Assembly (NCBI GenBank): GCA_040223615.1 | Contig: JAVKFY010000036.1 | Span: forward strand, 11,596 to 75,595 | DNA length: 64,000 bases | Direction: 5' to 3' | From: Alphaproteobacteria bacterium | Lineage (GTDB): Bacteria; Pseudomonadota; Alphaproteobacteria; GCA-2731375 | Part shown: positions 1-64,000 of the stretch, piece by piece | Layout: each line of letters begins with the position of its first letter | How positions within the stretch are numbered: the first letter of the stretch is position 1 | Translations under genes and position numbers: made by a program | Notes under the pieces: model-generated | The model's input: only the letters and a program-made list of their open reading frames with translations | Databases searched by the model: none | What the model was told of the DNA's origin: nothing

Positions 1-219
1 AACGTCATCGCGGCTGGCGAGCTCGGCCGGATCGGCGCACCAGGCCATGGCGGACAGGTCGACGCCGCGGTCGCGCTGGCTGCGTGCGCTGACGGCGGTG
101 ACGACAAGCGGCCGGCCGACGCGGGTGGTCAGCAACTCGGCCTGGCCATTCAGCAGTTCGATCAGGCCGACACCAACCGTGCCGAGGCCGGCGATACCGA
201 GACGCAGCGGCTGGCTCAT
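1..219 (-). CDS. hom: Homoserine dehydrogenase, N-terminal part (runs off the window)
   Basis: Hand translation from ATG 219 gives MSQPLRLGIAGLGTVGVGLIELLNGQAELLTTRVGRPLVVTAVSARS... with a GxGxxG Rossmann motif. The ATG overlaps the upstream TGA (ATGA). Absent from the ORF track. Confidence 0.9.
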   Translation of the reverse strand, partial: MSQPLRLGIAGLGTVGVGLIELLNGQAELLTTRVGRPLVVTAVSARSQRDRGVDLSAMAWCADPAELASRDDV

Positions 220-1433
220 CCGGCGCTCGCCTGGATCGGCTTCTCTTCAGAGTACTGGTTAGACATGCTCAGGAACTTCTTGATATTTCTTACAGCTTGG
301 CGAATGCGATGTTCGTTCTCGACGAGCGCGATGCGGACGTGGCCATCACCATACTCGCCAAAACCGATGCCCGGCGAGACCGCCACGCCGGCCTTCTTCA
401 ACAGCAGCTTGGAGAATTCCAGCGAGCCCAGCGCGCGAAACGGTTCCGGGATCGGCGCCCAGCAGAACATCGTCGCCGGCGGCGACGGAAGCTCCCATCC
501 GGCGCCGGCAAGGCCCTGGACCAGCACGTCGCGACGCCGACGGTAGGTCTCGCGCGCCTCTTCCACGCAATCCTGCGGGCCGTTCAGCGCGGTGCAGGCG
601 GCGACCTGGATCGGCGTGAATGCGCCGTAGTCGAGGTAGGACTTGATCCGGGTCAGCGCGCGGATCAGGTCGCGGTTGCCGGACGCGAAGCCGATGCGCC
701 AGCCGGGCATCGAATAGGTCTTCGACAGCGAAGTGAACTCGATCGCCACGTCCTTGGCGCCCGGCACCTGCAGGATCGACGGCGGCGGATTGCCGTCGAA
801 ATAGATCTCGGCGTAGGCGAGGTCGGAAAGGATGTAGATCTGATGCTCTTTGGCGAATGCAACGATCCGCTCAAGGAACGCCAAATCAATGACTTCTGCC
901 GTCGGGTTCGACGGATAGTTGAGAACGAGCGCAGTTGGCGGCGGTACGCAGTGGCGCATCGCGCGTTGCAGGTTCTCCCAGAAATCCTCGCCATGCGCGA
1001 CCGGAATATTGCGGATCACGGCGCCGGCGATGATGAAGCCGTAGGGGTGGATCGGATAGGACGGGTTCGGCGCCAGGATCACGTCGCCCGGCGCGGTGAT
1101 CGCCTGCGACAGGTTGGCCAGCCCTTCCTTCGAGCCCAGGGTGACGATGGTCTCGCCCTCGGGATCGAGTTCGACCCCGAAGCGGCGCTGGTAATAGGCG
1201 GCGTTGGCCTTGCGCAGGCCGGGGATGCCACGCGAGGTGGAATAGCGGTGCGTGCGCGGGTCCTGCACCGCCTCGACCAGCTTGGCAACGATATGCGGCG
1301 GCGTCGGCAGGTCCGGGTTGCCCATCCCGAGGTCGATGATGTCCTGGCCGGCGGCGCGCGCCCTGGCCTTCATCTCGTTGACCTCGGCGAACACGTATGG
1401 CGGCAGGCGCCGTATTCGATGAAACGAGTCCAT
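216..1433 (-). CDS. alaC: PLP-dependent class I/II aminotransferase (AlaC/YfdZ type, often annotated LL-DAP aminotransferase)
   Basis: FHRIRRLPPYVF N-terminus, DLGMGNPD, SLSKTYSMPGWRIG PLP-lysine motif; directly upstream of hom. Confidence 0.85.
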   Translation of the reverse strand: MDSFHRIRRLPPYVFAEVNEMKARARAAGQDIIDLGMGNPDLPTPPHIVAKLVEAVQDPRTHRYSTSRGIPGLRKANAAYYQRRFGVELDPEGETIVTLGSKEGLANLSQAITAPGDVILAPNPSYPIHPYGFIIAGAVIRNIPVAHGEDFWENLQRAMRHCVPPPTALVLNYPSNPTAEVIDLAFLERIVAFAKEHQIYILSDLAYAEIYFDGNPPPSILQVPGAKDVAIEFTSLSKTYSMPGWRIGFASGNRDLIRALTRIKSYLDYGAFTPIQVAACTALNGPQDCVEEARETYRRRRDVLVQGLAGAGWELPSPPATMFCWAPIPEPFRALGSLEFSKLLLKKAGVAVSPGIGFGEYGDGHVRIALVENEHRIRQAVRNIKKFLSMSNQYSEEKPIQASAG

Positions 1434-1531
1434 CGCTCGACCTCGATGCTCCTTGATTGCGGCGGTCCGGCCGGGCCGGGCGCCCTGCCCGAGCGCTCCC
1501 CTACCTACGCCGATTCGACGCTCGGTTCGAC

Positions 1532-3103
1532 CTATTCGAGGAAGATTTCGGCGCGGCGGTTCTCCGCCTCGCCGTTCGGCATGAACTCGAAGTAAAGCGG
1601 CTGCGTGTCACCCACGGCCTCGACCACGATGCGGCTGCCGTCGACGCCGGCCCGGGCCAGCGCCTGGGCGACGCGGTTGGCGCGGTCTAGCGAGATGTTG
1701 AAGTTGGCGATCAGGTGGCGCTCGAACGGCATGTTGCCGGTGCGCTGGCTGGAGTGGCCGACGACGCGGACGGTTCGGCCGGTGCGTTTGGCCTCCGCCG
1801 CGACGGCGCGGATGTCGCGCTGCGCCTGGGCCGAGAGCCCGGCGCCGCCATGGCCGAAATGCACGGTCGCGACCAGGCCGGCGGGCGCCGCGCCAAGTCC
1901 GCTCGGCGCCGGGCCAGGCCTGGTGGTGGTGTAGTTTGGACGACCCGGGCTGCCGCCGACATAGACGGTGCCGCCGGAGTCGATGACAGCGCCGCCGGGG
2001 GCCGGATCGCCGACCGGCAAGGCAGCCAAGGTCATGCCCTGCTGCGCCGCGATGTTGCGCGAGAAAGCTTCGTTCAGCGCCTGCTGGTCCGGCGCCACCG
2101 GGAGGTTCAGGCGCTGTGCCACGGCGGAGCTGGCCGGCGCGGCGGGCTGCATCGCCACGCGCGGCGCCGGTGCCGCTGGGATCGGTGCCGGCGTCGACGG
2201 CCGCGGCGTCGCTGCCGTCGCGACAGGAGCCGGCGTCGGTGTCGGCGGTGGCGTGGCGGCACGAACCTGCGACGGCAGCGCCGGGGCTGTCGTCGCAACT
2301 GGCGCCGGCGGCGGCGATGCCGGCGGCACGGTGGCCGCGCTCGGGACCTGCGGCGGCGTGGTGGCGGCGACCGCCGGTGCCCGGCTGACGCTGCCGGACT
2401 GGATTGGCGCCGGCGCCGGGCCGCGCTGCACGATCTGTGGCACTGCCATGCGCCGACGCCCGCCCGGCAGGTTGGTGAGGTCGGCGGTCGACGGCGGCGC
2501 GGCGTCGCTCGCATCCGAGGCTGCCGGCATCGGCGGCGGCGGCGGCGGCGCCATCGGCTTGGGCGGTTCAACGTCGGCCCGTGCCACGGTGGTCGCCGCG
2601 GGAGGTGGCGGTGGCGGCGGTGCCGCGGTTAGCGTCGGCGGCCTCGAGCCGCTATCGGTCGTCGTATCCGTGGCCGGTGCCGGTGTACTGGCGGCCGCTG
2701 GCGGCGGCGCTGGTCGCGGTGGCGGCGGCGCGGTATTGGCGGCTTGCTGCTGCAGGGCGGTGTTGGCGACCTGCTCGGTATACTTGGCGTTGTCGCGGTC
2801 GGCGACCAGGCCCTGCTGCACGCGCTGGCGTTCGGCGCTCGGCGTCGGGGCGTCCGGCCGCGCCGGTACCGATGCCAGCGTCGGGAAGTTCTGGTCGGAG
2901 CCCGGCACCGGCTGCGCCAGGGCACTGTCGTCCTGTTCCGGCGCCGGCGCGTCGTCGCCGGCGATGCTGTCGTACCAGTTCACCGGATTGGCGTAGTCCG
3001 GTACATAGGAGCAACCGGCAAGCGTCAGAACCACCGCCAATGCGGTGCCGCGCGCCAAAAATCCGGCTGGATTTCGCCGGTACTCGGTTGTTTCGACCGT
3101 CAC
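1532..3103 (-). CDS. OmpA-like C-terminal domain lipoprotein with long Pro/Ala-rich linker
   Basis: Lipobox LAGC; C-terminal VVGHSS...NISLDRANRV...ENRRAEIF OmpA-like motif. Start placed at GTG 3103 after GAGG (the ORF track extends to 3151). Confidence 0.8.
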   Translation of the reverse strand: MTVETTEYRRNPAGFLARGTALAVVLTLAGCSYVPDYANPVNWYDSIAGDDAPAPEQDDSALAQPVPGSDQNFPTLASVPARPDAPTPSAERQRVQQGLVADRDNAKYTEQVANTALQQQAANTAPPPPRPAPPPAAASTPAPATDTTTDSGSRPPTLTAAPPPPPPPAATTVARADVEPPKPMAPPPPPPMPAASDASDAAPPSTADLTNLPGGRRRMAVPQIVQRGPAPAPIQSGSVSRAPAVAATTPPQVPSAATVPPASPPPAPVATTAPALPSQVRAATPPPTPTPAPVATAATPRPSTPAPIPAAPAPRVAMQPAAPASSAVAQRLNLPVAPDQQALNEAFSRNIAAQQGMTLAALPVGDPAPGGAVIDSGGTVYVGGSPGRPNYTTTRPGPAPSGLGAAPAGLVATVHFGHGGAGLSAQAQRDIRAVAAEAKRTGRTVRVVGHSSQRTGNMPFERHLIANFNISLDRANRVAQALARAGVDGSRIVVEAVGDTQPLYFEFMPNGEAENRRAEIFLE

Positions 3104-3206
3104 GATCGCCTCGCAGCGTCTGCGCCCACTGTCGGTGGCGCCGAAATCCATGTAAACAGTTTGCCGTCCGGCGGCAATGCCAGCAACCGACCCGGAGCTA
3201 CAAGCA

Positions 3207-5009
3207 ATGCCTGATAAGAATGACCCGAACGATATGCCGTTGCCAGATGCGGCGGCATTTTCACAGAACCTGATGAAGGTGGCGAGCCAGTCGCAGAAAC
3301 TGGTCGCCGAGTTCCTGGAGCGTCAAGCCGCCGACGGCGGCGGGCCACAGGACCCGCTGAACATCGGCGACGCCTTCATGGCGCTGACCCAGCAGATGCT
3401 GTCCGACCCGCAGAAGCTCGCCCAGGCGCAGCTCAGCCTGTGGCAGGACTACCTGGCCTTGTGGCAGCAGGGCGCGCAGCGGATGCTGGGACAGCCAGCG
3501 GAGAACCTGGCCGAGCCGGCCGCCGGCGATCGGCGTTTCAAGGACGCGGCGTGGCAGGAAAACCAGGTCTTCGACTTCATCAAGCAATCCTACCTGCTGA
3601 CCTCGCGCTGGATGATGGACACCGTGCACGAGGTCGACGGCCTGGATCAGAAATCGGCCAAGAAGGTCGACTTCTACACCCGCCAGTTCATCGATGCGAT
3701 GAGCCCGTCCAACTTCGTGATGACCAATCCGGAGGTGCTGCGCACGACGCTGGAGCAGAATGGCGAGAACCTGGTGCGCGGGCTCGACCACATGCTCGAG
3801 GACCTGGAGCGCGGCAAGGGCAAGCTGGCGATCAGGATGACCGACATGGACGCTTTCCAGGTCGGCGAGAACGTCGCCACCACGCCGGGCAAGGTGGTGT
3901 GGCAGACCGACCTGATGCAGCTCATCCAGTACACGCCGACGACGGAGAAGGTGTACCGCCGGCCGCTGGTGATCTTCCCGCCGTGGATCAACAAGTTCTA
4001 CATCCTCGACCTGCGGCCGGATAACTCGTTCATCAAGTGGGCGGTCGACCAGGGACTGACGGTGTTTGTCGCCTCCTGGGTGAACCCGGACGCCAGCCTC
4101 GCCGACAAGGGTTTCGAGGACTACATGCACGAGGGCGTGTTCGCGGCGCTCGACGGCATCGAGGCCGCCACCAGCGAGAAGAACGTGAACGCGATCGGCT
4201 ATTGCCTGGGCGGCACGCTGCTGGCCGCCTCGCTGGCCTACATGAAGGCGGTCGGCGACGATCGGGTGAAGGCGGCGACCTTCTTCACCTCGCTGGTCGA
4301 TTTCGCCGAGCCGGGCGAGCTGGAAATCTTCATCGACGACGAGCAGCTCAGGAACTTGGAAGAGCGGATGGACGAGCAAGGCGGCGTGCTCGACGGCTCG
4401 GCCATGGCGACGACCTTCAACATGTTGCGCGCCAACGACCTGATCTGGTCGTTCGTGATCAACAACTACCTGCTCGGCAAGGACCCCTTCCCGTTCGACC
4501 TGCTGTACTGGAACTCCGATTCCACGCGGATGCCGCGGGCGATGCACCTCTACTACCTGCGCAACATGTACCAGCAGAACCGGCTGTCGCAGCCCGGCGC
4601 GCTGACCTTCGGTGACGTCGACCTCGACCTCGGCAACATCGACATCCCGGTCTACATCCTGTCGACCAAGGAGGACCACATCGCGCCATGGAAGGCGACC
4701 TACGTCGCCACCCAGCTGTACAGCGGTCCGGTGCAGTTCACCTTGGCCGGTTCCGGCCACATCGCCGGCGTGGTCAACCCGCCGTCGGCCGGCAAGTACG
4801 GCTTCTGGACCAACAAGGAGAACCCGCCGGCGCCGGACAACTGGTTCGCCAGCGCCACGCAGCACCCCGGCTCGTGGTGGGAGAACTGGAAGGGCTGGAT
4901 CGCCAAGCAGTCGGGCCGCAAGGTCGCTGCGCGCCAGCCCGGTTCCGAAAAGGCGCCAGTGCTGGAGGACGCACCGGGCAGTTACGTGAAAGTCCGCGCG
5001 GACGCATAG
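3207..5009 (+). CDS. phaC: Class I poly(3-hydroxyalkanoate) synthase
   Basis: PPWINKFYILDL, catalytic GYCLGG box, DHIAPW and SGHIAG motifs; GGAG RBS before ATG 3207. Confidence 0.97.
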   Translation: MPDKNDPNDMPLPDAAAFSQNLMKVASQSQKLVAEFLERQAADGGGPQDPLNIGDAFMALTQQMLSDPQKLAQAQLSLWQDYLALWQQGAQRMLGQPAENLAEPAAGDRRFKDAAWQENQVFDFIKQSYLLTSRWMMDTVHEVDGLDQKSAKKVDFYTRQFIDAMSPSNFVMTNPEVLRTTLEQNGENLVRGLDHMLEDLERGKGKLAIRMTDMDAFQVGENVATTPGKVVWQTDLMQLIQYTPTTEKVYRRPLVIFPPWINKFYILDLRPDNSFIKWAVDQGLTVFVASWVNPDASLADKGFEDYMHEGVFAALDGIEAATSEKNVNAIGYCLGGTLLAASLAYMKAVGDDRVKAATFFTSLVDFAEPGELEIFIDDEQLRNLEERMDEQGGVLDGSAMATTFNMLRANDLIWSFVINNYLLGKDPFPFDLLYWNSDSTRMPRAMHLYYLRNMYQQNRLSQPGALTFGDVDLDLGNIDIPVYILSTKEDHIAPWKATYVATQLYSGPVQFTLAGSGHIAGVVNPPSAGKYGFWTNKENPPAPDNWFASATQHPGSWWENWKGWIAKQSGRKVAARQPGSEKAPVLEDAPGSYVKVRADA

Positions 5010-5026
5010 CGGGAGAAGCCGTGAGC

Positions 5027-5584
5027 ATGGCGATGGCACCGCCGGAGCATGAGGCCCGACGGGAGTTCGGCCGGGCCTGGCGTCGGCGTCTGCTGTGGCT
5101 GACGCTGCTGGCGGCGGCCGGCTGGTTCGCGCTCACCGCCTACTATTTCCGCCAGGACCTGAGTATCAACCTGCGCCTGTTGTGGGACAACCGTGCCACC
5201 GCAGCGCAGGAATACGCACCCGTGCTTGGCGCGTTGATGGCGCCGCCGCCGGCCGCGGTGCCGATCGAGGCGGTGCTGCGGGCCAAGGTGCCACGACCGG
5301 TGACGGTGCAGATCAGCGTCGCCGACGTGCTGGTCGGCAACGCGGTGCGCCGGTTGCGCGACGTCGTGCCGCTGGTCGCGCTGCCGGCGCTGACGCTGCT
5401 GGTGGTCGGCTACGTGCTGTCCGGCATCGGCGGCCGGCTGCTGGGCATGGTCTCGCCCTCGGAGTTCCACCGGCTTTGGCCGGCGATCATCATTCCCGCC
5501 GTCGTCGCTTTCGGCTTCGGCGCCATGTTCGGCGCGGCGGTGCTCTACTACAGCGCCCCGATCCGCAGCCTGATCGGTATCTGA
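5027..5584 (+). CDS. Hypothetical membrane protein (about 3 TM segments)
   Basis: 3' part of ORF 4688..5584; GC-rich codon usage, hydrophobic helices, starts 17 nt after phaC. Confidence 0.6.
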   Translation: MAMAPPEHEARREFGRAWRRRLLWLTLLAAAGWFALTAYYFRQDLSINLRLLWDNRATAAQEYAPVLGALMAPPPAAVPIEAVLRAKVPRPVTVQISVADVLVGNAVRRLRDVVPLVALPALTLLVVGYVLSGIGGRLLGMVSPSEFHRLWPAIIIPAVVAFGFGAMFGAAVLYYSAPIRSLIGI

Positions 5585-5590
5585 ACCGGC

Positions 5591-6655
<1,065 letters not shown>

Positions 6656-6657
6656 CG

Positions 6658-7506
6658 TTACTTCTCGGTCTCCACCAGTCCCTTGACGAACAGCCGCTGC
6701 ATCACCAGCACCACGATCACCGGCGGCAGCATCGCCATCATCGCCATCGCCATCACCTCGTTCCACACCGGCGCGGTGTCGGCGACCGCGACCAGCCGCT
6801 GAATGCCCATCACCACCGTGGCGAAGCGCGCCTCGGTGGTGATCAGCAGCGGCCACAGATACTGGTTCCAGCCGAAGATGAAGAGGATCACGAACAGCGC
6901 CGCGATATTGGTGCGGGACAGCGGCAGCAAGATGTCACGGAAGAATTTCATCGGCCCGGCGCCGTCGATGCGCGCCGCCTCGACCAGTTCGTCGGGCACG
7001 GTCATGAAGAACTGCCGGAACAGGAAGGTCGCCGTGGCCGACGCGATCAGCGGGATCGACAGGCCGGCGTAGCTGTTCAGCATGCCGAGGTCGGCGACCA
7101 CCTTGAAGGTCGGCAGGATGCGCACCTCGACCGGCAGCATCAGCGTCAGGAAGATGAGCCAGAAGCAGAACATCCGGAACGGGAAGCGGAAGTAGACGAT
7201 CGCGAAGGCGGAGATGATCGAGATCGCGATCTTCCCGATGGTGATCGAGAGCGCCATGATCAGGCTGTTCAGCATCATCCGCGCCACTGGGCCGCCATCG
7301 GCGTTGACGTTCCCTTCGCCCAGGACCTTGGCGTAGTTCGCGTACATGTGGTCGCCGGGCAGCAGCGGCACCAGTCCGGTGATCAGCGCGTCCTGCGGAT
7401 GGGTGGAGGCGACGAAGGTGATCCAGATCGGCAGCAGCGTGATGGCGATGCCGCCGAACAGCACAGCGTAGGCGAACCAGAGCAGATAGCGTCGGTTTTC
7501 GACCAT
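6658..7506 (-). CDS. ugpE: sn-glycerol-3-phosphate ABC transporter permease
   Basis: MVENR start, [12 protein letters not shown] motif, [18 protein letters not shown] end. Confidence 0.95.
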
Positions 7507-8387
7507 CAGTACTGCACCCGCCGCTCGATATAGCGGAACTGCACCACCGTCAGCGCCACGACGATGACCATCAGCACCACCGACTGCGCCGCGGAGCTGC
7601 CCAGGTTCAGGCCGATGAAGCCGTCATTGAACACCTTGTAGACCAGGATCGTGGTGGCGCTGGCGGGACCGCCGCTGGTGGTCGCGTGGATGGTGCCGAA
7701 GGTGTCGAAGAAGGCGTAGACGACGTTGACCACCAGCAGGAAGAAGGTGGTCGGCGACAGCAGCGGGAAGATGATGGTCCAGAACCGCTTCATCGGTCCG
7801 GCGCCATCGATCGCCGCGGCCTCGATCAGCGAACGCGGAATCGCCTGCAAGCCGGCCAGGAAGAACAGGAAGTTGTATGCAATCTGCTTCCAGGTCGCCG
7901 CCAGCGTCACCAGGATCAGCGCGTCGATACCGTCGAGCTGGTGGTTCCAGTCATAGCCGAGCCAGCGCAGGAAGTAGGCGTTGATGCCGATCGACGGGTT
8001 GAACAGGAAGTACCAGAGCACGCCGGCGATCGCCGGGGCCACGGCGTAGGGCCAGATCAGCAGCGTCTTGATGGTGCTGGCGCCCTTGATGATGCGGTCG
8101 GCCATCACCGCCAGCAGCAATGCGGAACACATCGCCAGCGCGGCAACCGCGAAGCTGAAGCCGAAGGTACGGCCGAACGAGCCGATATAGTGCTCGTCGG
8201 TCGCCAGGTCGGTGAAGTTGTCGAACCAGACGAACTTGGTCGACAGGCCGAACGCGTCCTCCACCAGCACCGACTGGAACAATGCCTGGCTCGCCGGCCA
8301 CAGGAAGAAGACGACCGTGATCACGAGCTGTGGCAGCACCAGCAGATACGGCAACCAACGGTGCCGGAAGACGACTCGCTTTTCCAT
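7506..8387 (-). CDS. ugpA: sn-glycerol-3-phosphate ABC transporter permease
   Basis: MEKRVVF start, [28 protein letters not shown]. Confidence 0.95.
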
Positions 8388-8402
8388 GTCGGGAACGGGT
8401 GA

Positions 8403-8434
8403 GGCCGCCGCCGGTCTCGGTTCCGGCGGCGGCC
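8403..8434. terminator. Intercistronic hairpin between ugpB and ugpA (mRNA stabiliser or partial terminator)
   Basis: Perfect 12-bp inverted repeat GGCCGCCGCCGG-N8-CCGGCGGCGGCC just after the ugpB stop. Confidence 0.65.
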
Positions 8435-8443
8435 CCGTTCAGG

Positions 8444-9757
8444 TCAGCCGTTGGCGTCCTGGAACTTGCGCAGCAGGTCGTTGCCGCGCTTCACCGCGTC
8501 GTCGAGGCCCTCCTTGGCGGTCTTGTCGCCCGCCCACACGGCCTCCAGCTCGTCGTTGATGACATCGCGGATCTGCACGAAGTTGCCGAAGCGCAGGCCG
8601 CGCGAGTTGGCGGTCGGCTGGTTCAGGCTGAGCTGCTTGATCGCCGTGTCGGTGCCCGGCGCCTTCTCGTAGAAGCCCTGCTTCTTGGACAGCTCGTAGG
8701 CCGCCGTGGTGATCGGCACGTAACCGGTCGCCTGATGCCAGTCGGCCTGGATCTCCGGTGACGACATGAAGTTGAAGAACTTCGCGACGCCCTCGTACTC
8801 TTCCTGCGGATGGCCGCGCAGCACCCACAGCGTAGCGCCGCCGATGATCGAGTTCTGCGCCTTGGCGGCGACGTCGGTGTTCACCGGCAGCATCGCCTGA
8901 CCGTAGTCGAACTTGGCGTTGCCTGCGATCGAACCGTAGTAGGCAGAGGAATTCATCCACATGCCGCATTCCTGGTTCATGAACTTCGGCAGGCTCTCGC
9001 CGCGCCGGCCGCCATAGTCGAACAGCTTCGACTTCTGCCAGTCGGCGATCTTCTGGATCATGCCGACGACATGGTCGTTGTTGAAGGTCAGCTCGGTGTC
9101 GAGACCGGCGAAGCCGTTCTCCTTGGTGCCGATCGGCAGGTTATGCCAGGAGGAGAAGTTCTCCACCATCACCCACGACTGCCAGCCGAAGGAGAAGCCG
9201 CAAGGCATGCCCGACGCCTGCAGCGCCTTGGCCGCGCTCTCCATCTCGGCCCAGGTCTGCGGCGGCTTGTTCGGGTCCAGGCCGGCTTTCTTGAAAGCGT
9301 CCTTGTTGTACCAGAGCACCGGCGTGGAGCTGTTGAACGGCAGCGAGAGCAGCTCGCCCTGCGGCGTGGTGTAGTAGCTGACCACCGCCGGGAGGTAGGC
9401 GTTGATGTCGAACGCCTGGCCGGTGTCCTTCATCAGCTCGTGCACCGGGTAGATCGCGCCCTTGGCCGACATCATGGTCGCGGTGCCGACCTCGAACACC
9501 TGCACGATGTGCGGCTGCTGCTTGGCGCGGAAGGCGGCGATCGCCGCCGTCATGGTCTCGGTGTAGTTGCCCTTGTTGACCGGGACGACCTTGAAGTCGG
9601 ACTGGCTGGCGTTGAACTTGGTGGCGATCTCGTCGACCTTCTCGCCGAGCTTGCCGGTCATGGCGTGCCACCACTGAATCTCGGTCGCCGCGTATGACGC
9701 GGTTGCGACCAGGGCCACGCCAGCGAATGCCGTCGAAGCCAGAATCTTTCTGAGCAT
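8444..9757 (-). CDS. ugpB: sn-glycerol-3-phosphate ABC transporter substrate-binding protein
   Basis: Signal peptide, EIQWWHAM, QVFEVGTATMM, PFNSSTP, NSIIGGATLW. Confidence 0.96.
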   Translation of the reverse strand: MLRKILASTAFAGVALVATASYAATEIQWWHAMTGKLGEKVDEIATKFNASQSDFKVVPVNKGNYTETMTAAIAAFRAKQQPHIVQVFEVGTATMMSAKGAIYPVHELMKDTGQAFDINAYLPAVVSYYTTPQGELLSLPFNSSTPVLWYNKDAFKKAGLDPNKPPQTWAEMESAAKALQASGMPCGFSFGWQSWVMVENFSSWHNLPIGTKENGFAGLDTELTFNNDHVVGMIQKIADWQKSKLFDYGGRRGESLPKFMNQECGMWMNSSAYYGSIAGNAKFDYGQAMLPVNTDVAAKAQNSIIGGATLWVLRGHPQEEYEGVAKFFNFMSSPEIQADWHQATGYVPITTAAYELSKKQGFYEKAPGTDTAIKQLSLNQPTANSRGLRFGNFVQIRDVINDELEAVWAGDKTAKEGLDDAVKRGNDLLRKFQDANG

Positions 9758-9839
9758 TGGACCTCCCTACGGGTTGACCGCCCAGTGTTGGGCAGCCGGG
9801 GCGAAGGCGCCCCTTATTGCAGGGTCAGTTTGCCCATTT

Positions 9840-9857
9840 GTGACAGTCGTGTGAAGG
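9840..9857 (-). promoter_or_regulatory. Putative PhoB (Pho) box upstream of ugpB
   Basis: Minus strand CCTTCAC-ACGA-CTGTCAC versus consensus CTGTCAT-N4-CTGTCAT; ugp is a classical Pho regulon member. Confidence 0.6.
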
Positions 9858-9864
9858 ATTGAAG

Positions 9865-10833
9865 TCAGGCGCCGCCGGCGACCTCGGCCAGGCGGTCGGG
9901 ATAGTCGGAAATGATGCCGTCGACGCCGAGCTCGATCAGGCGGCGCATGTCGTCGGGATCGTTCACCGTCCAGACCACCACTTTCAGGCCCAGCGCGTGC
10001 GCCTCGGCGATATTCTCCGCCGTTACCTCGCGGAAATAGGGCGACCAGACGTCGCCGCCCATCGCCTGGATCAGGCGCGGCACCGAGCCGTCATGGTCGT
10101 CGAGGTCGAAGCCGGCGGTCCATGGCGACGGGCCGTCCTGGCCGCGCTTGATGTTGTCGAGCCAGCCCTGCTGCGCGGTCAGGTAGACGGTGGTGACCTC
10201 CGGCTCGACCTGCCGCACGTGCTGCAGCGTGCGGAAATCGAACGACTGGATGGTGGCGTGGCTGAGCGCACCGGCCTCGCGCAGCACCGCCAGCACCGCG
10301 TCGGCGAAGTCCTCCGGCCCGAGCGTCTCCGCCGGCTGCAACGGGCTGATCTTGGTCTCGATGTTGTAGCGCACCGGCCGGCCCGCCGCCTTGCCCAGTG
10401 CCAGCACCTCCGACAGCTTCGGGAACCGGGTGCCGTCGATCGGCTGCTGGTCGGCGAAGTTGCGGGCGTAGCGCGAGCCGGGCTTGATGCGGCCGATGTC
10501 GTAGGTCTGCAATTCGGCGTAGGTCAGGTCGTGGATCGCCGGCGTTGGATCCGCCAGCCATTCGCCGTCCGGGCCACGGGTGATCTCCGGCGTCAGCCGG
10601 CGGTCGTGCGAGACCACGACGATGCCGTCGCTGGTCACGCCGGTGTCGAGTTCCAGCGTCACCATGCCGACGTCGATCGCCTTCTTGAAGGCCGGCAGCG
10701 TGTTTTCCGGCAGCAGGCCGCGCGCGCCCCGATGTCCCTGTGTGTCCAGCTTTGTGTCCAGCGACCCCGCCGTTGCCATCTGCGCACCCGCTCCCATCGC
10801 CACGATCAACCCGATCGCCAGCCGCAAGCCCAT
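9865..10833 (-). CDS. Glycerophosphodiester phosphodiesterase (GDPD), with signal peptide
   Basis: GHRGARGLLPENTL, ELD, HD, NIETK, WTVND, DGIISDYP; start MGLRLAIGLIVAM at 10833. Confidence 0.92.
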   Translation of the reverse strand: MGLRLAIGLIVAMGAGAQMATAGSLDTKLDTQGHRGARGLLPENTLPAFKKAIDVGMVTLELDTGVTSDGIVVVSHDRRLTPEITRGPDGEWLADPTPAIHDLTYAELQTYDIGRIKPGSRYARNFADQQPIDGTRFPKLSEVLALGKAAGRPVRYNIETKISPLQPAETLGPEDFADAVLAVLREAGALSHATIQSFDFRTLQHVRQVEPEVTTVYLTAQQGWLDNIKRGQDGPSPWTAGFDLDDHDGSVPRLIQAMGGDVWSPYFREVTAENIAEAHALGLKVVVWTVNDPDDMRRLIELGVDGIISDYPDRLAEVAGGA

Positions 10834-10849
10834 GATCCGGTCCCCTGGT

Positions 10850-11071
10850 CTAACCGGCGACGACGCCGGCCACTTCGTCGTCGGTCGGAAACCGGCCGAG
10901 CGACTTCTTGGAGAACCGCAGGTCGCCGTCGACGACAATCTCGAACACGCCGCCCGAGCCTTTCTTCAGCGCCACCTCGGCGCCGTGACGATCGACCAGG
11001 ATGTCCCTCGCACGGAGGGCACGCGGTTCGTAGTTTCAACTCACGCAGTATTCGATCTCAATCTTCGCCAT
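10850..11071 (-). CDS. SelW/SelT/SelH (Rdx) family selenoprotein, 73 aa, Sec at codon 12
   Basis: MAKIEIEYCVS-U-NYEPRALRARDILVDRHGAEVALKKGSGGVFEIVVDGDLRFSKKSLGRFPTDDEVAGVVAG*. CxxU motif, GxFEI(V)xVDG and GRFP Rdx signatures; AAAGGAG RBS; TGA at 11038-11036. Confidence 0.92.
11002..11021 (-). promoter_or_regulatory. Putative bacterial SECIS hairpin
   Basis: UG-CCCUC-[CGUGC]-GAGGG-ACA stem-loop; the GU-containing loop starts about 21 nt 3' of the UGA. Confidence 0.7.
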
Positions 11072-11133
11072 GGAAGTCTCCTTTGGCTGTGCCGACTCCT
11101 GTGCCAGAGCCGGCCGGCGATGGCAAGCCGGGC

Positions 11134-11796
11134 TCAGTCGGCGGCGTCAGCGGCCAGCGCGACATAAGGCGCCATCGGCAACACCTCCTCGCCACGGACC
11201 AACGGCATGCAGTCGGGCGGGTAGTCCTGGCGGAAGCGACCGCCGGCCTCACGCACGGTCTCGATGAAGCGGTCGAGGTGCGCCATGGCGCCGCCCGGCA
11301 GGTCGTGCAGCACCACCAACGACCAGGGCAGCGGCCGCATCAGCTCGCGTGCGCGCGTCGGCCAGCCGTCGGCGTCCTCCCAATCGCGGGGGATCACGTT
11401 CCACAACACGCACGTGAAGCCGCCGGCCTTCAGACATGACAGCGCTTCCGGGCTCAGCAGGTGCCGGCCGATAGCGCCGCCACCGCCGAACGGGCGGAAC
11501 AGCTTGTCGGGGTGGGCGAGATCGCCGATCAACGCCTGGGTGCGCTCGATCTCGTCGACACCACGACCTGCCTCGCCCAGCCGACCCAGCGGCGTTTCAT
11601 GCGAATAGGTGTGGTTGGCGATCCAGTGGCCCTCGGCCGCGGCGCGCTGCGCCAGCGCCTGTCCCGCCGGCTCGGCCAGCTTGCGGCCGAGCACGAAGAA
11701 CGTGGCTGCCACGTCGCGGCGCGCCAGCGTGCGAAGGACTTGCGGCGTGGCGTCCGGGTCCGGGCCGTTGTCGAATGTGAGGGTGACGTCGAACAT
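11134..11796 (-). CDS. Polysaccharide deacetylase (CE4/NodB) family protein
   Basis: LTFDNGP, ATFFVLG, NHTYSH, FRPFGG, VVLHD. Confidence 0.85.
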   Translation of the reverse strand: MFDVTLTFDNGPDPDATPQVLRTLARRDVAATFFVLGRKLAEPAGQALAQRAAAEGHWIANHTYSHETPLGRLGEAGRGVDEIERTQALIGDLAHPDKLFRPFGGGGAIGRHLLSPEALSCLKAGGFTCVLWNVIPRDWEDADGWPTRARELMRPLPWSLVVLHDLPGGAMAHLDRFIETVREAGGRFRQDYPPDCMPLVRGEEVLPMAPYVALAADAAD

Positions 11797-11845
11797 CGCT
11801 TCTTATACGACGGGAGCGGGCGTCGACGATGAGGAGAATGCGCAC

Positions 11846-12817
11846 ATGCAGCAGCGCCAGCTTGGCCGCTTCGGGCGGGTCTCGGTGCTGACCCTGGGCG
11901 GCGGCGGCCTGGGTCAGCTCTGGGGCGAGACCAGCCGCGCCGAATGCGTCGCCACGGTGCGGGCAGCGGTCGATGCCGGCATCGACCTGCTCGACCTGGC
12001 ACCGCGCTATGGCGACGGCGAGGCCGAACGCGTCGTCGGCGCGGCCTTCGAGGGCAAGCTGCCGGCCGGCGTGCGGGTCACCTCGAAGTGCCTGCTGGGC
12101 GATACGCCGCCGGCCGAGGTCGAAGCCAGGCTGCGGCAGTCGCTGGCCGACAGCCTGGACCGCCTGCGGCTGCCCCGCCTCGACCTGTTCTTCCTGCACT
12201 CCAACATCGTGCCCGACGACCACGAGATGCGGCGCGGGCCACTGGCCGCCCAGCGCGCGACGCCGATCTCGACCTATCGCGAGGCGGTACGCCCGGCGAT
12301 GGCGAAGTTCGTCGCCGAAGGGCTCGTCGCGCACTGGGGCATCACCGCCATCGGCCACCCCGACGCGCTCGAACAGGCGCTGGCCGAGGATCCGAAGCCG
12401 ACGGCGGCGCAGTGCATTGGCAATCCGCTGGATTCCGCCGGCGAGCTGCAATTCTTCGATGGCGCGTTGCGGCCGCGCGACGTCATTGCGACCGCAAACG
12501 CGAACGGCGTCGGGGTGCTGGGTATCCGCGCGGTGCAGGGCGGCGCGCTGACCGAAAGTCTGGACCGTGACCTGCCGGCCGAGCACGGCGTGGTCCGCGA
12601 CTTCGCCCGCGCCGCTCGGTTCCGCGCGCTGGCGGCCGAGCTGGGCGAACCAGCGGCACGGCTGGCGCACCGCTATGCGCTGTCGATGGACGGCATCGCC
12701 ACGGTGGTGCTGGGGGTGAAGAACCGTGCCGAGCTGGCCGACTGCGTGGCGGCGGCCGAGGCCGGGCCCCTGCCCGCCGACACGATCGCGCGGATCGACG
12801 CCAGTGTCGCGCCATGA
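11846..12817 (+). CDS. Aldo/keto reductase
   Basis: MQQRQLG start, LDLAPRYGDGEAE, TSK, LDLFFLH tetrad; GAGGAG RBS. Confidence 0.88.
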   Translation: MQQRQLGRFGRVSVLTLGGGGLGQLWGETSRAECVATVRAAVDAGIDLLDLAPRYGDGEAERVVGAAFEGKLPAGVRVTSKCLLGDTPPAEVEARLRQSLADSLDRLRLPRLDLFFLHSNIVPDDHEMRRGPLAAQRATPISTYREAVRPAMAKFVAEGLVAHWGITAIGHPDALEQALAEDPKPTAAQCIGNPLDSAGELQFFDGALRPRDVIATANANGVGVLGIRAVQGGALTESLDRDLPAEHGVVRDFARAARFRALAAELGEPAARLAHRYALSMDGIATVVLGVKNRAELADCVAAAEAGPLPADTIARIDASVAP

Positions 12818-12896
12818 ACGCCTGGCGCGTCGCCTGCGCCGCGCCAGGCTGGACACGGCCTGCTTGTGGCGTTGACGGCGTGCTGTTGCGCGCCGC

Positions 12897-13652
12897 CTAG
12901 CCCAGGCTGGCGTAGCCGCCGTCGACCTCGATCGCGGTGCCGGTGACGAAGTCGGACGCGGCGCTGGCCAGGAACACCGCGATGCCGGCGAAGTCCTCGA
13001 TCGCGCCCCAGCGCCCGGCCGGCGTGCGGCGAAGCACGTTGTCATGCAGTTCGGTGAGCTGCTGGCGCGCGCGCTGGGTCAGCGGGGTATCGATCCAGCC
13101 CGGCAGGAAGCAGTTCACCTGAATATTGTCCACCGCCCAGGCGGTCGCCAGCGACTTGGTCATCTGCACCATGCCGCCCTTCGACGCGCCGTAGGCCGCG
13201 GCGAAGGGCAGGCCGAAGATCGAGGCCATGGAGCCGTTGTTCATGATCTTGCCGCCGCCGGCCTTCTTCATGTGCGGATAAACCGCCTGGCTGGCCAGGA
13301 AGGCGCTGGTCAGGTTGGTGTCGATCACGGTGTGCCAGTCGGCGACCTTCATGTCCTCCGGCCGGCCGCGGATGTTGGTGCCGGCGTTGTTGACCAGGAT
13401 GTCGACTCCGCCGAGCTGGTCGACGGTGGCGGCGACCATGTTCTCGATCGCTGTCGGGTCGGTGACGTCGGTGGCCACGGAGATCGCCTTGTCGCCGAGC
13501 GAGGGCAGCACCGACTTGGCGCGTTCCTGGTCGCGGGCGGCGATCGCCACGGTGGCCCCGGCCTCGGCCAGGCCGCGCGCCATCCCGAGTCCGATGCCGC
13601 TGTTGCCGCCGGTGACCAGCGCCACCTTGCCCGTCAGATCGAAGAGTTTCAT
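12897..13652 (-). CDS. Short-chain dehydrogenase/reductase (KduD/gluconate dehydrogenase-like)
   Basis: TGGNSGIG, NNAG, YGASK, VDGG. Confidence 0.9.
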   Translation of the reverse strand: MKLFDLTGKVALVTGGNSGIGLGMARGLAEAGATVAIAARDQERAKSVLPSLGDKAISVATDVTDPTAIENMVAATVDQLGGVDILVNNAGTNIRGRPEDMKVADWHTVIDTNLTSAFLASQAVYPHMKKAGGGKIMNNGSMASIFGLPFAAAYGASKGGMVQMTKSLATAWAVDNIQVNCFLPGWIDTPLTQRARQQLTELHDNVLRRTPAGRWGAIEDFAGIAVFLASAASDFVTGTAIEVDGGYASLG

Positions 13653-13707
13653 CGCCTCGTCGCTCCCATGCCTTTGTTGGACGGGAGCCTATCGCGGCCG
13701 GCGCGGC

Positions 13708-14976
13708 TTAGGCGAGGCTTTCGGCCGCGTTGGCGAGTTGGCGCAGCAGGCTTTGGGCATCGCCGGTCGGTGCGGCGCTCAGCGCCGGCCGCGGCGGCGG
13801 CAGCTCGATCGCGGCCGGCGGTGCCAGGCCGTCGTGGGCGCGCCACAGCGCCGCCTCCAGCAGCGGCTTTTCGACCGGCTTGGCGACGAAATCGTCCATG
13901 CCGGCGGCCAGGAAACGGTCGCGGTCGTCGGGCATCGCCTCGGCGGTCAGCGCCACGATCCGCAGCTCGGCGAAAACGCCGCCCAGCGAGCGAATCGCGC
14001 GGGTCGCGGCGATGCCGTCCATCTCGGGCATCTGGATGTCCATCAGCACCGCGTCGTACGCGCCTTCGCGCACTGCCTCGACCGCCGCGCGGCCGTCGCC
14101 GACAATGTCGACAACGTGGCCCATGCGGCCCAGCATGGCGCCGATCACGGTCTGGTTGACCGGGTGATCCTCGGCCAGCAGCAGCTTCATCGGCGGCGCC
14201 GGTCCGGCGGCCGGTAGCACCGGCTTCGGTACCATCGCCTCGGCATCGAGCGGCAGCTTGAACCAGACCCGGGTGCCGTTGCCTTCGTTGCTCTCCAGGC
14301 CGATCTCGCCGCCCATCAGACGCACCAGTCCGCGACAGATCGCCAGGCCCAGCCCGGTCCCGCCAAAGCGCCGGCGGGTGTCGGACGCGGCCTGGTGGTA
14401 GGGCTCGAACAGGTCCACCTGCTGCGCCGCCGGAATGCCGACGCCGGTATCGGCGACCGCGAACATCAAGCCGCCGTCGAGCGGCCGCATCGACAGGCTC
14501 ACGCCGCCGGTCTCGGTGAACTTGATGGCATTGGACAGCAGGTTGACCAGTATCTGACGCAGCCGACCCGCATCGCCCACCACCGAATCCCGACAGGCCG
14601 GGTCGACATCCAAACGCAGCCGCAAACCCTTGTCCTCGGCCGCCAGCCGCCAGATCGAAACAATCTCGTCCAGTAGCGCGCGCGGCTCGAAGGGGGCGAT
14701 TTCCAGTTCCCAGCGCCCGGATTCGATCTTCGACAGGTCGAGGATGTCGTTCAGCAACCGCTGCATCGCCTCGCCGGAGGCGACTATGGTGTCGATCAGG
14801 CGTCGTTGCTCGGGTTCCAGGCCGGTGCCGCTCAGCAGCTCGGCGGCGCCAAGTATGCCGGTCATCGGCGTCCGCAGCTCGTGGCTGATCGAGGCCAGGA
14901 AGGCCAGCGCGCCGCCGCCCGTCGGCGACGCCGCGACGGCCGACTCGGCGTCTGGATTCTTGAGTTGGCTGACCAC
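13708..14976 (-). CDS. Cytoplasmic hybrid histidine kinase-response regulator
   Basis: SHELRTP H-box, NLLSNAIKFT, DTGVGI, GGTGLGL, receiver LMDIQMPEMDG; GTG start after AGGAG. Confidence 0.9.
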   Translation of the reverse strand: MVSQLKNPDAESAVAASPTGGGALAFLASISHELRTPMTGILGAAELLSGTGLEPEQRRLIDTIVASGEAMQRLLNDILDLSKIESGRWELEIAPFEPRALLDEIVSIWRLAAEDKGLRLRLDVDPACRDSVVGDAGRLRQILVNLLSNAIKFTETGGVSLSMRPLDGGLMFAVADTGVGIPAAQQVDLFEPYHQAASDTRRRFGGTGLGLAICRGLVRLMGGEIGLESNEGNGTRVWFKLPLDAEAMVPKPVLPAAGPAPPMKLLLAEDHPVNQTVIGAMLGRMGHVVDIVGDGRAAVEAVREGAYDAVLMDIQMPEMDGIAATRAIRSLGGVFAELRIVALTAEAMPDDRDRFLAAGMDDFVAKPVEKPLLEAALWRAHDGLAPPAAIELPPPRPALSAAPTGDAQSLLRQLANAAESLA

Positions 14977-15129
14977 GTGAACGCAGCTCCTGCGCGGCCG
15001 GGAGGTTTCCAGCGGCAATTCTCCCGCCCCGCGGTTAAGGTTTGTTAAAGCCGTGCGCCGCCGGGCCAGTTCTGGCTATCATGCGTGGCGCCAACAACGC
15101 CCAAGCGGACAGCTATTCGAGACCCCAAC

Positions 15130-17121
15130 ATGCCTGACTCGTCGACGCGCATCCTGGAACTCGGCAACAGCACGCGTGGTTTTGCCGACCGGCGCGAACC
15201 GTTCACCGGCGATGCCGACCTTGCCGAAGCCGGCGTCGTGGTTATGCACTTCGCCGAACTGGGCAATCTGTTTGCGCAGCTCGTCGGCCAGGACAAGGAA
15301 GCGGCCTGGCCGCGCGTGCAGGCCGGCATGAAGCGGCTGGAGGACTACCTGGAGGGTGGTGGCACGTTGATCGCCGTGCCGGTGGCGACCTCCTCGGCCT
15401 ATTACGGCGCGCAGCCGTATGTGAAGGAGCTGATCGGCTGGGCCCAGCGCATCATTGGCGCGGAACCGAAGCACAAGACCGGTCAGCAGGTGATCGCCGG
15501 CGACGACCCCGCCTATCGCGCCTTCTTCGAGAAGATGGGCGCCGCGCTCTATCACACCATGTACCTCGACAATCCCGGCGGGCCGGTCGGCCTGATGGTG
15601 CCGGAGGGGCACGAGTGCCTGGCGACGCACCGCTGGGTCGGCGAGAATGGACTGGTCCTGGCGCTGCCGGAAGTGAAGAACCCGGAGAAACGCCGCGAGT
15701 ATGTCGACGCCGCCGTCGCGCTGACCCGAGCATTGCGCGACGAGACCGGCCGGCCGGCAGCGACCATCGCCGCAGGCCCGGCGGTCAGTGACCCAGGTGA
15801 CGATGACGATGGCCCCGGAATCGACGTGTCCGAGCCCAGCGATCGGTCCAGCGGCGCCATCGGCCCCCTGGAACGGTTGCTGCATTCGGTGCGCGCCGCC
15901 AGCCGCACCTCCGAGGCCGACAACGACGACGACGACGAAACCGACGACGATCTCGGTGCCGCCCCGGCGCTGACCGACGACGAAGCCGAAGACGACGCAC
16001 CGACGCCGGCGGTGACCACGGCCGCCGAGATCGCCGCCGAGATCGCCAACGACGAAGCCGATGTCGAAGCCCAGGCGTCGCCGCCTGTCGCGCACGAAGA
16101 GCAAGTCGAGGACGCGGCGCCTGAACCGGAGCCCGAGCCCGAACCTGAACCCGTGCTTGAAGCGGACGACGAGGAGGAAGAGCCGCTCGAGTTGACCGAG
16201 CAGGTCGCGCCCTCGCCGCCACCGGCCGTCGACGAAGACGATGAGGACGCGGCGTCCGCCGAGACGGAGGTGGCGGAAGAACTCCCCGAAGCGGACGAAC
16301 CGGAGGAGGACGAGCCGGAGGAGGTCGCGGCCGAAGCTGACGAGCCGGTGCCGGAACCGCCGTCGCCATCGCCGCCGCCGGCCAACGACGACCGTGCCGC
16401 AACGATGACGACCGTCGAACGCAGCGCCCGCGTGGAGCCGCTGAAGCACGGCCCGCGGCGGGTCGCGGCGGAAGACTGGTCGGACAATTTCCTGCTGCCA
16501 GCCGATGCCGAGATCGCGCAGTCGATCATGGCCATCGAGGAGCAGATCGCCGCGCTGCAGACGCAACAGAAACAGCTGCGCCAGCAGATCGTCGCCGGCA
16601 AGCACCGCAAGGCGCTGATCGCGGCGCAGGGCGATGGGTTCGCCGCCGCCGCGCGCGAGGCCTTCGAGGAACTGGGCTACAAGGTCGAGCGCGCCGGCAA
16701 CGGCGACAACGCCTTTCTGCTGAACCACGCATCCAGCCCGGACCGCCCGCTGATCGCCTATTGCAACGGCAGCGTCGGCGCCATCGCCGACCGCGAGGTG
16801 ATCGCTCGACTGCTGCACCTGGAAGCGGCCTTCTTCGCTACCCATGGCGAGTTGCCGAAAATGCTGGCGGTACTGAACGGACATGCCGGCCGGCCGCTCG
16901 ATGCCCGCGACCTGTCACCGGCGACGCAGTTCGGCGACGGGCTGGTCAAGCTCGGGACACAGCGCGGCTGGTGCGTGATGAGCGGGCTACAGCTCATGGG
17001 GATGACGCTGGCCGGCGAACAGTCGCCGGAGCGGCGCGAGGAACTGGCCGGCCAGGTCGCCGGCGGCAGCGGTCCGCTCGACGCCTTCGAGGACTGGACC
17101 GAGTTCCTGGTCAGAACCTGA
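15130..17121 (+). CDS. Hypothetical protein: two globular domains separated by a long acidic Asp/Glu/Pro-rich linker
   Basis: Long ORF with typical codon bias; EPEPEPEPEP and acidic runs; coiled coil followed by an alpha/beta C-terminal domain. Confidence 0.75.
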   Translation: MPDSSTRILELGNSTRGFADRREPFTGDADLAEAGVVVMHFAELGNLFAQLVGQDKEAAWPRVQAGMKRLEDYLEGGGTLIAVPVATSSAYYGAQPYVKELIGWAQRIIGAEPKHKTGQQVIAGDDPAYRAFFEKMGAALYHTMYLDNPGGPVGLMVPEGHECLATHRWVGENGLVLALPEVKNPEKRREYVDAAVALTRALRDETGRPAATIAAGPAVSDPGDDDDGPGIDVSEPSDRSSGAIGPLERLLHSVRAASRTSEADNDDDDETDDDLGAAPALTDDEAEDDAPTPAVTTAAEIAAEIANDEADVEAQASPPVAHEEQVEDAAPEPEPEPEPEPVLEADDEEEEPLELTEQVAPSPPPAVDEDDEDAASAETEVAEELPEADEPEEDEPEEVAAEADEPVPEPPSPSPPPANDDRAATMTTVERSARVEPLKHGPRRVAAEDWSDNFLLPADAEIAQSIMAIEEQIAALQTQQKQLRQQIVAGKHRKALIAAQGDGFAAAAREAFEELGYKVERAGNGDNAFLLNHASSPDRPLIAYCNGSVGAIADREVIARLLHLEAAFFATHGELPKMLAVLNGHAGRPLDARDLSPATQFGDGLVKLGTQRGWCVMSGLQLMGMTLAGEQSPERREELAGQVAGGSGPLDAFEDWTEFLVRT

Positions 17122-17128
17122 GCCGGGC

Positions 17129-18280
17129 TCACGCCGCCTCGTGCAACGCCGCCAGCGCGCGATCGATATCGTCGTCGTCGTTGTAAAGGTGCGGCGCCAG
17201 CCGTAGCGCGCCGGCGCGCGAGGCCACGTAGATCCCCTGATCAAGCAACGCGCGGTGGATGGCGGCATTGCGGGCGCTATCGCGGTGGCCGAAGTAGACC
17301 AGCGTGGAGCGGCGCTCGCCGGGTTCGGTCGGGCTAGTGACGACGAAACGCTCGCGATCGAGGCCGTCCAGGAAGCGTTGCACCAGCGCCTGGTCGTGAT
17401 CGCGGATCGGCACCGGGCCGAGCGCCGTCAGGTGTTCCACCGCGACGCGGAACGGCACGAAGTTGAAGAAGTTGGCGGTGCCGAAGACGTCGTAGCCCCG
17501 CGCGCCCAGACCATCGCGGATCTCCACGTCGCCGACCGCGCCGGCTAGGTCCGCCGCGGTCTGCTGCGCCAGCCAGTAGGCCTTGGTGCGCGACAGCCGC
17601 GCGGCAAGATCAGGCGCTATCCAGGCAAAGCCGCTGCCGTAGGGGCCGCACAGCCACTTGAAGCCGACCGAGACGAAGGCGTCGACCGGCGCCGTGGCCA
17701 GGTCGACCGGACGCGCGCCCAGCGCCTGCGAACCGTTGACAACGAAGGCGACGCCGTGGTCCCGGCACACCGCTCCCAGGCCCGCCAAGTCGACGGCGTA
17801 GCCGGAGAAGGAGTGCACCCAGGTGGTACAGAACAGCCGGGTCGCGGGGCCGATGGCGGCGGCCAGTTCGTCCGGCTCGACCACGCGGCCGCGCGGCCGG
17901 ATGCGGGTGACCTTGATGCCGTGCCGGCGTTCGGCCAGCAGCCAGGGCAGGATGTCGGACGGGAAGTCGCCGGCCATCACCAGCACCTCGTCGCCCTCGC
18001 GCCAGGGATAGGCGGTGGCGATCAGGTTCAGGCCGTAGGACGCGCTGTTGGACAGCACGACCTGATCGTCGGGCACGTTCACCAGCCGCGCCAGTGCCGC
18101 GCGCAACTTCGCAGGAGTCTCGTCGAACCGCGCCTGGGTCAGCTCGAACGGCATGGTCTTCCAGGCCACCGCCTCGCGCGCCGCCTCGGCCGCGGCAAGC
18201 GGCAGCGCACCCTGGTGCGCGGTGTTCAGCCAGGTGCGGCCCGCGAAATCGCCGAAGCCGGGAAACCTGCTCATGATCAA
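17129..18280 (-). CDS. Aminotransferase class V PLP enzyme
   Basis: WLNTAHQG, NGSQALG, GFKWLCGPYG, LRLAPHLYN. Confidence 0.88.
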   Translation of the reverse strand: MIMSRFPGFGDFAGRTWLNTAHQGALPLAAAEAAREAVAWKTMPFELTQARFDETPAKLRAALARLVNVPDDQVVLSNSASYGLNLIATAYPWREGDEVLVMAGDFPSDILPWLLAERRHGIKVTRIRPRGRVVEPDELAAAIGPATRLFCTTWVHSFSGYAVDLAGLGAVCRDHGVAFVVNGSQALGARPVDLATAPVDAFVSVGFKWLCGPYGSGFAWIAPDLAARLSRTKAYWLAQQTAADLAGAVGDVEIRDGLGARGYDVFGTANFFNFVPFRVAVEHLTALGPVPIRDHDQALVQRFLDGLDRERFVVTSPTEPGERRSTLVYFGHRDSARNAAIHRALLDQGIYVASRAGALRLAPHLYNDDDDIDRALAALHEAA

Positions 18281-18284
18281 CGCG

Positions 18285-19625
18285 TCATTGCTGGGTCAGG
18301 CGGAATTCGATGCGCCGGTTGCGGCGCAATTCGTCGCGCGTGTTGCCTTCCGCGATCGGGTGGAACTCGCCCAGGCCGGCGGCCATCAGGCGCTGTGGCG
18401 AAACGCCCTGCCGGACCAGAAAGCGCACCACCTCGGTCGCGCGCGCGGTCGACAGTTCCCAGTTCGAGGGGAACTGCTCGTTGCGGATCGGGCGGCTGTC
18501 GGTGTGGCCGTCGACCCGCAGGATCCAGTTGATATCGGTCGGAATCTCGCGCGCGATCTCCTGCAACGTATCGGAGAACCGTGTCATCTGGCGCCGGCCG
18601 GCCGGGCCGAGCCGCGCCTCGCCGCTGGCGAACAGCACCTCCGACTGGAACACGAAGCGGTCGCCGATTACGGCGATGTCGTCGCGGTCGCCCAGCGCCT
18701 CGCGCAGCCGGCCGAAGAACTCGGAGCGGTAGCGCGCCAACTCCAGGGTCTTCGCCGCCAGCGCCTTGTTGAGACGCTTTTCCAGCGCGAAGATCACGTC
18801 CTGCTGGTCCTTGCTGCGCGCTTCGGAGGCTTCAAGAACTTCATTCAATATCGCAAGTTGCTGCCGTAATTCGTTGAGTTGCCAATTCAATGTGTCGACC
18901 TTGGCCTGCGCGACATCGGCCAACGCGTCGCTCTCGCCGACCCGTGCCTGCAAGCCGTCGCGCTCGGCGGTCAATGCGTCGACCTCGGCCCGCGCGCCAT
19001 CCAGCTCGGCGCGCAGCTTGCGCATCTCCGCCAGGGTCACGCGCAGTTCGCGACCGGCCTCGGCACTTTCGCGACGCAGCGCCGCCAGATCCTCGCTGAA
19101 ACCCTCGCGCGCGTCGCGCTCGACCAGCAGCATCGCCGACAGGTTGGCGACCTGCTTCTCCAGTTCCTCCACGACCCGGTTGCGCTCGCTCTTGGCCGCC
19201 GCCAGTTCGGACGCGGCGGCCTGTTTCTCCTGCTCCAGCAGCGCGGTGAGGCGGGTGACCTCGGCCTGCAACTCGGCCAGTTCGCGACGCGAGCCGGCAA
19301 GGCTGTCGCGCAGTCCCTGCCCTTCCTTCTCCAGCGTATCGAGGTTGCTGCGCAGTTCCTTGGCGTCACCACGCAGCGCCTCGCTCTCTTGCTGGCGGTC
19401 ATCGAGGCGGTCGATCGCCTGGTCGACCTGGTTCTGCAGGAAGTCGAGCGCGGCGCCGCTGGCGCCGGCATCCTGGTTCAGCTTCGAGAGCCTGCCCTGG
19501 ATACGGTCGATCAGGCCCTGCAGATCGGCCGGCGGTGTCGCGGCTTCGTCGTCGGCCGCGCGCACCGGCCCCGCCGCCAGCAGCAGCGCCAGGATCAGCC
19601 CAAGGGTGGCCGCCGGTCGGCCCAA
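18285..19625 (-). CDS. Peptidoglycan-binding OmpA/MotB-domain protein with long coiled coil
   Basis: GDRFVFQSEVLF, LRVDGHTD, NWELSTARA, NRRIEF; TTG start 7 nt after GGAGGAGG, followed by a signal peptide. Confidence 0.85.
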   Translation of the reverse strand: MGRPAATLGLILALLLAAGPVRAADDEAATPPADLQGLIDRIQGRLSKLNQDAGASGAALDFLQNQVDQAIDRLDDRQQESEALRGDAKELRSNLDTLEKEGQGLRDSLAGSRRELAELQAEVTRLTALLEQEKQAAASELAAAKSERNRVVEELEKQVANLSAMLLVERDAREGFSEDLAALRRESAEAGRELRVTLAEMRKLRAELDGARAEVDALTAERDGLQARVGESDALADVAQAKVDTLNWQLNELRQQLAILNEVLEASEARSKDQQDVIFALEKRLNKALAAKTLELARYRSEFFGRLREALGDRDDIAVIGDRFVFQSEVLFASGEARLGPAGRRQMTRFSDTLQEIAREIPTDINWILRVDGHTDSRPIRNEQFPSNWELSTARATEVVRFLVRQGVSPQRLMAAGLGEFHPIAEGNTRDELRRNRRIEFRLTQQ

Positions 19626-21019
19626 GGCCGTGCCTCCTCCAACTGTGCCGCCAGGCGCAGCAGTATCGCCTCCGCACCATAGCGCGCCGCAAGGTGCGCG
19701 CCGACCGGCAAGCCGTCCGGCGTCCAGTAGAGCGGCACCGACATCGCCGGCTGGCCGGTGATGTTGCAGATCGCAGTGAAGGACGCAAACTTGGCGCCGC
19801 GGCGGGCGCCGGCCATTGGCTGGTCCTTGGTGCCGACCATCTCGCCCAGCAGCAATGGCGGCGCCGTGGTGGTCGGCGTCAGCCACAGATCGCGGTCGAC
19901 GAAGAAGCGGGAAACGTCGCGGGTCATGCGCTGGCAATCCTGTACCGCCAGCAGGTAATCGGCGGCGGAAATGTCCCGGCTGCGGCGATAGATCTCCCAG
20001 GTCAACGGCTCCAGGTTGTCCTCGCTCGGCGTGACGCCGTAGCGGCGGCGCCAGTCGGCGATGGCCCAGCCGAGGAAGCCGAACCAGAGCGTCGTGAAGC
20101 CCTTCTGCTGCACGGTGACGTCGAAGCTCGGCTGCGCCTCCTCGGCGTCATGGCCGAGATCAGCCAGCAGCGTCGCGGCGTCCTCCACGGCGGCCAGCGC
20201 CTGCGGGTCGAGCGTGGCACCGTCCGGGGCGGTACGGCTGAACCCGACGCGCAGGCGGCCGGGCGGCGCGCCGACTTCGTCCAGGAAGGCGCGCTCGGGT
20301 GCCGGCGCCTGATACGGGTCGCCGATGTCGGGGCCGGCCGTGGCGTCGAGCAGCGCGGCGGAATCGCGGACACTGCGGCTGACCACGTGCTCGATGGCGA
20401 TGCCGCCGCCGATATCGCCATAGTGCGGGCCCATCGGCATCCGGCCGCGCGACGGCTTCAGGCCGAACAGGCCGCAGCACGCGGCGGGAATGCGGATCGA
20501 GCCGCCGCCGTCGTTGGCGTGCGCCGCCGGGACGATGCCGGCCGCCACCGCCGCCGCCGAACCGCCGCTGGAGCCGCCCGGCGTGCGGCCCAGGTTCCAG
20601 GGGTTGCGGGTCGGGCCGAACAGCAACGGTTCGGTGGTTGGCACCAGGCCGAATTCCGGCGTGTTGGTCTTGCCGATGATGTTGAGGCCGGCGCGCTTGT
20701 AGCGGGCGGTGAGCTCGCTGTCCTCGGTCGCCGGCGGGCTGTCGGCGAGGAACCGGCTGCCCTCGGCCATTCGGGTGCCCTTCAGTTCGGCCATCAGGTC
20801 CTTCAGCAGAAATGGCACGCCGGCGAAGGGGGCGTCGCGGTCCCCCGTGGCGGCGCTGTCGCGGGCCTGCTCGTAGAGCGGCAGGATGATCGCGTTCAGC
20901 TTCGGGTTGAGCGCCTCGGCACGAGCGATCGCGGCCTCGACCGCCTCGGCCGGTCCGATCTCGCCATCACGGATCGCCGCCGCCTGCGCCAGCACGTCCA
21001 GTTCCCAGATTTCCGCCAT
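19595..21019 (-). CDS. Amidase (amidase signature family)
   Basis: [38 protein letters not shown]. Confidence 0.93.
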
Positions 21020-21214
21020 CGCGCCCTTCCGTCGCCGCCTGCATCAGACTCTGCGGCACGACGCGGCCCCTTGTCATCCGGCAGTGGAAGCGAACCTCGA
21101 CCCATAGTGCCCGAGATATGGACGCCTTGTGTCAATGCGGGACGAAATTCGCCGCTCGTGGCAGCGATGTGTCATGGCGTGACGGTTATCGGCCCGAATC
21201 CGCCGATAACCTGT

Positions 21215-21230
21215 TGGCACGAGGCTTGCG
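21215..21230 (+). promoter_or_regulatory. Sigma54 (RpoN) -24/-12 promoter
   Basis: TGGCACG-AGGC-TTGCG, near-perfect match to TGGCACG-N4-TTGCW with GG-N10-GC spacing; preceded by 10-bp inverted repeat GGTTATCGGC-N8-GCCGATAACC (21184-21211). Confidence 0.75.
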
Positions 21231-21240
21231 GTGTAACTCT

Positions 21241-21330
21241 CGAACTCATGAGGATAACGGACCTCCCCCTCGCGTAGAGTTCACCTCTCCGATCGCTGAG
21301 CTCCCCAGTCCCCCGGCTGGGGAGCTTCGC
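21241..21330 (+). ncRNA. Candidate trans-acting small RNA with anti-Shine-Dalgarno motifs
   Basis: Starts at the expected sigma54 TSS. Hairpin GAACUC/GAGUUC with loop AUAACGGACCUCCC, linker ACCUCUCC, then 13-bp hairpin 21298-21327. No credible + strand gene follows. Confidence 0.6.
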
Positions 21331-21354
21331 GTTGTGGCATCCGCGATTCGGCAA

Positions 21355-21383
21355 ACGAAAAAGCGCCGGCCAGAAGCCGGCGC
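21355..21383 (-). terminator. Rho-independent terminator of the small minus-strand gene
   Basis: Minus strand GCGCCGGC-TTCTG-GCCGGCGC followed by TTTTTCGTTT. Confidence 0.75.
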
Positions 21384-21435
21384 CTGGTGGAGACGCGAAT
21401 AGCGAGCCGATCAGCCCCGCCGGAGCGGGGAAATC

Positions 21436-21612
21436 CTAGTGCGCGGTGGCCGGATCGACGCGGGCGGTGTCGTCGTTCGCCGCCTGCGCGCTCAACCGCG
21501 CGATCTCGTCGGCCACGCCATACCAGCAATACTGCTTGGCGACGTGCACGGCGCGCTGGGCGCCAAGGGTCTCGATCAGGTTTCGCGCTAGGTCAAGCTG
21601 GGTCCGTCCCAT
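21436..21612 (-). CDS. Small hypothetical protein (58 aa)
   Basis: TAAGGAG RBS 6 nt before the ATG; MGRTQLDLARNLIETLGAQRAVHVAKQYCWYGVADEIARL...; has its own terminator. Confidence 0.7.
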   Translation of the reverse strand: MGRTQLDLARNLIETLGAQRAVHVAKQYCWYGVADEIARLSAQAANDDTARVDPATAH

Positions 21613-21745
21613 GACCATCTCCTTAGATATTCGCCAACGCCGTTGCCGACGAAGGACTTGGTGGCCTACTCGGACGGAACAACGCAAAAGCCGGGCCAAC
21701 TGTGGCGACGGCGGACGCGGTGCATACGGCAAAAACGGTTAACGA

Positions 21746-22867
21746 TCAATGATCTCTTGCGGTTCCACGCGCCGGATAACGCGCGTGGAAGGCATCGACG
21801 AAGGCGTCGAGCCGGGCCTCGGCGATCGCCTGTCGCAGCGCCGCCATCAGGTCCTGGTAGAAGGTCAGGTTGTGCCAGGTCAGCAGCATCGCGCCGAGGA
21901 TCTCGCCGGTCTTGGTCAGGTGGTTGAGATAGGCGCGGCTGAATTGCCGGCAGGCGGGACAGCGGCAGTCGGGATCGATCGGATCGATGTCCTCGGCGTG
22001 GCGGGCGTTGCGCAGGTTGAGCGGACCGTCCCAGGTGAAGGCCTGGGCGTTGCGGCCGGATCGGGTCGGCAGCACGCAATCGAACATGTCGATGCCGCGC
22101 CGCACAGCACCGACGATGTCGTCCGGCTTGCCGACGCCCATCAGGTAGCGCGGCGCGGCGGCCGTCAGGATCGGCTCGGTGGCCTCGATCATGGCGAACA
22201 TCTCGTCCTGCGGTTCGCCCACCGCCAGGCCGCCGACGGCGTAGCCGTCGAAGCCGATCTCGACCAGCGCGGCGGCGGAATCGCGCCGCAGGTCGGCGTA
22301 GGTGCTGCCCTGGACGATACCGAACAACTTGTGGCCGTCACGCACCTCGAAGGCCTGCTTGCTGCGCCCGGCCCAGTCCATCGACAGCCGCAGCGACGCC
22401 ACCGCCTCGTCGTGGGTCGCTGGATGCGGGGTGCACTCGTCCAGCACCATGGTGATGTCGGCGCCGAGGAGCCGCTGGATCTCGATCGAGCGGGCCGGCG
22501 TCAAGCGATGCTCGCTACCGTCGATGTGCGACTTGAAGGTAACGCCGTCGGCATCGATCTGTCGCCGGCCGGCCAGCGACATGACCTGAAAGCCACCGCT
22601 GTCGGTCAGGATCGGACGGTCCCAGTCCATGAACCTGTGCAGACCGCCGAGCGCGGCGATGCGCTCCGCGCTGGGACGCAGCATCAGGTGATAGGTGTTG
22701 CCGAGCAGGATGTCGGCGCCGGTCTCGCGCACCGATTGCGGCATCATCGCCTTCACCGTCGCGGCGGTCCCCACCGGCATGAAGGCGGGCGTGCGCACCA
22801 CGCCATGCGCCAGTTCCAGTGTCCCGGTGCGGGCGCGGCCGTCGGTGGCGTGGACCTCGAAGGTCAT
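21746..22867 (-). CDS. tgt: tRNA-guanine transglycosylase
   Basis: [34 protein letters not shown] zinc site. Confidence 0.97.
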
Positions 22868-23892
22868 GCGTCGATCCGATGCAACAGGGTCGCGTCGCCG
22901 AAGGAGTAGAAGCGATAGCTTTGCTCGATGGCATGGGCGTAGGCGGCGTGCATCCGCTCCAACCCAGCAAAGGCCGCGACCAGCATGAACAGCGTCGAAC
23001 GCGGCAGGTGGAAGTTGGTCAGCAGCAGGTCGACCACCTGGAAATCAAACCCCGGCGTGATGAACAGCGCGGTGTCGCCGGCGAAGGGCTTCAGCGCGCC
23101 ATCGGCCGCCGCGCTCTCCAGCGTGCGCAGCGCCGTGGTGCCGACCGCGACGATGCGGCCGCCGGCGGTGCGCGCCGCGTCGATGGCGTCGACGGCGGCG
23201 GCGTCGATCTGGGCGTACTCGGTGTGCATCTCGTGGTCGTCGGTATCCTCGACGCTGACCGGCAGGAAGGTACCGGCGCCGACATGCAGCGTGACGTTCA
23301 CACGCCGCACGCCCCTGGCCTCCAGCGTTGTCAGCAAGTCCGGCGTGAAATGCAGCCCGGCGGTCGGCGCCGCGACCGCGCCCTCGTGCGCCGCGAACAC
23401 GGTCTGGTAGTCGTTCGCGTCCGTGGCGTCGACGTCGCGCTGCTTGCGGATGTAGGGCGGCAGCGGCATCCGGCCGACGCGTTCCAGCGCCGCAAACAGC
23501 GCGGCATCGTCGCAGGCGAAGTCGAAGACCACCTCTGGGCCATCGCGCGCCTCGACCGTGGCCGCCAGCCCACCGAAGTCGACCGCATCGCCGGCCCTCA
23601 GCCGCTTGGCCGGCCGCGCGAGGGCGGCCCAGCGTCCCGCGCCGAGACGGCGATGCAGGGTCGCCTCGACCCGCGCCTCGCCGCGCCGGCCGAACAGCAG
23701 CGCCGGGATCACCTTGGTGTCGTTGGTGACCAGCAGGTCGCCGGGACGCAGCAGGTCCGGCAGATCGGCGACATGGCGGTCGCCAAGCCGGCCGGGCTCG
23801 ACCACCAGCAGCCGCGCCGCCTCGCGCGGCTCGGCCGGACGCGCGGCGATCAGCCGGTCAGGTAGCTCGAAATCGAAGGCGTCGACCCGCAA
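22864..23892 (-). CDS. queA: S-adenosylmethionine:tRNA ribosyltransferase-isomerase
   Basis: [42 protein letters not shown]. Confidence 0.97.
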
Positions 23893-23898
23893 GGGCCG

Positions 23899-24438
23899 CT
23901 ATTGCGCGTCGGCCGCCACCTGCATCTTCACGATCTGGTCGGGATCGCTGACGATGCCGTTGCCGCCGGCGCCTTTCTTGATCGCGTCGACATGGTCCAT
24001 GCCCTCGATCACCTGGCCCCAGACGGTGTACTGGCCGTCCAGGTGCGACGCCGGCGCGAAGACAATGAAGAACTGGCTGTCGCCGCTGTCCGGGCTCTGC
24101 GCGCGGGCCATCGAGACGGTGCCGCGAACATGCTTGGCCTGCGAGAACTCGGCCTTCAGCTTCTGGCCGGATCCGCCGGAGCCGGTGCCGGTCGGATCGC
24201 CGGTCTGGGCCATGAAGCCATCGATCACGCGGTGGAACACGACGCCGTCGTAGAAGCCCTGACGCGTCAGCTCCTTGATCCGGGCCACGTGGTTCGGCGC
24301 CAGGTCGGGGCGCAGTTCGATCACCACGCGACCACCCTCAAGGTCGAGATAAAGTTGGTTTTCCAAGTCAGCCGCCTTCGCTTGCGTCGTCATCATCACG
24401 ACGCCGAACAGCGCCGCTACCCAAAACTTCCAGGACAT
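23899..24438 (-). CDS. Cyclophilin-type peptidyl-prolyl isomerase, exported
   Basis: Signal peptide; FHRVIDGFMAQTGDPTG, SMARA, DSQFFI. Confidence 0.93.
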   Translation of the reverse strand: MSWKFWVAALFGVVMMTTQAKAADLENQLYLDLEGGRVVIELRPDLAPNHVARIKELTRQGFYDGVVFHRVIDGFMAQTGDPTGTGSGGSGQKLKAEFSQAKHVRGTVSMARAQSPDSGDSQFFIVFAPASHLDGQYTVWGQVIEGMDHVDAIKKGAGGNGIVSDPDQIVKMQVAADAQ

Positions 24439-24464
24439 GGTTGTCGAAACTCTCCGCTTGCAGG

Positions 24465-24992
24465 CTACTCCACCACCGCTTTCAGCGGCTGGCGGTCGAA
24501 GCGCGAATATAGTCGTTCGGCCACGCGCGGCGAGACGAACTCGTTCACGTCGCCGCCGAGCCGGGCGATCTCCTTGACCAGCTTGGAGGCAATGAACTGG
24601 TACTTGTCGGTGGCCATCAGGAACACGGTCTCGATGTGCGGGTTCAGGCGGTCGTTCATGCCGACCATCTGGAACTCGTACTCGAAATCGGAAATCGCGC
24701 GCAGGCCGCGCACGATGATGTTGGCCTCGATCTCCATGGCGAAATGCATCAGCAGATTGTCGAACGGCTGCACGATGATCTCGCAGCCGTTCAGGCTGTC
24801 GACCGCGTCGGCGAGCTCGTCGCGCACCAGCTCGACCCGCTCGTCGAGCGAGAACAGCGGTCCCTTGTCGCGGTTGATCGCGACGCCGACCACCAGCCGG
24901 TCGACCAGCTTGGTGGCGCGGGTGATGATGTCGAGATGTCCATCGGTCACCGGATCGAAGGTGCCGGGGTAGAGACCGGTCCGCGTTACCAC
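24465..24992 (-). CDS. coaD: Phosphopantetheine adenylyltransferase
   Basis: YPGTFDPVTDGH, RGLRAISDFEYE. Confidence 0.96.
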   Translation of the reverse strand: MVTRTGLYPGTFDPVTDGHLDIITRATKLVDRLVVGVAINRDKGPLFSLDERVELVRDELADAVDSLNGCEIIVQPFDNLLMHFAMEIEANIIVRGLRAISDFEYEFQMVGMNDRLNPHIETVFLMATDKYQFIASKLVKEIARLGGDVNEFVSPRVAERLYSRFDRQPLKAVVE

Positions 24993-24996
24993 GTGG

Positions 24997-27696
24997 TTAC
25001 TCCTCGCTGCCTTCGCTCTCGGCGTCGTCGCCGTCTTCCTCGCCAGGATCGTTCAGCCGGGCTGCCGACACTACCCGCTCCTGGCCGTCGGCGTCGATCG
25101 AGAACAGGGTCACGCCCTGGGTGTTGCGCCCGGCGATACGGATGTCGCCGACGGGGCAGCGGATCAGCCGACCGTGGTCGGTCACCAGCATGATCTGGTC
25201 GGCATCCTCCACCGGGAAGGCGGCGACCACCTGGCCGTTGCGCTTCGAGGTCTCGATGTTGATCAGGCCGCTGCCGCCGCGCCCGGTGACGCGGTATTCG
25301 TAGGCCGAGGTCCGCTTGCCATAGCCGTTCTCGGTGACCGACAGCACGAACTGCTCGGCCTCGGCAAGCATGTCGGCGTCGGCCGGCTTCGGCGGCATCT
25401 CGCCCTCGGCGCCTTCGCGGCGTTGCGCCGTGGCCCAGCGCAGGTAGGCGTCGCGCTGGTTCACCTCCAGCTCGTGGTGGCGCACGATCGACATCGAGAT
25501 CACCCGGTCACCGCGGCCCAGCGACATGCCGCGCACGCCGACCGAGTCGCGGCCCTTGAACAGGCGCACGTCGATCGCCGGGAACCGGATGCACTTGCCG
25601 GCTTGCGCGGCCAGCAGCACGTCGTCGGTCTCGGTGCAGGTCTCGACGCCGACGATCAGGTCGTCGTCGGGCAGCTTCATGGCGATCTTGCCGTTCGACG
25701 GCACGTTGACGAAGTCGGCCAGCGAGTTGCGGCGCACGTTGCCGCTGGCGGTGGCGAACATGATCGACCATTCCGCGGCCGCTGCCTCGTCCTCCGGGAA
25801 CGGCATCACCGCGTTGATCACCTCGCCGTCCTGCAGCGGCAGCAGGTTGACCATCGCCTTGCCGCGGGCCTGCGGCGTGCCGACCGGCAGGCGGTAGACC
25901 TTCAGCCGGTAGACCCGGCCGAGCGAGGAGAAAAACAGCACCGGCGTGTGGGTCGAACAGACGAAGACCCGGGAAACGAAATCCTCGTCGCGCGTCGCCA
26001 TGGCGGCGCGCCCGCGCCCGCCGCGTCGTTGCAGGCGGTAGGCCGTCAGCGGCACGCGCTTGATGTAGCCGCCGTGGGTGACGGTGACGACCATCTCCTC
26101 GCGCTGGATCAGGTCCTCGTCGTCCTGCTCGAACTCGACGTCGGAAATCTCGGTGCGGCGCGGCGTGGCGAACTTCTCGCGCGCCTCGACCAGCTCGTCG
26201 CGGATCACGCTGACCAGGCGCTCGCGCACCTGAAGAATGTCCAGGTAGTCGCGAATTTTTACGGCGATGTCACCCATCTCGGCGGCGATCTCGTCGCGGC
26301 CCAGCGCGGTCAGGCGCTGCAGGCGCAGCTCCAGGATGGCGCGTGCCTGAGTTTCCGACAGGCGGTAGCGGCCGTCGATCACCTTGTGCGCCGGATCGTC
26401 GATCAGCTCGATCACCGAGGCCACGTCGGCCGCTGGCCAGTCGCGCCCCATCAACGCCTCGCGCGCCGCGGCGGCGTCCGGCGCGGCGCGGATCAGGCGG
26501 ATCACCTCGTCGATATTGGCCACCGCGATGACCAGGCCGGCCAACGCGTGGGCACGCTCGCGCGCCTTGGCCAGCAGACGCCGGGTGCGCCGGGTCACCA
26601 CCTCCTCGCGGAACTCCACGAAGGCGGCGATCAGCTGGCGCAGGTTCATCACCTCCGGCTTGCCGCCGTTCAGCGCCACCATGTTGACGCCGAAGGAGGT
26701 CTGTAGCGGGGTGAAGCGGTAGAGCTGGTTCAGCACCACGTCGGACATCGCGTCGCGGCGCAGTTCGATGACCACCCGCACACCGTTGCGATCGCTCTCG
26801 TCGCGCAGGTCGGAGATGCCCTCGATGCGCTTGGCGCGCACCGCTTCGGCGATCTTCTCGACCATGCCGGCCTTGTTCACCTGGTAAGGGACCTCGGTGA
26901 CGATGATCGCCTCGCGGTCGCGCCGGATGGTCTCCACGTGCGCCTTGCCGCGCACCATGATCGAGCCGCGCCCGGTATGGTAGCCGGAACGGATGCCGGC
27001 GCGGCCGAGGATGTTGGCGCCGGTCGGGTAGTCCGGGCCGTGCACGTACTGCTTCAGGTCGTGCAGTTCGATGGCCGGGTTTTCCAGTTAGGCCAGGCAG
27101 GCGTCGACCACCTCGCCCAGATTGTGCGGCGGCACGTTGGTGGCCATGCCGACGGCGATGCCGCCCGAGCCGTTGACCAGCAGGTTCGGAAACTGCGCCG
27201 GCAGCACCACCGGCTCCTTCTCCGAGCCGTCGTAATTCTCGCGGAAGTCCACGGTGTCGCTGTCGATGTCGGCCAGTAGCGCCTCGGCCGCCTTCGCCAG
27301 CCGCACTTCGGTGTAGCGCTGGGCCGCCGGCGGGTCGCCGTCCATCGAACCGAAATTGCCCTGCCCGTCGACCAGCGGCAGACGCATGGAGAAATCCTGC
27401 GCCATGCGCACCATGGCATCGTAGATCGCCTGGTCGCCGTGCGGGTGATACTTGCCCATCACGTCGCCGACGATGCGGGCCGACTTGCGGTACGGCCGGT
27501 CCGAGGAATACCCGGACTCGTTCATCGCGTGCAGGATGCGCCGGTGCACCGGCTTCAGCCCGTCGCGGGCATCGGGCAGCGCCCGCGACACGATCACGCT
27601 CATCGCGTAATCGAGGTAGGAGCGCTTCATCTCCTCTTCGATGGCGATCGGCGTGATGTCGCGGCCCGGCGGCGGGCTGGTGGTCTCGTCGCTCAA
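24997..27696 (-). CDS. gyrA: DNA gyrase subunit A, interrupted in this sequence by an in-frame TAA at 27088-27090
   Basis: [27 protein letters not shown] active-site Tyr, GyrA box QRRGGRG. The two track ORFs (27088..27735 and 24997..27045) are in the same frame and join to a 2700-nt frame from TTG 27696. Confidence 0.93.
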
Positions 27697-28019
27697 TTGA
27701 TCGTCCCGTTCAGCGGCCGCGCACAGGGCGGCCATTCAGGGCTCCGGAAGCGCCTTCCGGCAGGCCTCTCGCCCGCCTCGCAAAGGCCCGAGAGACTACC
27801 ATTATGTTGCAGGTGCGAGCAACCGACGCGAGCCCCCATTGCGATGCAATGCGGGCATGTTTACCGTTGCTCTATTATTCGATGCTACAAATGACCGCCT
27901 AGTCACGCCAAGGCTTTGTTCGGCACCGCCTGGATGCGAACCTCGAAGATCGGTCCCGCCAGTGCGCATCTTGCGCCGCCACGGCAATCCCGTTGCATTT
28001 CTCGTTCGAATTGTCGCCC

Positions 28020-29639
28020 ATGACAGCCTCGGCCAAAGCGCATGGCGACCGAGCGGACAGCGGCGACGGCGTCCGGCTGACCCGCGCGGACGTCGGCTTC
28101 GTTGTCGTGCTGCTGGTCATTGTCGGGGTCGTGCGCCTTTACGGCATGACTGCACAGAGCCTGTGGATCGACGAGATCAACATCGTCCGATTCGCCCGCT
28201 ACGACACCTTCGCCGAGTTTTTCGCGGCCCTGCCCCGAGAGCCGCACCCGCCGCTCTACCTGCTGATAATGCGCTACTGGACCGCCGTGTTCGGGTATTC
28301 GGCGGAAGCGCTGCGCAGCTTCTCGGTGCTGGTGTCGATCCTGACACCTGCGACATTCTACCTTTTGCTGCGCTCGCGGACAGGCCGGGCCACGGCGGCC
28401 ATCGCTGCCGTCCTGATCGGCTTTGCCGCGATTTCTCACTTCCAGGCGCACAACGCACGGCCCTATGCCCTGATCTTCTGGCTCGGCGCGCTGGCGCTGC
28501 CCTTCTTCCTCGACACCTGCGCGGCAATCGGCGGCGAAAGGGCGCACCGTACGTGGACGCTGGTCGCCCTGGTCACGCTCAATCTCCTGATCGGCCTGAC
28601 CCACTATTCCGGCATCGTGTTCGTCGCCGCCCAGGGGCTGGTGCTGTTCATACAGTTCTGCCGCAATCCCGAACGCCAGTGGTTCCGGGACGTGGTCTGG
28701 CTCGCCGTACTCGGCGCCAGTGCCCTGCCGGCGTTCCTGTGGCTGGCGTGGACCTATGGGGAACTGGCCACGTTGGTCGCAGGGAAGTCGATGGGCCTGA
28801 CCTGGCAGGACTACGCCTCGCCGATCCGCTCGGTTCTCGGCTTTCCCGGCTACGTGCCGCTGCTGTTTCTGCCCTTTGCGCTGGGCTGGACGCAGTTGCG
28901 GGCGACGTTCGCCGAGTTGTGGCAGGTGATCACCGGCGACCGGCTCTTCCTTCTCGCCGCCGGCGTCGGGGTTCTGCACCTGGTGATGGTCGAACTGACC
29001 AGCCTGGCGCAGCCCTCGTTCATGCAGAACAAGATGATCTATGTGGTTTTCCCGGCATTCTATGTCGGTCTCGCGCGCTACCTCCTGGGCGTGCGGCAGG
29101 CCGGGTCGACCTACCGCCCGGTGGTCTACCTGCTGGCCGCCACCGGCCTCGCGACCTATCTGGTGACCGGATATCCGCAAGGCAGCCAGGGATATACGTC
29201 GCCATGGCAGGAGCAGGAGCGTGAAGGCGCCCGGCATGTCGCCGAAGTGGCGCGCCCTGGCGACCTTGTCCTGCTGGGCAGCGTCAGCATGAACGGCACC
29301 TGGGTACAGCCTAGCCAACAGTTCTTCGAGGCCATCGAGCCGGACCTGTCGCTACCCGAAGGTGCGAAGGCCGGCGTATTTCCACCGATACGCGACTACG
29401 CGACTCGGCAGGACGAACTCGATGCCATGCGTCTCAGCGTACTGAACGGGGCTCTGGCGAGAATCGGCAAGGATGCCAACCGATTGATCATCGACTTGCC
29501 GCACCGCGACGAATTAAGCGTGACAGAGTTCGATGCGATCGAACAGGCTGGGTTCTGCGTCCAGGTGACCAACTTCATCCAGCACCGCGTCGTGATCGTG
29601 GATCCCGATGTCTCGGCATGTTTGAGGCCGCAGCACTGA
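28020..29639 (+). CDS. GT-C fold membrane glycosyltransferase (PMT/ArnT-like)
   Basis: SLWIDE, HPPLY, LRSFS, ARPYAL, THY motifs; many TM helices. Confidence 0.8.
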   Translation: MTASAKAHGDRADSGDGVRLTRADVGFVVVLLVIVGVVRLYGMTAQSLWIDEINIVRFARYDTFAEFFAALPREPHPPLYLLIMRYWTAVFGYSAEALRSFSVLVSILTPATFYLLLRSRTGRATAAIAAVLIGFAAISHFQAHNARPYALIFWLGALALPFFLDTCAAIGGERAHRTWTLVALVTLNLLIGLTHYSGIVFVAAQGLVLFIQFCRNPERQWFRDVVWLAVLGASALPAFLWLAWTYGELATLVAGKSMGLTWQDYASPIRSVLGFPGYVPLLFLPFALGWTQLRATFAELWQVITGDRLFLLAAGVGVLHLVMVELTSLAQPSFMQNKMIYVVFPAFYVGLARYLLGVRQAGSTYRPVVYLLAATGLATYLVTGYPQGSQGYTSPWQEQEREGARHVAEVARPGDLVLLGSVSMNGTWVQPSQQFFEAIEPDLSLPEGAKAGVFPPIRDYATRQDELDAMRLSVLNGALARIGKDANRLIIDLPHRDELSVTEFDAIEQAGFCVQVTNFIQHRVVIVDPDVSACLRPQH

Positions 29640-29738
29640 ACCGCTGCCATCGGCCGTTCGCCTGAAGGCCCTACCGTGATGTACCGACTGGAGGAGTTGT
29701 GTGACGATGGCAGCGATGATCGGCGGGACGTGCCCAAA

Positions 29739-30737
29739 GTGACCAAAGTCATCGTCCAGATTCCCTGTCTCAACGAGGAACTGACGCTGCCGCAGGTGGT
29801 GGCCGACATTCCGCGTGACATACCGGGGGTCGATCGGGTCGAGATTCTCGTCGTCGACGATGGCTCAAGCGACCGGACAGTGGAGGTCGCGAAGGCGCTT
29901 GGTGTCGATCACATCCTGGTCAATCGCCGCAACCTCGGGCTCGCCCACACCTTCCGGCGCGGCCTCGACGCGTCGCTGCACCTGGGCGCCGACATCATCG
30001 TCAACACCGACGGCGACAACCAATATGCAGGCGCCGACATCGCCAGGCTGGTCCAGCCGATCCTGGACGGCACTGCCGACATCGTCGTCGGCGACCGCCA
30101 GACCGATCAGAACCAGGAGTTTTCGCCACTCAAGCGCCTGTTGCAGCGAGCCGGTAGCGGCGCCGTCCGGAACCTGTCAGGCCTGGATATTCCCGATGCG
30201 GTCAGCGGTTTCCGCGCCATCAGCCGCGACGCGGCCTTGCGCATCAACATCGTGTCTTCGTTCAGCTACACGACCGAGATGCTGATCCAGGCCGGCAAGA
30301 AGCGCCTCGCCGTCGCCTCGGTGCCGGTGGCGACCAACCCGAAGACGCGCGAATCTCGGCTGTTCCGGGGCATCCCGTCCTTCGTCTCGCGCCAGCTCAG
30401 TACCATGGTGCGGATGTATTCGATGTACCAGCCACTGAGGGTGTTCTTTCTGATCGGCACCATCCTGTCGGTCATCGGCGTCATTCCGATACTGCGCTTC
30501 TTGATCTTCTACGCGCTCGGCGAGGGCGACGGGCATATCCAGTCGCTGGTACTCGGCGGCGTGTTCGTTCTCATGGGCTTCGTGGCATATCTCGTCGGGC
30601 TGGTCGCCGATCTGATCAATTTCAATCGACAACTCGTTGAGATCGCGCTTGAAAAAGTCCGCAGACTCGAACTGGCGGCAGAACGCAGTGACGGTGACAT
30701 GATCGACCAGGAGGTTCCGCAAGACGCCACCGATTGA
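29739..30737 (+). CDS. GT2 glycosyltransferase (polyprenol-phosphate glycosyl synthase-like) with 2 C-terminal TM helices
   Basis: IPCLNEE, VVDDGSSD, NTDGDNQY, DAVSGFRA. Start uncertain (29676-29739). Confidence 0.88.
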   Translation: MTKVIVQIPCLNEELTLPQVVADIPRDIPGVDRVEILVVDDGSSDRTVEVAKALGVDHILVNRRNLGLAHTFRRGLDASLHLGADIIVNTDGDNQYAGADIARLVQPILDGTADIVVGDRQTDQNQEFSPLKRLLQRAGSGAVRNLSGLDIPDAVSGFRAISRDAALRINIVSSFSYTTEMLIQAGKKRLAVASVPVATNPKTRESRLFRGIPSFVSRQLSTMVRMYSMYQPLRVFFLIGTILSVIGVIPILRFLIFYALGEGDGHIQSLVLGGVFVLMGFVAYLVGLVADLINFNRQLVEIALEKVRRLELAAERSDGDMIDQEVPQDATD

Positions 30738-30891
30738 AGCGTCGCGTCATGGTCGGGGCAATGGAGATGCCGTTGAGTATCCACCCCCGGCATCTTTTCA
30801 GTGCCGGAATTCACCCCATATTGACACCGGCCCGCCTGTCTCACAGAGACAGTATGATCAGGCGCGGTTTCGATCTTTTCGATCCAGGATT

Positions 30892-31542
30892 ATGATAAAT
30901 GAGACCACCAGACAGCGGGAGCTGGCACTGACCCTGAAAGCCGAAAACGGTATCGTCGTCGGCAACGTCGACGCCAAATATCAGACCAAGAACCCGATCG
31001 CCCGCCGCATGATGCAGGGCTTCATGGACAGCGCAAGGGAACTGGCGCTGTCCACCGATGTCCGCGTTGCGCACGAGATCGGCTGTGGCGAAGGACACCT
31101 CACGTCGCACTTCGCGGAGTGGGGCTTCGGTATCCGCGCCTGTGACTTCTCGGCCCAAATCGTCGAGGAGGCACGCACGACGTACGGCGGCCTCGGCATC
31201 GAGTTCAACGTCAAGAGCGTCTACGACCTGGACCCGACCGTGGATGGCGCACCGTTGATCGTCTGCTGCGAGGTGCTGGAGCACCTAGAGGAACCGGAAT
31301 GTGCCTTGCAGCGCTTGCGCGACGTCAGTTTCGAATGGTGCCTGATGAGCGTGCCCCGCGAGCCGATCTGGCGACTGTTGAACATGGCCCGGGGCAAATA
31401 CCTAGACGACCTGGGCAACACGCCAGGACATCTGCAGCACTGGGGAAAGCAGAGCTTCCTCGCCCTCATCAGTCAGTACTTCGAGGTCGTCGCCGTGCGT
31501 AGCCCGCTGCCTTGGACCATGGTCCTCTGCCGCCGGGGGTGA
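30892..31542 (+). CDS. Class I SAM-dependent methyltransferase
   Basis: EIGCGEG motif I, CCEVLEHLEEP, SVPREP, NTPGHLQHW. Confidence 0.85.
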   Translation: MINETTRQRELALTLKAENGIVVGNVDAKYQTKNPIARRMMQGFMDSARELALSTDVRVAHEIGCGEGHLTSHFAEWGFGIRACDFSAQIVEEARTTYGGLGIEFNVKSVYDLDPTVDGAPLIVCCEVLEHLEEPECALQRLRDVSFEWCLMSVPREPIWRLLNMARGKYLDDLGNTPGHLQHWGKQSFLALISQYFEVVAVRSPLPWTMVLCRRG

Positions 31543-31552
31543 GCCGCGGCGG

Positions 31553-32056
31553 CTAGAACGGGATTTCGTCGTCCAGGTCGTCGGCGCCGCCGCGGCCGCC
31601 GCCGCCACTACCGCTGCCGCTCCGGTCGAACCCCCCGCCGCCACGATCGTCGTCGAAGCCACCGCCACCACCGCCGCCGGAGAAGCCACCGCCACCGCCC
31701 TCGCCGCGGGTGTCGAGCATCTGCAGTTCGCCGCGGAAACGTTGCAGCACGATTTCGGTGGTGTAGCGGTCCTGGCCCTCCTTGTCGGTCCACTTGCGGG
31801 TCTGAAGCTGGCCCTCGATATAGATCTTTGAGCCTTTCTTTAGATACTGTTGCGCGACTTTCCCGAGATTCTCGTTGAAGATCACGATGCGGTGCCATTC
31901 GGTCCGCTCGCGCCGTTCGCCGCTCTGTCGGTCGCGCCAGCTCTCGCTGGTCGCCAGGTTCAGGTTGACGATCGGGTCGCCGTTCTGGGTGTGCCGGACC
32001 TCCGGGTCGCGGCCCAGATTGCCGACCAGGATCACCTTGTTCACGCTGCCAGCCAT
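31553..32056 (-). CDS. ssb: Single-stranded DNA-binding protein
   Basis: [19 protein letters not shown], Gly-rich tail, DDEIPF C-terminus. Confidence 0.98.
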
Positions 32057-32161
32057 CGCCCTGCTCCGCTCTGTCATTGTCGATTCGCGCGAACGGCTAC
32101 TATGCCCGAGGCGGCCTCGGGCACGCCAGCGGCGGGAATCGCGCGGTGCGCGCCGAGGCCG

Positions 32162-32190
32162 CTTTCAGGTCCGCACCGGCGACCCTATAT
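32162..32190 (+). promoter_or_regulatory. Possible RpoH-type promoter for uvrA
   Basis: CTTTCA-N16-CCTATAT versus alphaproteobacterial CTTGAA-N15/16-CCTATAT. Confidence 0.4.
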
Positions 32191-32226
32191 TGGGGCTTTC
32201 CGGCCTCCAGAATGAACAGGGAGCTG

Positions 32227-35145
<2,919 letters not shown>

Positions 35146-35190
35146 CTCCAACGCCACGTGCAGCGTCGCCACGTGGATACCCAGAAACCG

Positions 35191-35404
35191 CGTCATTCCT
35201 GCGAAGGCAGGAATCCAGACCGACCGTCGTGATGGTTTAACGCGGAGACGCGAAATCTCTATCCAAGCGACTCCGCGTTCTCTGCGGCTCCGCGTGCTCC
35301 AGGTCGGCAATGCTTGGATGCCGGCCTGCGCTGGCATGACGCGCGTTGTTGGGTCCGATAAAGCTCAACCGGACAGTCATGGACTTGATCCGGGCATCCA
35401 CGTC
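35191..35404. repeat. Cluster of nested REP/RPE-like palindromic elements
   Basis: CGTCATTCCTGCGAAGGCAGGAATCCA (35191) and inverted partner TGGATGCCGGCCTGCGCTGGCATGACG (35315). Between them lies an AACGCGGAG...CTCCGCGTT element. A third copy GTCATGGACTTGATCCGGGCATCCAC is at 35376. Confidence 0.75.
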
Positions 35405-35696
35405 GGCCAGCCACTTCAGGCTGAGGATGCTTTCTCTCTCAGTTCCCGCCGGATCGCCTTGCCCGAGCCGGCGCAACTGATACTGATCTCGATCCACGAC
35501 ATTGTCTCAATGAACTTGTAACTGCACTCCCGGATTAACCGCAGCAAGACAAGACCTTTTCCGTAATAAGATTCGCCAAGATTACCCAGGTATTGAGCCT
35601 TACTCAAAGCAGCGAACTCTCACCCTTCTTCATCGCCTCACCCATCGACCAAGGTTGAAGGCGAATTGTGCTCTGTCAGAAAATTACATTCTTCAT

Positions 35697-35951
35697 CTAT
35701 TTGTCCACCTTCTCTACATTGTAGTGGGAAAATACTGCATCAATTATTTTCCTGGCTTCCGCACGAGCGTGGTTACCATCAACTCCATATACAGTGACTG
35801 GTTTGCCAAAGAAACGGCTGAACCAAATACTGCAAATGCACTCGGTGTCCTCACCAGTCGGGTGCGGGCGGCTGACCAATGCCACCACCGACCGCACATT
35901 TCCCTGTGGATCAGTTTGCTTGCCGCTTACCTGTAGCTCGTACTCTACCAA
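35697..35951 (-). CDS. Small hypothetical protein, possible immunity protein (DUF6968-like YGVD motif)
   Basis: 84-aa ORF in AT-rich DNA; TTG start overlaps the upstream stop; C-x-I...VYGVD...helix pattern recalled from that family. Confidence 0.55.
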   Translation of the reverse strand: MVEYELQVSGKQTDPQGNVRSVVALVSRPHPTGEDTECICSIWFSRFFGKPVTVYGVDGNHARAEARKIIDAVFSHYNVEKVDK

Positions 35952-36430
35952 ACCACCGTATCCAATGGAGGTAATTGGCTAAGAGGTGTACCTAGCAAAC
36001 AAGCGGCATAGCGACGGTTTGCCGACTCGTAACACCTACGGGCCACGTCCCTTTCCTGCGGCCGCCGACTCCGAAGCGCTCGACGCTTAATGGCCCTACA
36101 CACCGGGATATCGACATTGTAGTGAAGGTGTTTGCATCGTTCCTCTACGGAGTCATCGTCAGGCACAGGACATGAGTCACTGACCTGTCTCGCCAATTCT
36201 CTAGCGGTCTCACCGCCTGGTCGAATCACACTGTCAACACGCAAACCACAACGCCGCTGGAAATTCTCAATGCTCTCCCAAAACTTTTCATCTGTAAGCG
36301 ACGTGTGCGCGAACACGTCATCCGGGTAGTATCCGATCTTGCCAAGGAAAGCCTTCGTCACAATCACATCTGTTGGTGAGTTTATGACCGCTTCGGGCTC
36401 GACCGATCGATTCAGCGAGATTGCGGACAT
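35945..36430 (-). CDS. Peptidoglycan-binding domain protein with Cys-rich basic C-terminus
   Basis: DVIVTKAFLGKIGYY...IENFQRRCGLRVDSVIRPGGET resembles PG_binding_1; probable start MSAISLNRSV (the track extends to 36577); AT-rich. Confidence 0.65.
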   Translation of the reverse strand: MSAISLNRSVEPEAVINSPTDVIVTKAFLGKIGYYPDDVFAHTSLTDEKFWESIENFQRRCGLRVDSVIRPGGETARELARQVSDSCPVPDDDSVEERCKHLHYNVDIPVCRAIKRRALRSRRPQERDVARRCYESANRRYAACLLGTPLSQLPPLDTVVW

Positions 36431-36580
36431 CTTCTTATGATTCGACACATTTCTCTCCAAGGTTGTATATAATTCATAAAATACATCCTGAAGTTGACCA
36501 TAACAAACAATTTCGAATGCGAGATCCAGTTCCTCCTTCGCGAGCTTCGACCATGGCCCATTTGCCACATGCCCCATGCT

Positions 36581-38212
36581 TCACTCGATAGAATGCGCGA
36601 GTTCCCGCTCGCGCAACTCCCGCCGGATCACCTTGCCGGACGCGGTGACCGGGATTTCGGCGATGAACTCGATGGCCCGGGGCACTTCGTGGCGGGCCAG
36701 GCGGGCGCGGACGTGGGCGCGGAGTTCCTCCACCAGTTCGTCGGAGCCGGCGTGGCCGTCGGCGGGAACGACGAAGGCCTTGATGGATTCGGTGCGGACC
36801 GGGTCGGGCACGCCGACGACGGCGGCCAGGCGCACCGCCGGGTGGCCGAGCAGGCAGTCCTCGATCTCGCCGGGGCCGATGCGGTAGCCGGACGAGGTGA
36901 TGACGTCGTCGGTGCGGCCGACGAACCAGGTGAAGCCGTCCTCGTCCTTGACCCCGCGGTCGCCGGTCAGCAGCCAGTCGCCGGCATATTTCTCCGCCGT
37001 CGCCTGTGGGTTGTTCCAGTATTCCAGCAGCATCACCGGGTCGGGCCGGGCGAACGCGATATGGCCCTCCTCGCCGGCCGGCAGCTCGTTGCCCTCGTCG
37101 TCGACGATGCCCATGACGTGGCCCGGCGTGACCCGGCCGAGCGAGCCATAGTGCGGGTCCATCAGCTTCGGCAGGTGGCCCATGCACATGTTGCACTCGG
37201 TCTGGCCGTAGCCCTCGCCGACCTTGATGCCGAAGCGCTCTTCGGCCCAGGCCAGGGTGTCGGCGCCGACGCTCTCGCCGCCGCTGAACAGGCTGCGCAG
37301 CATCGTCTTCGGCGGGTTCGGCACCTGGCGCATCAGCTTCAGCATGGTCGGCACCAGCAGCGCGTTGCGCACCTCGTGGCGCGCCATCATCGCCATCGCC
37401 GCCTCCGGGTCGAACCGGCCGGCGGTGCGGAAGGCCAGCACCGGCTTGCCGTGGCGCCAGGCCGGCATCAGCACGTCCATCAGCCCGGCGATCCAGGCCC
37501 AGTCGGCCGGCGACCACATGATGTCGCCGTCCTGGCCGAAGAAGTCGGTGAGCACGTCGAAGCCCGGCACCTGGCCGCAGAAGCCGCGATGCGCGTGCAG
37601 GGCGCCCTTCGGCTGGCCCGTCGTGCCCGACGTGTAGATCAGGAAGGCCGGCTCTTCCTTGTCGGTGTCGATGGTGGCGAAGCTGTCGCGGGCGCGCTCC
37701 AGCAACATATGGAAGTCGTCGGCGCCGGACTCCGCGCCGTCGGTCAGCAACACCGTGCCCAGGTCCGGCAGCTGGTCGCGGATCGGCACGATCTTGGAAT
37801 AGTTGGCGCGGTCGGTGAGCAGCGCCTTGGCGCCGCAGTCGCCCAGCCGGAACCGCAACGCATCCATCTCGAACAGCGTGTAGAGCGGCACCGAGATCGC
37901 GCCCAGCTTCCAGCAGGCCAGGTGCGCCGCCGCCGTCTCCGGCCCCTGCCCGAGCAGGATACCGACCCGGTCGCCCTTGGCGATGCCGATCCCGGCCAGC
38001 AGGTTGGCGGCGCGGTTCGCGAGCCGCTGCATGTCGCGGAAGCTGTAGCGGGTGACCTGCCCGTCCGCCGCCTCGAAGATCAGCGCCAGCGCGTCGGGCT
38101 GCGTCGCAGCGTGGCGGTCGCAGACATCGGCGGCGATGTTGTAGCGCTCCGGAATGTCCCAGCGGAACGAGCTGTAGACCTCTTCGTAGGTGGCGGCCGG
38201 TTTCGGATGCAT
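36581..38212 (-). CDS. Acyl-CoA synthetase (AMP-forming)
   Basis: YTSGTTGQPKG, YGQTE, TGD, GRTDDVITSSGYRIGP; start MHPKPAATY. Confidence 0.92.
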   Translation of the reverse strand: MHPKPAATYEEVYSSFRWDIPERYNIAADVCDRHAATQPDALALIFEAADGQVTRYSFRDMQRLANRAANLLAGIGIAKGDRVGILLGQGPETAAAHLACWKLGAISVPLYTLFEMDALRFRLGDCGAKALLTDRANYSKIVPIRDQLPDLGTVLLTDGAESGADDFHMLLERARDSFATIDTDKEEPAFLIYTSGTTGQPKGALHAHRGFCGQVPGFDVLTDFFGQDGDIMWSPADWAWIAGLMDVLMPAWRHGKPVLAFRTAGRFDPEAAMAMMARHEVRNALLVPTMLKLMRQVPNPPKTMLRSLFSGGESVGADTLAWAEERFGIKVGEGYGQTECNMCMGHLPKLMDPHYGSLGRVTPGHVMGIVDDEGNELPAGEEGHIAFARPDPVMLLEYWNNPQATAEKYAGDWLLTGDRGVKDEDGFTWFVGRTDDVITSSGYRIGPGEIEDCLLGHPAVRLAAVVGVPDPVRTESIKAFVVPADGHAGSDELVEELRAHVRARLARHEVPRAIEFIAEIPVTASGKVIRRELRERELAHSIE

Positions 38213-38278
38213 GGTGTTTCTTCTGTAACGTGATGGCCGGTTGCGCCGACGCCCCGGGCGGCGTAAGCCTCGCCGACG

Positions 38279-39634
38279 ATGACACAACCGATCCACATCA
38301 TAGGCGGCGGTCTGGCCGGTTCGGAAGCCGCGTGGCAGGCGGCGCGGGCCGGCGTGCCGGTGGTGCTGCACGAGATGCGCCCCGTGCGCGGCACCGAGGC
38401 GCACCAGGGCGGCGGGCTGGCCGAACTGGTCTGCTCCAACTCGTTCCGCTCCGACGACGCCGCGCACAACGCCGTCGGCCTGCTGCACGAGGAGATGCGG
38501 CGGTGCGGCTCCCTGATCCTGGCCTGTGCCGACCAGCACAAGGTGCCGGCCGGCGGCGCGCTGGCGGTCGACCGCGAGCATTTCTCCGCCGCGGTGCAGG
38601 CGGCGCTGGAGGGGGAACCGCTGGTCGAGATCGCGCGCGAGGAGATCGACGGCCTGCCGCCGGCAGCCTGGGACAGCGTGATCGTCGCCACCGGGCCGCT
38701 GACCTCGCCAGGATTGGCGCAGGCAATCCGCGACCTCACCGGCGAAGAGTCACTGGCCTTCTTCGACGCCATCGCGCCGATCGTGCATCGCGACAGCATC
38801 GACATGGACAAGGCGTGGTTTCAATCGCGGTACGACAAGATCGGCCCCGGCGGCACCGGGCGTGACTACATCAACTGCCCGATGGACAAGGCCCAGTATG
38901 ACGGCTTCATCGCCGCGCTGCTGGCAGCGGAGAAGACCGCGTTCAAGGACTGGGAGCGCGACACGCCGTACTTCGAAGGCTGCCTGCCGATCGAGGTGAT
39001 GGCCGAGCGCGGGCCAGAGACGCTGCGCTACGGGCCGATGAAGCCGGTCGGCCTGACCAATCCGCACGACCCGGAGAAGCCCTGGGCGGTGGTTCAGCTA
39101 CGGCAGGACAACAAGCTGGGCACGCTCTACAACATCGTCGGCTTCCAGACCAAGCTGAAGCATGGCGAACAGGGCCGCGTGTTCCGCGCCATCCCCGGCC
39201 TGGAGAACGCGCAGTTCGCGCGGCTGGGCGGCATCCACCGCAACACGTTCCTCAACAGCCCGCGCCTGCTGGACCAGACCTGTCGCCTCAAGGCCGAGCC
39301 GCGCCTGCGCTTCGCCGGCCAGGTGACCGGCGTGGAGGGCTATGTCGAGAGCGCCGCCATCGGCCTGCTGACCGGACGCTTCGCCGCCGCCGAACGACTC
39401 GGCCTGGCGCCGTCGCGGCCGCCGGAGACGACGGCGCTGGGCGCGCTGATCGGCCACATCACCGGCGGCGCGGAGAGCGACACCTTCCAGCCGATGAACG
39501 TGAACTTCGGCCTGTTCCCGCCGCTCGACCTGCCGCGCAAGGAACGCAAGGGCCGCGCCGGCAAGGAACGCGTCAGCGCCCGCGCGCTGGCCGACCTCGA
39601 TGCCTGGCTTGGCCGGGCTCAGGCGGCGGAGTAG
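38279..39634 (+). CDS. trmFO: tRNA (uracil-54) methyltransferase, FADH2/folate-dependent
   Basis: [45 protein letters not shown]. Confidence 0.96.
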
Positions 39635-39650
39635 ATGCCTGCCCGTGCCG

Positions 39651-39742
39651 CGTCATCCCGGCGCGCGTCGCGAGGCCCGGGATCGCCGGTCGATGACACG
39701 TAAACCGCAAGCCGGTCATGCCGGGTCGAGCCCGGCATGACG
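39651..39742. repeat. Pair of REP-like palindromes downstream of trmFO
   Basis: CGTCATCCCGG...CCGGGATC and perfect 11-bp hairpin GTCATGCCGGG-TCGAG-CCCGGCATGAC; same GTCAT/ATGAC ends as the 35.2-kb elements. Confidence 0.7.
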
Positions 39743-39810
39743 CTTCCGTGGCGAGCACCTTTCGATCCCGCCGGAACCATCGCCCTGCCGCCTTGCGCTA
39801 ACACCGTCGC

Positions 39811-40560
39811 ATGCTGACCGACCTTTCGATGCTGGCGCTGGTCGCCGGGACCTTTCTGCTCGCCGGATTCGTGAAGGGCGTGGTCGGGCTCGGCCTGCCC
39901 GCCGTCTCGCTCGGCATCCTGACCGCGACCATCGGCCTGCCGCCGGCGATGGCGATCCTGCTCATTCCTTCCTTCGCCACCAACCTGTGGCAGGCGGTCG
40001 ACGGCGGCCACGGGCGCATGCTGCTGCGCACGCTGTGGCCGTTCCTGGTGCCAGCGGTCGGTTGCGTGTGGCTGGGCGCGCATGCGCTGCGCGCCGTCGA
40101 CATCGACTTGCTGGCCGCGCTGCTCGGCCTGCTGCTGGTGATCTACGCCAGCTTCGGGCTGCTGCGGCCGTCCTTCCGGGTGTCGCGCAGGAACTACGCG
40201 GTGGCGGTGATCTGCGGGCTGATCAACGGCGTGTTGTCCGGCATGACCGGCTCGTTCGTGGTGCCGGGAGCGTTCTACCTGCAGGCCATCGGCCTGACTC
40301 GCGACCAGCTGGTGCAGGCGATGGGCATCGTGTTCACCGCGTCGACGACGATGCTGGCCTTCGCGCTCGGCGGGCAGCAGTTGTTGACCTGGGAACTGGG
40401 GGTCGTGTCGGGCATCGCACTGGTGCCGGCGCTGGCCGGCATGGCGATCGGCCAGGTGTTGCGCCGGCGACTGTCGGAAAGCGGCTTCCGACGCGTGTTC
40501 CTGCTCAGCCTGCTGGTGCTGGGCGGCTACATCCTGGTGCGATCGCTGTCGAGTCTCTGA
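39811..40560 (+). CDS. TauE/SafE (TSUP) family membrane transporter
   Basis: AGFVKGVVGLG, GLINGVLSGMTG; about 8 TM helices. Confidence 0.85.
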   Translation: MLTDLSMLALVAGTFLLAGFVKGVVGLGLPAVSLGILTATIGLPPAMAILLIPSFATNLWQAVDGGHGRMLLRTLWPFLVPAVGCVWLGAHALRAVDIDLLAALLGLLLVIYASFGLLRPSFRVSRRNYAVAVICGLINGVLSGMTGSFVVPGAFYLQAIGLTRDQLVQAMGIVFTASTTMLAFALGGQQLLTWELGVVSGIALVPALAGMAIGQVLRRRLSESGFRRVFLLSLLVLGGYILVRSLSSL

Positions 40561-40562
40561 TT

Positions 40563-40577
40563 GTTCCTCTTTTGTAC
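40563..40577 (+). promoter_or_regulatory. Putative alphaproteobacterial LexA (SOS) box
   Basis: GTTC-CTCTTTT-GTAC (GTTC-N7-GTWC with pyrimidine spacer), 21 nt before the ycaQ start. Confidence 0.6.
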
Positions 40578-40598
40578 CGACACGGTTAGACTGCGGCG

Positions 40599-41798
40599 AT
40601 GAGCGTCGAGTCGACACCGCTTCGAATCGCCGCCGCCGACGGCCGGCGGCTGATCCTGGCGTTGCAGGGTCTGGCCGCGCCGCCGCGCCGGCGGCTCGAC
40701 GGCGACCAGTTGCACGCTCTGATCGGCGATCTCGGCTACGTCCAGGTCGACTCGATCCAGTGGGTCGAGCGCGCCCACCACATGATCCTGGCAAGCCGGC
40801 GCGAGACCTACCGCCCGGAACACCTGCGCCGGCTGCTGGAGGACGAGGCGCGGCTGTTCGAGAACTGGACGCACGACGCCTCGATCATCCCGGCCGACTA
40901 CTTCCCCTACTGGAACCGCAAGTTCAGCCGTGAAGGCGAAGCGATCCGGCAGCGCTTCATCCGCTGGCGCGGGCACGACGCGGTCGAGGCCGTCGAGGCG
41001 GTGATCGAACACATCCGCGATCATGGTCCGGTCATGGCGCGCGACCTGAACGACGCGCCGACCGGCAAGCAGCGCGGCTGGTGGGACTGGCACGCCGGCA
41101 AGACCGCGCTGGAATACCTGTGGCGCACCGGCCGGGTGATGATCGCCCGCCGGCAAGGCTTCCAGAAGGTCTACGAGCTGACCGAGCGGGTGTTGCCGGC
41201 GCACCTGCACGGCACCGAGGCCGACCACGACGCCTATGTCGACTGGGCCTGCCGCGGCGCCTTGCAGCGGCTGGGCTTCGGCTCGCCCGGCGACATCGCC
41301 CGGTTCTGGAATCTGGTCACCATCGACGAGGCGAAGGACTGGTGCCAGCGCCACCTGGGCCGCGAGGCGGTGCCGGTCGTGGTGGAAACCGCCGACGGTT
41401 CGCGACCGAAGCAGCTCCTGGCCCGGCCGGACATCGAGGCGCTGCTCGCCGACCTGCCGCCGCCGCCGCCGCGGCTGCGCGCGCTGAACCCGTTCGATCC
41501 CGTGCTGCGCGACCGCAACCGGCTGAACTGGCTATTCGGCTTCGACTATCGGATCGAGATTTTCGTGCCGGCGCCGCAGCGGAAGTACGGCTACTACATC
41601 TTCCCGTTGCTGGACGGGGACCGGCTGATTGGCCGGCTGGACATGAAGGCCGAACGCAGCGCCGACACGCTGGCCGCCAGCAAGCTGTGGCTGGAGCCAA
41701 AGCAGAAATGGAGCGCCGCGCGCCAGAAACGCCTGGAAGCGGAGCTGGAACGGCAGCGCAAACTGGTCGGGTTGGGACATTTCACCGCACCGGGGTGA
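40599..41798 (+). CDS. ycaQ: YcaQ-family (HTH_42) interstrand-crosslink DNA glycosylase
   Basis: QVD catalytic motif (YVQVDSI), FENWTHDAS, GWWDW, PFDP, FDYRIEIFVPAPQRKYGYY. Confidence 0.88.
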   Translation: MSVESTPLRIAAADGRRLILALQGLAAPPRRRLDGDQLHALIGDLGYVQVDSIQWVERAHHMILASRRETYRPEHLRRLLEDEARLFENWTHDASIIPADYFPYWNRKFSREGEAIRQRFIRWRGHDAVEAVEAVIEHIRDHGPVMARDLNDAPTGKQRGWWDWHAGKTALEYLWRTGRVMIARRQGFQKVYELTERVLPAHLHGTEADHDAYVDWACRGALQRLGFGSPGDIARFWNLVTIDEAKDWCQRHLGREAVPVVVETADGSRPKQLLARPDIEALLADLPPPPPRLRALNPFDPVLRDRNRLNWLFGFDYRIEIFVPAPQRKYGYYIFPLLDGDRLIGRLDMKAERSADTLAASKLWLEPKQKWSAARQKRLEAELERQRKLVGLGHFTAPG

Positions 41799-42819
41799 TC
41801 GGGCCCTCGGGTTGCTGCTGGGTGATGCAGTGCAGGCCGCCGCCGCCCTCGACGATGATCGAGGCGTCGATCTGGACCACCACGCGGTCCGGGAAGACGC
41901 GGCCGATGATGGTGGCGGCCGCGTCGTCGGCGGAATCGTCGAAGCGCGGCACGATCACCGCGCCGTTGGCGATGTAGAAGTTCACGTAGGAACGCGACAG
42001 CGGCCCGTGCTGGCCCAGCGCCGGCGACGGGTGCGGCAGCTCGATGATCTCCAGCGTCCGCCCGGCAGCGTCGGTTGCCTGTGCCAGGCGGTCACGGTTG
42101 GCCACGAGGCGAGCGAAGCTGGGGTCGTCCTCGCGCTCGGGCATCGCCACCATGACCACGCCGGGCGCAACGAAGCGGGCGCAGTTGTCGATGTGACCAT
42201 CGGTCTCGTCGTACATCAGGCCGCTTTCCAGCCAGACCATCCGCCGGGCCCCGAGGTGCAGGGCCAGCCGTTCCTCGACCTGTTCGCGCGACAGCGTCGG
42301 ATTGCGGTTGTCGTTCAGGATCGATTCCTCGGTGGCCAGCACGGTGCCGGCGCCGTCGACATGCACCGCCCCGCCTTCCAGCACCAGCGGACCGTCATAG
42401 CAGCGCATGCCAAGCCGATCGGCGATGGTCCGGGCCAGGGCGGCGTCCCTGTCGTAGGGGTGGTAGCGGTTGCCCCAGGCGTTGAAGCGCCAGGCCACGG
42501 CGGCGACCGCGCCGTCCGCGTCGGTCACGAAAGTGGGGCCGCTATCGCGGGTCCAGCTGTCGTCGATCGGCAACGGCACGACCTCGACATTCTTGCCCAG
42601 CAACAGCCGCGCCTCGGCCTCGATCCCCGGCGGCACGATCATCGCCACCGGCTCGTAGGCGGCAATGGCACGGGCGACACCGGCATAGGCCTGGCAGGCC
42701 AGCGGGTGCAGTTCGCGCCACAGTTCGGTGCGCGCCGGCCAGGCCAGCCAGCAACGCGCGTGCGGCATCCACTCCGCCGGCATCGCGAAACCGTCCAGCG
42801 CCGGTAACGGCCCATCCAT
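41782..42819 (-). CDS. aguA: Agmatine deiminase family protein
   Basis: MPAEW, DDSWTRDSGP, FNAWG, LEGG, TDGHID, GGGGLHCITQQQP. Overlaps the 3' end of ycaQ convergently by 17 nt. Confidence 0.92.
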   Translation of the reverse strand: MDGPLPALDGFAMPAEWMPHARCWLAWPARTELWRELHPLACQAYAGVARAIAAYEPVAMIVPPGIEAEARLLLGKNVEVVPLPIDDSWTRDSGPTFVTDADGAVAAVAWRFNAWGNRYHPYDRDAALARTIADRLGMRCYDGPLVLEGGAVHVDGAGTVLATEESILNDNRNPTLSREQVEERLALHLGARRMVWLESGLMYDETDGHIDNCARFVAPGVVMVAMPEREDDPSFARLVANRDRLAQATDAAGRTLEIIELPHPSPALGQHGPLSRSYVNFYIANGAVIVPRFDDSADDAAATIIGRVFPDRVVVQIDASIIVEGGGGLHCITQQQPEGPITPVR

Positions 42820-42995
42820 CAGCTGGGTCCATCCATCAGCGGTCCGCCCGGCAGCGACATGTTGCGCGCATTCCCATGGTATCGCCCATAACACAGGCGC
42901 CGGCGACGGGCCAAGATTGCCCGCGTGCGCGAACGCCGCCGGCCGGTTAAGCTAAGCCAGGAGCAACCCCGAAAGCAGCAGGAGCTCGCCCGCCC

Positions 42996-43463
42996 ATGGC
43001 AGGACGCATCGATGCACGTTTGTCCGAAATCGGCCTCACCATTCCCGACGCCCCGTCGCCGGCGGCCAACTACGTGCCCTACGTCATCGTCGGCAACATG
43101 GTCTACGTCGCCGGCCAGGTGCCGTTCGTCGATGGCAAAATCGCCAAGACCGGCAAGGTCGGCCAGGACCTCGACACGGCCGAGGCCAAGACCATCGCGC
43201 GGATCTGCGCGGTCAACATCGTCGCCCAGGTGAAGGCGGCGTGCGGCGGCGACCTGGACAAGGTGAAGCGCTGCGTCGAGGTCGGCGGCTTCGTGAACTG
43301 CGTTGACGGCTACGGCGAGCAGCCGGAGGTGATCAACGGCGCCAGCGACCTGATGGTCGAGGTGTTCGGCGATGCCGGCCGGCACGCCCGCTTCGCCGTC
43401 GGCACCAACGCGCTGCCGCGCAACGTGCCGGTCGAAGTCAAGGCGGTGTTCGAGATCAGCTAG
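42996..43463 (+). CDS. RidA/YjgF family protein
   Basis: [27 protein letters not shown]. Confidence 0.9.
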
Positions 43464-43469
43464 TCCACC

Positions 43470-44645
43470 ATGGCCGGACCTGAAGCCTCCGTCGTCCTCA
43501 AGGCTCTGAACCGCATCGCCGACGTGCCGGCGGCGGAGTGGGATGCGTGCGCCGGCACCGAGAACCCGTTCGTCAGCCACGCCTTCTTGTCCGCCCTGGA
43601 AGACTCGGGATGCGTCAGGCCGGAGACCGGCTGGGGCCCCTATCACCTGTTGATGGAAGACGAGGACGGCCACGCGGTCGGCGCGGTGCCGATGTATCTG
43701 AAGGGGCACAGCCAGGGCGAATACATCTTCGACCACGGCTGGGCCAACGCGCTGGAGCGCGCCGGCGGGCGCTACTATCCGAAGCTGCTGGTGGCGGTGC
43801 CGTTCGTGCCGGCGAGCGGGCCGCGGCTGCTGGTCCGGCCCGGGCCGAACGAGACGGAGATACGCGAGCACCTGATCACCGGATCGATCGAGGCGGCGAA
43901 GCAGCTCGGCACCTCGACCTTGCATTTCAACTTCGTCACCGAGCCGGAGTGGCAGCGGCTCGGCGCGCGCGGCCTGCTGCAGCGCACCGGCGAGCAGTTC
44001 CACTGGTACAACCGCGACTACGAGAGCTTCGACGGCTTCCTGGACGACCTGTCGTCACGCAAGCGCAAGACCATCCGCAAGGAACGCCGCGCGGCGATGG
44101 AGTCGGACATCGAGATCGAGGTCTATCAAGGTGACACGCTGCGCGAAGAGCACTGGGACGCGTTCTACCGCTTCTACATGGACACCGGCAGCCGCAAGTG
44201 GGGCCGGCCGTACCTGAACCGGCAGTTCTTCAGCCTGGTCAGCGAGCGGATGGGCGAGCGGATCGCGCTGATCATGTGCCGGCGCAACGGCGCCTGGATC
44301 GCCGGCGCGCTGAACTTCGTCGGCTCGGATTGCATCTACGGCCGGCACTGGGGCTGCGTGGAGGACCACCGGTTCCTGCATTTCGAGGCCTGCTATTACC
44401 GCGCCATCGACTACGCGATCGAACACAAGCTGGCGCGCGTTGAGGCCGGCGCGCAGGGCCCGCACAAGCTGGCCCGCGGCTACCTGCCGACGCACATCTA
44501 TTCCGCGCACTGGATCGAGAACCCGAGCTTCCGCCGCGCCGTCGAGGATTACCTGGAGCACGAGCGCGCCGAGGTCGACCGCGAGATCGAGTACCTGGAG
44601 GACTACGCCCCGTTCAGGAAGGGCGAGCGGCCCGGCGAGACCTGA
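43470..44645 (+). CDS. FemAB-like GNAT protein (DUF482)
   Basis: HSQGEYIFDHGWA, YYPKL, YGRHWG, LHFEACYY, EAGAQGPHK. Confidence 0.9.
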   Translation: MAGPEASVVLKALNRIADVPAAEWDACAGTENPFVSHAFLSALEDSGCVRPETGWGPYHLLMEDEDGHAVGAVPMYLKGHSQGEYIFDHGWANALERAGGRYYPKLLVAVPFVPASGPRLLVRPGPNETEIREHLITGSIEAAKQLGTSTLHFNFVTEPEWQRLGARGLLQRTGEQFHWYNRDYESFDGFLDDLSSRKRKTIRKERRAAMESDIEIEVYQGDTLREEHWDAFYRFYMDTGSRKWGRPYLNRQFFSLVSERMGERIALIMCRRNGAWIAGALNFVGSDCIYGRHWGCVEDHRFLHFEACYYRAIDYAIEHKLARVEAGAQGPHKLARGYLPTHIYSAHWIENPSFRRAVEDYLEHERAEVDREIEYLEDYAPFRKGERPGET

Positions 44646-44700
44646 CAGTCGGCGGCTCCGCAACGGCCGCTGCAGACATGACGAGAAGGAGAAGGCGAGC

Positions 44701-45075
44701 ATGCAGAGACGGGATTTCCTGCGCATGGCCACCCTTGGTGTCATCGCAATCGCCGCCGGGCGGGCGGAAGCCCACCACGGCTGGGGCTGGGCCACCGACG
44801 AGGAGTTCGAGATCTCCGGCGTCGTGGAATCAATCCGGCTGGGCAACCCGCATGGCGAGGTCGACATCGTCGTCGACGGCGCACTTTGGACCATCGAGGT
44901 CGGGCAGCCCTGGCGCAACGAGCGCGCCGGCTTGACCGCGGAGCGCCTGGCCAAGGGGACGACAATCCTGGTGCACGGTCACCGCTCCAAGAAGCCCGAC
45001 GCGCGGCTGGTGAAGGCCGAACGCGTGGTGATCGCCGGCAAGAACTACGATCTGTACCCGGAACGGGAGTCGTAG
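44701..45075 (+). CDS. Tat-exported DUF6152-like protein
   Basis: MQRRDFLR Tat motif, AEA cleavage site followed by HHGW, NPH, WTIE; GGAGAAGG RBS. Confidence 0.75.
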   Translation: MQRRDFLRMATLGVIAIAAGRAEAHHGWGWATDEEFEISGVVESIRLGNPHGEVDIVVDGALWTIEVGQPWRNERAGLTAERLAKGTTILVHGHRSKKPDARLVKAERVVIAGKNYDLYPERES

Positions 45076-45084
45076 CGCGCGCCG

Positions 45085-45552
45085 ATGCAGGGGCTGCTGG
45101 CCGGACTGGAAGCGACGCCGCTGGCGGCGGTGCTGCGCGGATCAGTCTGGCTCTACCCGCTGGTGAACGCGGCGCATATCGCCGGCATCGCCCTGCTGTT
45201 CGGCGCGATCACGGCCCTCGACCTGCGGCTGATCGGGCTCTGGCCGCGCCAGTCGGCGGCGGTGCTGTCCAGGGTTCTGACGCCGGTGGCGGTCGCCGGA
45301 TTCGCGCTGGCGGCGTCGATGGGCGCGCTGCTCTTCATCTGCAAGGCATCGGAGTACGCCGCCGCCTCATTGTTCCAGGCGAAAATGGCCGTCGTTGCCT
45401 TCGGCGTCGTCAACGCGGCCTTGGCGTGGCGCTGGATGCGGCACTCGGGCGCCGGCCAGGCGATCCCACGTCGGGTGCGCGCCGCAGCCGCCGCGTCGCT
45501 AGCGACGTGGCTATCCGCGATCCTGCTCGGCCGCCTGGTCGGCTACTTCTGA
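45085..45552 (+). CDS. 4-TM membrane protein (DUF2214/DUF6644-like)
   Basis: YPLVNAAHIAG, DLRLIG, FQAKM, GRLVGYF. Confidence 0.75.
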   Translation: MQGLLAGLEATPLAAVLRGSVWLYPLVNAAHIAGIALLFGAITALDLRLIGLWPRQSAAVLSRVLTPVAVAGFALAASMGALLFICKASEYAAASLFQAKMAVVAFGVVNAALAWRWMRHSGAGQAIPRRVRAAAAASLATWLSAILLGRLVGYF

Positions 45553-45559
45553 GCCGGCG

Positions 45560-47902
45560 TTACTCCACTGGCACCGGTTCGCGCTTCTTGCGGGCGCGCC
45601 CAGGCGGTTTGCGTTTACCCTTGGCGGCGGCCTTGAGCGCCTTGGCGCGGACGTCGAAGATCAGCTTCTCCTCGTCGGCGTCGATCAGCACCTTGCCGCC
45701 CTTCTCCAGCTTGCCGAACAGTACCTCGTCGGCCAGCGGCTCCTTCACATGGCGCTGGATCACCCGGCTCAGCGGCCGGGCGCCGTACATGCGGTCGTAG
45801 CCGCGCTCGGCCAGCCAGGCGCGCGCCGCGTTCGACAGTTCGAAGGTCACGCCACGCTCGGACAACTGGTTCTCCAGCTCCGCGATGAACTTGTCGACCA
45901 CCCTGTAGACGATCTCCGGGCCGAGATAGTCGAACGGCACGATCGCATCCAGCCGGTTGCGGAACTCCGGCGTGAACATGCGCTTGATCGCTTCCGCGTC
46001 CTCGCCCTCGCGCAGGTCGCGGCCGAAGCCGATGGCCTGCTTGGCCATGTCCTGGGCGCCGGCGTTGGTGGTCATGATCAGCACGACGTTGCGGAAGTCG
46101 ACCTTCTTGCCGTTGTGGTCGGTGAGCTTGCCGTGATCCATGATCTGCAGCAGCACGTTGAACAGGTCGGGATGCGCCTTCTCGATCTCGTCCAGCAGCA
46201 CCACGCAGTGCGGATGCTGGTCGACCGCGTCGGTCAGCATGCCGCCCTGGTCGAAGCCGACATAGCCCGGCGGCGCGCCGATCAGCCGGCTGACGGAGTG
46301 CCGCTCCATGTATTCCGACATGTCGAAGCGGACCAATTCCATGCCCATGATGCGCGAGAGCTGGCGCGCGACCTCGGTCTTGCCGACGCCGGTCGGGCCG
46401 GAGAACAGGAAGTTGCCGATCGGCTTTTCCGGCTCGCGCAGGCCGGCGCGGGCCAGCTTGATCGCCGAGCTCAACACCTTGATCGCGGTCTGCTGACCGT
46501 AAACCACCTTGTTCAGGTCTTCGGCCAGGTCGCGCATGTTGGCCTGGTCGACCTTGGAGACGGTCTTCGGCGGGATGCGCGCGATCTTCGCCACCACGCT
46601 CTCCACGTCGCGCACGCCGATGGTCTTCTTGCGCCGGTTCTCCGGCACCAGCATCTGTGCCGCGCCGACCTCGTCGATCACGTCGATCGCCTTGTCGGGC
46701 AGCTTGCGGTCGTGGATATAGCGCGCCGACAGCTCCACCGCGGTCTTGATCGCCTCGCTGGTGTAGCGGATGTGGTGGTAGTCCTCGAAATACGGCTTCA
46801 GGCCATTGAGGATCTTGATCGCATCCGGCACCGAGGGCTCGTTGACGTCAATCTTCTGGAACCGGCGCAGCAGGGCGCGGTCCTTCTCGAAGTAGTTGCG
46901 GAATTCCTTGTAGGTGGTCGAGCCCATGCAGCGGATGGTGCCGCTGGCCAGCGCCGGCTTGAGCATGTTCGACGCATCCATGGCGCCGCCCGAGGTGGCG
47001 CCGGCACCGATCACGGTGTGGATCTCGTCGATGAACAGGATCGCGCCCTCGGTGTTCTCCAGCTCCTGGATCACCGCCTTGAGACGTTCCTCGAAGTCGC
47101 CGCGATAGCGCGTGCCGGCCAGGAGCGAGCCCATGTCGAGCGAGTAGATGGTGCAGTCGCGCAAGACCTCCGGGACCTCGTTGAGCACGATGCGCCGGGC
47201 CAGGCCCTCGGCGATGGCGGTCTTGCCGACGCCGGGATCGCCGACATAGAGCGGGTTGTTCTTCGAACGCCGGCACAGGATCTGGATGGTGCGCTCGATC
47301 TCCAGCGCGCGGCCGATCAGCGGGTCGACCCGGCCGGCCTTGGCCTTCTCGTTCAGGTCGATGCAGTACGCGCCCAGCGCCTCCGCGCCCTGTTTCGAAT
47401 TGCGCGGCTCGCTCTCGACCTCCTCCTCGGCGCCACGCACCGGGCGGCTCTCGCCGGACCCCGGCGTCTTGGCAATGCCGTGGGAGATGTAGCTGACCGC
47501 GTCGAGCCGGGTCATGTCCTGCTCCTGCAGGAAGTAGACCGCGTGGCTCTCGCGCTCGGCGAAGATCGCCACCAGGACGTTGGCACCGGTGACGTTGTCG
47601 CGGCCCGACGACTGCACGTGATAGACGGCGCGCTGAATCACGCGCTGGAAGCCCGAGGTCGGCTTGGCGTCCTCGTCGGTCTCGATCACGAGGCTGTCGA
47701 GTTCGTCGTCGACATAGGTGGCGAGCTGGCGGCGCAGCATGTCGACGTCGACGTTGCACGCCTTCAGCACCGATACCGCGTCGGTGTCGTCGGTCAGGGC
47801 CAGCAGCAAATGCTCCAACGTTGCGTACTCGTGGTGACGCTCGTTGGCATAGCGCAGGGCGCGGTGCAGACTCTGTTCAAGCTCGGGAGCGAATGAAGGC
47901 AC
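45560..47902 (-). CDS. clpA: ATP-dependent Clp protease ATPase subunit
   Basis: HEYATLEHLL, GDPGVGKT, GPTGVGKT, IGF loop; GTG start overlaps the clpS stop. Confidence 0.97.
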   Translation of the reverse strand: MPSFAPELEQSLHRALRYANERHHEYATLEHLLLALTDDTDAVSVLKACNVDVDMLRRQLATYVDDELDSLVIETDEDAKPTSGFQRVIQRAVYHVQSSGRDNVTGANVLVAIFAERESHAVYFLQEQDMTRLDAVSYISHGIAKTPGSGESRPVRGAEEEVESEPRNSKQGAEALGAYCIDLNEKAKAGRVDPLIGRALEIERTIQILCRRSKNNPLYVGDPGVGKTAIAEGLARRIVLNEVPEVLRDCTIYSLDMGSLLAGTRYRGDFEERLKAVIQELENTEGAILFIDEIHTVIGAGATSGGAMDASNMLKPALASGTIRCMGSTTYKEFRNYFEKDRALLRRFQKIDVNEPSVPDAIKILNGLKPYFEDYHHIRYTSEAIKTAVELSARYIHDRKLPDKAIDVIDEVGAAQMLVPENRRKKTIGVRDVESVVAKIARIPPKTVSKVDQANMRDLAEDLNKVVYGQQTAIKVLSSAIKLARAGLREPEKPIGNFLFSGPTGVGKTEVARQLSRIMGMELVRFDMSEYMERHSVSRLIGAPPGYVGFDQGGMLTDAVDQHPHCVVLLDEIEKAHPDLFNVLLQIMDHGKLTDHNGKKVDFRNVVLIMTTNAGAQDMAKQAIGFGRDLREGEDAEAIKRMFTPEFRNRLDAIVPFDYLGPEIVYRVVDKFIAELENQLSERGVTFELSNAARAWLAERGYDRMYGARPLSRVIQRHVKEPLADEVLFGKLEKGGKVLIDADEEKLIFDVRAKALKAAAKGKRKPPGRARKKREPVPVE

Positions 47903-48234
47903 TAGTCTTTTTCCATCGTGCACTGCAAAGGATGTTGGTGCTTGCGGGCGAAGTCGATGACCTGGACCACCTTGGTCTCGGCCACGTCGTACTGATAGAC
48001 GCCACAGATGCCGACGCCGCGGCGGTGGACATGCAACATGACCTGCGTCGCCTCCTCCCGGTTCTTGTGGAAGAAGCGCTCGAGCACGTGGACCACGAAC
48101 TCCATCGGCGTGTAGTCGTCGTTTAGCAGCAGCACCTTGTACATCGACGGCTTCTTGGTCTGCGGTTTGCTCCGCGTGACCACGCCGGTGCCGGTGCCGA
48201 TATCTGAATCCTGATTGCGGTCGTCGTCACTCAT
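47902..48234 (-). CDS. clpS: Clp adaptor protein
   Basis: [24 protein letters not shown]. Confidence 0.97.
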
Positions 48235-48365
48235 GACCGTGCGGTGGTGTTTCCATATTGGTGTGCGCCCTGACCTTAATATCGGTCATCTCCCCCGCAT
48301 TGCAAAGGGGCACGGCCCAAATCGGCACAGCTTTGCCGCAACTAGTGCGAACACAAACGTCAACG

Positions 48366-48395
48366 AGGCCCGGCGACTTGCGTCGCCGAGCCCCG
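48366..48395 (-). terminator. Hairpin terminator after the phasin gene
   Basis: Minus strand GGCTCGGCGAC-GCAA-GTCGCCGGGCC followed by a T-rich stretch. Confidence 0.6.
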
Positions 48396-48421
48396 TCGGG
48401 CACCGCAGAATACGCGCGGTG

Positions 48422-48928
48422 TTACGCAGCTTTGGTCTTGGTCGCGGTGTCGAAGGCAGCCGTCATCTGCTCATTGAGCGGCTCGACCGTGTCCTGCGCC
48501 AGCTTGGTGGCGATTTCACTGATCTTGGTGCCCTGGGCCATCGCCGAGTCGAGGCTCGACTTGGCGAAACCGGTCTGCAGGTCCATCAGCTCCTGCAGCG
48601 ACTTCACGGTCATCGCGGCGCGGGCCACGGCGGCACCCTCTTCCATCGACTGCTTGGAGAAAGCCATCAGCTCGGCCGACAGCATCTCGTAGCCCTTGGC
48701 GTAGGCGGTCCCGGACGCCATGAAGGCGGCCATGGTCTTCTGGCCGATCGCGGCCATCTCGTCATAATTCTTCATCATGTCCTGCATCCGATCCTGCGCC
48801 GTCTCGAAGGCCTTCTCGTAGCCATCGGCACCGGCTTTGACAAACTGTTCCATCGTGTCCTTACCTGCCGCGACGACGTTCTCGACTGCGGCTGTGGGCT
48901 GCTGCGCCCGCTTGGTCTTGGCGACCAT
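48422..48928 (-). CDS. phaP: Phasin (PHA granule protein)
   Basis: Helical Ala-rich protein with KSLQELMDLQTGFAK...LAQDTVEPL; GGAGGG RBS; usual position next to clpS. Confidence 0.88.
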   Translation of the reverse strand: MVAKTKRAQQPTAAVENVVAAGKDTMEQFVKAGADGYEKAFETAQDRMQDMMKNYDEMAAIGQKTMAAFMASGTAYAKGYEMLSAELMAFSKQSMEEGAAVARAAMTVKSLQELMDLQTGFAKSSLDSAMAQGTKISEIATKLAQDTVEPLNEQMTAAFDTATKTKAA

Positions 48929-48995
48929 GTGTTCACCCTCCGAATTTCGCTGCGCCGCTATCAGGTCGCGGCGCCGAACCTGCTCTGTCGTCTTA

Positions 48996-49070
48996 TGCTG
49001 CATCGCAACATGAACCGTATATTGCGCTGCGCTGCGGCGAAGTCAAGAAGGATTTTGCTGCAATGCACAA
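48996..49070 (-). promoter_or_regulatory. Phasin sigma70 promoter overlapped by PhaR-type TGC-N3-GCA operators
   Basis: TGCATCGCAACA (48999), TGCGCTGCGCTGC (49023), TGCAATGCACAA (49059); minus-strand -35 TTGACT at 49041-49046 with CAATAT -10. Confidence 0.65.
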
Positions 49071-49182
49071 TTTCTTCGTCGATCAGCGCCGCGGCACCTC
49101 GCGGCAGGCAAGCGACATCGGCCCCGGCGGCAAGTTCCGGCGACAGCCATGCCACTTGCGCGGGCTTTCCGCGAAGCCTGGA

Positions 49183-49920
49183 CTAGCGATTGACGCCGTC
49201 GACGCCGACCTGGACCTGGAACACCGGTGGTCCGCCGCGGGAGGCACGATTGCCGGATGCCGCCTTGTCGAAAAGCGGCAGGTCGAGCGCGCGCGGCGGG
49301 TTGACCGCACGGCGGCTGTGGTCGAACGGCGCCAGCGCCGCCAGGAACGGCAGCGCCTCAAACCCGGGGTGCGTGCGGTCCCAGGCGGCGAAGGCGAACT
49401 GGCCGTCGCGGCACCGGCTGGCGGTCAGGTAGAAGTCGTCGGAACGCAGGAAGCTGCCGACCGGCAGCGGCTCGGGCAGGTCGACGGCAAGGTCGCGACG
49501 CAGTTTCGCAGCCTCGCCCGGCGTCAGCGCGTGCCGCGCGGTGCGACCGAACCAGGCCGGAAACAGCCCCTCGTCGCCGTAGCTCAGGTCGATGCCGCCG
49601 GAGAACACGTGGACCTCGACGGCCGGCGCCGGCCCCAGCACGACGTCGTAGGTACGCACCTGCTCCGACCAGATCGCGTTGTAGACAAAGCGCCAGCGCG
49701 TGCTCGCACCCGCGCCGCAGGTCCGGCGCACATCGCCGCCGCCGAGATAGTCGAACCAGCCAAAGGTGCGGCTGACCGGATTGCTCGCCGGCCCCGTGGT
49801 CTGGCAGCCAGCGAGCCAGGCGAGCAGCAAGACTGGCACCAGACGCCAAACCCGATATGCCGTGCCCCCGATCTGCTCCGGATGTGGCAGTATCCGGGCA
49901 TTGCCAAGCAACGTTGTCAT
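49183..49920 (-). CDS. Hypothetical lipoprotein
   Basis: Lipobox LAGC followed by a globular region; the true start is probably downstream of 49920. Confidence 0.65.
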   Translation of the reverse strand: MTTLLGNARILPHPEQIGGTAYRVWRLVPVLLLAWLAGCQTTGPASNPVSRTFGWFDYLGGGDVRRTCGAGASTRWRFVYNAIWSEQVRTYDVVLGPAPAVEVHVFSGGIDLSYGDEGLFPAWFGRTARHALTPGEAAKLRRDLAVDLPEPLPVGSFLRSDDFYLTASRCRDGQFAFAAWDRTHPGFEALPFLAALAPFDHSRRAVNPPRALDLPLFDKAASGNRASRGGPPVFQVQVGVDGVNR

Positions 49921-50033
49921 TTCTTAACCTTGTTAGCGTGATTCTGTTTATGGAAACGACGCCTTAGCGGCTTGTGTTGTGCTGGAGGCTCAAACGCGTG
50001 CCGGAACATCGTAGGTTTCGGGAGCTATTCACG

Positions 50034-51272
50034 GTGCCGGTGCGTGCGATCGCACTGGCGCTGGTCGGGCTGGTGCTGCTGAGCGCGCCGGCGGCGGCGA
50101 AGTATGCGGCGATGGTGGTCGATGCCGAGACCGGCCGGGTCTACTTCGCGCGCAATGCCGACGCACGCAATCACCCGGCGTCACTCACCAAGATGATGAC
50201 GCTTTATATGGTGTTCGAGGCGCTGGAGTCGAAGCGCCTCACCATGAACCAACCGCTCACGGTGTCCAAGTACGCGGCTCGGCGCCCGCCCTCGCGGCTG
50301 CGGCTGCGGGCCGGACAGACCATCACCGTGCGCCAGGCGATCGAGGCGCTGGCGGTGAAGTCGGCGAACGACGTCGCCGCCGTGGTTGCCGAAGCGCTGG
50401 GTGGATCCGAACGCTCCTTCGCCCGCCTGATGACCAAGCGGGCGCGTCAGCTCGGCATGAGCCGTACCACCTTTGGCAATGCTTCCGGACTGCCGCACCG
50501 GGCGCAGCGCTCGACCGCGCGCGACATGGTCACGCTGGCACTGGCGCTGCGCCGCGACTTTCCGCAGTACTACAGCTACTTCTCGCAGAAGGATTTTCGG
50601 TACAAGGGCCGCACCTACCGCACGCACAACAACCTGCTGGGCCGCTTCGCCGGCACCACCGGGATCAAGACCGGCTACACCAACGCCGCCGGGTTCAACC
50701 TGGTGGCGGCGGTCGAGCGCGGCGAGCACCGGCTGATCGGCGTGGTGTTCGGCGGGCGCACCGCACGCAGCCGCGACCGGCACATGCGCCGCATCCTGGG
50801 GCGGGTGTTCTATCAGCTCGACAAGGCGCCACACATCATCACCCCGGAACGGGTGCCGATTCCGGCGTTCCGCCCGGATGAGCCAACACGGGTGCGCGCG
50901 GCGGAGGAAGCGCGCGAGCGCGCGGCCCGCGAGGCTGGCGTGCCGGTGCCCGCACTCAAACCCCCCGCCGGCGGCACGATCGAAGCGCGCCGGCCGGTAC
51001 GCGCCGGCGAAGCCGACCAGACCGGCTGGGCAGTACAGTTCGGCGCCTATTCGAACTACGGCAGGGCCAGCCAGATGGCGCAGCGCATCGCCGAGCGCGA
51101 ACCCGCGCTGGCCGCGGAGGGCTTGGCGATCGAACCGCTGCAACGCGGCGGGCACCAGCTCTATCGCGCACGGATCAGCGGCCTGTCCGAATTCGCCGCG
51201 CGGCGCGCCTGCGCCCGGCTGGAGCGCAAGGCCCTGCCCTGCGTCCCGGTCGGCCCCGACGGCGGCGTCTGA
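50034..51272 (+). CDS. D-alanyl-D-alanine carboxypeptidase (peptidase S11) with C-terminal SPOR domain
   Basis: PASLTKMMT, SAND, KTGYT; WAVQFGAY and YRARI SPOR motifs. Confidence 0.9.
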   Translation: MPVRAIALALVGLVLLSAPAAAKYAAMVVDAETGRVYFARNADARNHPASLTKMMTLYMVFEALESKRLTMNQPLTVSKYAARRPPSRLRLRAGQTITVRQAIEALAVKSANDVAAVVAEALGGSERSFARLMTKRARQLGMSRTTFGNASGLPHRAQRSTARDMVTLALALRRDFPQYYSYFSQKDFRYKGRTYRTHNNLLGRFAGTTGIKTGYTNAAGFNLVAAVERGEHRLIGVVFGGRTARSRDRHMRRILGRVFYQLDKAPHIITPERVPIPAFRPDEPTRVRAAEEARERAAREAGVPVPALKPPAGGTIEARRPVRAGEADQTGWAVQFGAYSNYGRASQMAQRIAEREPALAAEGLAIEPLQRGGHQLYRARISGLSEFAARRACARLERKALPCVPVGPDGGV

Positions 51273-51284
51273 ACGCCGCATGAA

Positions 51285-51480
51285 TTGAGCAGCGCCTTCG
51301 GCGCCCGGTTGCGCTGGTGGCGGCAGTGGCGCGGCCTATCGCAACGCGACCTCGCCGGCGTGGCGCACAATTCGCAACGACATCTCAGCTTTCTTGAGTC
51401 CGGCCGCGCCCTGCCGCGGCGGAGCTGGCCATGCATTTCGTAGGAAACAACGTCGAGCTTCGCCGGTTCACCGAAATCGC
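51285..51480 (+). pseudogene. Truncated XRE-family (MmyB-like) HTH regulator
   Basis: LSSAFGARLRWWRQWRGLSQRDLAGVAHNSQRHLSFLESGRALP, then stop at 51441-51443; a possible C-terminal relic ELRRFTEIA follows. Confidence 0.65.
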
Positions 51481-51621
51481 CTCGACAACTTCGTCCCGGC
51501 CCCTGCGCCGACGGATGCGCCGCTGTGACCCTGGGCCGGCTGTCGCCCCGGTTCATTACGCGCGATGTAATTGCGACGCGCCGCCGCGCGGGCCAATGTG
51601 GGGCGCCTTCGGAGAACGCCA

Positions 51622-52596
51622 ATGCCGACCGTCGCCTTTGCCGGAACCTTCGCCGCCAACCTGCTGCCGCGCGTGCGCGCGCGGGTCGGCACCGAGTTTT
51701 CCTTCATTACCGGCAGCGAGGCCGAGATCGGGGCCAGGATGGCCGACGTCGACGTCCTGGTCTCGATGGCCTTCACGGCGGCGATGGCCAGGGCCGCGAG
51801 CAAGCTGAAGCTGGTGCAGGTGCCCGGTGCCGGGCTGGATCTGATCGAACGCGACGCGCTGCCGGCGCGCACGATGCTGGCGAACGCCTATGGCCACGAG
51901 ACCGGCATCGCGGAGTATGTCTTCGGCGCGGTGCTGTCGCTGATGCGCGAGCTGCCGCGCCTGGACGACCGCTTGCGGCGCGGCGAGTGGCGCAGCCACT
52001 GGTCGGTCGGACGGCCGCCGCCGACGCCGTGGCCGGAACTCGCCGGCAAGAGCCTGGGCATCGTCGGCTTTGGCCGGATCGGCAAAGCAGTGGCGCGGCG
52101 CGCACGGGCCTTCGACATGACCGTGCGCGGCATCCGCCGCAACCCGGCGCCCGACCCCGACCTGGCGTTCTGCGGCGGCCCGGATGCGCTCGACGAGGTG
52201 CTGCGCCAGGCCGATGGCTTGCTGATCTCGGCAGAGCTGGGGCCGCAGACCCGGGGCCTGATCGGCGCGCGCGAACTGGCGCTGCTGCCGCCCGGCGCTG
52301 TCCTCGTCAACGTCGCCCGCGCCGAGATCGTCGACCAGCAGGCCCTCTATGCCGCTCTGAAGGGCGGCCAGCTCGGCGGCGCCGCGCTCGACGTCTGGTA
52401 CCGCTATCCGACCGGACCGGGGCCGACCTCGCCGGCCGACCTGCCGTTTCACGAACTGCCCAACGTGCTGATGACGCCGCATGCCTCGGGCTGGACCGAG
52501 GGCATGATGGCAAACCGCGCAGCGACCATCGCGGAGAATATCGAACGCGCGATGCGCGGCGCGCCGCCGTTGAACCACATCGCACCCGATAGCTGA
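51622..52596 (+). CDS. D-isomer specific 2-hydroxyacid dehydrogenase
   Basis: GIVGFGRIG, VNVARA, ALDVW, MTPHASG. Confidence 0.9.
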   Translation: MPTVAFAGTFAANLLPRVRARVGTEFSFITGSEAEIGARMADVDVLVSMAFTAAMARAASKLKLVQVPGAGLDLIERDALPARTMLANAYGHETGIAEYVFGAVLSLMRELPRLDDRLRRGEWRSHWSVGRPPPTPWPELAGKSLGIVGFGRIGKAVARRARAFDMTVRGIRRNPAPDPDLAFCGGPDALDEVLRQADGLLISAELGPQTRGLIGARELALLPPGAVLVNVARAEIVDQQALYAALKGGQLGGAALDVWYRYPTGPGPTSPADLPFHELPNVLMTPHASGWTEGMMANRAATIAENIERAMRGAPPLNHIAPDS

Positions 52597-52614
52597 TCAT
52601 CCGGAACATCACTC

Positions 52615-53889
52615 ATGCGTCTGCCCTTCTTCTACGGCTGGGTGATCGTCGGCGTCGGCTTCGTGACGATGGCGATCGGCGTCAACGCGCGCACCGCCTT
52701 CTCGCTGCTGTTCCCGCCGATCCTCGACGAGTTCGGCTGGGCGCGCGCGGTGACTGCCGGCGCCTTCTCCTTCGGCTTCATCGTCACCGCCGCCTTCTCG
52801 CCACTGCTGGGCCGGTTGATGGACCGCTACGGACCGCGCGTGACGGTGCAGATCGGCGTGGTGCTGATGGCGACCGGCATGCTGCTGGCGGCGCAGATCG
52901 GCGAGGCCTGGCACCTCTACGCCACGCTCGGCGTGCTGGTCAGCGCCGGCAGCATCTGCCTGGGCTACAACGGTCAGGCGCTGTTCGTGCCGAACTGGTT
53001 CGTGCGCCGACGCGGCCTGGCGATGTCGCTGACCTATGCCGGCGCCGGCATCGGTTCGATCCTGCTGCTGCCGTGGCTGCAGGTGGTGATCGACGCCGAG
53101 GGCTGGCGCGCCGCCTGCACCGCGCTGGGCCTGCTGATCCTGGTGGTGCTGCTGCCGCTGAACCTGCTGCTGCGGCACCGGCCAGGCGACCTCGGGCTGG
53201 AGCCGGACGGTGATGCCGCCAGTACCGACCCGAACACGCCGAAGCGTTCCAACATCGTCGATCCGGTGTGGGCGGCGACCGAGTGGACGCCGATGCGCGC
53301 GGTGCGCACGACGCGCTTCTGGTGGCTCGCCGTCAGCTTCTTCCTGGCGCTTTACGCCTGGTACGCGGCTCAGGTGCACCAGACCAAGTACCTGATCGAG
53401 ATCGGCTTCGATGCCACCGAGGCAGCGTTCGCGCTGGGCCTGGTCAGCCTGGTAGCGGTGCCGGGGCAGATCGGGCTCGGCCACCTGTCCGACCGGATCG
53501 GGCGCGAGGCGGTGTGGTCGATCGGCTGCCTCGGCTTCGCGCTCTGCTTCGCGCTGCTGCTGGCGTTGCAGGCCACGCCGAGCCCGTTCCTGCTCTACGC
53601 GATGGTGGCGGCACAGGGATTCCTCGGCTATGGCCTGACCTCGGTGATGGGGCCGGTCGCGATGGAGCTGTTCGAGGGGCCGCGATTCGGCGCGATCTAC
53701 GGTACGGTGATGCTGGCCGCGATCGGCGGCGGCGCGCTGGGCGCCTGGCTCACCGGGCTGCTGTTCGACCTGCAGAGCGACTACACGGTTGCCTTCTCGC
53801 TCGGGGTCGGACTCAGCATCGCGTCGGCCGGGGCGATGTGGCTGGCCGCGCCGCGCAAGGTCCGGGCGGTCGCCGGCCGGCTTCGTTAG
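52615..53889 (+). CDS. MFS transporter (OFA/MCT-like)
   Basis: FFYGWVIV, GRLMDRYGPR motif A, WFVRRRGLA; about 12 TM helices. Confidence 0.92.
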   Translation: MRLPFFYGWVIVGVGFVTMAIGVNARTAFSLLFPPILDEFGWARAVTAGAFSFGFIVTAAFSPLLGRLMDRYGPRVTVQIGVVLMATGMLLAAQIGEAWHLYATLGVLVSAGSICLGYNGQALFVPNWFVRRRGLAMSLTYAGAGIGSILLLPWLQVVIDAEGWRAACTALGLLILVVLLPLNLLLRHRPGDLGLEPDGDAASTDPNTPKRSNIVDPVWAATEWTPMRAVRTTRFWWLAVSFFLALYAWYAAQVHQTKYLIEIGFDATEAAFALGLVSLVAVPGQIGLGHLSDRIGREAVWSIGCLGFALCFALLLALQATPSPFLLYAMVAAQGFLGYGLTSVMGPVAMELFEGPRFGAIYGTVMLAAIGGGALGAWLTGLLFDLQSDYTVAFSLGVGLSIASAGAMWLAAPRKVRAVAGRLR

Positions 53890-53942
53890 CGCCCGCACCG
53901 CGAGCGCGCGAGCATCGCGGCGCTGAAACGCCAACGGCCGGA

Positions 53943-54086
53943 TTTTCGCCGTCACCCTCACGCTTGGCGGCTTGTTCGGCGTCGGCGCCGACCACGTGAT
54001 CGTGCGGCTGGACCAGCTACGGCCCGACGGCGACGGCCTGCTGCTCCGACATGACCGAGGACCAGGCCCGCACCCTGCCCGCCTGA
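53943..54086 (+). pseudogene. Frameshifted remnant of a PRC-barrel domain gene
   Basis: IFAVTLTLGGLFGVGADHVIVRLDQLRPDGDGLL, then in another frame SDMTEDQARTLPA*; no start codon or N-terminus. Confidence 0.45.
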
Positions 54087-54091
54087 GCCGC

Positions 54092-54649
54092 CTAGGCGAC
54101 GATCACGAACTCGGTTCCGAAGTCGCCGGCCAGCTTGATTTCGCGCGGCGGCTCGGCACCGCCAAGGTCGGGGTGAATTTCCGCCACGCCAGTGGCGTAG
54201 TCGACGATATGGGTCGGGTTCGGGTCGCTGTTCAGGATCAGGAAGCTGCCCCCCGGCCCCGTCGGCAGGTAGCGGTCCAGCGAATGCCAGGTGCCGCGGC
54301 GATAGGCGAAGCCCAGGCCCGGCCGCAACTCGAAGGCGCGCACCGATGCCGGCTCCGGCACGTCGGCCGGATCGTCGCTGGCACTGGCCAGCGCGACGCA
54401 GACCACCGCCGCCTCGCCACCCATGTGCACGAAGGCCTGGGTGACGCCGAAGTGACGTTCCAGTTTGCTGAACGTGAGTCCGCCGGCCGGCTGCCAGATC
54501 ACGTTGGCGGTGACGCGGCCGTCATAGTCGAACGTCATCGGCGTCATCGTGCGCGCGTCGGCCGACTGGTCGCCGGCCTCCCAGACCTCGCCGAACGGCG
54601 CAAAGCTCGTCGCCGTCATCGGCTCAGGCGTCAGGCGGATCGTCGCCAT
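54092..54649 (-). CDS. Ureidoglycolate lyase (AllA) family protein
   Basis: EPMTATSFAPFG, LERHFGVTQAF, YRRGTWH. Confidence 0.8.
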   Translation of the reverse strand: MATIRLTPEPMTATSFAPFGEVWEAGDQSADARTMTPMTFDYDGRVTANVIWQPAGGLTFSKLERHFGVTQAFVHMGGEAAVVCVALASASDDPADVPEPASVRAFELRPGLGFAYRRGTWHSLDRYLPTGPGGSFLILNSDPNPTHIVDYATGVAEIHPDLGGAEPPREIKLAGDFGTEFVIVA

Positions 54650-54653
54650 GGCG

Positions 54654-56039
54654 CTAGAAATCGGCCGGCGGGCTGACACCGGCCGGCGCCAGCGCCCCGG
54701 TCACCGCCGCCTTCAGGCGCGCCAGGCCGTCGCTGGTCGCGCTCTCGCAGCGCACCACCAGCACCGGCTGAGTGTTGGACGCGCGCAACAGCCACCAGCC
54801 GTCATCAGTGGTCACGCGCACACCGTCGATGTCGTTGACCCTGGCATCGGTCTTGGCGAGCGCCGCCTTGACCTCGTCGACCACGGCGAACTTGCGCTCG
54901 TCGGCGCAGTCGAAGCGCACCTCCGGCGTGTTCACCATCTGCGGCAGGCTGTCGTAGAGCTCAGCCACGGTCCGGCCGGAGCGCGCGGCGACGTCGAGGA
55001 AGCGGATGGCGACGTAGATCGCGTCGTCAAAGCCGTAGAACTTCTCGCCGAAGAAGATATGACCGCTCATCTCGCCGGCCAGCGGCGAGCCGACCTCGGC
55101 CATGCGCGACTTGATCAGCGAGTGGCCGGTCTTCCACATCACCGGCTCGCCGCCGGCCTTGGCGATCTCGTCGAACAACACCTGGCTGGCCTTGACGTCG
55201 GCGATGATGGTGGCGCCAGGGTTGCGGGACAGCACGTCGCGGCCGAGCAGCGCCAGGATCTGGTCGCCCCAGACCACCCTGCCCTTGCCATCGACGATGC
55301 CGATGCGATCGCCGTCGCCGTCGAAGCCGATGCCGCAGTCGAGGCCACCGTCAGCTACCGCCTGCTTGAGCTGCGCCAGGTTCTTTTCCACCGTCGGGTC
55401 AGGGTGGTGCACCGGGAAGGTGCCGTCGACCTCGTCGTTCAGCGCCAGGTGTTCGCCCGGCAGCAGCTTCAGCAAGTCGCCCAGCACCGCACCGGCGGCG
55501 CCGTTGCCGCAGTCCCACGCGACCTTCAGGCCCTTGTCCGCGGTGTAGTCGCGCGCCAGCCGCTCGATGTAGGCTTGGCGGATATCGTGGCTCTCGTCGG
55601 CGCCGGCGCCCTCGCTCCAGTCGCCGGCGGCGGCGATGCGGCCCAGCTCCTGCACCTGTTCGCCGTGGAAGGCGCTGTGGCCGAGCATCATCTTGAAGCC
55701 GTTGTAGTCCGGCGGGTTGTGCGACCCGGTGATCATGATCCCGCCGTCGGTCTCCAGATGCCACACGGAGAAGTACAGCATCGGCGTCGGCCCGAGGCCG
55801 ACCCGCACGGCGGTCAGCCCGGCGTCGCGCACGCCCGCCACCACCGCAGCCTCCAGCTCCGGCGAGCTCAACCGTCCGTCATAGCCGACCGAGACCCGAC
55901 CACCGCCGCCGCGGGCGACGATCGAGGCGAAGGCGCGGCCAACGGCGTAGGCATCGTCGGTCGACAGCGTATCGCCGACGACGCCGCGAACGTCGTACTC
56001 GCGCAGGACGGTGGCGTGGAACTGGTGGGTGCGGGCCAT
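54654..56039 (-). CDS. Phosphomannomutase/phosphoglucomutase
   Basis: REYDVRG, TGSHNP, FDGDGDR, GEMSGH, RASNTQP. Confidence 0.95.
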   Translation of the reverse strand: MARTHQFHATVLREYDVRGVVGDTLSTDDAYAVGRAFASIVARGGGGRVSVGYDGRLSSPELEAAVVAGVRDAGLTAVRVGLGPTPMLYFSVWHLETDGGIMITGSHNPPDYNGFKMMLGHSAFHGEQVQELGRIAAAGDWSEGAGADESHDIRQAYIERLARDYTADKGLKVAWDCGNGAAGAVLGDLLKLLPGEHLALNDEVDGTFPVHHPDPTVEKNLAQLKQAVADGGLDCGIGFDGDGDRIGIVDGKGRVVWGDQILALLGRDVLSRNPGATIIADVKASQVLFDEIAKAGGEPVMWKTGHSLIKSRMAEVGSPLAGEMSGHIFFGEKFYGFDDAIYVAIRFLDVAARSGRTVAELYDSLPQMVNTPEVRFDCADERKFAVVDEVKAALAKTDARVNDIDGVRVTTDDGWWLLRASNTQPVLVVRCESATSDGLARLKAAVTGALAPAGVSPPADF

Positions 56040-56047
56040 GGCGGCTC

Positions 56048-57370
56048 CTAGCTGGCGGCGGCCGTCGTCGGACGGCCGATGGAGGTGTAGTTGAAGCCGG
56101 CTTCGGCCATCTGCGAGGGCTTGTAGATGTTGCGCATGTCGACCATCACCGGCCGCTTCATCGTCGCCTTGACCCGCGCCAGGTCAAGGGCGCGGAACTC
56201 GTTCCACTCGGTGACGATGGCCAGGCAGTCGGCATCGCGCATGGTGTCGTAGGGGTCGTCGCACCATTCGACATTCTGCAACAGCTTCTTGGCCTCCTCC
56301 ACGCCCTCCGGATCGCAGGCGCGCACGGTGGCGCCGGCCTCCTGCAGGGCGGGGATGATGTCGAGCGCCGGGGAATCGCGCATGTCATCGGTGTTCGGCT
56401 TGAAGGTGACGCCAAGCACGGCGACGATCTTGCCCTTCACCGAGCCGCCGCAGGACGCGATCACCCGCTCCGCCATCTGCCGCTTGCGCCGGTTGTTGAC
56501 GTCGACGGTGGCCTCCACGATGCGCACTGGCGAGCCGAACTGCTCGGCCGTGTGCAGCAGCGCCAGCGTGTCCTTGGGGAAGCACGAGCCGCCATAGCCC
56601 GGCCCCGGGTGCAGGAACTTGCCGCCGATGCGGCCATCCAGGCCGATGCCCTTGGCGACGTCCTGGACGTTGGCGCCGACCTTCTCGCACAGGTCCGCCA
56701 TCTCGTTGATGAAGGTGATCTTGGTCGCCAGGAAGCTGTTGGCGGCGTACTTGATCAGTTCGGCAGTGTTGCGCTCGGTGAACAGCACCGGCGTCTCGCG
56801 CAGGAACAGCGGCCGGTAGAGCTCACGCAGCACCGCCTGGGCACGCTCGCTCTCGGTGCCGCAGACCACGCGGTCGGGGTGCATGAAGTCCTCGATGGCC
56901 GAGCCTTCGCGCAGGAATTCAGGGTTCGAGGCGACGTCGAACTTCGCCTTCGGGCTGGCCTCCTTGATGATCCTCTCGACCTCGGCGCCGGTGCCGACCG
57001 GCACCGTCGACTTGGTCACCACCACCGTATAGTCCTCCAGGGCCGCGGCAATCTCCTTGGCGGCGGCGTAGACGTAGCTCAGGTCGGCATGGCCGTCGCC
57101 GCGCCGGCTGGGCGTCCCGACGGCGATGAACACGGCGTCGGCGTCGGCCACCGGCACCGAGAGATCGGTGGTGAACGACAGCCGGCCGGCACGCACGTTC
57201 TTGGCGACCAGCGTGTCGAGGCCGGGCTCGTAGATCGGAATGCCGCCGCCACGCAGCTTATCGATCTTGGCCTGGTCCTTGTCGACGCACACCACCGTGT
57301 GGCCGAACTCGGAGAAACAGGCGCCGGAGACCAGGCCGACATAGCCCGTACCGATCATCGTGACTTGCAT
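56048..57370 (-). CDS. ugd: UDP-glucose 6-dehydrogenase
   Basis: GTGYVG, NPEFLREG, GYGGSCFPKD, FKPNTDDMR. Confidence 0.95.
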   Translation of the reverse strand: MQVTMIGTGYVGLVSGACFSEFGHTVVCVDKDQAKIDKLRGGGIPIYEPGLDTLVAKNVRAGRLSFTTDLSVPVADADAVFIAVGTPSRRGDGHADLSYVYAAAKEIAAALEDYTVVVTKSTVPVGTGAEVERIIKEASPKAKFDVASNPEFLREGSAIEDFMHPDRVVCGTESERAQAVLRELYRPLFLRETPVLFTERNTAELIKYAANSFLATKITFINEMADLCEKVGANVQDVAKGIGLDGRIGGKFLHPGPGYGGSCFPKDTLALLHTAEQFGSPVRIVEATVDVNNRRKRQMAERVIASCGGSVKGKIVAVLGVTFKPNTDDMRDSPALDIIPALQEAGATVRACDPEGVEEAKKLLQNVEWCDDPYDTMRDADCLAIVTEWNEFRALDLARVKATMKRPVMVDMRNIYKPSQMAEAGFNYTSIGRPTTAAAS

Positions 57371-57433
57371 CAGGACAGTCCCAAAATTGAGCGAGACGGC
57401 GGTCGCTGCCGCCTATGTAGCGACCAGCGTGCG

Positions 57434-58309
57434 CTAGTCCAGGTTAAGTTCGCGCAAATAGGCGGAAAGACCAGGGCCGACATCGTCGCGCTCGAGCGCC
57501 ATCGCCACCGTGGCCTGCAAAAACCCGAGCTTGTCGCCGCAGTCGAAGCGCGTGCCTTCGAAGCGGAAGCCGTGGAAGGCGCCGTGGCCGATCATCTTGG
57601 CCATCGCGTCGGTGAGCTGAATCTCGTTACCAGCGCCGCGCTCGAACGCCGCCAGGTGCTCGAACACCTCCGGCATCAGGATGTAGCGGCCAATCACCGA
57701 CAGGGTCGAGGGCGCCACTTCCGGTGCCGGTTTCTCCACCAACCCTTTGACCTCGGTCAGACGGCCGTCCTCGGCGCCCGGATCGAGGACACCGTAGCGC
57801 GCGGTGTGCTCGCGCGGCACATCCATCACCGCGACGACGTTGCCGCCGGTCTCGCCATGGACATCGGCCATCTGCGCCAGGCAGGAGCGCTTCGCATGGA
57901 TCAGGTCGTCGGGCAGCAGCACCGCGAAGGGCTCGTCGCCGACCAGATGGCGCGCGCACCAGACTGCGTGACCCAACCCCAGCGCCTCCGGCTGGCGGGT
58001 GTAGAGCACCTGGCCGGCCGGCGGCCGCATGTTCTGCACCAGGTCCACCATGTCGGACTTGTCGCGCGCCTTCAGGGTCGCTTCGAGCTCGTAGGACAGG
58101 TCGAAATGGTCCTCGATCACCGCCTTGCCGCGGCTGGTGACCAGGATGAACTGCTCAACGCCGGCTTCGGCGGCCTCTTCCAGCGCGTACTGGATCAGCG
58201 GCTTGTCGACAACCGGCAGCATTTCCTTGGGCATGGCCTTGGTCGCCGGCAGAAACCGGGTGCCGAGGCCGCCCACGGGAAACACCGCCTTGCGGATCTT
58301 CCGTGTCAT
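57434..58309 (-). CDS. galU: UTP--glucose-1-phosphate uridylyltransferase
   Basis: GLGTRFLPATKAMPKEML, LGLGHAV, VEKP, EIQLTD. Confidence 0.96.
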   Translation of the reverse strand: MTRKIRKAVFPVGGLGTRFLPATKAMPKEMLPVVDKPLIQYALEEAAEAGVEQFILVTSRGKAVIEDHFDLSYELEATLKARDKSDMVDLVQNMRPPAGQVLYTRQPEALGLGHAVWCARHLVGDEPFAVLLPDDLIHAKRSCLAQMADVHGETGGNVVAVMDVPREHTARYGVLDPGAEDGRLTEVKGLVEKPAPEVAPSTLSVIGRYILMPEVFEHLAAFERGAGNEIQLTDAMAKMIGHGAFHGFRFEGTRFDCGDKLGFLQATVAMALERDDVGPGLSAYLRELNLD

Positions 58310-58356
58310 GTATCGGGACGTCCCTTGCGCCGTGGCGGATACTAACCGCCTGGGAA

Positions 58357-58372
58357 TGCACGGTTTGTGCCA
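58357..58372 (-). promoter_or_regulatory. Possible sigma54 promoter for galU-ugd-pgm
   Basis: Minus strand TGGCACA-AACC-GTGCA with GG-N10-GC spacing, 47 nt before the galU start. Confidence 0.5.
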
Positions 58373-58394
58373 CGCGCGCGGCGCGGCATCAACC

Positions 58395-59111
58395 TCAGGC
58401 GCCGAGCAGCACGTCCTTGGCCTGGTTGATCTTCGCCGCCAGGTAGGTGGAGCCGCCCTGGTCGGGATGCAGCTTCTGCATCAGCGCGCGGTAGGCGGCG
58501 CGCACATCCTCGGCGCTGGCACCCTGCTCCAGGCCCAGGATGTCGAGCGCCTCATCGCGGGACATGGCCCCGCCGCTCTGCGGCGCCGATCCGCCCGACG
58601 TGCCGCCGGCGGCCTCGCGCCACTCGTCGCCATGGGCGCGCTCCAGATAGGATTCCAGCAGTTGCGCCGACGAGGCGTCCTCGCGGTGGCACTCCGCCAG
58701 AAGTTCGAGCAATTGGTCGCGGTCCAGTTCGGACAATTCCTGGCCGGTATGGGCGCCCTTCAGCACCGTGCCGCGCATCAGTCCGGTGTCGTGTTCCAGG
58801 GTCATGCGCAGGTAGTCGGTGGTGACTTCGGAGGTCTGGCCGGCCGATTTGCCGCCGCCGAGCCCGCCAAACCCGCCCGGCCCGAGATTAGGCAGCCGCC
58901 AGCGGCGCAGCAGCGCCAGCGCCAGGAAGGCCGCCGGCACGCCGAGGCCGAACCGTCCGGTGAACAACAGGAAAGCCGCGATCAGGCCAAAGACCACGGC
59001 GCCGGCGAGCCGCAGATAGCGCGCGAGGTCGGTCGGGTTGGCGCTGGCGAACCAGCGTCCGGCCAGCAGAAGCGCGGCGAGCACGCAGACGCCGAGGAAT
59101 AGCCAGGCCAT
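58395..59111 (-). CDS. Membrane-anchored protein with C-terminal J-domain
   Basis: N-terminal TM helices, LRMTLEHDTG domain, EALDILGL...LHPDQGGS...INQAKD. Confidence 0.88.
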   Translation of the reverse strand: MAWLFLGVCVLAALLLAGRWFASANPTDLARYLRLAGAVVFGLIAAFLLFTGRFGLGVPAAFLALALLRRWRLPNLGPGGFGGLGGGKSAGQTSEVTTDYLRMTLEHDTGLMRGTVLKGAHTGQELSELDRDQLLELLAECHREDASSAQLLESYLERAHGDEWREAAGGTSGGSAPQSGGAMSRDEALDILGLEQGASAEDVRAAYRALMQKLHPDQGGSTYLAAKINQAKDVLLGA

Positions 59112-59121
59112 CGCCGCCGCC

Positions 59122-59844
59122 TCAGCCCTTCCCGGCCTGCAGTTGGTGCGCCAGCAGCTTCACGTCGCCGCCGCGCTTGGCGGAGAAGTCGGCCAGCGCC
59201 TTGCGGCCCCCGGCGGCATAGACCGCGACGGCGCTCAACAGCGCCTTGAGCTGGCCCGGGCTGGAACTGTCGAACCGGCAGAAGGCGCCCTTGGTGATCT
59301 CGGCGACCTGCCGGAAACCGTTGGCGGCGGCCTGGTCCATGCCTTCGTGGAACATGAAGCAGGGCACGCCGCGCACCGCGAGCTGGCCGGCGGCGTGGCA
59401 GACGTCGTCGATCGCCTCCTCCAGCGCGTCGCCGACGAAGACCACGGCGTCGACCTTGCGTTCGCCGGCGGTCTTGGCCGCGTAGTTCAGGAAGCGCTGG
59501 ATCTGGGTGTGACCGCCCAGGCAGCGCACGCGGGTCATGTAGGGGATCAGGTCGGCCGAGGACGATACCCACGGCGTGGCGCGGAAGTCGCCATGGCCAC
59601 GATAAAAGGCAAGCTGCACGTCAAGCCCGCCGAGCGCCGCGGTCTCGGCGAACATGTCGCCCTGGATCTGGCACGCGGTGTCCCAGGTCGGCCCACGGCT
59701 GGCGGTCGCGTCCATGCCGAACAGCAGGCGGCCACGCTGCCCCGCCGGCCGCGCGTTCGGGGTCGCCGCCAGCTTGTTCAGAAACGCGGCGACCTCGGCC
59801 TCGGTGCCGCCACGTTTGGCGACCGGACGATCATCGCGCGCCAT
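59122..59844 (-). CDS. VWA domain protein
   Basis: MDATASR MIDAS-like motif, GGHTQI, FVGDALEE. Confidence 0.85.
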   Translation of the reverse strand: MARDDRPVAKRGGTEAEVAAFLNKLAATPNARPAGQRGRLLFGMDATASRGPTWDTACQIQGDMFAETAALGGLDVQLAFYRGHGDFRATPWVSSSADLIPYMTRVRCLGGHTQIQRFLNYAAKTAGERKVDAVVFVGDALEEAIDDVCHAAGQLAVRGVPCFMFHEGMDQAAANGFRQVAEITKGAFCRFDSSSPGQLKALLSAVAVYAAGGRKALADFSAKRGGDVKLLAHQLQAGKG

Positions 59845-59879
59845 GCCGGATTTCCGATGTTCGCGTCATGTGCTGACCA

Positions 59880-60710
59880 TTACATGGCGGCGCTGGCCCG
59901 GGTGTCCAGGGCTGGCAGTGCCAGATTGGCCATCAGGTTGCTTAATTCGGCGCGCGCGGCGACGTGGCTCAGGGTCAGATTCACCTCCGCCGCCGGGTCG
60001 CGCAGGTCGAGCAGCGTCAAGCCGTTAAGGAACATCTCGCGGTAGATCACCCGCTCGGACAGGCCGGCCAGGTGGCGGAAACCGATACGCTTGGCCAACC
60101 GGTCGAGCACATCGCCGACACGGCGCTTGTTGCGCGCTTCCAGCGAGGCCAGCCGGTTGCGCATCACCACCCAGTCGATCGAGCCGCGATCGGCCTGGGC
60201 CCGGCGCTTGCGCGCCTCCCACACCATCTCGGCATAGATCGAGGGCCCGAGAACGCGATAGTCGTCGCCGTCGACCCGGGCCAGCAGGTCGAGATCGACG
60301 AAACTGTCGTTGATCGGCGTGATCAGGGTATCGGCGCGGCCGTGCGCCAGCCGCGACAGGTTGCTGTCGCGCCCCGGGCAGTCGATCACCACGAACTGCG
60401 CCGCGCCGCCGACCCGCGCCAGGGCGGCCTGGAATGCCGCGCGCTCCTCCGCCTCGCGGGCCGCCAGGCTGTCGGCCTGCGAGTGCTTCACCACGGCATG
60501 GACCGGGGTCGGCAGGTACAGGCCCTTGGTGTCGATCAGGCGTTGCCGGTTTTCCAGGTAGCGCGACAAGGATTGCTGGCGGTCGTCGAGATCGAGACTG
60601 CCGACCGTGGCGCCGGCCTTGAGCAACGCGACGATGATGTGCATCGCCGAGGTCGACTTGCCCGAGCCGCCCTTCTCGTTGCCGAGCACGATGATGTGCG
60701 GCCCTGACAT
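59880..60710 (-). CDS. mipZ: Division plane positioning ATPase
   Basis: HIIVLGNEKGGSGKST, DLDDRQ, TPINDSFVD, IDWVVMRNR, ERVIYREMF. Confidence 0.93.
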   Translation of the reverse strand: MSGPHIIVLGNEKGGSGKSTSAMHIIVALLKAGATVGSLDLDDRQQSLSRYLENRQRLIDTKGLYLPTPVHAVVKHSQADSLAAREAEERAAFQAALARVGGAAQFVVIDCPGRDSNLSRLAHGRADTLITPINDSFVDLDLLARVDGDDYRVLGPSIYAEMVWEARKRRAQADRGSIDWVVMRNRLASLEARNKRRVGDVLDRLAKRIGFRHLAGLSERVIYREMFLNGLTLLDLRDPAAEVNLTLSHVAARAELSNLMANLALPALDTRASAAM

Positions 60711-60768
60711 GCCCCTCTCCCGCCGTGAACGACCGACCATAGGCCGCGCGCCAGCACGGTCAAGCGGC

Positions 60769-61734
60769 TCAGTCGGAGACGATCTCGGCGTCGGGATGGA
60801 AGGCATGGAAGGCGAAGGCGTAGTCGACACCGTAGGCCACGTCTGTCCACGCGCCGGCGTCGTCGCGACGTTGCACGACGATGTTGCCGACGTCCATGCC
60901 CTCGGCAATCGTCGCTTCGTGCATCGCCGAATTCTGGCCCGGGGTCCAGGAGATGCGCAGGCCGTCGTCGGTCTCCACCTGACCGCGCCGCTTCACGTAT
61001 TCCAGCGCCCAGGCGCGCTCGCCGACCTTCACCACGCGGTCCAGCGGCATCACGTTGTCGGGATACTCGCCACGGTAAAGGAACGGCGCGCCTGACAGGT
61101 CGTAGCCGGCATACGGCGTCAGGCCATAGTTGCGCATGTCCGGGTTGTTCGGCACCAGTACCTGGCCATCCGGCGCGCGCGCGGCGAAGTTGGCCAGCGA
61201 TTCCAGGCGCGACGGCACGATGGCGAGCTGCGTGCCCAGCAGTTCGCCGACGATGGCCTCGCCCTGGAACTGCTGCCACCAGCTCATCGTCTGGCGGTCG
61301 TACATCACCAGGTCGGAGTTGCGCAGCTTGCCGGTGGTGCCGAAGTCCAGCACCCGCTCGCCGACGCGCCGGTCGAACACGATGGCGGCGTTGCACAGCG
61401 GGCAGTACGTCACCGACACCGGCACGCCGCCGACGGTGTCGTTGGCAATCTCGTGCCACATCAGCACCCGCAGCGGATAGGCCCGGGCCTCGCCGTTCAG
61501 GACCAGGCCGATCACCGGTTCGGTGCCGGGGATGTCGACCTCCGACAGCGCGACGAATTTCGGGTCATCGATGGCCGGGATGCCGTCCTTCGGCGGCCCC
61601 CCGGACAGGATGTCCTTGAAGTCGACGGCGGTACGCGAAAAGTCGGTGTCCGGCCATTCCGACTTCCATTGGGCCGGGTCGGCCCAGGCCGGGGCGGCCA
61701 GCAGCACTATCAACAAGGCGGCGAGACGGGTCAT
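60769..61734 (-). CDS. DUF3179 family exported protein
   Basis: Signal peptide, [35 protein letters not shown]. Confidence 0.85.
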
Positions 61735-61816
61735 GACCGCATCGTCGCCGCCGGCATCGATGACGGGCAAATCACGGCTGCTTGACCGGCCGGCTTCCGC
61801 CGCCAACACTGCGGCG

Positions 61817-62938
61817 ATGAGTGAAACGGTTGATTGCATCGTCATCGGGGCCGGGGTGGTCGGCTTGGCGGTGGCGCGCCGGCTGGCGCTGGGCGGCCGC
61901 GACGTGGTGGTGCTGGAGGCGGCCGACGCCATCGGCACCGGCACCTCGTCGCGTAACTCCGAGGTGATCCACGCCGGCATCTACTACGCCAAGGACAGCC
62001 TGAAGGCGCAGTTGTGCGTCGCCGGCAAGTGGCGGCTCTACGACTACTGCAAAAGCCACAACGTGCCCCATCGCAACTGCGGCAAGCTGATCGTCGCGAC
62101 CAGCGACGAGGAAGCCGCGCTGCTGGAGAGCATCCAGGCGCGCGGTGCCGGCAACGGCGTCGACGACCTGAAGATGATCACGGCGGCGGAGGCCCAGGCG
62201 ATGGAACCGGCGGTGCGCTGCACGGCGGCGATCCACTCGCCGTCGACCGGCATCGTGGACAGCCACTCGCTGATGCTGAGCTACCAGGGCGAGGCCGAGG
62301 CGGCCGGTGCCATGGTCGCGTTCGAAACCCCGGTCACCGGCGGTGCCATCGAAGACGACGGCATCCGCATCGAGACCGCCGACTACACGCTGAAGGCGCG
62401 GATGGTGGTGAACAGCGCCGGGCTGCACGCGCAGGCCGTCACCGGTCTGCTGGACGGCTTTCCGGCCGCGCACCTGCCGCCGACCTATTACTGCAAGGGG
62501 AGCTACTTCTCGCTCGCCGGCAAGCAGCCCTTCACCCGTCTGATCTACCCGGTGCCGGCCAGCGCCAGCCTGGGCGTGCACGTCACCCTCGACATGGGCG
62601 GGCAATGCAAGTTCGGCCCGGACCAGGAGTGGATCGACGCCATCGACTACGACGTCGATATCCGCCGCGCCGACGAGTTCTACGACGCGGTGCGGCGCTA
62701 CTGGCCGGACCTGCCGGATGGCGCGCTGGTGCCCGGCTATTCCGGCATCCGGCCGAAGATCCAGGCACCGCACGAGCCGATGCACGACTACCTGATCCAG
62801 GGACCGGCGACGCACGGCATCGCCGGCCTGGTGAACCTGTTCGGGATCGAATCGCCCGGGCTGACCTCGTCGCTGGCGATCGCCGAACTGGTGGCGGACC
62901 GGCTCGAAGAACCCACCGGCGCGCGGGCGGCGGCCTGA
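61817..62938 (+). CDS. FAD-dependent oxidoreductase, L-2-hydroxyglutarate oxidase family
   Basis: [38 protein letters not shown]. Confidence 0.88.
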
Positions 62939-63753
62939 TGCGACAGGGTTTCCTCGGCCTTCTCGGCTTGCTGCTGCTGGCCTGCGCGGCGCCGGCCGTG
63001 GCGCAGTCGCGCTACTACGACCTGGAACGCTGGACCGACTCGGCCGCCGCAATCCTGCCGGCCAAGCCGCAATCCTGGCGCGGCGTGTTCGCCGCAGGCG
63101 CCGCCGGCGCGCCGACCTATCTGGGCAGCGACCAGTACGAGGCCAAGGCGCTCGGCATCGCCGAGGTCGAGTATCGCAACACCGTCTTCGCCTCCACGCG
63201 CAAGGGCATCGGCGCCTACGTGTTCAAGGATGGCCGGTTCCGCGCCGGCGTGCGCGCGACCGCCGACTTCGGCCGCGACAGCGCCGACGACGATTTCCTC
63301 ACCGGCCTGCCCGATGTCGACCCGGGCCTGGAACTGGGTCTGCTGGCGGAATTCTACACCGGCTCCTTCCGGGTGCGCGGCGATATCCGCCAGGAAGTAG
63401 CCGGCGGGCATGGCGGTGCGCTGTTCAATATCGAGGCGGCCTACGGCGGCCGCTGGAGCAAGAACGCCTCGCTGATCCTGGGCATGAACGGAACACTGAT
63501 GAGCGACGGCTACGCGGAGAGCTATTTCAGCGTCGACAAGGCGGACGCCAAGCCCGGCCGCCCCGCCTTCGCCGCCGGCCTCGGCGTCCGCGACGTCGGG
63601 GTCTTCGCACAGCTCATCTACGACGTCACGCGCGATGTGTTCGTCAGCGCCGACCTGCGCGGCAACCTGCTGTTGATGGACGCCGCCGACAGCCCGCTCA
63701 GCGTCAACGATCCGCAATTCTTCGGCGGCGTCATGGTCGGATACCGGTTCTAG
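62938..63753 (+). CDS. MipA/OmpV family outer membrane protein
   Basis: Signal peptide, PTYLGSD, YAESYFSV, DSPL, C-terminal GYRF; TGATG coupling to the upstream gene. Confidence 0.85.
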   Translation: MRQGFLGLLGLLLLACAAPAVAQSRYYDLERWTDSAAAILPAKPQSWRGVFAAGAAGAPTYLGSDQYEAKALGIAEVEYRNTVFASTRKGIGAYVFKDGRFRAGVRATADFGRDSADDDFLTGLPDVDPGLELGLLAEFYTGSFRVRGDIRQEVAGGHGGALFNIEAAYGGRWSKNASLILGMNGTLMSDGYAESYFSVDKADAKPGRPAFAAGLGVRDVGVFAQLIYDVTRDVFVSADLRGNLLLMDAADSPLSVNDPQFFGGVMVGYRF

Positions 63754-63757
63754 GCAC

Positions 63758-64000
63758 ATGGAGCTGTCCGGCGTCTGGCATTTTCCGACCAGCGTCCGGT
63801 TCGGGCGCGGGCGACTGCGCGAACTGCCGAACGCCTGCGCCGAACTGGGGATCGCCCGGCCGCTGCTGGTCACGGACCGCGGGCTGGCCGACAGCGCCAT
63901 GGCGCGCCGTGCGTTGACCTTGCTGGAGGAGGCCGGTCTTGCCGCGGCGCTGTTCGCCGAGGTGCAGGGCAATCCGGTGGAGGCCAATGTCGACGCCGGC
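63758..64000 (+). CDS. Iron-containing alcohol dehydrogenase, N-terminal part (runs off the window)
   Basis: Hand translation MELSGVWHFPTSVRFGRGRLRELPNAC...PLLVTDRGL...VQGNPVEANV. Confidence 0.85.
   Translation, partial: MELSGVWHFPTSVRFGRGRLRELPNACAELGIARPLLVTDRGLADSAMARRALTLLEEAGLAAALFAEVQGNPVEANVDAG

Follow-up and report, generated by a model that had tools for sequence, protein, structure and literature searches.

Proteins of the SelW-like group have been listed among the prokaryotic selenoprotein families since 2005, when they were counted among the commonest of these families and, with 48 genes, made up the largest selenoprotein family in the Sargasso Sea data (PMC1088965). In the same source the function of SelW-like proteins was called unclear, and their CxxU motif was said to point to a redox role (PMC1088965). 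A survey of complete bacterial genomes published in 2006 recorded 10 SelW-like genes, none of which is placed in Alphaproteobacteria in its Tables 1-2, and Table 2 gives FdhA as the sole selenoprotein family of Alphaproteobacteria, a statement that holds for the table, as the supplements to the survey may list more (PMC1794560).

Here we describe a SelW-like gene, which we call selW, from a genome deposited as "Alphaproteobacteria bacterium". It lies in a stretch of 64,000 nucleotides, referred to below as the window, to which all positions refer unless a contig is named. An earlier note on this DNA, made from the letters alone, had proposed a hidden selenoprotein gene of the SelW/Rdx type with an in-frame UGA codon followed by a SECIS-like hairpin. 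On the evidence presented below we hold, with high confidence, that the segment 11071-10850 of the minus strand is a genuine selenocysteine (Sec)-encoding SelW-like gene of the Rdx family, and that its internal UGA stands for Sec.

The selW gene, its product and its relatives

The gene (10850..11071, minus strand) comprises 73 codons and a TAG stop, with Sec as codon 12. A Shine-Dalgarno sequence AAAGGAG, read directly from the sequence at 11078..11084 of the same strand, is separated by a 6-nt spacer from the ATG start codon (11071-11069), which is followed by ten sense codons that end in TGC-GTG-AGT, by the TGA (11036..11038), by 61 further sense codons and by the TAG (10852-10850); beyond the TGA the frame is open through GSGGVFEIVVDG, FSKK and GRFP as far as the stop. 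With the TGA translated as U, the product reads MAKIEIEYCVSUNYEPRALRARDILVDRHGAEVALKKGSGGVFEIVVDGDLRFSKKSLGRFPTDDEVAGVVAG, and it is predicted to be a cytoplasmic protein of 73 residues with the active-site motif C9-V-S-U12. The first residue of this CxxU redox motif, Cys9, is encoded by TGC at 11045..11047 and is shared by all 97 distinct homologues in the alignment, and the assignment of the UGA as Sec codon 12 relies on the translation together with conservation among relatives. The ribosome-binding site, the ATG, the in-frame TGA and the open frame up to the TAG, all of which had been pointed out in the earlier note, are indeed found when the minus strand is read. The same is true of its remark that the gene is missed by the ORF track, because the standard ORF list contains in this frame a single entry, a fragment of 41 aa (10850-10975).

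The read-through product matches the Rdx family PF10262 (E-value 8.5e-17; 61.6 bits against a cut-off of 22.6) as well as TIGR02174 CXXU_selWTH, the "SelT/SelW/SelH family protein" model (53.1 bits against a cut-off of 34.2). The closest named model is the NCBIfam equivalog NF041051 SelTWH_Campy, of which it is not a member, with a score of 81.6 bits, below the cut-off of 88. A sequence search of the PDB matched the Rdx proteins 3dex, 2ljk (MIEN1) and 2fa8 (Atu0228 of Agrobacterium), in all three of which the second Cys of the CxxC motif is aligned with residue 12 of SelW. The UGA had been claimed to occupy the second redox position of the CxxC/U motif, and an alignment with the Rdx family at position 12 had been proposed as a way to check it; in the alignments obtained here the U falls on exactly that Cys.

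A structural model of SelW was generated with AlphaFold2 from an alignment of 97 distinct homologues (pLDDT 93.9, pTM 0.83). It contains β-strands at residues 3-9, 32-38, 43-47 and 50-54 and an α-helix at residues 15-29, and the CxxU motif is located at a strand-helix junction, because strand 3-9 precedes helix 15-29. No signal peptide is present, strand 1 beginning in the model as early as residue 3. When the model was used as a Foldseek query, the best matches were crystal structures of SelW-related proteins (2fa8: TMq 0.90, rmsd 1.1 Å, E-value 3.1e-8), mouse SelW (2npb) was matched with a TMq of 0.75, and ordinary thioredoxins ranked lower, with E-values of at least 0.016. The product thus belongs to the Rdx/SelW-like family by HMM score, by motif and by fold, and the identity assigned to it from the letters alone is borne out, both family models scoring above their cut-offs and the fold being in agreement.

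By analogy with the family, on which we rely for the catalytic cycle as well as for the reductant and the type of substrate, SelW would act as a small thiol/selenol oxidoreductase with a thioredoxin-like fold, in which the CxxU motif lies between strand 1 and helix 1. Sec12 would attack an oxidised substrate, e.g. a disulfide or a sulfenic acid, Cys9 would resolve the resulting adduct to form an intramolecular selenenylsulfide, and glutathione or thioredoxin would restore the reduced form of SelW. There is, to our knowledge, no bacterial SelW-like protein with an established function, and the selW locus reveals nothing of the substrate of SelW.

Of the 60 related genomes that were searched for a homologue of selW, 32 belong to the same family, and 30 of these 32 possess one. 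Residue 12 is covered by 35 matches, all but one of which contain exactly one in-frame TGA (34/35), the exception being a 42%-identical match in a member of another family (genome G048), which has no stop at that codon. A scan of species-representative genomes contributed 80 further selW loci, mostly deposited as MAGs of Stellaceae, Rhodospirillales or "Alphaproteobacteria bacterium", plus Desertibaculum subflavum, a cultivable relative with a 76%-identical copy (locus L047). All 110 related loci have TGA as the aligned codon; the set includes duplicate records and amounts to 98 different 51-nt stretches and 97 different proteins. The identity of the SelW homologues ranges from 56 to 95%, and at the protein level the 11 codons that precede the UGA are conserved, I6 and C9 without exception. 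In public protein collections these relatives are present mostly as fragments of 41-52 aa, and the public annotation calls some of them "selenoprotein W-related protein" or "SelT/SelW/SelH family protein".

The fragments allow for another explanation, namely that the TGA is a true stop, either in the decayed pseudogene of a Cys-type Rdx protein or as the result of a sequencing or assembly error, and that the 41-aa piece returned by standard ORF calling, or nothing at all, is made. The many 41-52-aa fragments deposited for the relatives could be read in the same way. A search of sequencing runs listed no RNA run that contains this stretch and three DNA runs that contain small shares of it (0.04-0.12 of the sampled words); the pieces recovered from the three measure 21-118 nt, stem mostly from other organisms and in no case span the UGA with matching flanks. 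However, the TGA at the aligned codon is shared by all 110 loci from many genera, it is preceded by a ribosome-binding site, an ATG and 11 conserved codons, and the genome encodes the full Sec machinery (see below). Besides, a pseudogene would lose its frame, its fold-defining residues and the frozen hairpin described in the next section, all of which are retained at 56-95% identity. As the UGA is conserved and the codons upstream of it are conserved as protein, both a sequencing error and a pseudogene are excluded, and we regard a true stop at this position as exceedingly improbable. With the UGA taken as a Sec codon, selW represents a complete and conserved gene that is invisible to ordinary ORF calling.

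The hairpin downstream of the UGA

The candidate SECIS element is a hairpin at 11003..11022 of the minus strand, with a 5-bp stem CCCUC/GAGGG (11019-11015 paired with 11009-11005) and the apical loop CGUGC (11014-11010); in the fold of the window sequence a bulged G and two more base pairs are found below this upper stem. Counted from the UGA, the stem starts at 16-17 nt and the loop at 21 nt, and this stem and loop sit within the codons for A-L-R-A-R. A stem of this sequence with a GU-containing loop had been described in the earlier note as lying about 21 nt past the TGA, which is precisely the distance to the start of the loop. The constraints of bSECISearch, as printed in the legend to Fig. 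2 of PMC13188914, comprise a loop of 3-9 nt, a stem of 4-16 bp, a spacing of 16-37 nt and an energy of -7.5 kcal/mol or lower; the selW hairpin falls within every one of these printed ranges (loop 5 nt, stem 5 bp, spacing 21 nt, -9.0 kcal/mol), and its loop has a G at position 2 followed by a U, as demanded by the model given there. An Rfam scan of the region 10700-11250 with E-values up to 10 returned four chance-level matches, none of them SECIS-like.

In isolation, the 21-nt hairpin has a folding energy of -9.0 kcal/mol with z = -1.84, which is equalled by 9 of 200 shuffled sequences. For the 66-nt context of the hairpin, the comparison with shuffled sequences gives z = 0.15, and the structure of minimum free energy pairs other bases and lacks this hairpin. 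Folding energy alone is insufficient, and therefore the significance of the hairpin rests on comparative evidence, i.e. on frozen codons, on conservation of the UGA and on covariation.

The codons that encode the hairpin, at positions +6 to +10 relative to the UGA, are nearly identical among 30 genomes: GCC in 29/30, CTC in 29/30, CGT in 30/30, GCG in 29/30 and AGG in 29/30, which corresponds to an entropy of only 0-0.21 bits at the third positions of the five codons. Two invariant residues served as controls, Pro at +4, which is encoded by four codons (1.39 bits), and Tyr at -4, whose two codons are split 14/16 (1.0 bit). The freezing is not a consequence of codon bias, because three of the codons concerned make up minor shares of their synonymous sets in the source genome, where CGT and AGG account for 6.7% and 2.8% of Arg codons, respectively, and CTC for 17.6% of Leu codons.

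Covariation could be followed at one base pair of the stem, the pair of columns 21-33, which among the 98 distinct sequences is C-G in 84, U-A in 8, G-C in 2 and U-G in 3. Cells altered on both sides of this pair number 11, as compared to 1.0 +/- 0.9 in column shuffles, and this value was reached in none of 500 shuffles; if the partner column is slid by 1 to 3 positions, the proportion of paired bases falls from 88% to 34-60%. An additional case is a sequence from Acetobacteraceae (locus L110), in which a wholly different stem of 8 bp (-16.1 kcal/mol) presents the same CGUGC loop, offset by 3 nt, i.e. by one codon. Most of the other stem columns are invariant and hence uninformative on pairing, and the conservation of the peptide ALRAR explains part of their constancy. 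In 14 of the 98 sequences a change of AGG to AAG (Arg to Lys) turns the pair 22-32 into a C-A mismatch, and a sixth, outer G-C pair (19-35) is formed in 44 of the 98 sequences and is absent from the window sequence.

The location of the hairpin inside a strongly conserved peptide and the lack of any variation in most stem columns would also fit a scenario in which the UGA is read through without Sec, by a near-cognate tRNA for Trp or Cys or under a reassigned code, and in which the hairpin is a generic stimulator of read-through or a by-product of ALRAR. Several observations speak against it. Elsewhere in this genome TGA terminates translation in the normal manner, e.g. in the neighbouring deacetylase gene, and in selW the UGA is found exactly where the homologues carry the redox Cys. 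The synonymous sites are frozen on rare codons such as AGG and CGT, a choice for which conservation of the peptide cannot account, and the hairpin fits the bSECIS model in its printed form (PMC13188914). Finally, the same apex is located on the 3' side of a UGA in three other genes of this genome, all of which belong to families with Sec at that position (see below). Altogether, we consider non-Sec read-through very improbable. The frozen synonymous sites and the covariation support the interpretation of the hairpin as a bacterial SECIS located just 3' of the UGA, in agreement with what had been proposed from the letters. With its near-invariant sequence and a single covarying pair, it offers a clean natural case of an RNA signal that limits the choice of codons within a coding sequence, and the same signal probably limits the peptide encoded in this region, too.

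Selenocysteine machinery and other candidate selenoproteins of the genome

The source genome, which is 98.8% complete and assembled into 81 contigs, was searched with profiles for the components of Sec synthesis and insertion. SelA (566.4 bits), SelB (458.7 bits) and SelD (292.1 bits) were each found above the curated cut-off, with all three genes located on contig C31, a different contig from that of selW, and a single tRNA-SeC with the anticodon tca was detected on the same contig (C31:63654-63748). The selA, selB, selC and selD genes, for which a genome search had been suggested, are therefore all accounted for, and the source organism qualifies as a Sec-decoding alphaproteobacterium, as had been anticipated. 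The SelD protein carries a fused N-terminal pyridine nucleotide-disulphide oxidoreductase domain. Fusions of this kind between SelD and pyridine nucleotide-disulphide oxidoreductases have been described before.

We infer, from the sequence of the locus and from the machinery encoded in the genome, that Sec is inserted at UGA12. By the established route of bacterial Sec insertion, tRNA(Sec) would be charged with serine, which SelA would convert with selenophosphate supplied by SelD. At the ribosome, the hairpin located 16 nt downstream of UGA12 would recruit the complex of SelB, GTP and Sec-tRNA(Sec), with SelB binding the apex of the hairpin and delivering Sec-tRNA(Sec) to the UGA, which would then be decoded as Sec and would not cause termination.

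The entire genome was scanned for hairpins with a CGUG[C/U] loop on a stem of 5 bp or more, located 14-32 nt past a TGA. Of the 96 matches, 57 have the TGA preceded by no fewer than 5 codons and followed by no fewer than 20, and 4 of these 57 are protein-like, namely SelW and three others that possess U at the Sec position of their respective families; for the other 53, visual inspection and codon-position GC content were the only grounds for calling them non-coding. The first of the three (contig C3) matches AhpD_rel_CFYUT, NF041238, "alkylhydroperoxidase-related (seleno)protein", with 461.5 bits against a cut-off of 175, and has the motif CAYUT. The second (contig C58) matches the "ResA-like WAxxUGC motif-containing protein" model NF041054 with 269.5 bits, below the cut-off of 300, and has the motif WASWUGC. 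The third (contig C25) is PrdB-like, with a match to TIGR04483 that is below the cut-off (E-value 6.8e-34), and has the motif MUPVC. The hairpins of these three genes comprise 6-7 bp, with energies between -6.0 and -7.9 kcal/mol, and are spaced from the UGA by 24, 20 and 17 nt, respectively, and the apex C-CGUG[C/U]-G is common to them and to selW. As the three genes were found by means of the loop motif, the apex can be said to mark real Sec codons in this organism, which does not mean that every Sec codon of the genome carries it. A filter based on codon-position GC content passed the AhpD-related and the ResA-like genes together with one further candidate (C51), which is a TGA ahead of a normal gene; it is only a rough control, because SelW and the PrdB-like gene narrowly miss its arbitrary thresholds.

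Searches of the genome with the formate dehydrogenase models TIGR01553 and TIGR01591 yielded 15 and 18 matches, respectively, the weaker ones to molybdopterin enzymes, and none of the matches contains an in-frame stop. A single full gene for the alpha subunit of formate dehydrogenase was found (765.7 bits to TIGR01591), without an in-frame stop, and no fdh gene is situated near the sel genes on contig C31. FdhA thus appears not to be a selenoprotein in the source genome. This agrees with the expectation, voiced in the earlier note, of a selenoprotein other than formate dehydrogenase.

Taken together, these results lead us to a broader proposal, which we put forward as tentative and in which we place somewhat less than even confidence: the clade may have kept its Sec machinery without a Sec-containing formate dehydrogenase, solely for the SelW-like, AhpD-related CxxU, ResA-like WAxxUGC and orphan PrdB-like proteins, all of the thiol-oxidoreductase type. 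All of them would depend on one lineage-specific apex, C-CGUG[C/U]-G, on which SelB would have specialised, and in selW this apex may have been frozen for so long that it dictates the peptide ALRAR. The organisms of this clade are mostly uncultured soil and freshwater Alphaproteobacteria, i.e. Stellaceae and their neighbours.

Gene neighbourhood and relation to known systems

Immediately downstream of selW lies the gene for a glycerophosphodiester phosphodiesterase, GDPD (9865..10833, minus strand; PF03009, E-value 5.9e-44), whose start codon (10833-10831) is located 16 nt past the stop of selW and whose ORF begins with MGLRLAIGLIVAMGAGAQMATAG, the first 23 residues being hydrophobic and resembling a signal peptide by eye. 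Upstream, a polysaccharide deacetylase-family gene (11134..11796, minus strand; PF01522, E-value 3.3e-20) ends with its normal TGA stop 62 nt ahead of the ATG of selW. The minus strand carries, in this order, the genes for the deacetylase, SelW, GDPD and an ABC solute-binding protein of the sugar-phosphate type. Between 8300 and 12100 this strand is free of terminator-like sites, and at its own locus selW is possibly co-transcribed with the GDPD gene. The same order of all four genes is repeated in a single genome of the same genus, with 84-90% protein identity.

The narrow gap, the strand free of terminator-like sites and the repeated four-gene order might suggest that SelW works together with the exported GDPD and the sugar-phosphate-type binding protein, e.g. 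as a redox partner or sensor in the use of glycerophosphodiesters. A wider comparison of neighbourhoods argues to the contrary. According to tblastn searches of the 110 loci, most of which have 1.6-3.2 kb of downstream sequence, GDPD, the deacetylase and the binding protein accompany selW only at its own locus and at that of the same genus, whose contig is counted twice in the sample. When the 116 ORFs that flank selW in 58 loci, each with 2.5 kb or more of sequence on either side, were clustered by similarity, no cluster exceeded 6 members, and selW therefore has no conserved partner. Moreover, SelW is devoid of a signal peptide, whereas the N-terminus of GDPD is hydrophobic, as judged by eye. 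Because GDPD is absent beside selW elsewhere, we regard their pairing as a local arrangement that carries no evidence for a functional link, and a partnership of the two proteins as quite unlikely. As to the pairing with glycerophosphodiester use pointed out in the earlier note, the gap of 16 nt is correct and the association is not conserved.

The closest known systems are the prokaryotic SelW-like proteins (PMC1088965, PMC1794560), with which SelW shares the HMM family, the motif, the fold and a single Sec residue in the CxxU motif. In both cases the gene is small and stands alone, and the SECIS, whose small apical loop contains a G, follows the UGA immediately within the coding sequence. 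The difference lies in the host, which belongs here, to judge by record titles, to soil and freshwater Alphaproteobacteria of the Stellaceae/Rhodospirillales type, and in the SECIS, which is nearly invariant across the clade and has the apex C-CGUG[C/U]-G. With respect to the bSECISearch model, as far as its parameters are given in the figure legend (PMC13188914), the stem of the selW hairpin is near the short end of the range and continues only past a bulged G.

The Cys-type bacterial Rdx proteins, 2fa8 (Atu0228 of Agrobacterium tumefaciens), 3dex (SAV_2001) and 2p0g (SelW-related protein of Vibrio cholerae), exhibit the same fold as SelW (TMq 0.90-0.91, rmsd 1.1-1.4 Å, 32-34% identity), with the redox motif in the same place. 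However, they possess CxxC instead of CxxU, they are longer, with about 100-107 residues and extra termini, and they need neither a SECIS nor the Sec machinery. Mouse SelW (2npb, TMq 0.75) and MIEN1/Rdx12 (2ljk, TMq 0.80) are more distant, with 25-30% identity, and carry CxxU or CxxC, as the case may be, on a thioredoxin-like β-α-β-β-β-α core like that of the protein described here. Eukaryotic SelW depends on a SECIS in the 3'-UTR and on SBP2/eEFSec, whereas the gene described here has a bacterial SECIS in its coding region and would use SelB.

The SelW-like family itself is already well known, and nothing in the knowledge of SelW-like proteins is changed by the present analysis. What selW adds is a well-supported selenoprotein in an alphaproteobacterial lineage; in 2006 Alphaproteobacteria were credited with formate dehydrogenase only, as far as the tables of that survey go (PMC1794560). 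Compared with the systems described before, the modestly new elements are the clade in which the gene is found, a frozen SECIS whose apex is shared with other genes of the genome, and a selenoproteome free of FdhA.

Other frames with an in-frame TGA and a CGUG-loop hairpin

A genome-wide scan of the source genome (GCA_040223615.1) for a TGA codon followed by a hairpin with a CGUGC or CGUGU loop led to frames on contigs C3, C25 and C58. The minus-strand frame on C3 (positions 37802-38917, stretch L134) comprises 371 codons with a single in-frame TGA, located in the motif CAYUT, and it matches the NCBIfam family NF041238 'alkylhydroperoxidase-related (seleno)protein' with 461.5 bits (cut-off 175); a 6-bp hairpin with the loop CGUGC lies 24 nt 3' of the UGA. 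On the plus strand of C25 (50159-51064, stretch L135), a PrdB/GrdB-like frame carries its in-frame TGA in a UxxC motif, followed 17 nt 3' of the UGA by a 7-bp hairpin with the loop CGUGU; its match to TIGR04483 (E 6.8e-34) falls under the cut-off. The frame on the minus strand of C58 (19176-20279, stretch L136) encodes a ResA/TlpA-like product with a thioredoxin fold and a C-terminal TPR region, in which the TGA occurs in the motif WASWUGC. This product scores 269.5 bits against NF041054 'WAxxUGC', under the cut-off of 300, and a hairpin with the loop CGUGU is found 20 nt 3' of the UGA.

SelD and formate dehydrogenase

On contig C31, a 732-aa ORF (stretch L137, positions 6990-9188, minus strand) encodes selenophosphate synthetase SelD in its C-terminal half, while PF07992 (E 7.1e-27), a pyridine nucleotide-disulphide oxidoreductase domain, occupies its 300 N-terminal residues. 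The sole full formate dehydrogenase alpha gene of the genome (C61, 200670-202718; TIGR01591, 765.7 bits) contains no in-frame stop, and FdhA is therefore apparently not a product of the Sec machinery here. Neither selA-selB nor tRNA-Sec has an fdh gene next to it in this genome.

Variation and annotation of the SelW-like family

Among the 98 distinct sequences of the UGA-hairpin region of SelW-like loci (alignment A1), 14 have the Arg codon AGG replaced by AAG (Lys), which turns the central pair of the 5-bp SelW stem into a C-A mismatch (columns 22 and 32, corresponding to window positions 11017 and 11007); no compensating change at column 22 was found in these 98 sequences. Relatives in public protein collections (P0012-P0035) are mostly fragments of 41-52 residues that begin 3' of the UGA, which indicates that gene callers systematically truncate this family in metagenome annotation. 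In the orthologue from an Acetobacteraceae MAG (L110, positions 3028-3078), where CxxU is followed by GYEPRARAARD, both the peptide and the stem are altered and the loop is retained: a wholly different 8-bp stem (-16.1 kcal/mol), one codon nearer the UGA, surrounds the same CGUGC.

Follow-up and report, generated by a model that had tools for sequence, protein, structure and literature searches.

A candidate sigma-54-dependent small RNA between the amidase and tgt genes of an alphaproteobacterial genome

An intergenic region of an alphaproteobacterial genome carries a sequence resembling a sigma-54-dependent promoter, which points into DNA where no gene of the same strand follows, and the question raised by this locus is what such a promoter could serve. 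The region lies within the window, by which we mean the whole 64-kb stretch of DNA analysed (64,000 nucleotides, G000:C36:11596-75595); the host genome (G000) has 5.67 Mb and 68% G+C. The only congener in the comparison set is represented by an assembly that is 71% complete (G001). The genes around the candidate form a minus-strand series consisting of gyrA, coaD, the gene of a peptidyl-prolyl isomerase, queA, tgt (21746-22867), a gene of 58 codons' product length (58 aa), an amidase gene (19595-21019) and the gene of an OmpA-like protein, and the candidate sits in the 419-bp gap between the start of the amidase gene and the stop of the 58-aa gene (Table 1). The nearest named relatives of tgt among the matches listed belong to Roseomonas, Rhodovarius and a Stellaceae MAG, with about 68-70% identity. 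One DNA sequencing run contained a 365-nt contig identical to 21238-21602, which offers zero variation to read.

The orthologue of the amidase in the congener is 87% identical, and the likeness upstream of it covers only about 65 bp, after which a different gene begins. This stretch (21020-21085), located 5' of the amidase start and including TCTGCGGCA...TTGTCATCCG, is kept between the two genomes and ends abruptly on its far side; it probably comprises the amidase's own promoter and leader. Neither tgt nor the 58-aa gene was found in the congener assembly, 71% complete as it is.

Table 1. Positions of the features discussed, in window numbering unless a contig is named.
Feature	Position	Strand	Remark
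Distal dyad TGTGTCAATGCGGGACG, core TGTC-N7-GACG	21128-21144	+	Putative activator site, centre at about -105 from the predicted start
Proximal dyad TGTGTCATGGCGTGACG	21168-21184	+	Putative activator site, centre at about -65
Perfect 10-bp inverted repeat GGTTATCGGC-N8-GCCGATAACC	21185-21212		Ends 2 nt before the -24 box
Sigma-54 -24/-12 promoter TGGCACGAGGCTTGCG	21215-21230	+	With the preceding T fits YTGGCACGR-N3-TTGC
Predicted non-coding transcript	21241-21335	+	Both ends predicted
Hairpin 1	21242-21282	+	Centroid loop AUAACGGACCUCCC
Linker ACCUCUCC	~21283-21290	+	Unpaired
13-bp stem	21298-21310 with 21315-21327	+	Loop CCCC (21311-21314)
Canonical intrinsic terminator of the 58-aa gene	21361-21385	-	From the terminator scan
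Conserved 58-aa gene P0001	21439-21612	-	Convergent with the candidate
Sigma-54-like site TGGCCCGGCTTTTGCG	21683-21698	-	86 nt upstream of the 58-aa gene
Tandem sigma-54 sRNA pair	G000:C52:106405-106789 (L166:806-1190)	-	Two ~130-nt units, outside the window

The promoter and its upstream elements

The near-consensus -24/-12 promoter described in an earlier note on this DNA was confirmed. The sequence TGGCACGAGGCTTGC at 21215-21229 fits TGGCAC-N5-TTGC, having GG at -24 and GC at -12 with the exact spacing between them. This exact core occurs once in the 64-kb window against 0.09 occurrences expected from shuffled sequences, and at least one match appeared in 8 of 100 shuffles; a search for the looser 16-mer with one mismatch allowed gave two sites against 1.92 expected in the window, which alone is not significant. 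Genome-wide, the exact core was found at 31 sites (about 11.5 per genome are expected from base composition), 22 of them being intergenic and nine lying inside ORFs, with the intergenic share amounting to about 12.5% of the genome as delimited by a crude GC3-based ORF caller. A gene start is located a few hundred bases downstream of most of the intergenic sites. Base composition predicts 0.98 sites of the extended consensus YTGGCACGR-N3-TTGC, which is present at nine; eight of these, including the one considered here, are intergenic. The genome contains a single copy of rpoN and seven good genes of activators (enhancer-binding proteins). NtrC, NtrX, FlbD, PspF and a PEP-CTERM-box regulator exceeded the corresponding NCBIfam cut-offs; a LuxO-like activator reached 635 bits against the model cut-off of 800, and one further activator, encoded at about 198.4-199.9 kb of G000:C40 and assigned to no model, also remained below the cut-offs.

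Upstream of the promoter, two dyads are arranged in tandem exactly 40 bp apart and are identical at 14 of 17 positions; both are putative activator sites and fall within about 200 bp upstream of the promoter. When the DNA upstream of this promoter was compared with that upstream of the 21 remaining intergenic exact sites, no useful common 9-mer emerged, and the dyad was spotted by eye. The pattern GTGTCA-N3-CG-N-GAC, derived from the two local copies alone, has one other match in the genome (about four are expected from composition), placed 55 nt ahead of the C52:106782 sigma-54 promoter, which belongs to a tandem pair of sRNA units treated below. By our estimate, a single stray match would fall within 200 nt upstream of another exact sigma-54 site in about 1 case in 1000. 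Of 24 positions compared, the C52 dyad shares 19 with the distal copy of the candidate locus, and a second, weaker dyad, TGTCATCCAGATACA, is found there 43 bp further upstream. When the dyad was relaxed to TGTC-N7-[GT]AC[AG], pairs spaced 30-55 bp apart were found at four places in the genome, two being inside ORFs and two, namely the candidate locus and C52, being intergenic; these two are also the only sigma-54 sites with a relaxed dyad within 200 nt upstream. A composite of two dyads and TGGCAY occurred at three places in 33 family genomes, i.e., at the candidate locus, at C52 and, in the congener, at the orthologue of C52, and a control with the reversed pattern gave no matches. The relaxed dyad and the composite were defined after both loci had been seen, and these counts are accordingly descriptive; the independent test is the search with GTGTCA-N3-CG-N-GAC alone. 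The dyad common to the two promoters suggests one shared activator.

Considering that the extended consensus is enriched genome-wide and that the upstream tandem dyads are shared with the promoter of a conserved sRNA pair, the sigma-54 promoter is well supported, and it is likely that the sigma-54 holoenzyme uses this site.

The 10-bp inverted repeat reported to adjoin the -24 box is indeed perfect. It starts at the end of the proximal dyad, occupies the space between this dyad and the -24 box and is the sole such repeat in the 5.67-Mb genome. The repeat could serve as an operator or as a DNA-bending site. Negative control of sigma-54 promoters is uncommon, and a perfect inverted repeat placed exactly where the DNA must loop would offer a handy case for its study.

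The predicted transcript and the convergent gene

The fold predicted for the plus strand of 21241-21340 has a minimum free energy of -43.3 kcal/mol (z = -3.69), and only one of 200 shuffles was as good; for the minus strand of the same stretch z was -1.69, with 16 of 200 shuffles as good, and longer plus-strand stretches gave z values of -3.3 and -4.1. The two hairpins, the linker and the 13-bp stem with its CCCC loop were all found as had been claimed. In the centroid fold the C/U-rich stretches are unpaired, hairpin 1 exposing ACCUC/CCUCCC in its loop, and in the minimum-energy fold of this hairpin the C-run is partly paired. Two pairs of the 13-bp stem are G-U, which makes the plus strand the more favourable one for it. 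The U-tail suspected of being weak is weak indeed: the stem is followed by UCGCGUUGUGG, containing four U in 8 nt, and the terminator scan called no plus-strand terminator anywhere in 20800-22000. The sole plus-strand ORF after the predicted start has nine codons and begins with the ATG at 21248.

The region had been described as intergenic, with no credible gene on the plus strand. This description holds for the plus strand, where nothing longer than the nine-codon ORF follows the start, but the region is not empty, as the conserved 58-aa gene, which converges on the candidate from the minus strand, had been overlooked. Relatives of this gene, with products of about 50-58 aa, occur in 20 of 33 family genomes, and the protein matched no Pfam or NCBIfam family and had no Atlas neighbour. 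A sigma-54-like site precedes it in all four genomes outside the g6 group that carry the gene (G000, G002, G005 and G009), but is absent from all 16 g6 genomes with the gene. The 16 g6 genomes possess another conserved upstream motif, ...TTAGAATTTCTTAATC..., in place of the sigma-54-like site, and in G002 the small gene is tandemly duplicated.

We tentatively assume, with a probability of roughly 0.45, that the product of the locus is a discrete sRNA acting via its C/U-rich stretches. In such a case, the putative activator dyads would serve the plus-strand sigma-54 promoter, a non-coding transcript would begin near 21241, and an sRNA of about 85-95 nt would end at the 13-bp hairpin (21298-21327) or be trimmed back to it. 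Its unpaired loop ACCUCCC and the linker could base-pair with target mRNAs at their purine-rich ribosome-binding regions. Among 399 sampled genes, a crude duplex scan ranked the start region of the amidase gene within the top 2.8%, which is not significant after the testing of three neighbours.

The transcript may also be longer. If the weak hairpin leaks, the candidate transcript becomes an antisense RNA to the convergent 58-aa gene; reading through the gene and perhaps into tgt, it would lower the expression of the gene by transcriptional interference or duplex formation. The weak tail and the absence of any plus-strand terminator call in 20800-22000 fit this explanation, and the terminator at 21361-21385, called for the minus strand only, has no plus-strand U-tract and should therefore let the candidate transcript pass. 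Furthermore, the small gene is conserved and has a sigma-54-like promoter of its own, so that two units converge about 430 bp apart. On the other hand, a G+C-rich stem of 13 bp followed by four U in 8 nt could stop or pause some of the polymerases, and none of the relatives has a sigma-54 site facing the small gene from its downstream side. With these points on both sides, we regard a read-through antisense transcript as rather unlikely and keep the discrete sRNA as the preferred reading.

The search for relatives of the candidate, and the tandem sRNA pair

A BLASTN search with 21020-21440 in 61 genomes matched the own genome only, leaving 60 relatives without a match. The single-sequence covariance model R1, applied to 33 family genomes, recovered the own genome and one chance-level match (E = 0.07) that lies inside a coding sequence and has no promoter. 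The plasmid collection contained no match to the candidate. The pattern TGGCAC-N5-TTGC-N20-45-CCTCCCCCTC was found in 90 stretches of genome contigs across GTDB, distributed over many phyla and close in number to a rough chance estimate; R1 gave no convincing match at the 80 pattern loci listed (E from 0.024 to 0.19). A repeat or a mobile element was rejected as the nature of the candidate, as every sub-segment of the region is present in the genome in a single copy.

The gene order tgt, small gene, candidate and amidase is confined to this genome among the 30 family genomes with tgt. In the 29 others, queA-tgt is conserved, and in each of them tgt is followed by something other than the small gene or the amidase. 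Of the 160 tgt loci listed from genome and metagenome contigs (the best tgt identities among the matches listed being 70% and 73%), none had either gene after tgt or a homologue of the RNA. The conservation check proposed in the earlier note gave a negative outcome: the promoter and the structure are not conserved in the 32 other family genomes, where no homologue that could show covariation was found. This is weak evidence against the candidate, as the only congener assembly, with a completeness of 71%, contains no tgt/small-gene neighbourhood.

What the same methods can detect in this lineage is illustrated by the tandem pair on contig C52. In each of its units a sigma-54 promoter precedes an invariant core, GCUUUCCCU...AUGCCCUCAACCCGGUU, and the terminator is canonical. 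By BLASTN the family is present in 6 of 32 other family genomes, covering three genera with the own genus counted, and both copies occur in the congener (71% complete) with 84% and 82% identity. In all eight C52-type units examined in six genomes, the core is preceded at a constant distance by TGGCA(C/T)-N5-TTGC; the stem of the terminator is variable. Rfam showed only a sub-threshold likeness of C52 to BjrC1505 (23 bits against 50). On these sequence features, C52 probably represents a genuine sigma-54-dependent sRNA family, either undescribed or divergent. Being conserved, well terminated and detectable with the same methods, it indicates that this lineage makes sigma-54-dependent sRNAs. The candidate lacks both conservation and a canonical terminator, and the C52 pair, submitted to a similar BLASTN search, has both and can be taken as a positive control.

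The two loci are alike in the TGGCACG...TTGC type of promoter, in the tandem TGTC-N7-(G/T)AC dyads spaced about 40-43 bp apart and in C/U-rich unpaired motifs with CCCUC. They differ in that the candidate has no U-tract terminator and no relatives in the genomes searched, whereas C52 is found in 6 of 32 genomes, and in that C52 has no counterpart of the inverted repeat by which the dyads of the candidate are separated from its promoter. Paralogy of the two was rejected: the covariance model R2 gave no plus-strand match at 21241-21340 even with the filters off, and on the own genome only the two C52 copies were significant.

The restricted distribution of the candidate bears on another explanation, according to which the promoter is bound and its transcript is functionless, the site being either a relic of a rearrangement that split the promoter from its gene or a recent orphan promoter. 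It agrees with the gene arrangement unique to this genome among the 30 family genomes with tgt and the 160 tgt loci listed, with the different gene upstream of the amidase in the congener and with the lack of conservation of the RNA in both BLASTN and covariance-model searches. However, shuffles fold far less well than the RNA downstream, whose fold favours the transcribed strand, its C/U-rich unpaired motifs are of the same kind as those of the conserved C52 sRNAs, and an intact two-site putative enhancer with a near-perfect promoter would be unexpected for decaying DNA. A functionless transcript thus appears to be an improbable outcome of this locus, if one that deserves to be kept in mind beside read-through, and a functional sRNA remains our preferred interpretation.

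It is very unlikely that the -24/-12 match arose by chance, with nothing transcribed and with the hairpins and the inverted repeat being unrelated intergenic structures. Such a view could rely on the one-mismatch 16-mer occurring at chance frequency, on the number of exact cores that base composition alone would supply to a genome and on the exact sites inside ORFs (9 of 31), which are probably chance ones; it is opposed by the roughly 9-fold enrichment of the extended consensus, almost all of it intergenic, and by the rare tandem dyads that the candidate has in common with the C52 sigma-54 promoter. Translation of the nine-codon ORF can practically be dismissed: about 7 nt separate its ATG from the predicted start, but the ORF has no Shine-Dalgarno sequence, does not occupy the extreme 5' end demanded of leaderless mRNAs, is not conserved and is buried in hairpin 1.

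A proposed shared activator and known sigma-54-dependent sRNAs

If the dyads are read by one protein, the candidate would be switched on together with the C52 tandem sRNAs through the same activator. A more elaborate scheme, unlikely in its entirety, is that one activator of the response-regulator type, the LuxO-like one or the other one below the cut-offs, reads TGTC-N7-GACA and fires a regulon made up only of sigma-54-dependent C/U-rich sRNAs, i.e., the C52 pair and the strain-specific candidate, the latter being gated additionally by a repressor or a bending protein at the inverted repeat. If true, it would be a circuit like that of Qrr or GlmY, with several sRNAs behind one enhancer-binding protein, outside the Gammaproteobacteria. 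The LuxO-like protein is encoded at G000:C44:16236-17705 on the minus strand (L355:837-2306), and its best NCBIfam match is the LuxO of Vibrio. A perfect palindrome, TGTCGGT-C-ACCGACA, occurs about 270 bp upstream of the start of its gene, inside an ORF according to the crude caller.

Sigma-54-dependent sRNAs have been reported in several bacteria, including Qrr1 (PMC10162802), CrcZ/Y (PMC6292655), CJnc230 (PMC11187230) and NcS25 (PMC10117139). A close parallel in promoter architecture is GlmY/GlmZ of Enterobacteriaceae, which depend on sigma-54 and the activator GlrR, whose consensus is given as TGTC-N10-GACA, with three sites (PMC3045617). GlmY and GlmZ stand behind a sigma-54 promoter, as the candidate would, and their dyads have the same half-sites as the TGTC...GAC(G) dyads found here; unlike GlmY/GlmZ, the candidate has a spacer of N7 instead of N10, two sites instead of three and, in place of identified IHF-like sites, the inverted repeat. 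Its RNA shows no sequence or Rfam likeness to GlmY/GlmZ, its host is an alphaproteobacterium, and the cut-off of the GlrR model was reached by none of the seven activators in the genome.

The Qrr RNAs of Vibrio are described as several sigma-54-dependent sRNAs fired by one activator, LuxO (PMC10162802). One of the seven activators found here scores best against the LuxO model, but its 635 bits remain below 800, and the candidate gave no Rfam match to Qrr. A LuxO site has the form TTGCA-N3-TGCAA. It differs from the dyad of the candidate.

Among alpha-rhizobial sRNAs, MmgR is presented as NtrC-induced, with an aSD motif in the first loop and a predicted RpoN motif, and RpoN motifs are likewise predicted for SmelC165 and SmelB033 (PMC7143759). 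In S. meliloti, 112 start sites were predicted to have such a motif upstream (PMC3616915); the sigma-54 motif predicted for the alpha-rhizobial sRNA EcpR1 of this species is reported as inactive on testing at ecpR1 (PMC4414408), a case that speaks for caution with motifs, the present one included. AbcR1/2, NfeR1 and MmgR resemble the candidate in being short, in having several hairpins and in exposing C/U-rich unpaired motifs; none of them appeared in the list of the Rfam E-value scan, so that membership is unsupported and the resemblance is a functional one only. That scan, covering 20500-22200, gave no usable match, the best, at 20.9 bits where the threshold is 70, being to the model of a human lncRNA without relation to the candidate, and the gathering-level scan of the whole window gave zero hits. 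The candidate is below the gathering threshold for AbcR, NfeR1/ar14, suhB/MmgR-like, Qrr, GlmY/Z and other families, in agreement with the earlier view that it could be assigned to no named family. Judged by its sequence, the candidate would resemble sigma-54-dependent sRNA families in its way of working and belongs to none of those compared, and it is possibly a lineage-restricted member of an established class.

Small RNAs of this kind (GlmY/Z, Qrr, CrcZ/Y) are familiar, and one more would leave the field unchanged. The more solid results of this analysis are the dyad in common and the conserved C52 pair; by tying an orphan promoter to that pair, the rare dyad provides a testable hypothesis of a three-RNA regulon in a poorly studied alphaproteobacterial family.

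Several other features were noted in the course of the analysis. Sigma-54 promoters were also found before genes of exported proteins, at L006:1760-2873 (in G002), G000:C66:104323 and G000:C25:87345-88706, and the exported protein of G002 (L006:1760-2873) ends in a PEP-CTERM-like tail. Together with the PEP-CTERM-box response regulator above its NCBIfam cut-off, these promoters fit a sigma-54 regulon of the PrsR type.

Within the window, ARAGORN called a tRNA-Cys with the odd anticodon ACA at 34368-34443 on the plus strand, inside an ORF of 1022 aa (32077-35145). Rfam at the gathering level found no tRNA at this position, and the call is probably a false positive. Finally, gyrA (24997-27735, minus strand) contains an in-frame stop at 27088-27090, at a position occupied by tyrosine in the GyrA of E. 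coli. The gene being essential, this stop most likely stems from an error of sequencing or assembly; failing that, it would mark a pseudogene or a recoding site.

Follow-up and report, generated by a model that had tools for sequence, protein, structure and literature searches.

A candidate sigma-54-type small RNA with anti-Shine–Dalgarno elements and its plausible pairing with a phasin mRNA in an alphaproteobacterium

Gene context, promoter and predicted fold

The window, i.e. the whole 64,000-nucleotide stretch of alphaproteobacterial DNA that was analysed, contains an intergenic gap bordered on one side by an amidase gene (19595-21019, minus strand) and on the other side by a 58-codon open reading frame (21436-21612, minus strand), which is convergent to a candidate promoter within the gap. 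The 58-codon reading frame has a good Shine–Dalgarno (SD) sequence (AAGGAG) and its own canonical terminator, is followed by tgt and queA, belongs to no Pfam or NCBIfam family and, as searched, is absent from the genome of a member of the same genus. A hairpin at 21361-21385 is a terminator for the minus strand only. Two short reading frames at the locus were considered and rejected: the first, of nine codons on the plus strand, lacks an SD sequence, and the second, of 25 codons on the minus strand, has a GC3 of about 60%, compared with 80–93% in the real genes of the window. A repeat or mobile element was likewise rejected, since the candidate region is single-copy and its sequence unique in the genome.

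The candidate promoter, TGGCACGAGGCTTGCG, lies at 21215-21230 on the plus strand with GG at -24 and GC at -12, and the predicted transcription start is at about 21241. It retains this GG/GC pair within TGGCAC-N5-TTGC and is an exact match to the extended consensus TGGCACG-N4-TTGC. Throughout the genome there are 43 TGGCAY-N5-TTGC sites, of which 33 are located outside our crude gene set, with most of those preceding a gene, so that the motif appears to be meaningful in this genome; about ten of the 43 lie inside genes, and a few chance sites are therefore to be expected. The genome encodes one rpoN (one Sigma54_DBD gene) and seven strong activator genes (Sigma54_activat), which, together with the near-consensus site, is consistent with the RpoN-type promoter that the first-pass annotation had proposed here. 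The promoter is an orphan, the next gene start on the same strand being 3443 nt away. A perfect inverted repeat, TTATCGGC-N8-GCCGATAA (21187-21210), adjoins the -24 box on its upstream side, spans -31 to -54 and is the sole mismatch-free copy among 13 matches in the genome with at most two mismatches; it is a possible binding site for a regulator. The proposed link of the promoter to nitrogen was not supported: a nitrogen-regulator site was looked for and none was found, no 9-mer is common, at a consistent position, to this promoter and the other 42 sigma-54 sites, and no activator site could be assigned; seven activators are candidates.

Another orphan sigma-54-type promoter was observed on contig C64 (82731 onward, plus strand), 200 nt from the contig end, where it is followed by a C-rich stretch (..CGCUCCCUGCG..CUGCUCCCCUGCGGCUCCCUCGG) that is cut by the contig end.

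The predicted transcript, referred to below as the candidate sRNA, would extend from 21241 to 21336 on the plus strand (approximately 90–96 nt), with both ends taken from prediction. The segment 21238-21340 folds with an energy of -43.3 kcal/mol (z = -3.5), and none of 200 shuffled sequences was equally stable. The approximately 100 nt downstream of the promoter comprise three parts: stem-loop 1 (21242-21282, plus strand) with an exposed C-rich loop, AUAACGGACCUCCC, which holds the 9-mer GGACCTCCC at 21259-21267; a short free linker, ACCUCUC; and a strong, GC-rich 3' hairpin of 13 bp (21299-21328, plus strand), which is followed by CUUCGCGUUGUGG. The loop 9-mer is predicted to be accessible, with about 1.0 kcal/mol required to open it. 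Because the tail of the 3' hairpin, CUUCGCGUUGUGG, carries no U-tract, no plus-strand terminator was called, and a scan for intrinsic terminators on the plus strand at the locus found none; the real terminators of the genome do carry U-tracts. A search with the 4227 models of Rfam 15 at gathering score gave no match in the whole window, and the best sub-threshold match at the locus (E 0.14) is to an unrelated lncRNA model. The promoter and the fold make a small RNA starting near 21241 plausible, its transcription and its ends being predictions.

The missing U-tract after 21299-21328 also fits a transcript that arises from a real promoter and acts in cis, either by antisense read-through into the 58-codon reading frame (21436-21612), tgt or queA, or as an RNA ended by Rho. 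The next hairpin (21361-21385) would stop transcription of the minus strand only, and the C-rich, G-poor composition may resemble that of Rho-loading sites. However, trimming back to a 3' hairpin of such high stability can leave a discrete, protected RNA, and the antisense role is pure conjecture; we consider a cis-acting transcript to be distinctly unlikely.

Complementarity to the phasin ribosome-binding site

The plus-strand segment 21279-21298 (GTTCACCTCTCCGATCGCTG) and the plus-strand segment 48931-48952 (GTTCACC-CTCCGA-ATT-TCGCTG) share 7+6+6 identical bases, the extra bases being one T in the former copy and ATT in the latter. The second copy corresponds to positions -3 to -24 of the mRNA of phaP (48422-48928, minus strand; Phasin_2, PF09361, 83 bits), which is the single Phasin_2 gene detected in the genome and whose start at 48928 (ATG, 48928-48926) agrees with the phasin N-termini of 25 relatives. 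The proposed target site (48931-48952, minus strand) includes the GGAGGG SD sequence, and the 19-bp complementarity (7+6+6, two bulges) over this ribosome-binding site is exactly as the first-pass annotation had described it. The accompanying statement that most of the phasin pairing lies outside the SD sequence was not borne out, since UCACCUC in the sRNA is what we take to be the canonical 16S anti-SD core, so that extended-SD pairing accounts for about nine of the 13 pairs in the core. The whole assembly yielded no SSU rRNA gene (RF00177, 0 matches), and the anti-SD comparison therefore rests on the canonical motif; a missing SSU rRNA gene is common in metagenome-assembled genomes.

In the predicted fold, only ACCUCUC (21283-21289) is unpaired within the phaP-complementary stretch (21279-21298, plus strand), the remaining bases being taken up by stem-loop 1 (in its 3' arm) and by the 3' hairpin (at its base), and opening of 21279-21298 would require 5.4–13.1 kcal/mol, varying with the assumed transcript ends. 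The exposed part at 21283-21289, with about 7 nt the longest fully exposed run, is interrupted by the bulged U, and the 7-bp and 6-bp helices with phaP extend into the predicted stems of the sRNA.

Further upstream of phaP, positions 48996-49075 of the window contain three TGC..GCA-type boxes, e.g. TTTTGCTGCAATGCACAATTT, which resemble the PhaR (AniA) sites that PMC12542648 describes for S. meliloti phasin promoters; PhaR probably controls phaP, as it does elsewhere.

For comparison with the background of the genome, start regions were taken from a crude GC3-based gene set of 4263 genes, in which some starts are wrong and from which some genes are missing, and were ranked in four ways, the totals being 4037 examined start regions, or 4249 or 4256, depending on the measure. 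Full-length duplexfold was replaced by windowed hybrids with opening energies and by cofolding, because it returned meaningless 90-nt duplexes in this genome of 68% GC. By raw hybrid energy (best 22-nt window in sRNA nt 1-60), phaP reaches -32.3 kcal/mol and ranks 7th of 4037, and none of 400 dinucleotide shuffles attains this value (mean -20.4, s.d. 2.7). By the RNAcofold energy difference, in which both own structures are counted, it reaches -16.7 and ranks 13th of 4249, where the 1% quantile over start regions is -13.2 and the median is -3.8. When the windowed hybrid is combined with the opening energies of both RNAs, it reaches -12.6 and ranks 15th of 4256, with the 13-bp core only. Thus, phaP ranks better than background and is a top-0.4% predicted target by the two structure-aware methods. 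Its rank is method-dependent, as is shown by a partial measure (hybrid and sRNA opening energy only), since superseded by the full calculation, in which it ranked 423rd of 4256. A first rank of 4256 obtained with the fixed segment 21279-21298 was discounted, as this segment was defined by the match itself.

The controls bear on how specific this pairing would be. When nt 1-58 of the sRNA were shuffled, cofolding with the phaP start region gave a mean of -13.5 (s.d. 2.7), against -16.7 for the real sequence, and 29 of 250 composition-matched shuffled RNAs equalled or surpassed the real sRNA in binding to this start region. For six random start regions the shuffle means were only -2.7 to -10.3, compared with -13.5 for phaP. 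Shuffled RNAs bind phaP nearly as well because its start region is generically open, and its high rank owes much to this open, purine-rich region with a strong extended SD sequence, with which any C-rich RNA can easily score as a false positive. Since stem-loop 1 is lost on shuffling, the control somewhat favours the shuffled RNAs. Over 20 combinations of assumed transcript ends, the net binding of phaP ranged from -15.7 to -20.6, the shorter ends giving the values up to -20.6. In the ranking with both opening energies, ranks 2–32 span -15.0 to -11.5 kcal/mol, a range of only 3.5 kcal/mol, and rank 15 is therefore not robust. As phaP was picked from the 51 genes of the window, a rank of 7 or better would be expected about 9% of the time and a rank of 15 or better about 16% of the time. 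The complementarity of phaP is beyond chance as raw complementarity; the sRNA/phaP energies are largely reproduced by the controls, and the case rests on one genome. We regard phaP as a plausible target, neither demonstrated nor clearly specific.

Other predicted targets and conservation

The loop 9-mer GGACCTCCC occurs both at 21259-21267 and at 9759-9767, where it is complementary to the SD region (GGGAGGUCC on the mRNA; minus strand) of ugpB, with the ATG starting 1 nt after it. The gene (8444-9757, minus strand) encodes an sn-glycerol-3-phosphate ABC transporter binding protein by the NCBIfam equivalog model NF008211 (574 bits against a cut-off of 411). The first-pass annotation had proposed ugpB as a second target; the exact 9-mer and the identity of the gene as UgpB stand, whereas the match itself is at chance level, with 21 of 400 shuffles giving as good a raw hybrid (rank 133 of 4037). 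The complement of the 9-mer, GGGAGGTCC, is present in five of 4256 start regions. By the accessibility method ugpB ranks 30th, and by cofolding, which cannot model loop-to-mRNA contacts, 912th of 4249. What ugpB shows is ordinary complementarity to an SD sequence.

The top predicted target of the accessibility ranking is a DegT-family aminotransferase gene (C5:19110-20219), with a total of -23.5 kcal/mol compared with -15.0 kcal/mol at rank 2. The operon of this aminotransferase gene also comprises another DegT-family gene and split transketolase genes. At C5:19085-19116, over its SD sequence and AUG, about 24 bases would pair with sRNA nt 4-31 (the loop and the 5' arm), and the loop exposes 13 bases complementary to this gene, compared with nine for ugpB. 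The length of the 13-nt exact core was reached or beaten by 179 of 1000 shuffles, and the DegT-family target is therefore likewise not established. The 20 best predicted targets include three solute-binding proteins, a TRAP permease and alanine dehydrogenase.

By BLAST, no homologue of the candidate sRNA was found in any of the 32 other genomes of the order or in 40 relatives, and a single-sequence covariance model gave no match at E <= 1 in the 32 genomes. The same BLAST search recovered, as a positive control, a pair of sigma-54 sRNAs from contig C52 in six of the 32. A promoter-plus-seed pattern gave one match in genomes of the family, which is unrelated; none of 29 relatives has a sigma-54 site at its tgt locus; a pattern scan of public genome contigs gave no homologue among the matches listed, and none of the 25 matches in public metagenome contigs is homologous. 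The phaP target site is absent from the phaP 5' UTRs of 25 relatives. The best-matching DNA data set, which comes from the same organism, covers the candidate locus at low depth and shows no differences there. In the same-genus genome (71% complete), the amidase gene is kept with 84% identity next to a different neighbour, and synteny breaks right after it.

This lack of conservation wherever the sRNA was searched for, together with the same-genus synteny break and the missing U-tract terminator, would also be expected if the locus held no functional RNA, but a chance or decaying sigma-54-like site, such as those counted inside genes, with GC-rich hairpins in a fast-evolving spacer. The phaP match would then be coincidental, which the chance expectation for rank 15 among the window genes would allow. 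Coincidence accounts less well for a promoter that equals the extended consensus, for the perfect palindrome beside it, of which the genome has no second copy, for a downstream fold far more stable than shuffled sequences and for a raw phaP hybrid exceeding all 400 shuffles. We regard the absence of any functional RNA as unlikely, albeit a serious competitor.

Among public contigs from unrelated bacteria, the loci L039, L156/L164 and L173 have TGGCAC-N5-TTGC followed within 50 nt by a hairpin exposing GGACCUCC; L039 and L173 continue with a GC-rich hairpin that resembles a terminator, and of the two only L039 has a U-tract. As these loci were chosen by the search pattern itself, they carry no statistical weight. 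Sigma-54-driven anti-SD sRNAs may be widespread.

Relation to known small RNAs and possible meaning

The reading that we prefer, with a probability of roughly 45%, is that the locus encodes a lineage-specific short RNA which is driven by sigma-54 and carries anti-SD elements, and for which phaP is a plausible but neither a specific nor a proven target. The orphan sigma-54 promoter would give rise to a short transcript with two C-rich anti-SD elements, the exposed loop AACGGACCUCCCC and the linker ACCUCUC; the sRNA would pair across ribosome-binding sites and block the initiation of translation, as other alphaproteobacterial anti-SD sRNAs do, and the pairing with phaP would consist of a 13-bp core with a 1-nt bulge and six additional base pairs.

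Among the anti-SD sRNAs of alphaproteobacteria, AbcR1/2, which are named in PMC7143759, repress the binding proteins of ABC transporters. The candidate sRNA resembles them in having C-rich exposed motifs predicted to pair with ribosome-binding sites and in the solute-binding proteins among its top 20 predicted targets, and differs from them in matching no Rfam family. The RpoN-dependent sRNAs NrsZ (Pseudomonas aeruginosa) and GlnZ (enterobacteria) are described as having sigma-54 promoters and acting by base pairing in trans (PMC9731577). These are gammaproteobacterial RNAs with NtrC as the activator, whereas the candidate is a predicted sRNA of an alphaproteobacterium and has no sequence or structural relation to them.

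A comparable arrangement was observed elsewhere in the same genome, at C52:106414-106789 (minus strand; locus L242 890 to 515), where two tandem RNA genes of about 130 nt each have a TGGCAC-N5-TTGC promoter, a U-tract terminator and a common block, GCUUUCCCUCUUU..CCGUAAUGCCCUCAA. The pair has 78% identity in the same-genus genome and a 54-nt core in two other genera, its best Rfam match is sub-threshold (BjrC1505, 23 bits against a cut-off of 50), and it appears to be a genuine sigma-54-dependent sRNA family that has escaped annotation. As in the candidate sRNA, a sigma-54 promoter precedes a transcript with C-rich motifs, and such a design is thus in use in this genome; however, the C52 RNAs have U-tract terminators and are conserved, whereas the candidate sRNA has neither property.

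One precedent cited in the first-pass annotation is MmgR (alpha-r8; RF00519, suhB family) of S. meliloti, for which lowered phasin protein and PHB content and a nitrogen response via NtrC are described (PMC8401924, PMC7143759, PMC12542648). According to PMC8401924, MmgR is NtrC-induced and AniA-repressed and lowers PhaP1/PhaP2 'in a direct or indirect manner', and a 2020 review states that there is 'no direct mRNA target ... described to date' (PMC7143759). In Sphingopyxis, a suhB mutant is reported to accumulate a phasin that was not predicted as a direct target (bioRxiv 10.64898/2025.12.09.693200). Like the candidate sRNA, MmgR carries an anti-SD motif in a loop; it has -35/-10 boxes with a dyad, whereas the candidate locus has a -24/-12 promoter. 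RF00519 gave no match at its gathering score (41 bits) at the locus, the whole window being covered, and its only alignment nearby (13.4 bits, E 7.3) is on the opposite strand at 21347-21410. The genome has an MmgR/suhB RNA of its own at C51:102315-102391 (minus strand), which scores 49.6 bits, above the gathering score, and has the motif UUUCCUCCC as well as a terminator with a U-tract; within the phaP SD sequence, its CCUCCC motif matches the GGAGG core and nothing beyond. Weaker RF00519 look-alikes were seen on C79 and C11 (31.7 and 31.4 bits), below the cut-off.

The first-pass annotation had interpreted the locus as a dedicated, RpoN- and nitrogen-controlled sRNA that represses phaP, and ugpB, directly as a functional analogue of MmgR linking nitrogen to PHA granules. 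This interpretation is partly supported, in that the complementarity to the phaP ribosome-binding site is confirmed, phaP being the sole phasin gene. The 19 bp over its SD sequence, the three high ranks of phaP, a raw hybrid better than 400 of 400 shuffles and the precedent of an NtrC-induced RNA that lowers PhaP1/PhaP2 (PMC8401924, PMC7143759) all agree with it. However, no nitrogen-regulator site and no motif common to the other sigma-54 promoters was found, seven activators are candidates, and the genome has an Rfam-grade MmgR/suhB RNA of its own. The pairing stretch is mostly buried in helices of the sRNA, the start region of phaP readily binds shuffled RNAs too, ugpB does no better than chance, and neither the sRNA (32 genomes) nor the phaP site (25 relatives) is conserved. 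Furthermore, even for MmgR, the review cited above does not record direct pairing with phasin mRNAs as established (PMC7143759). Such a nitrogen-to-phasin circuit therefore seems very unlikely.

The lineage-specific sigma-54 RNA preferred here would have a wider meaning if its 19-bp pairing across the SD sequence of the single phasin mRNA took place in the cell, where it would provide a second riboregulatory input to the PHA granule beside MmgR, set by an enhancer-binding protein. We consider this outcome highly improbable, and the sRNA/phaP pairing is at present a single-genome prediction; a sigma-54-driven sRNA acting on a phasin was searched for in the literature and none was found. If true, it would provide a direct, mutationally testable pairing between an sRNA and a phasin mRNA, which even MmgR lacked as of the 2020 review (PMC7143759), and would exemplify sigma-54-driven riboregulation in an alphaproteobacterium.
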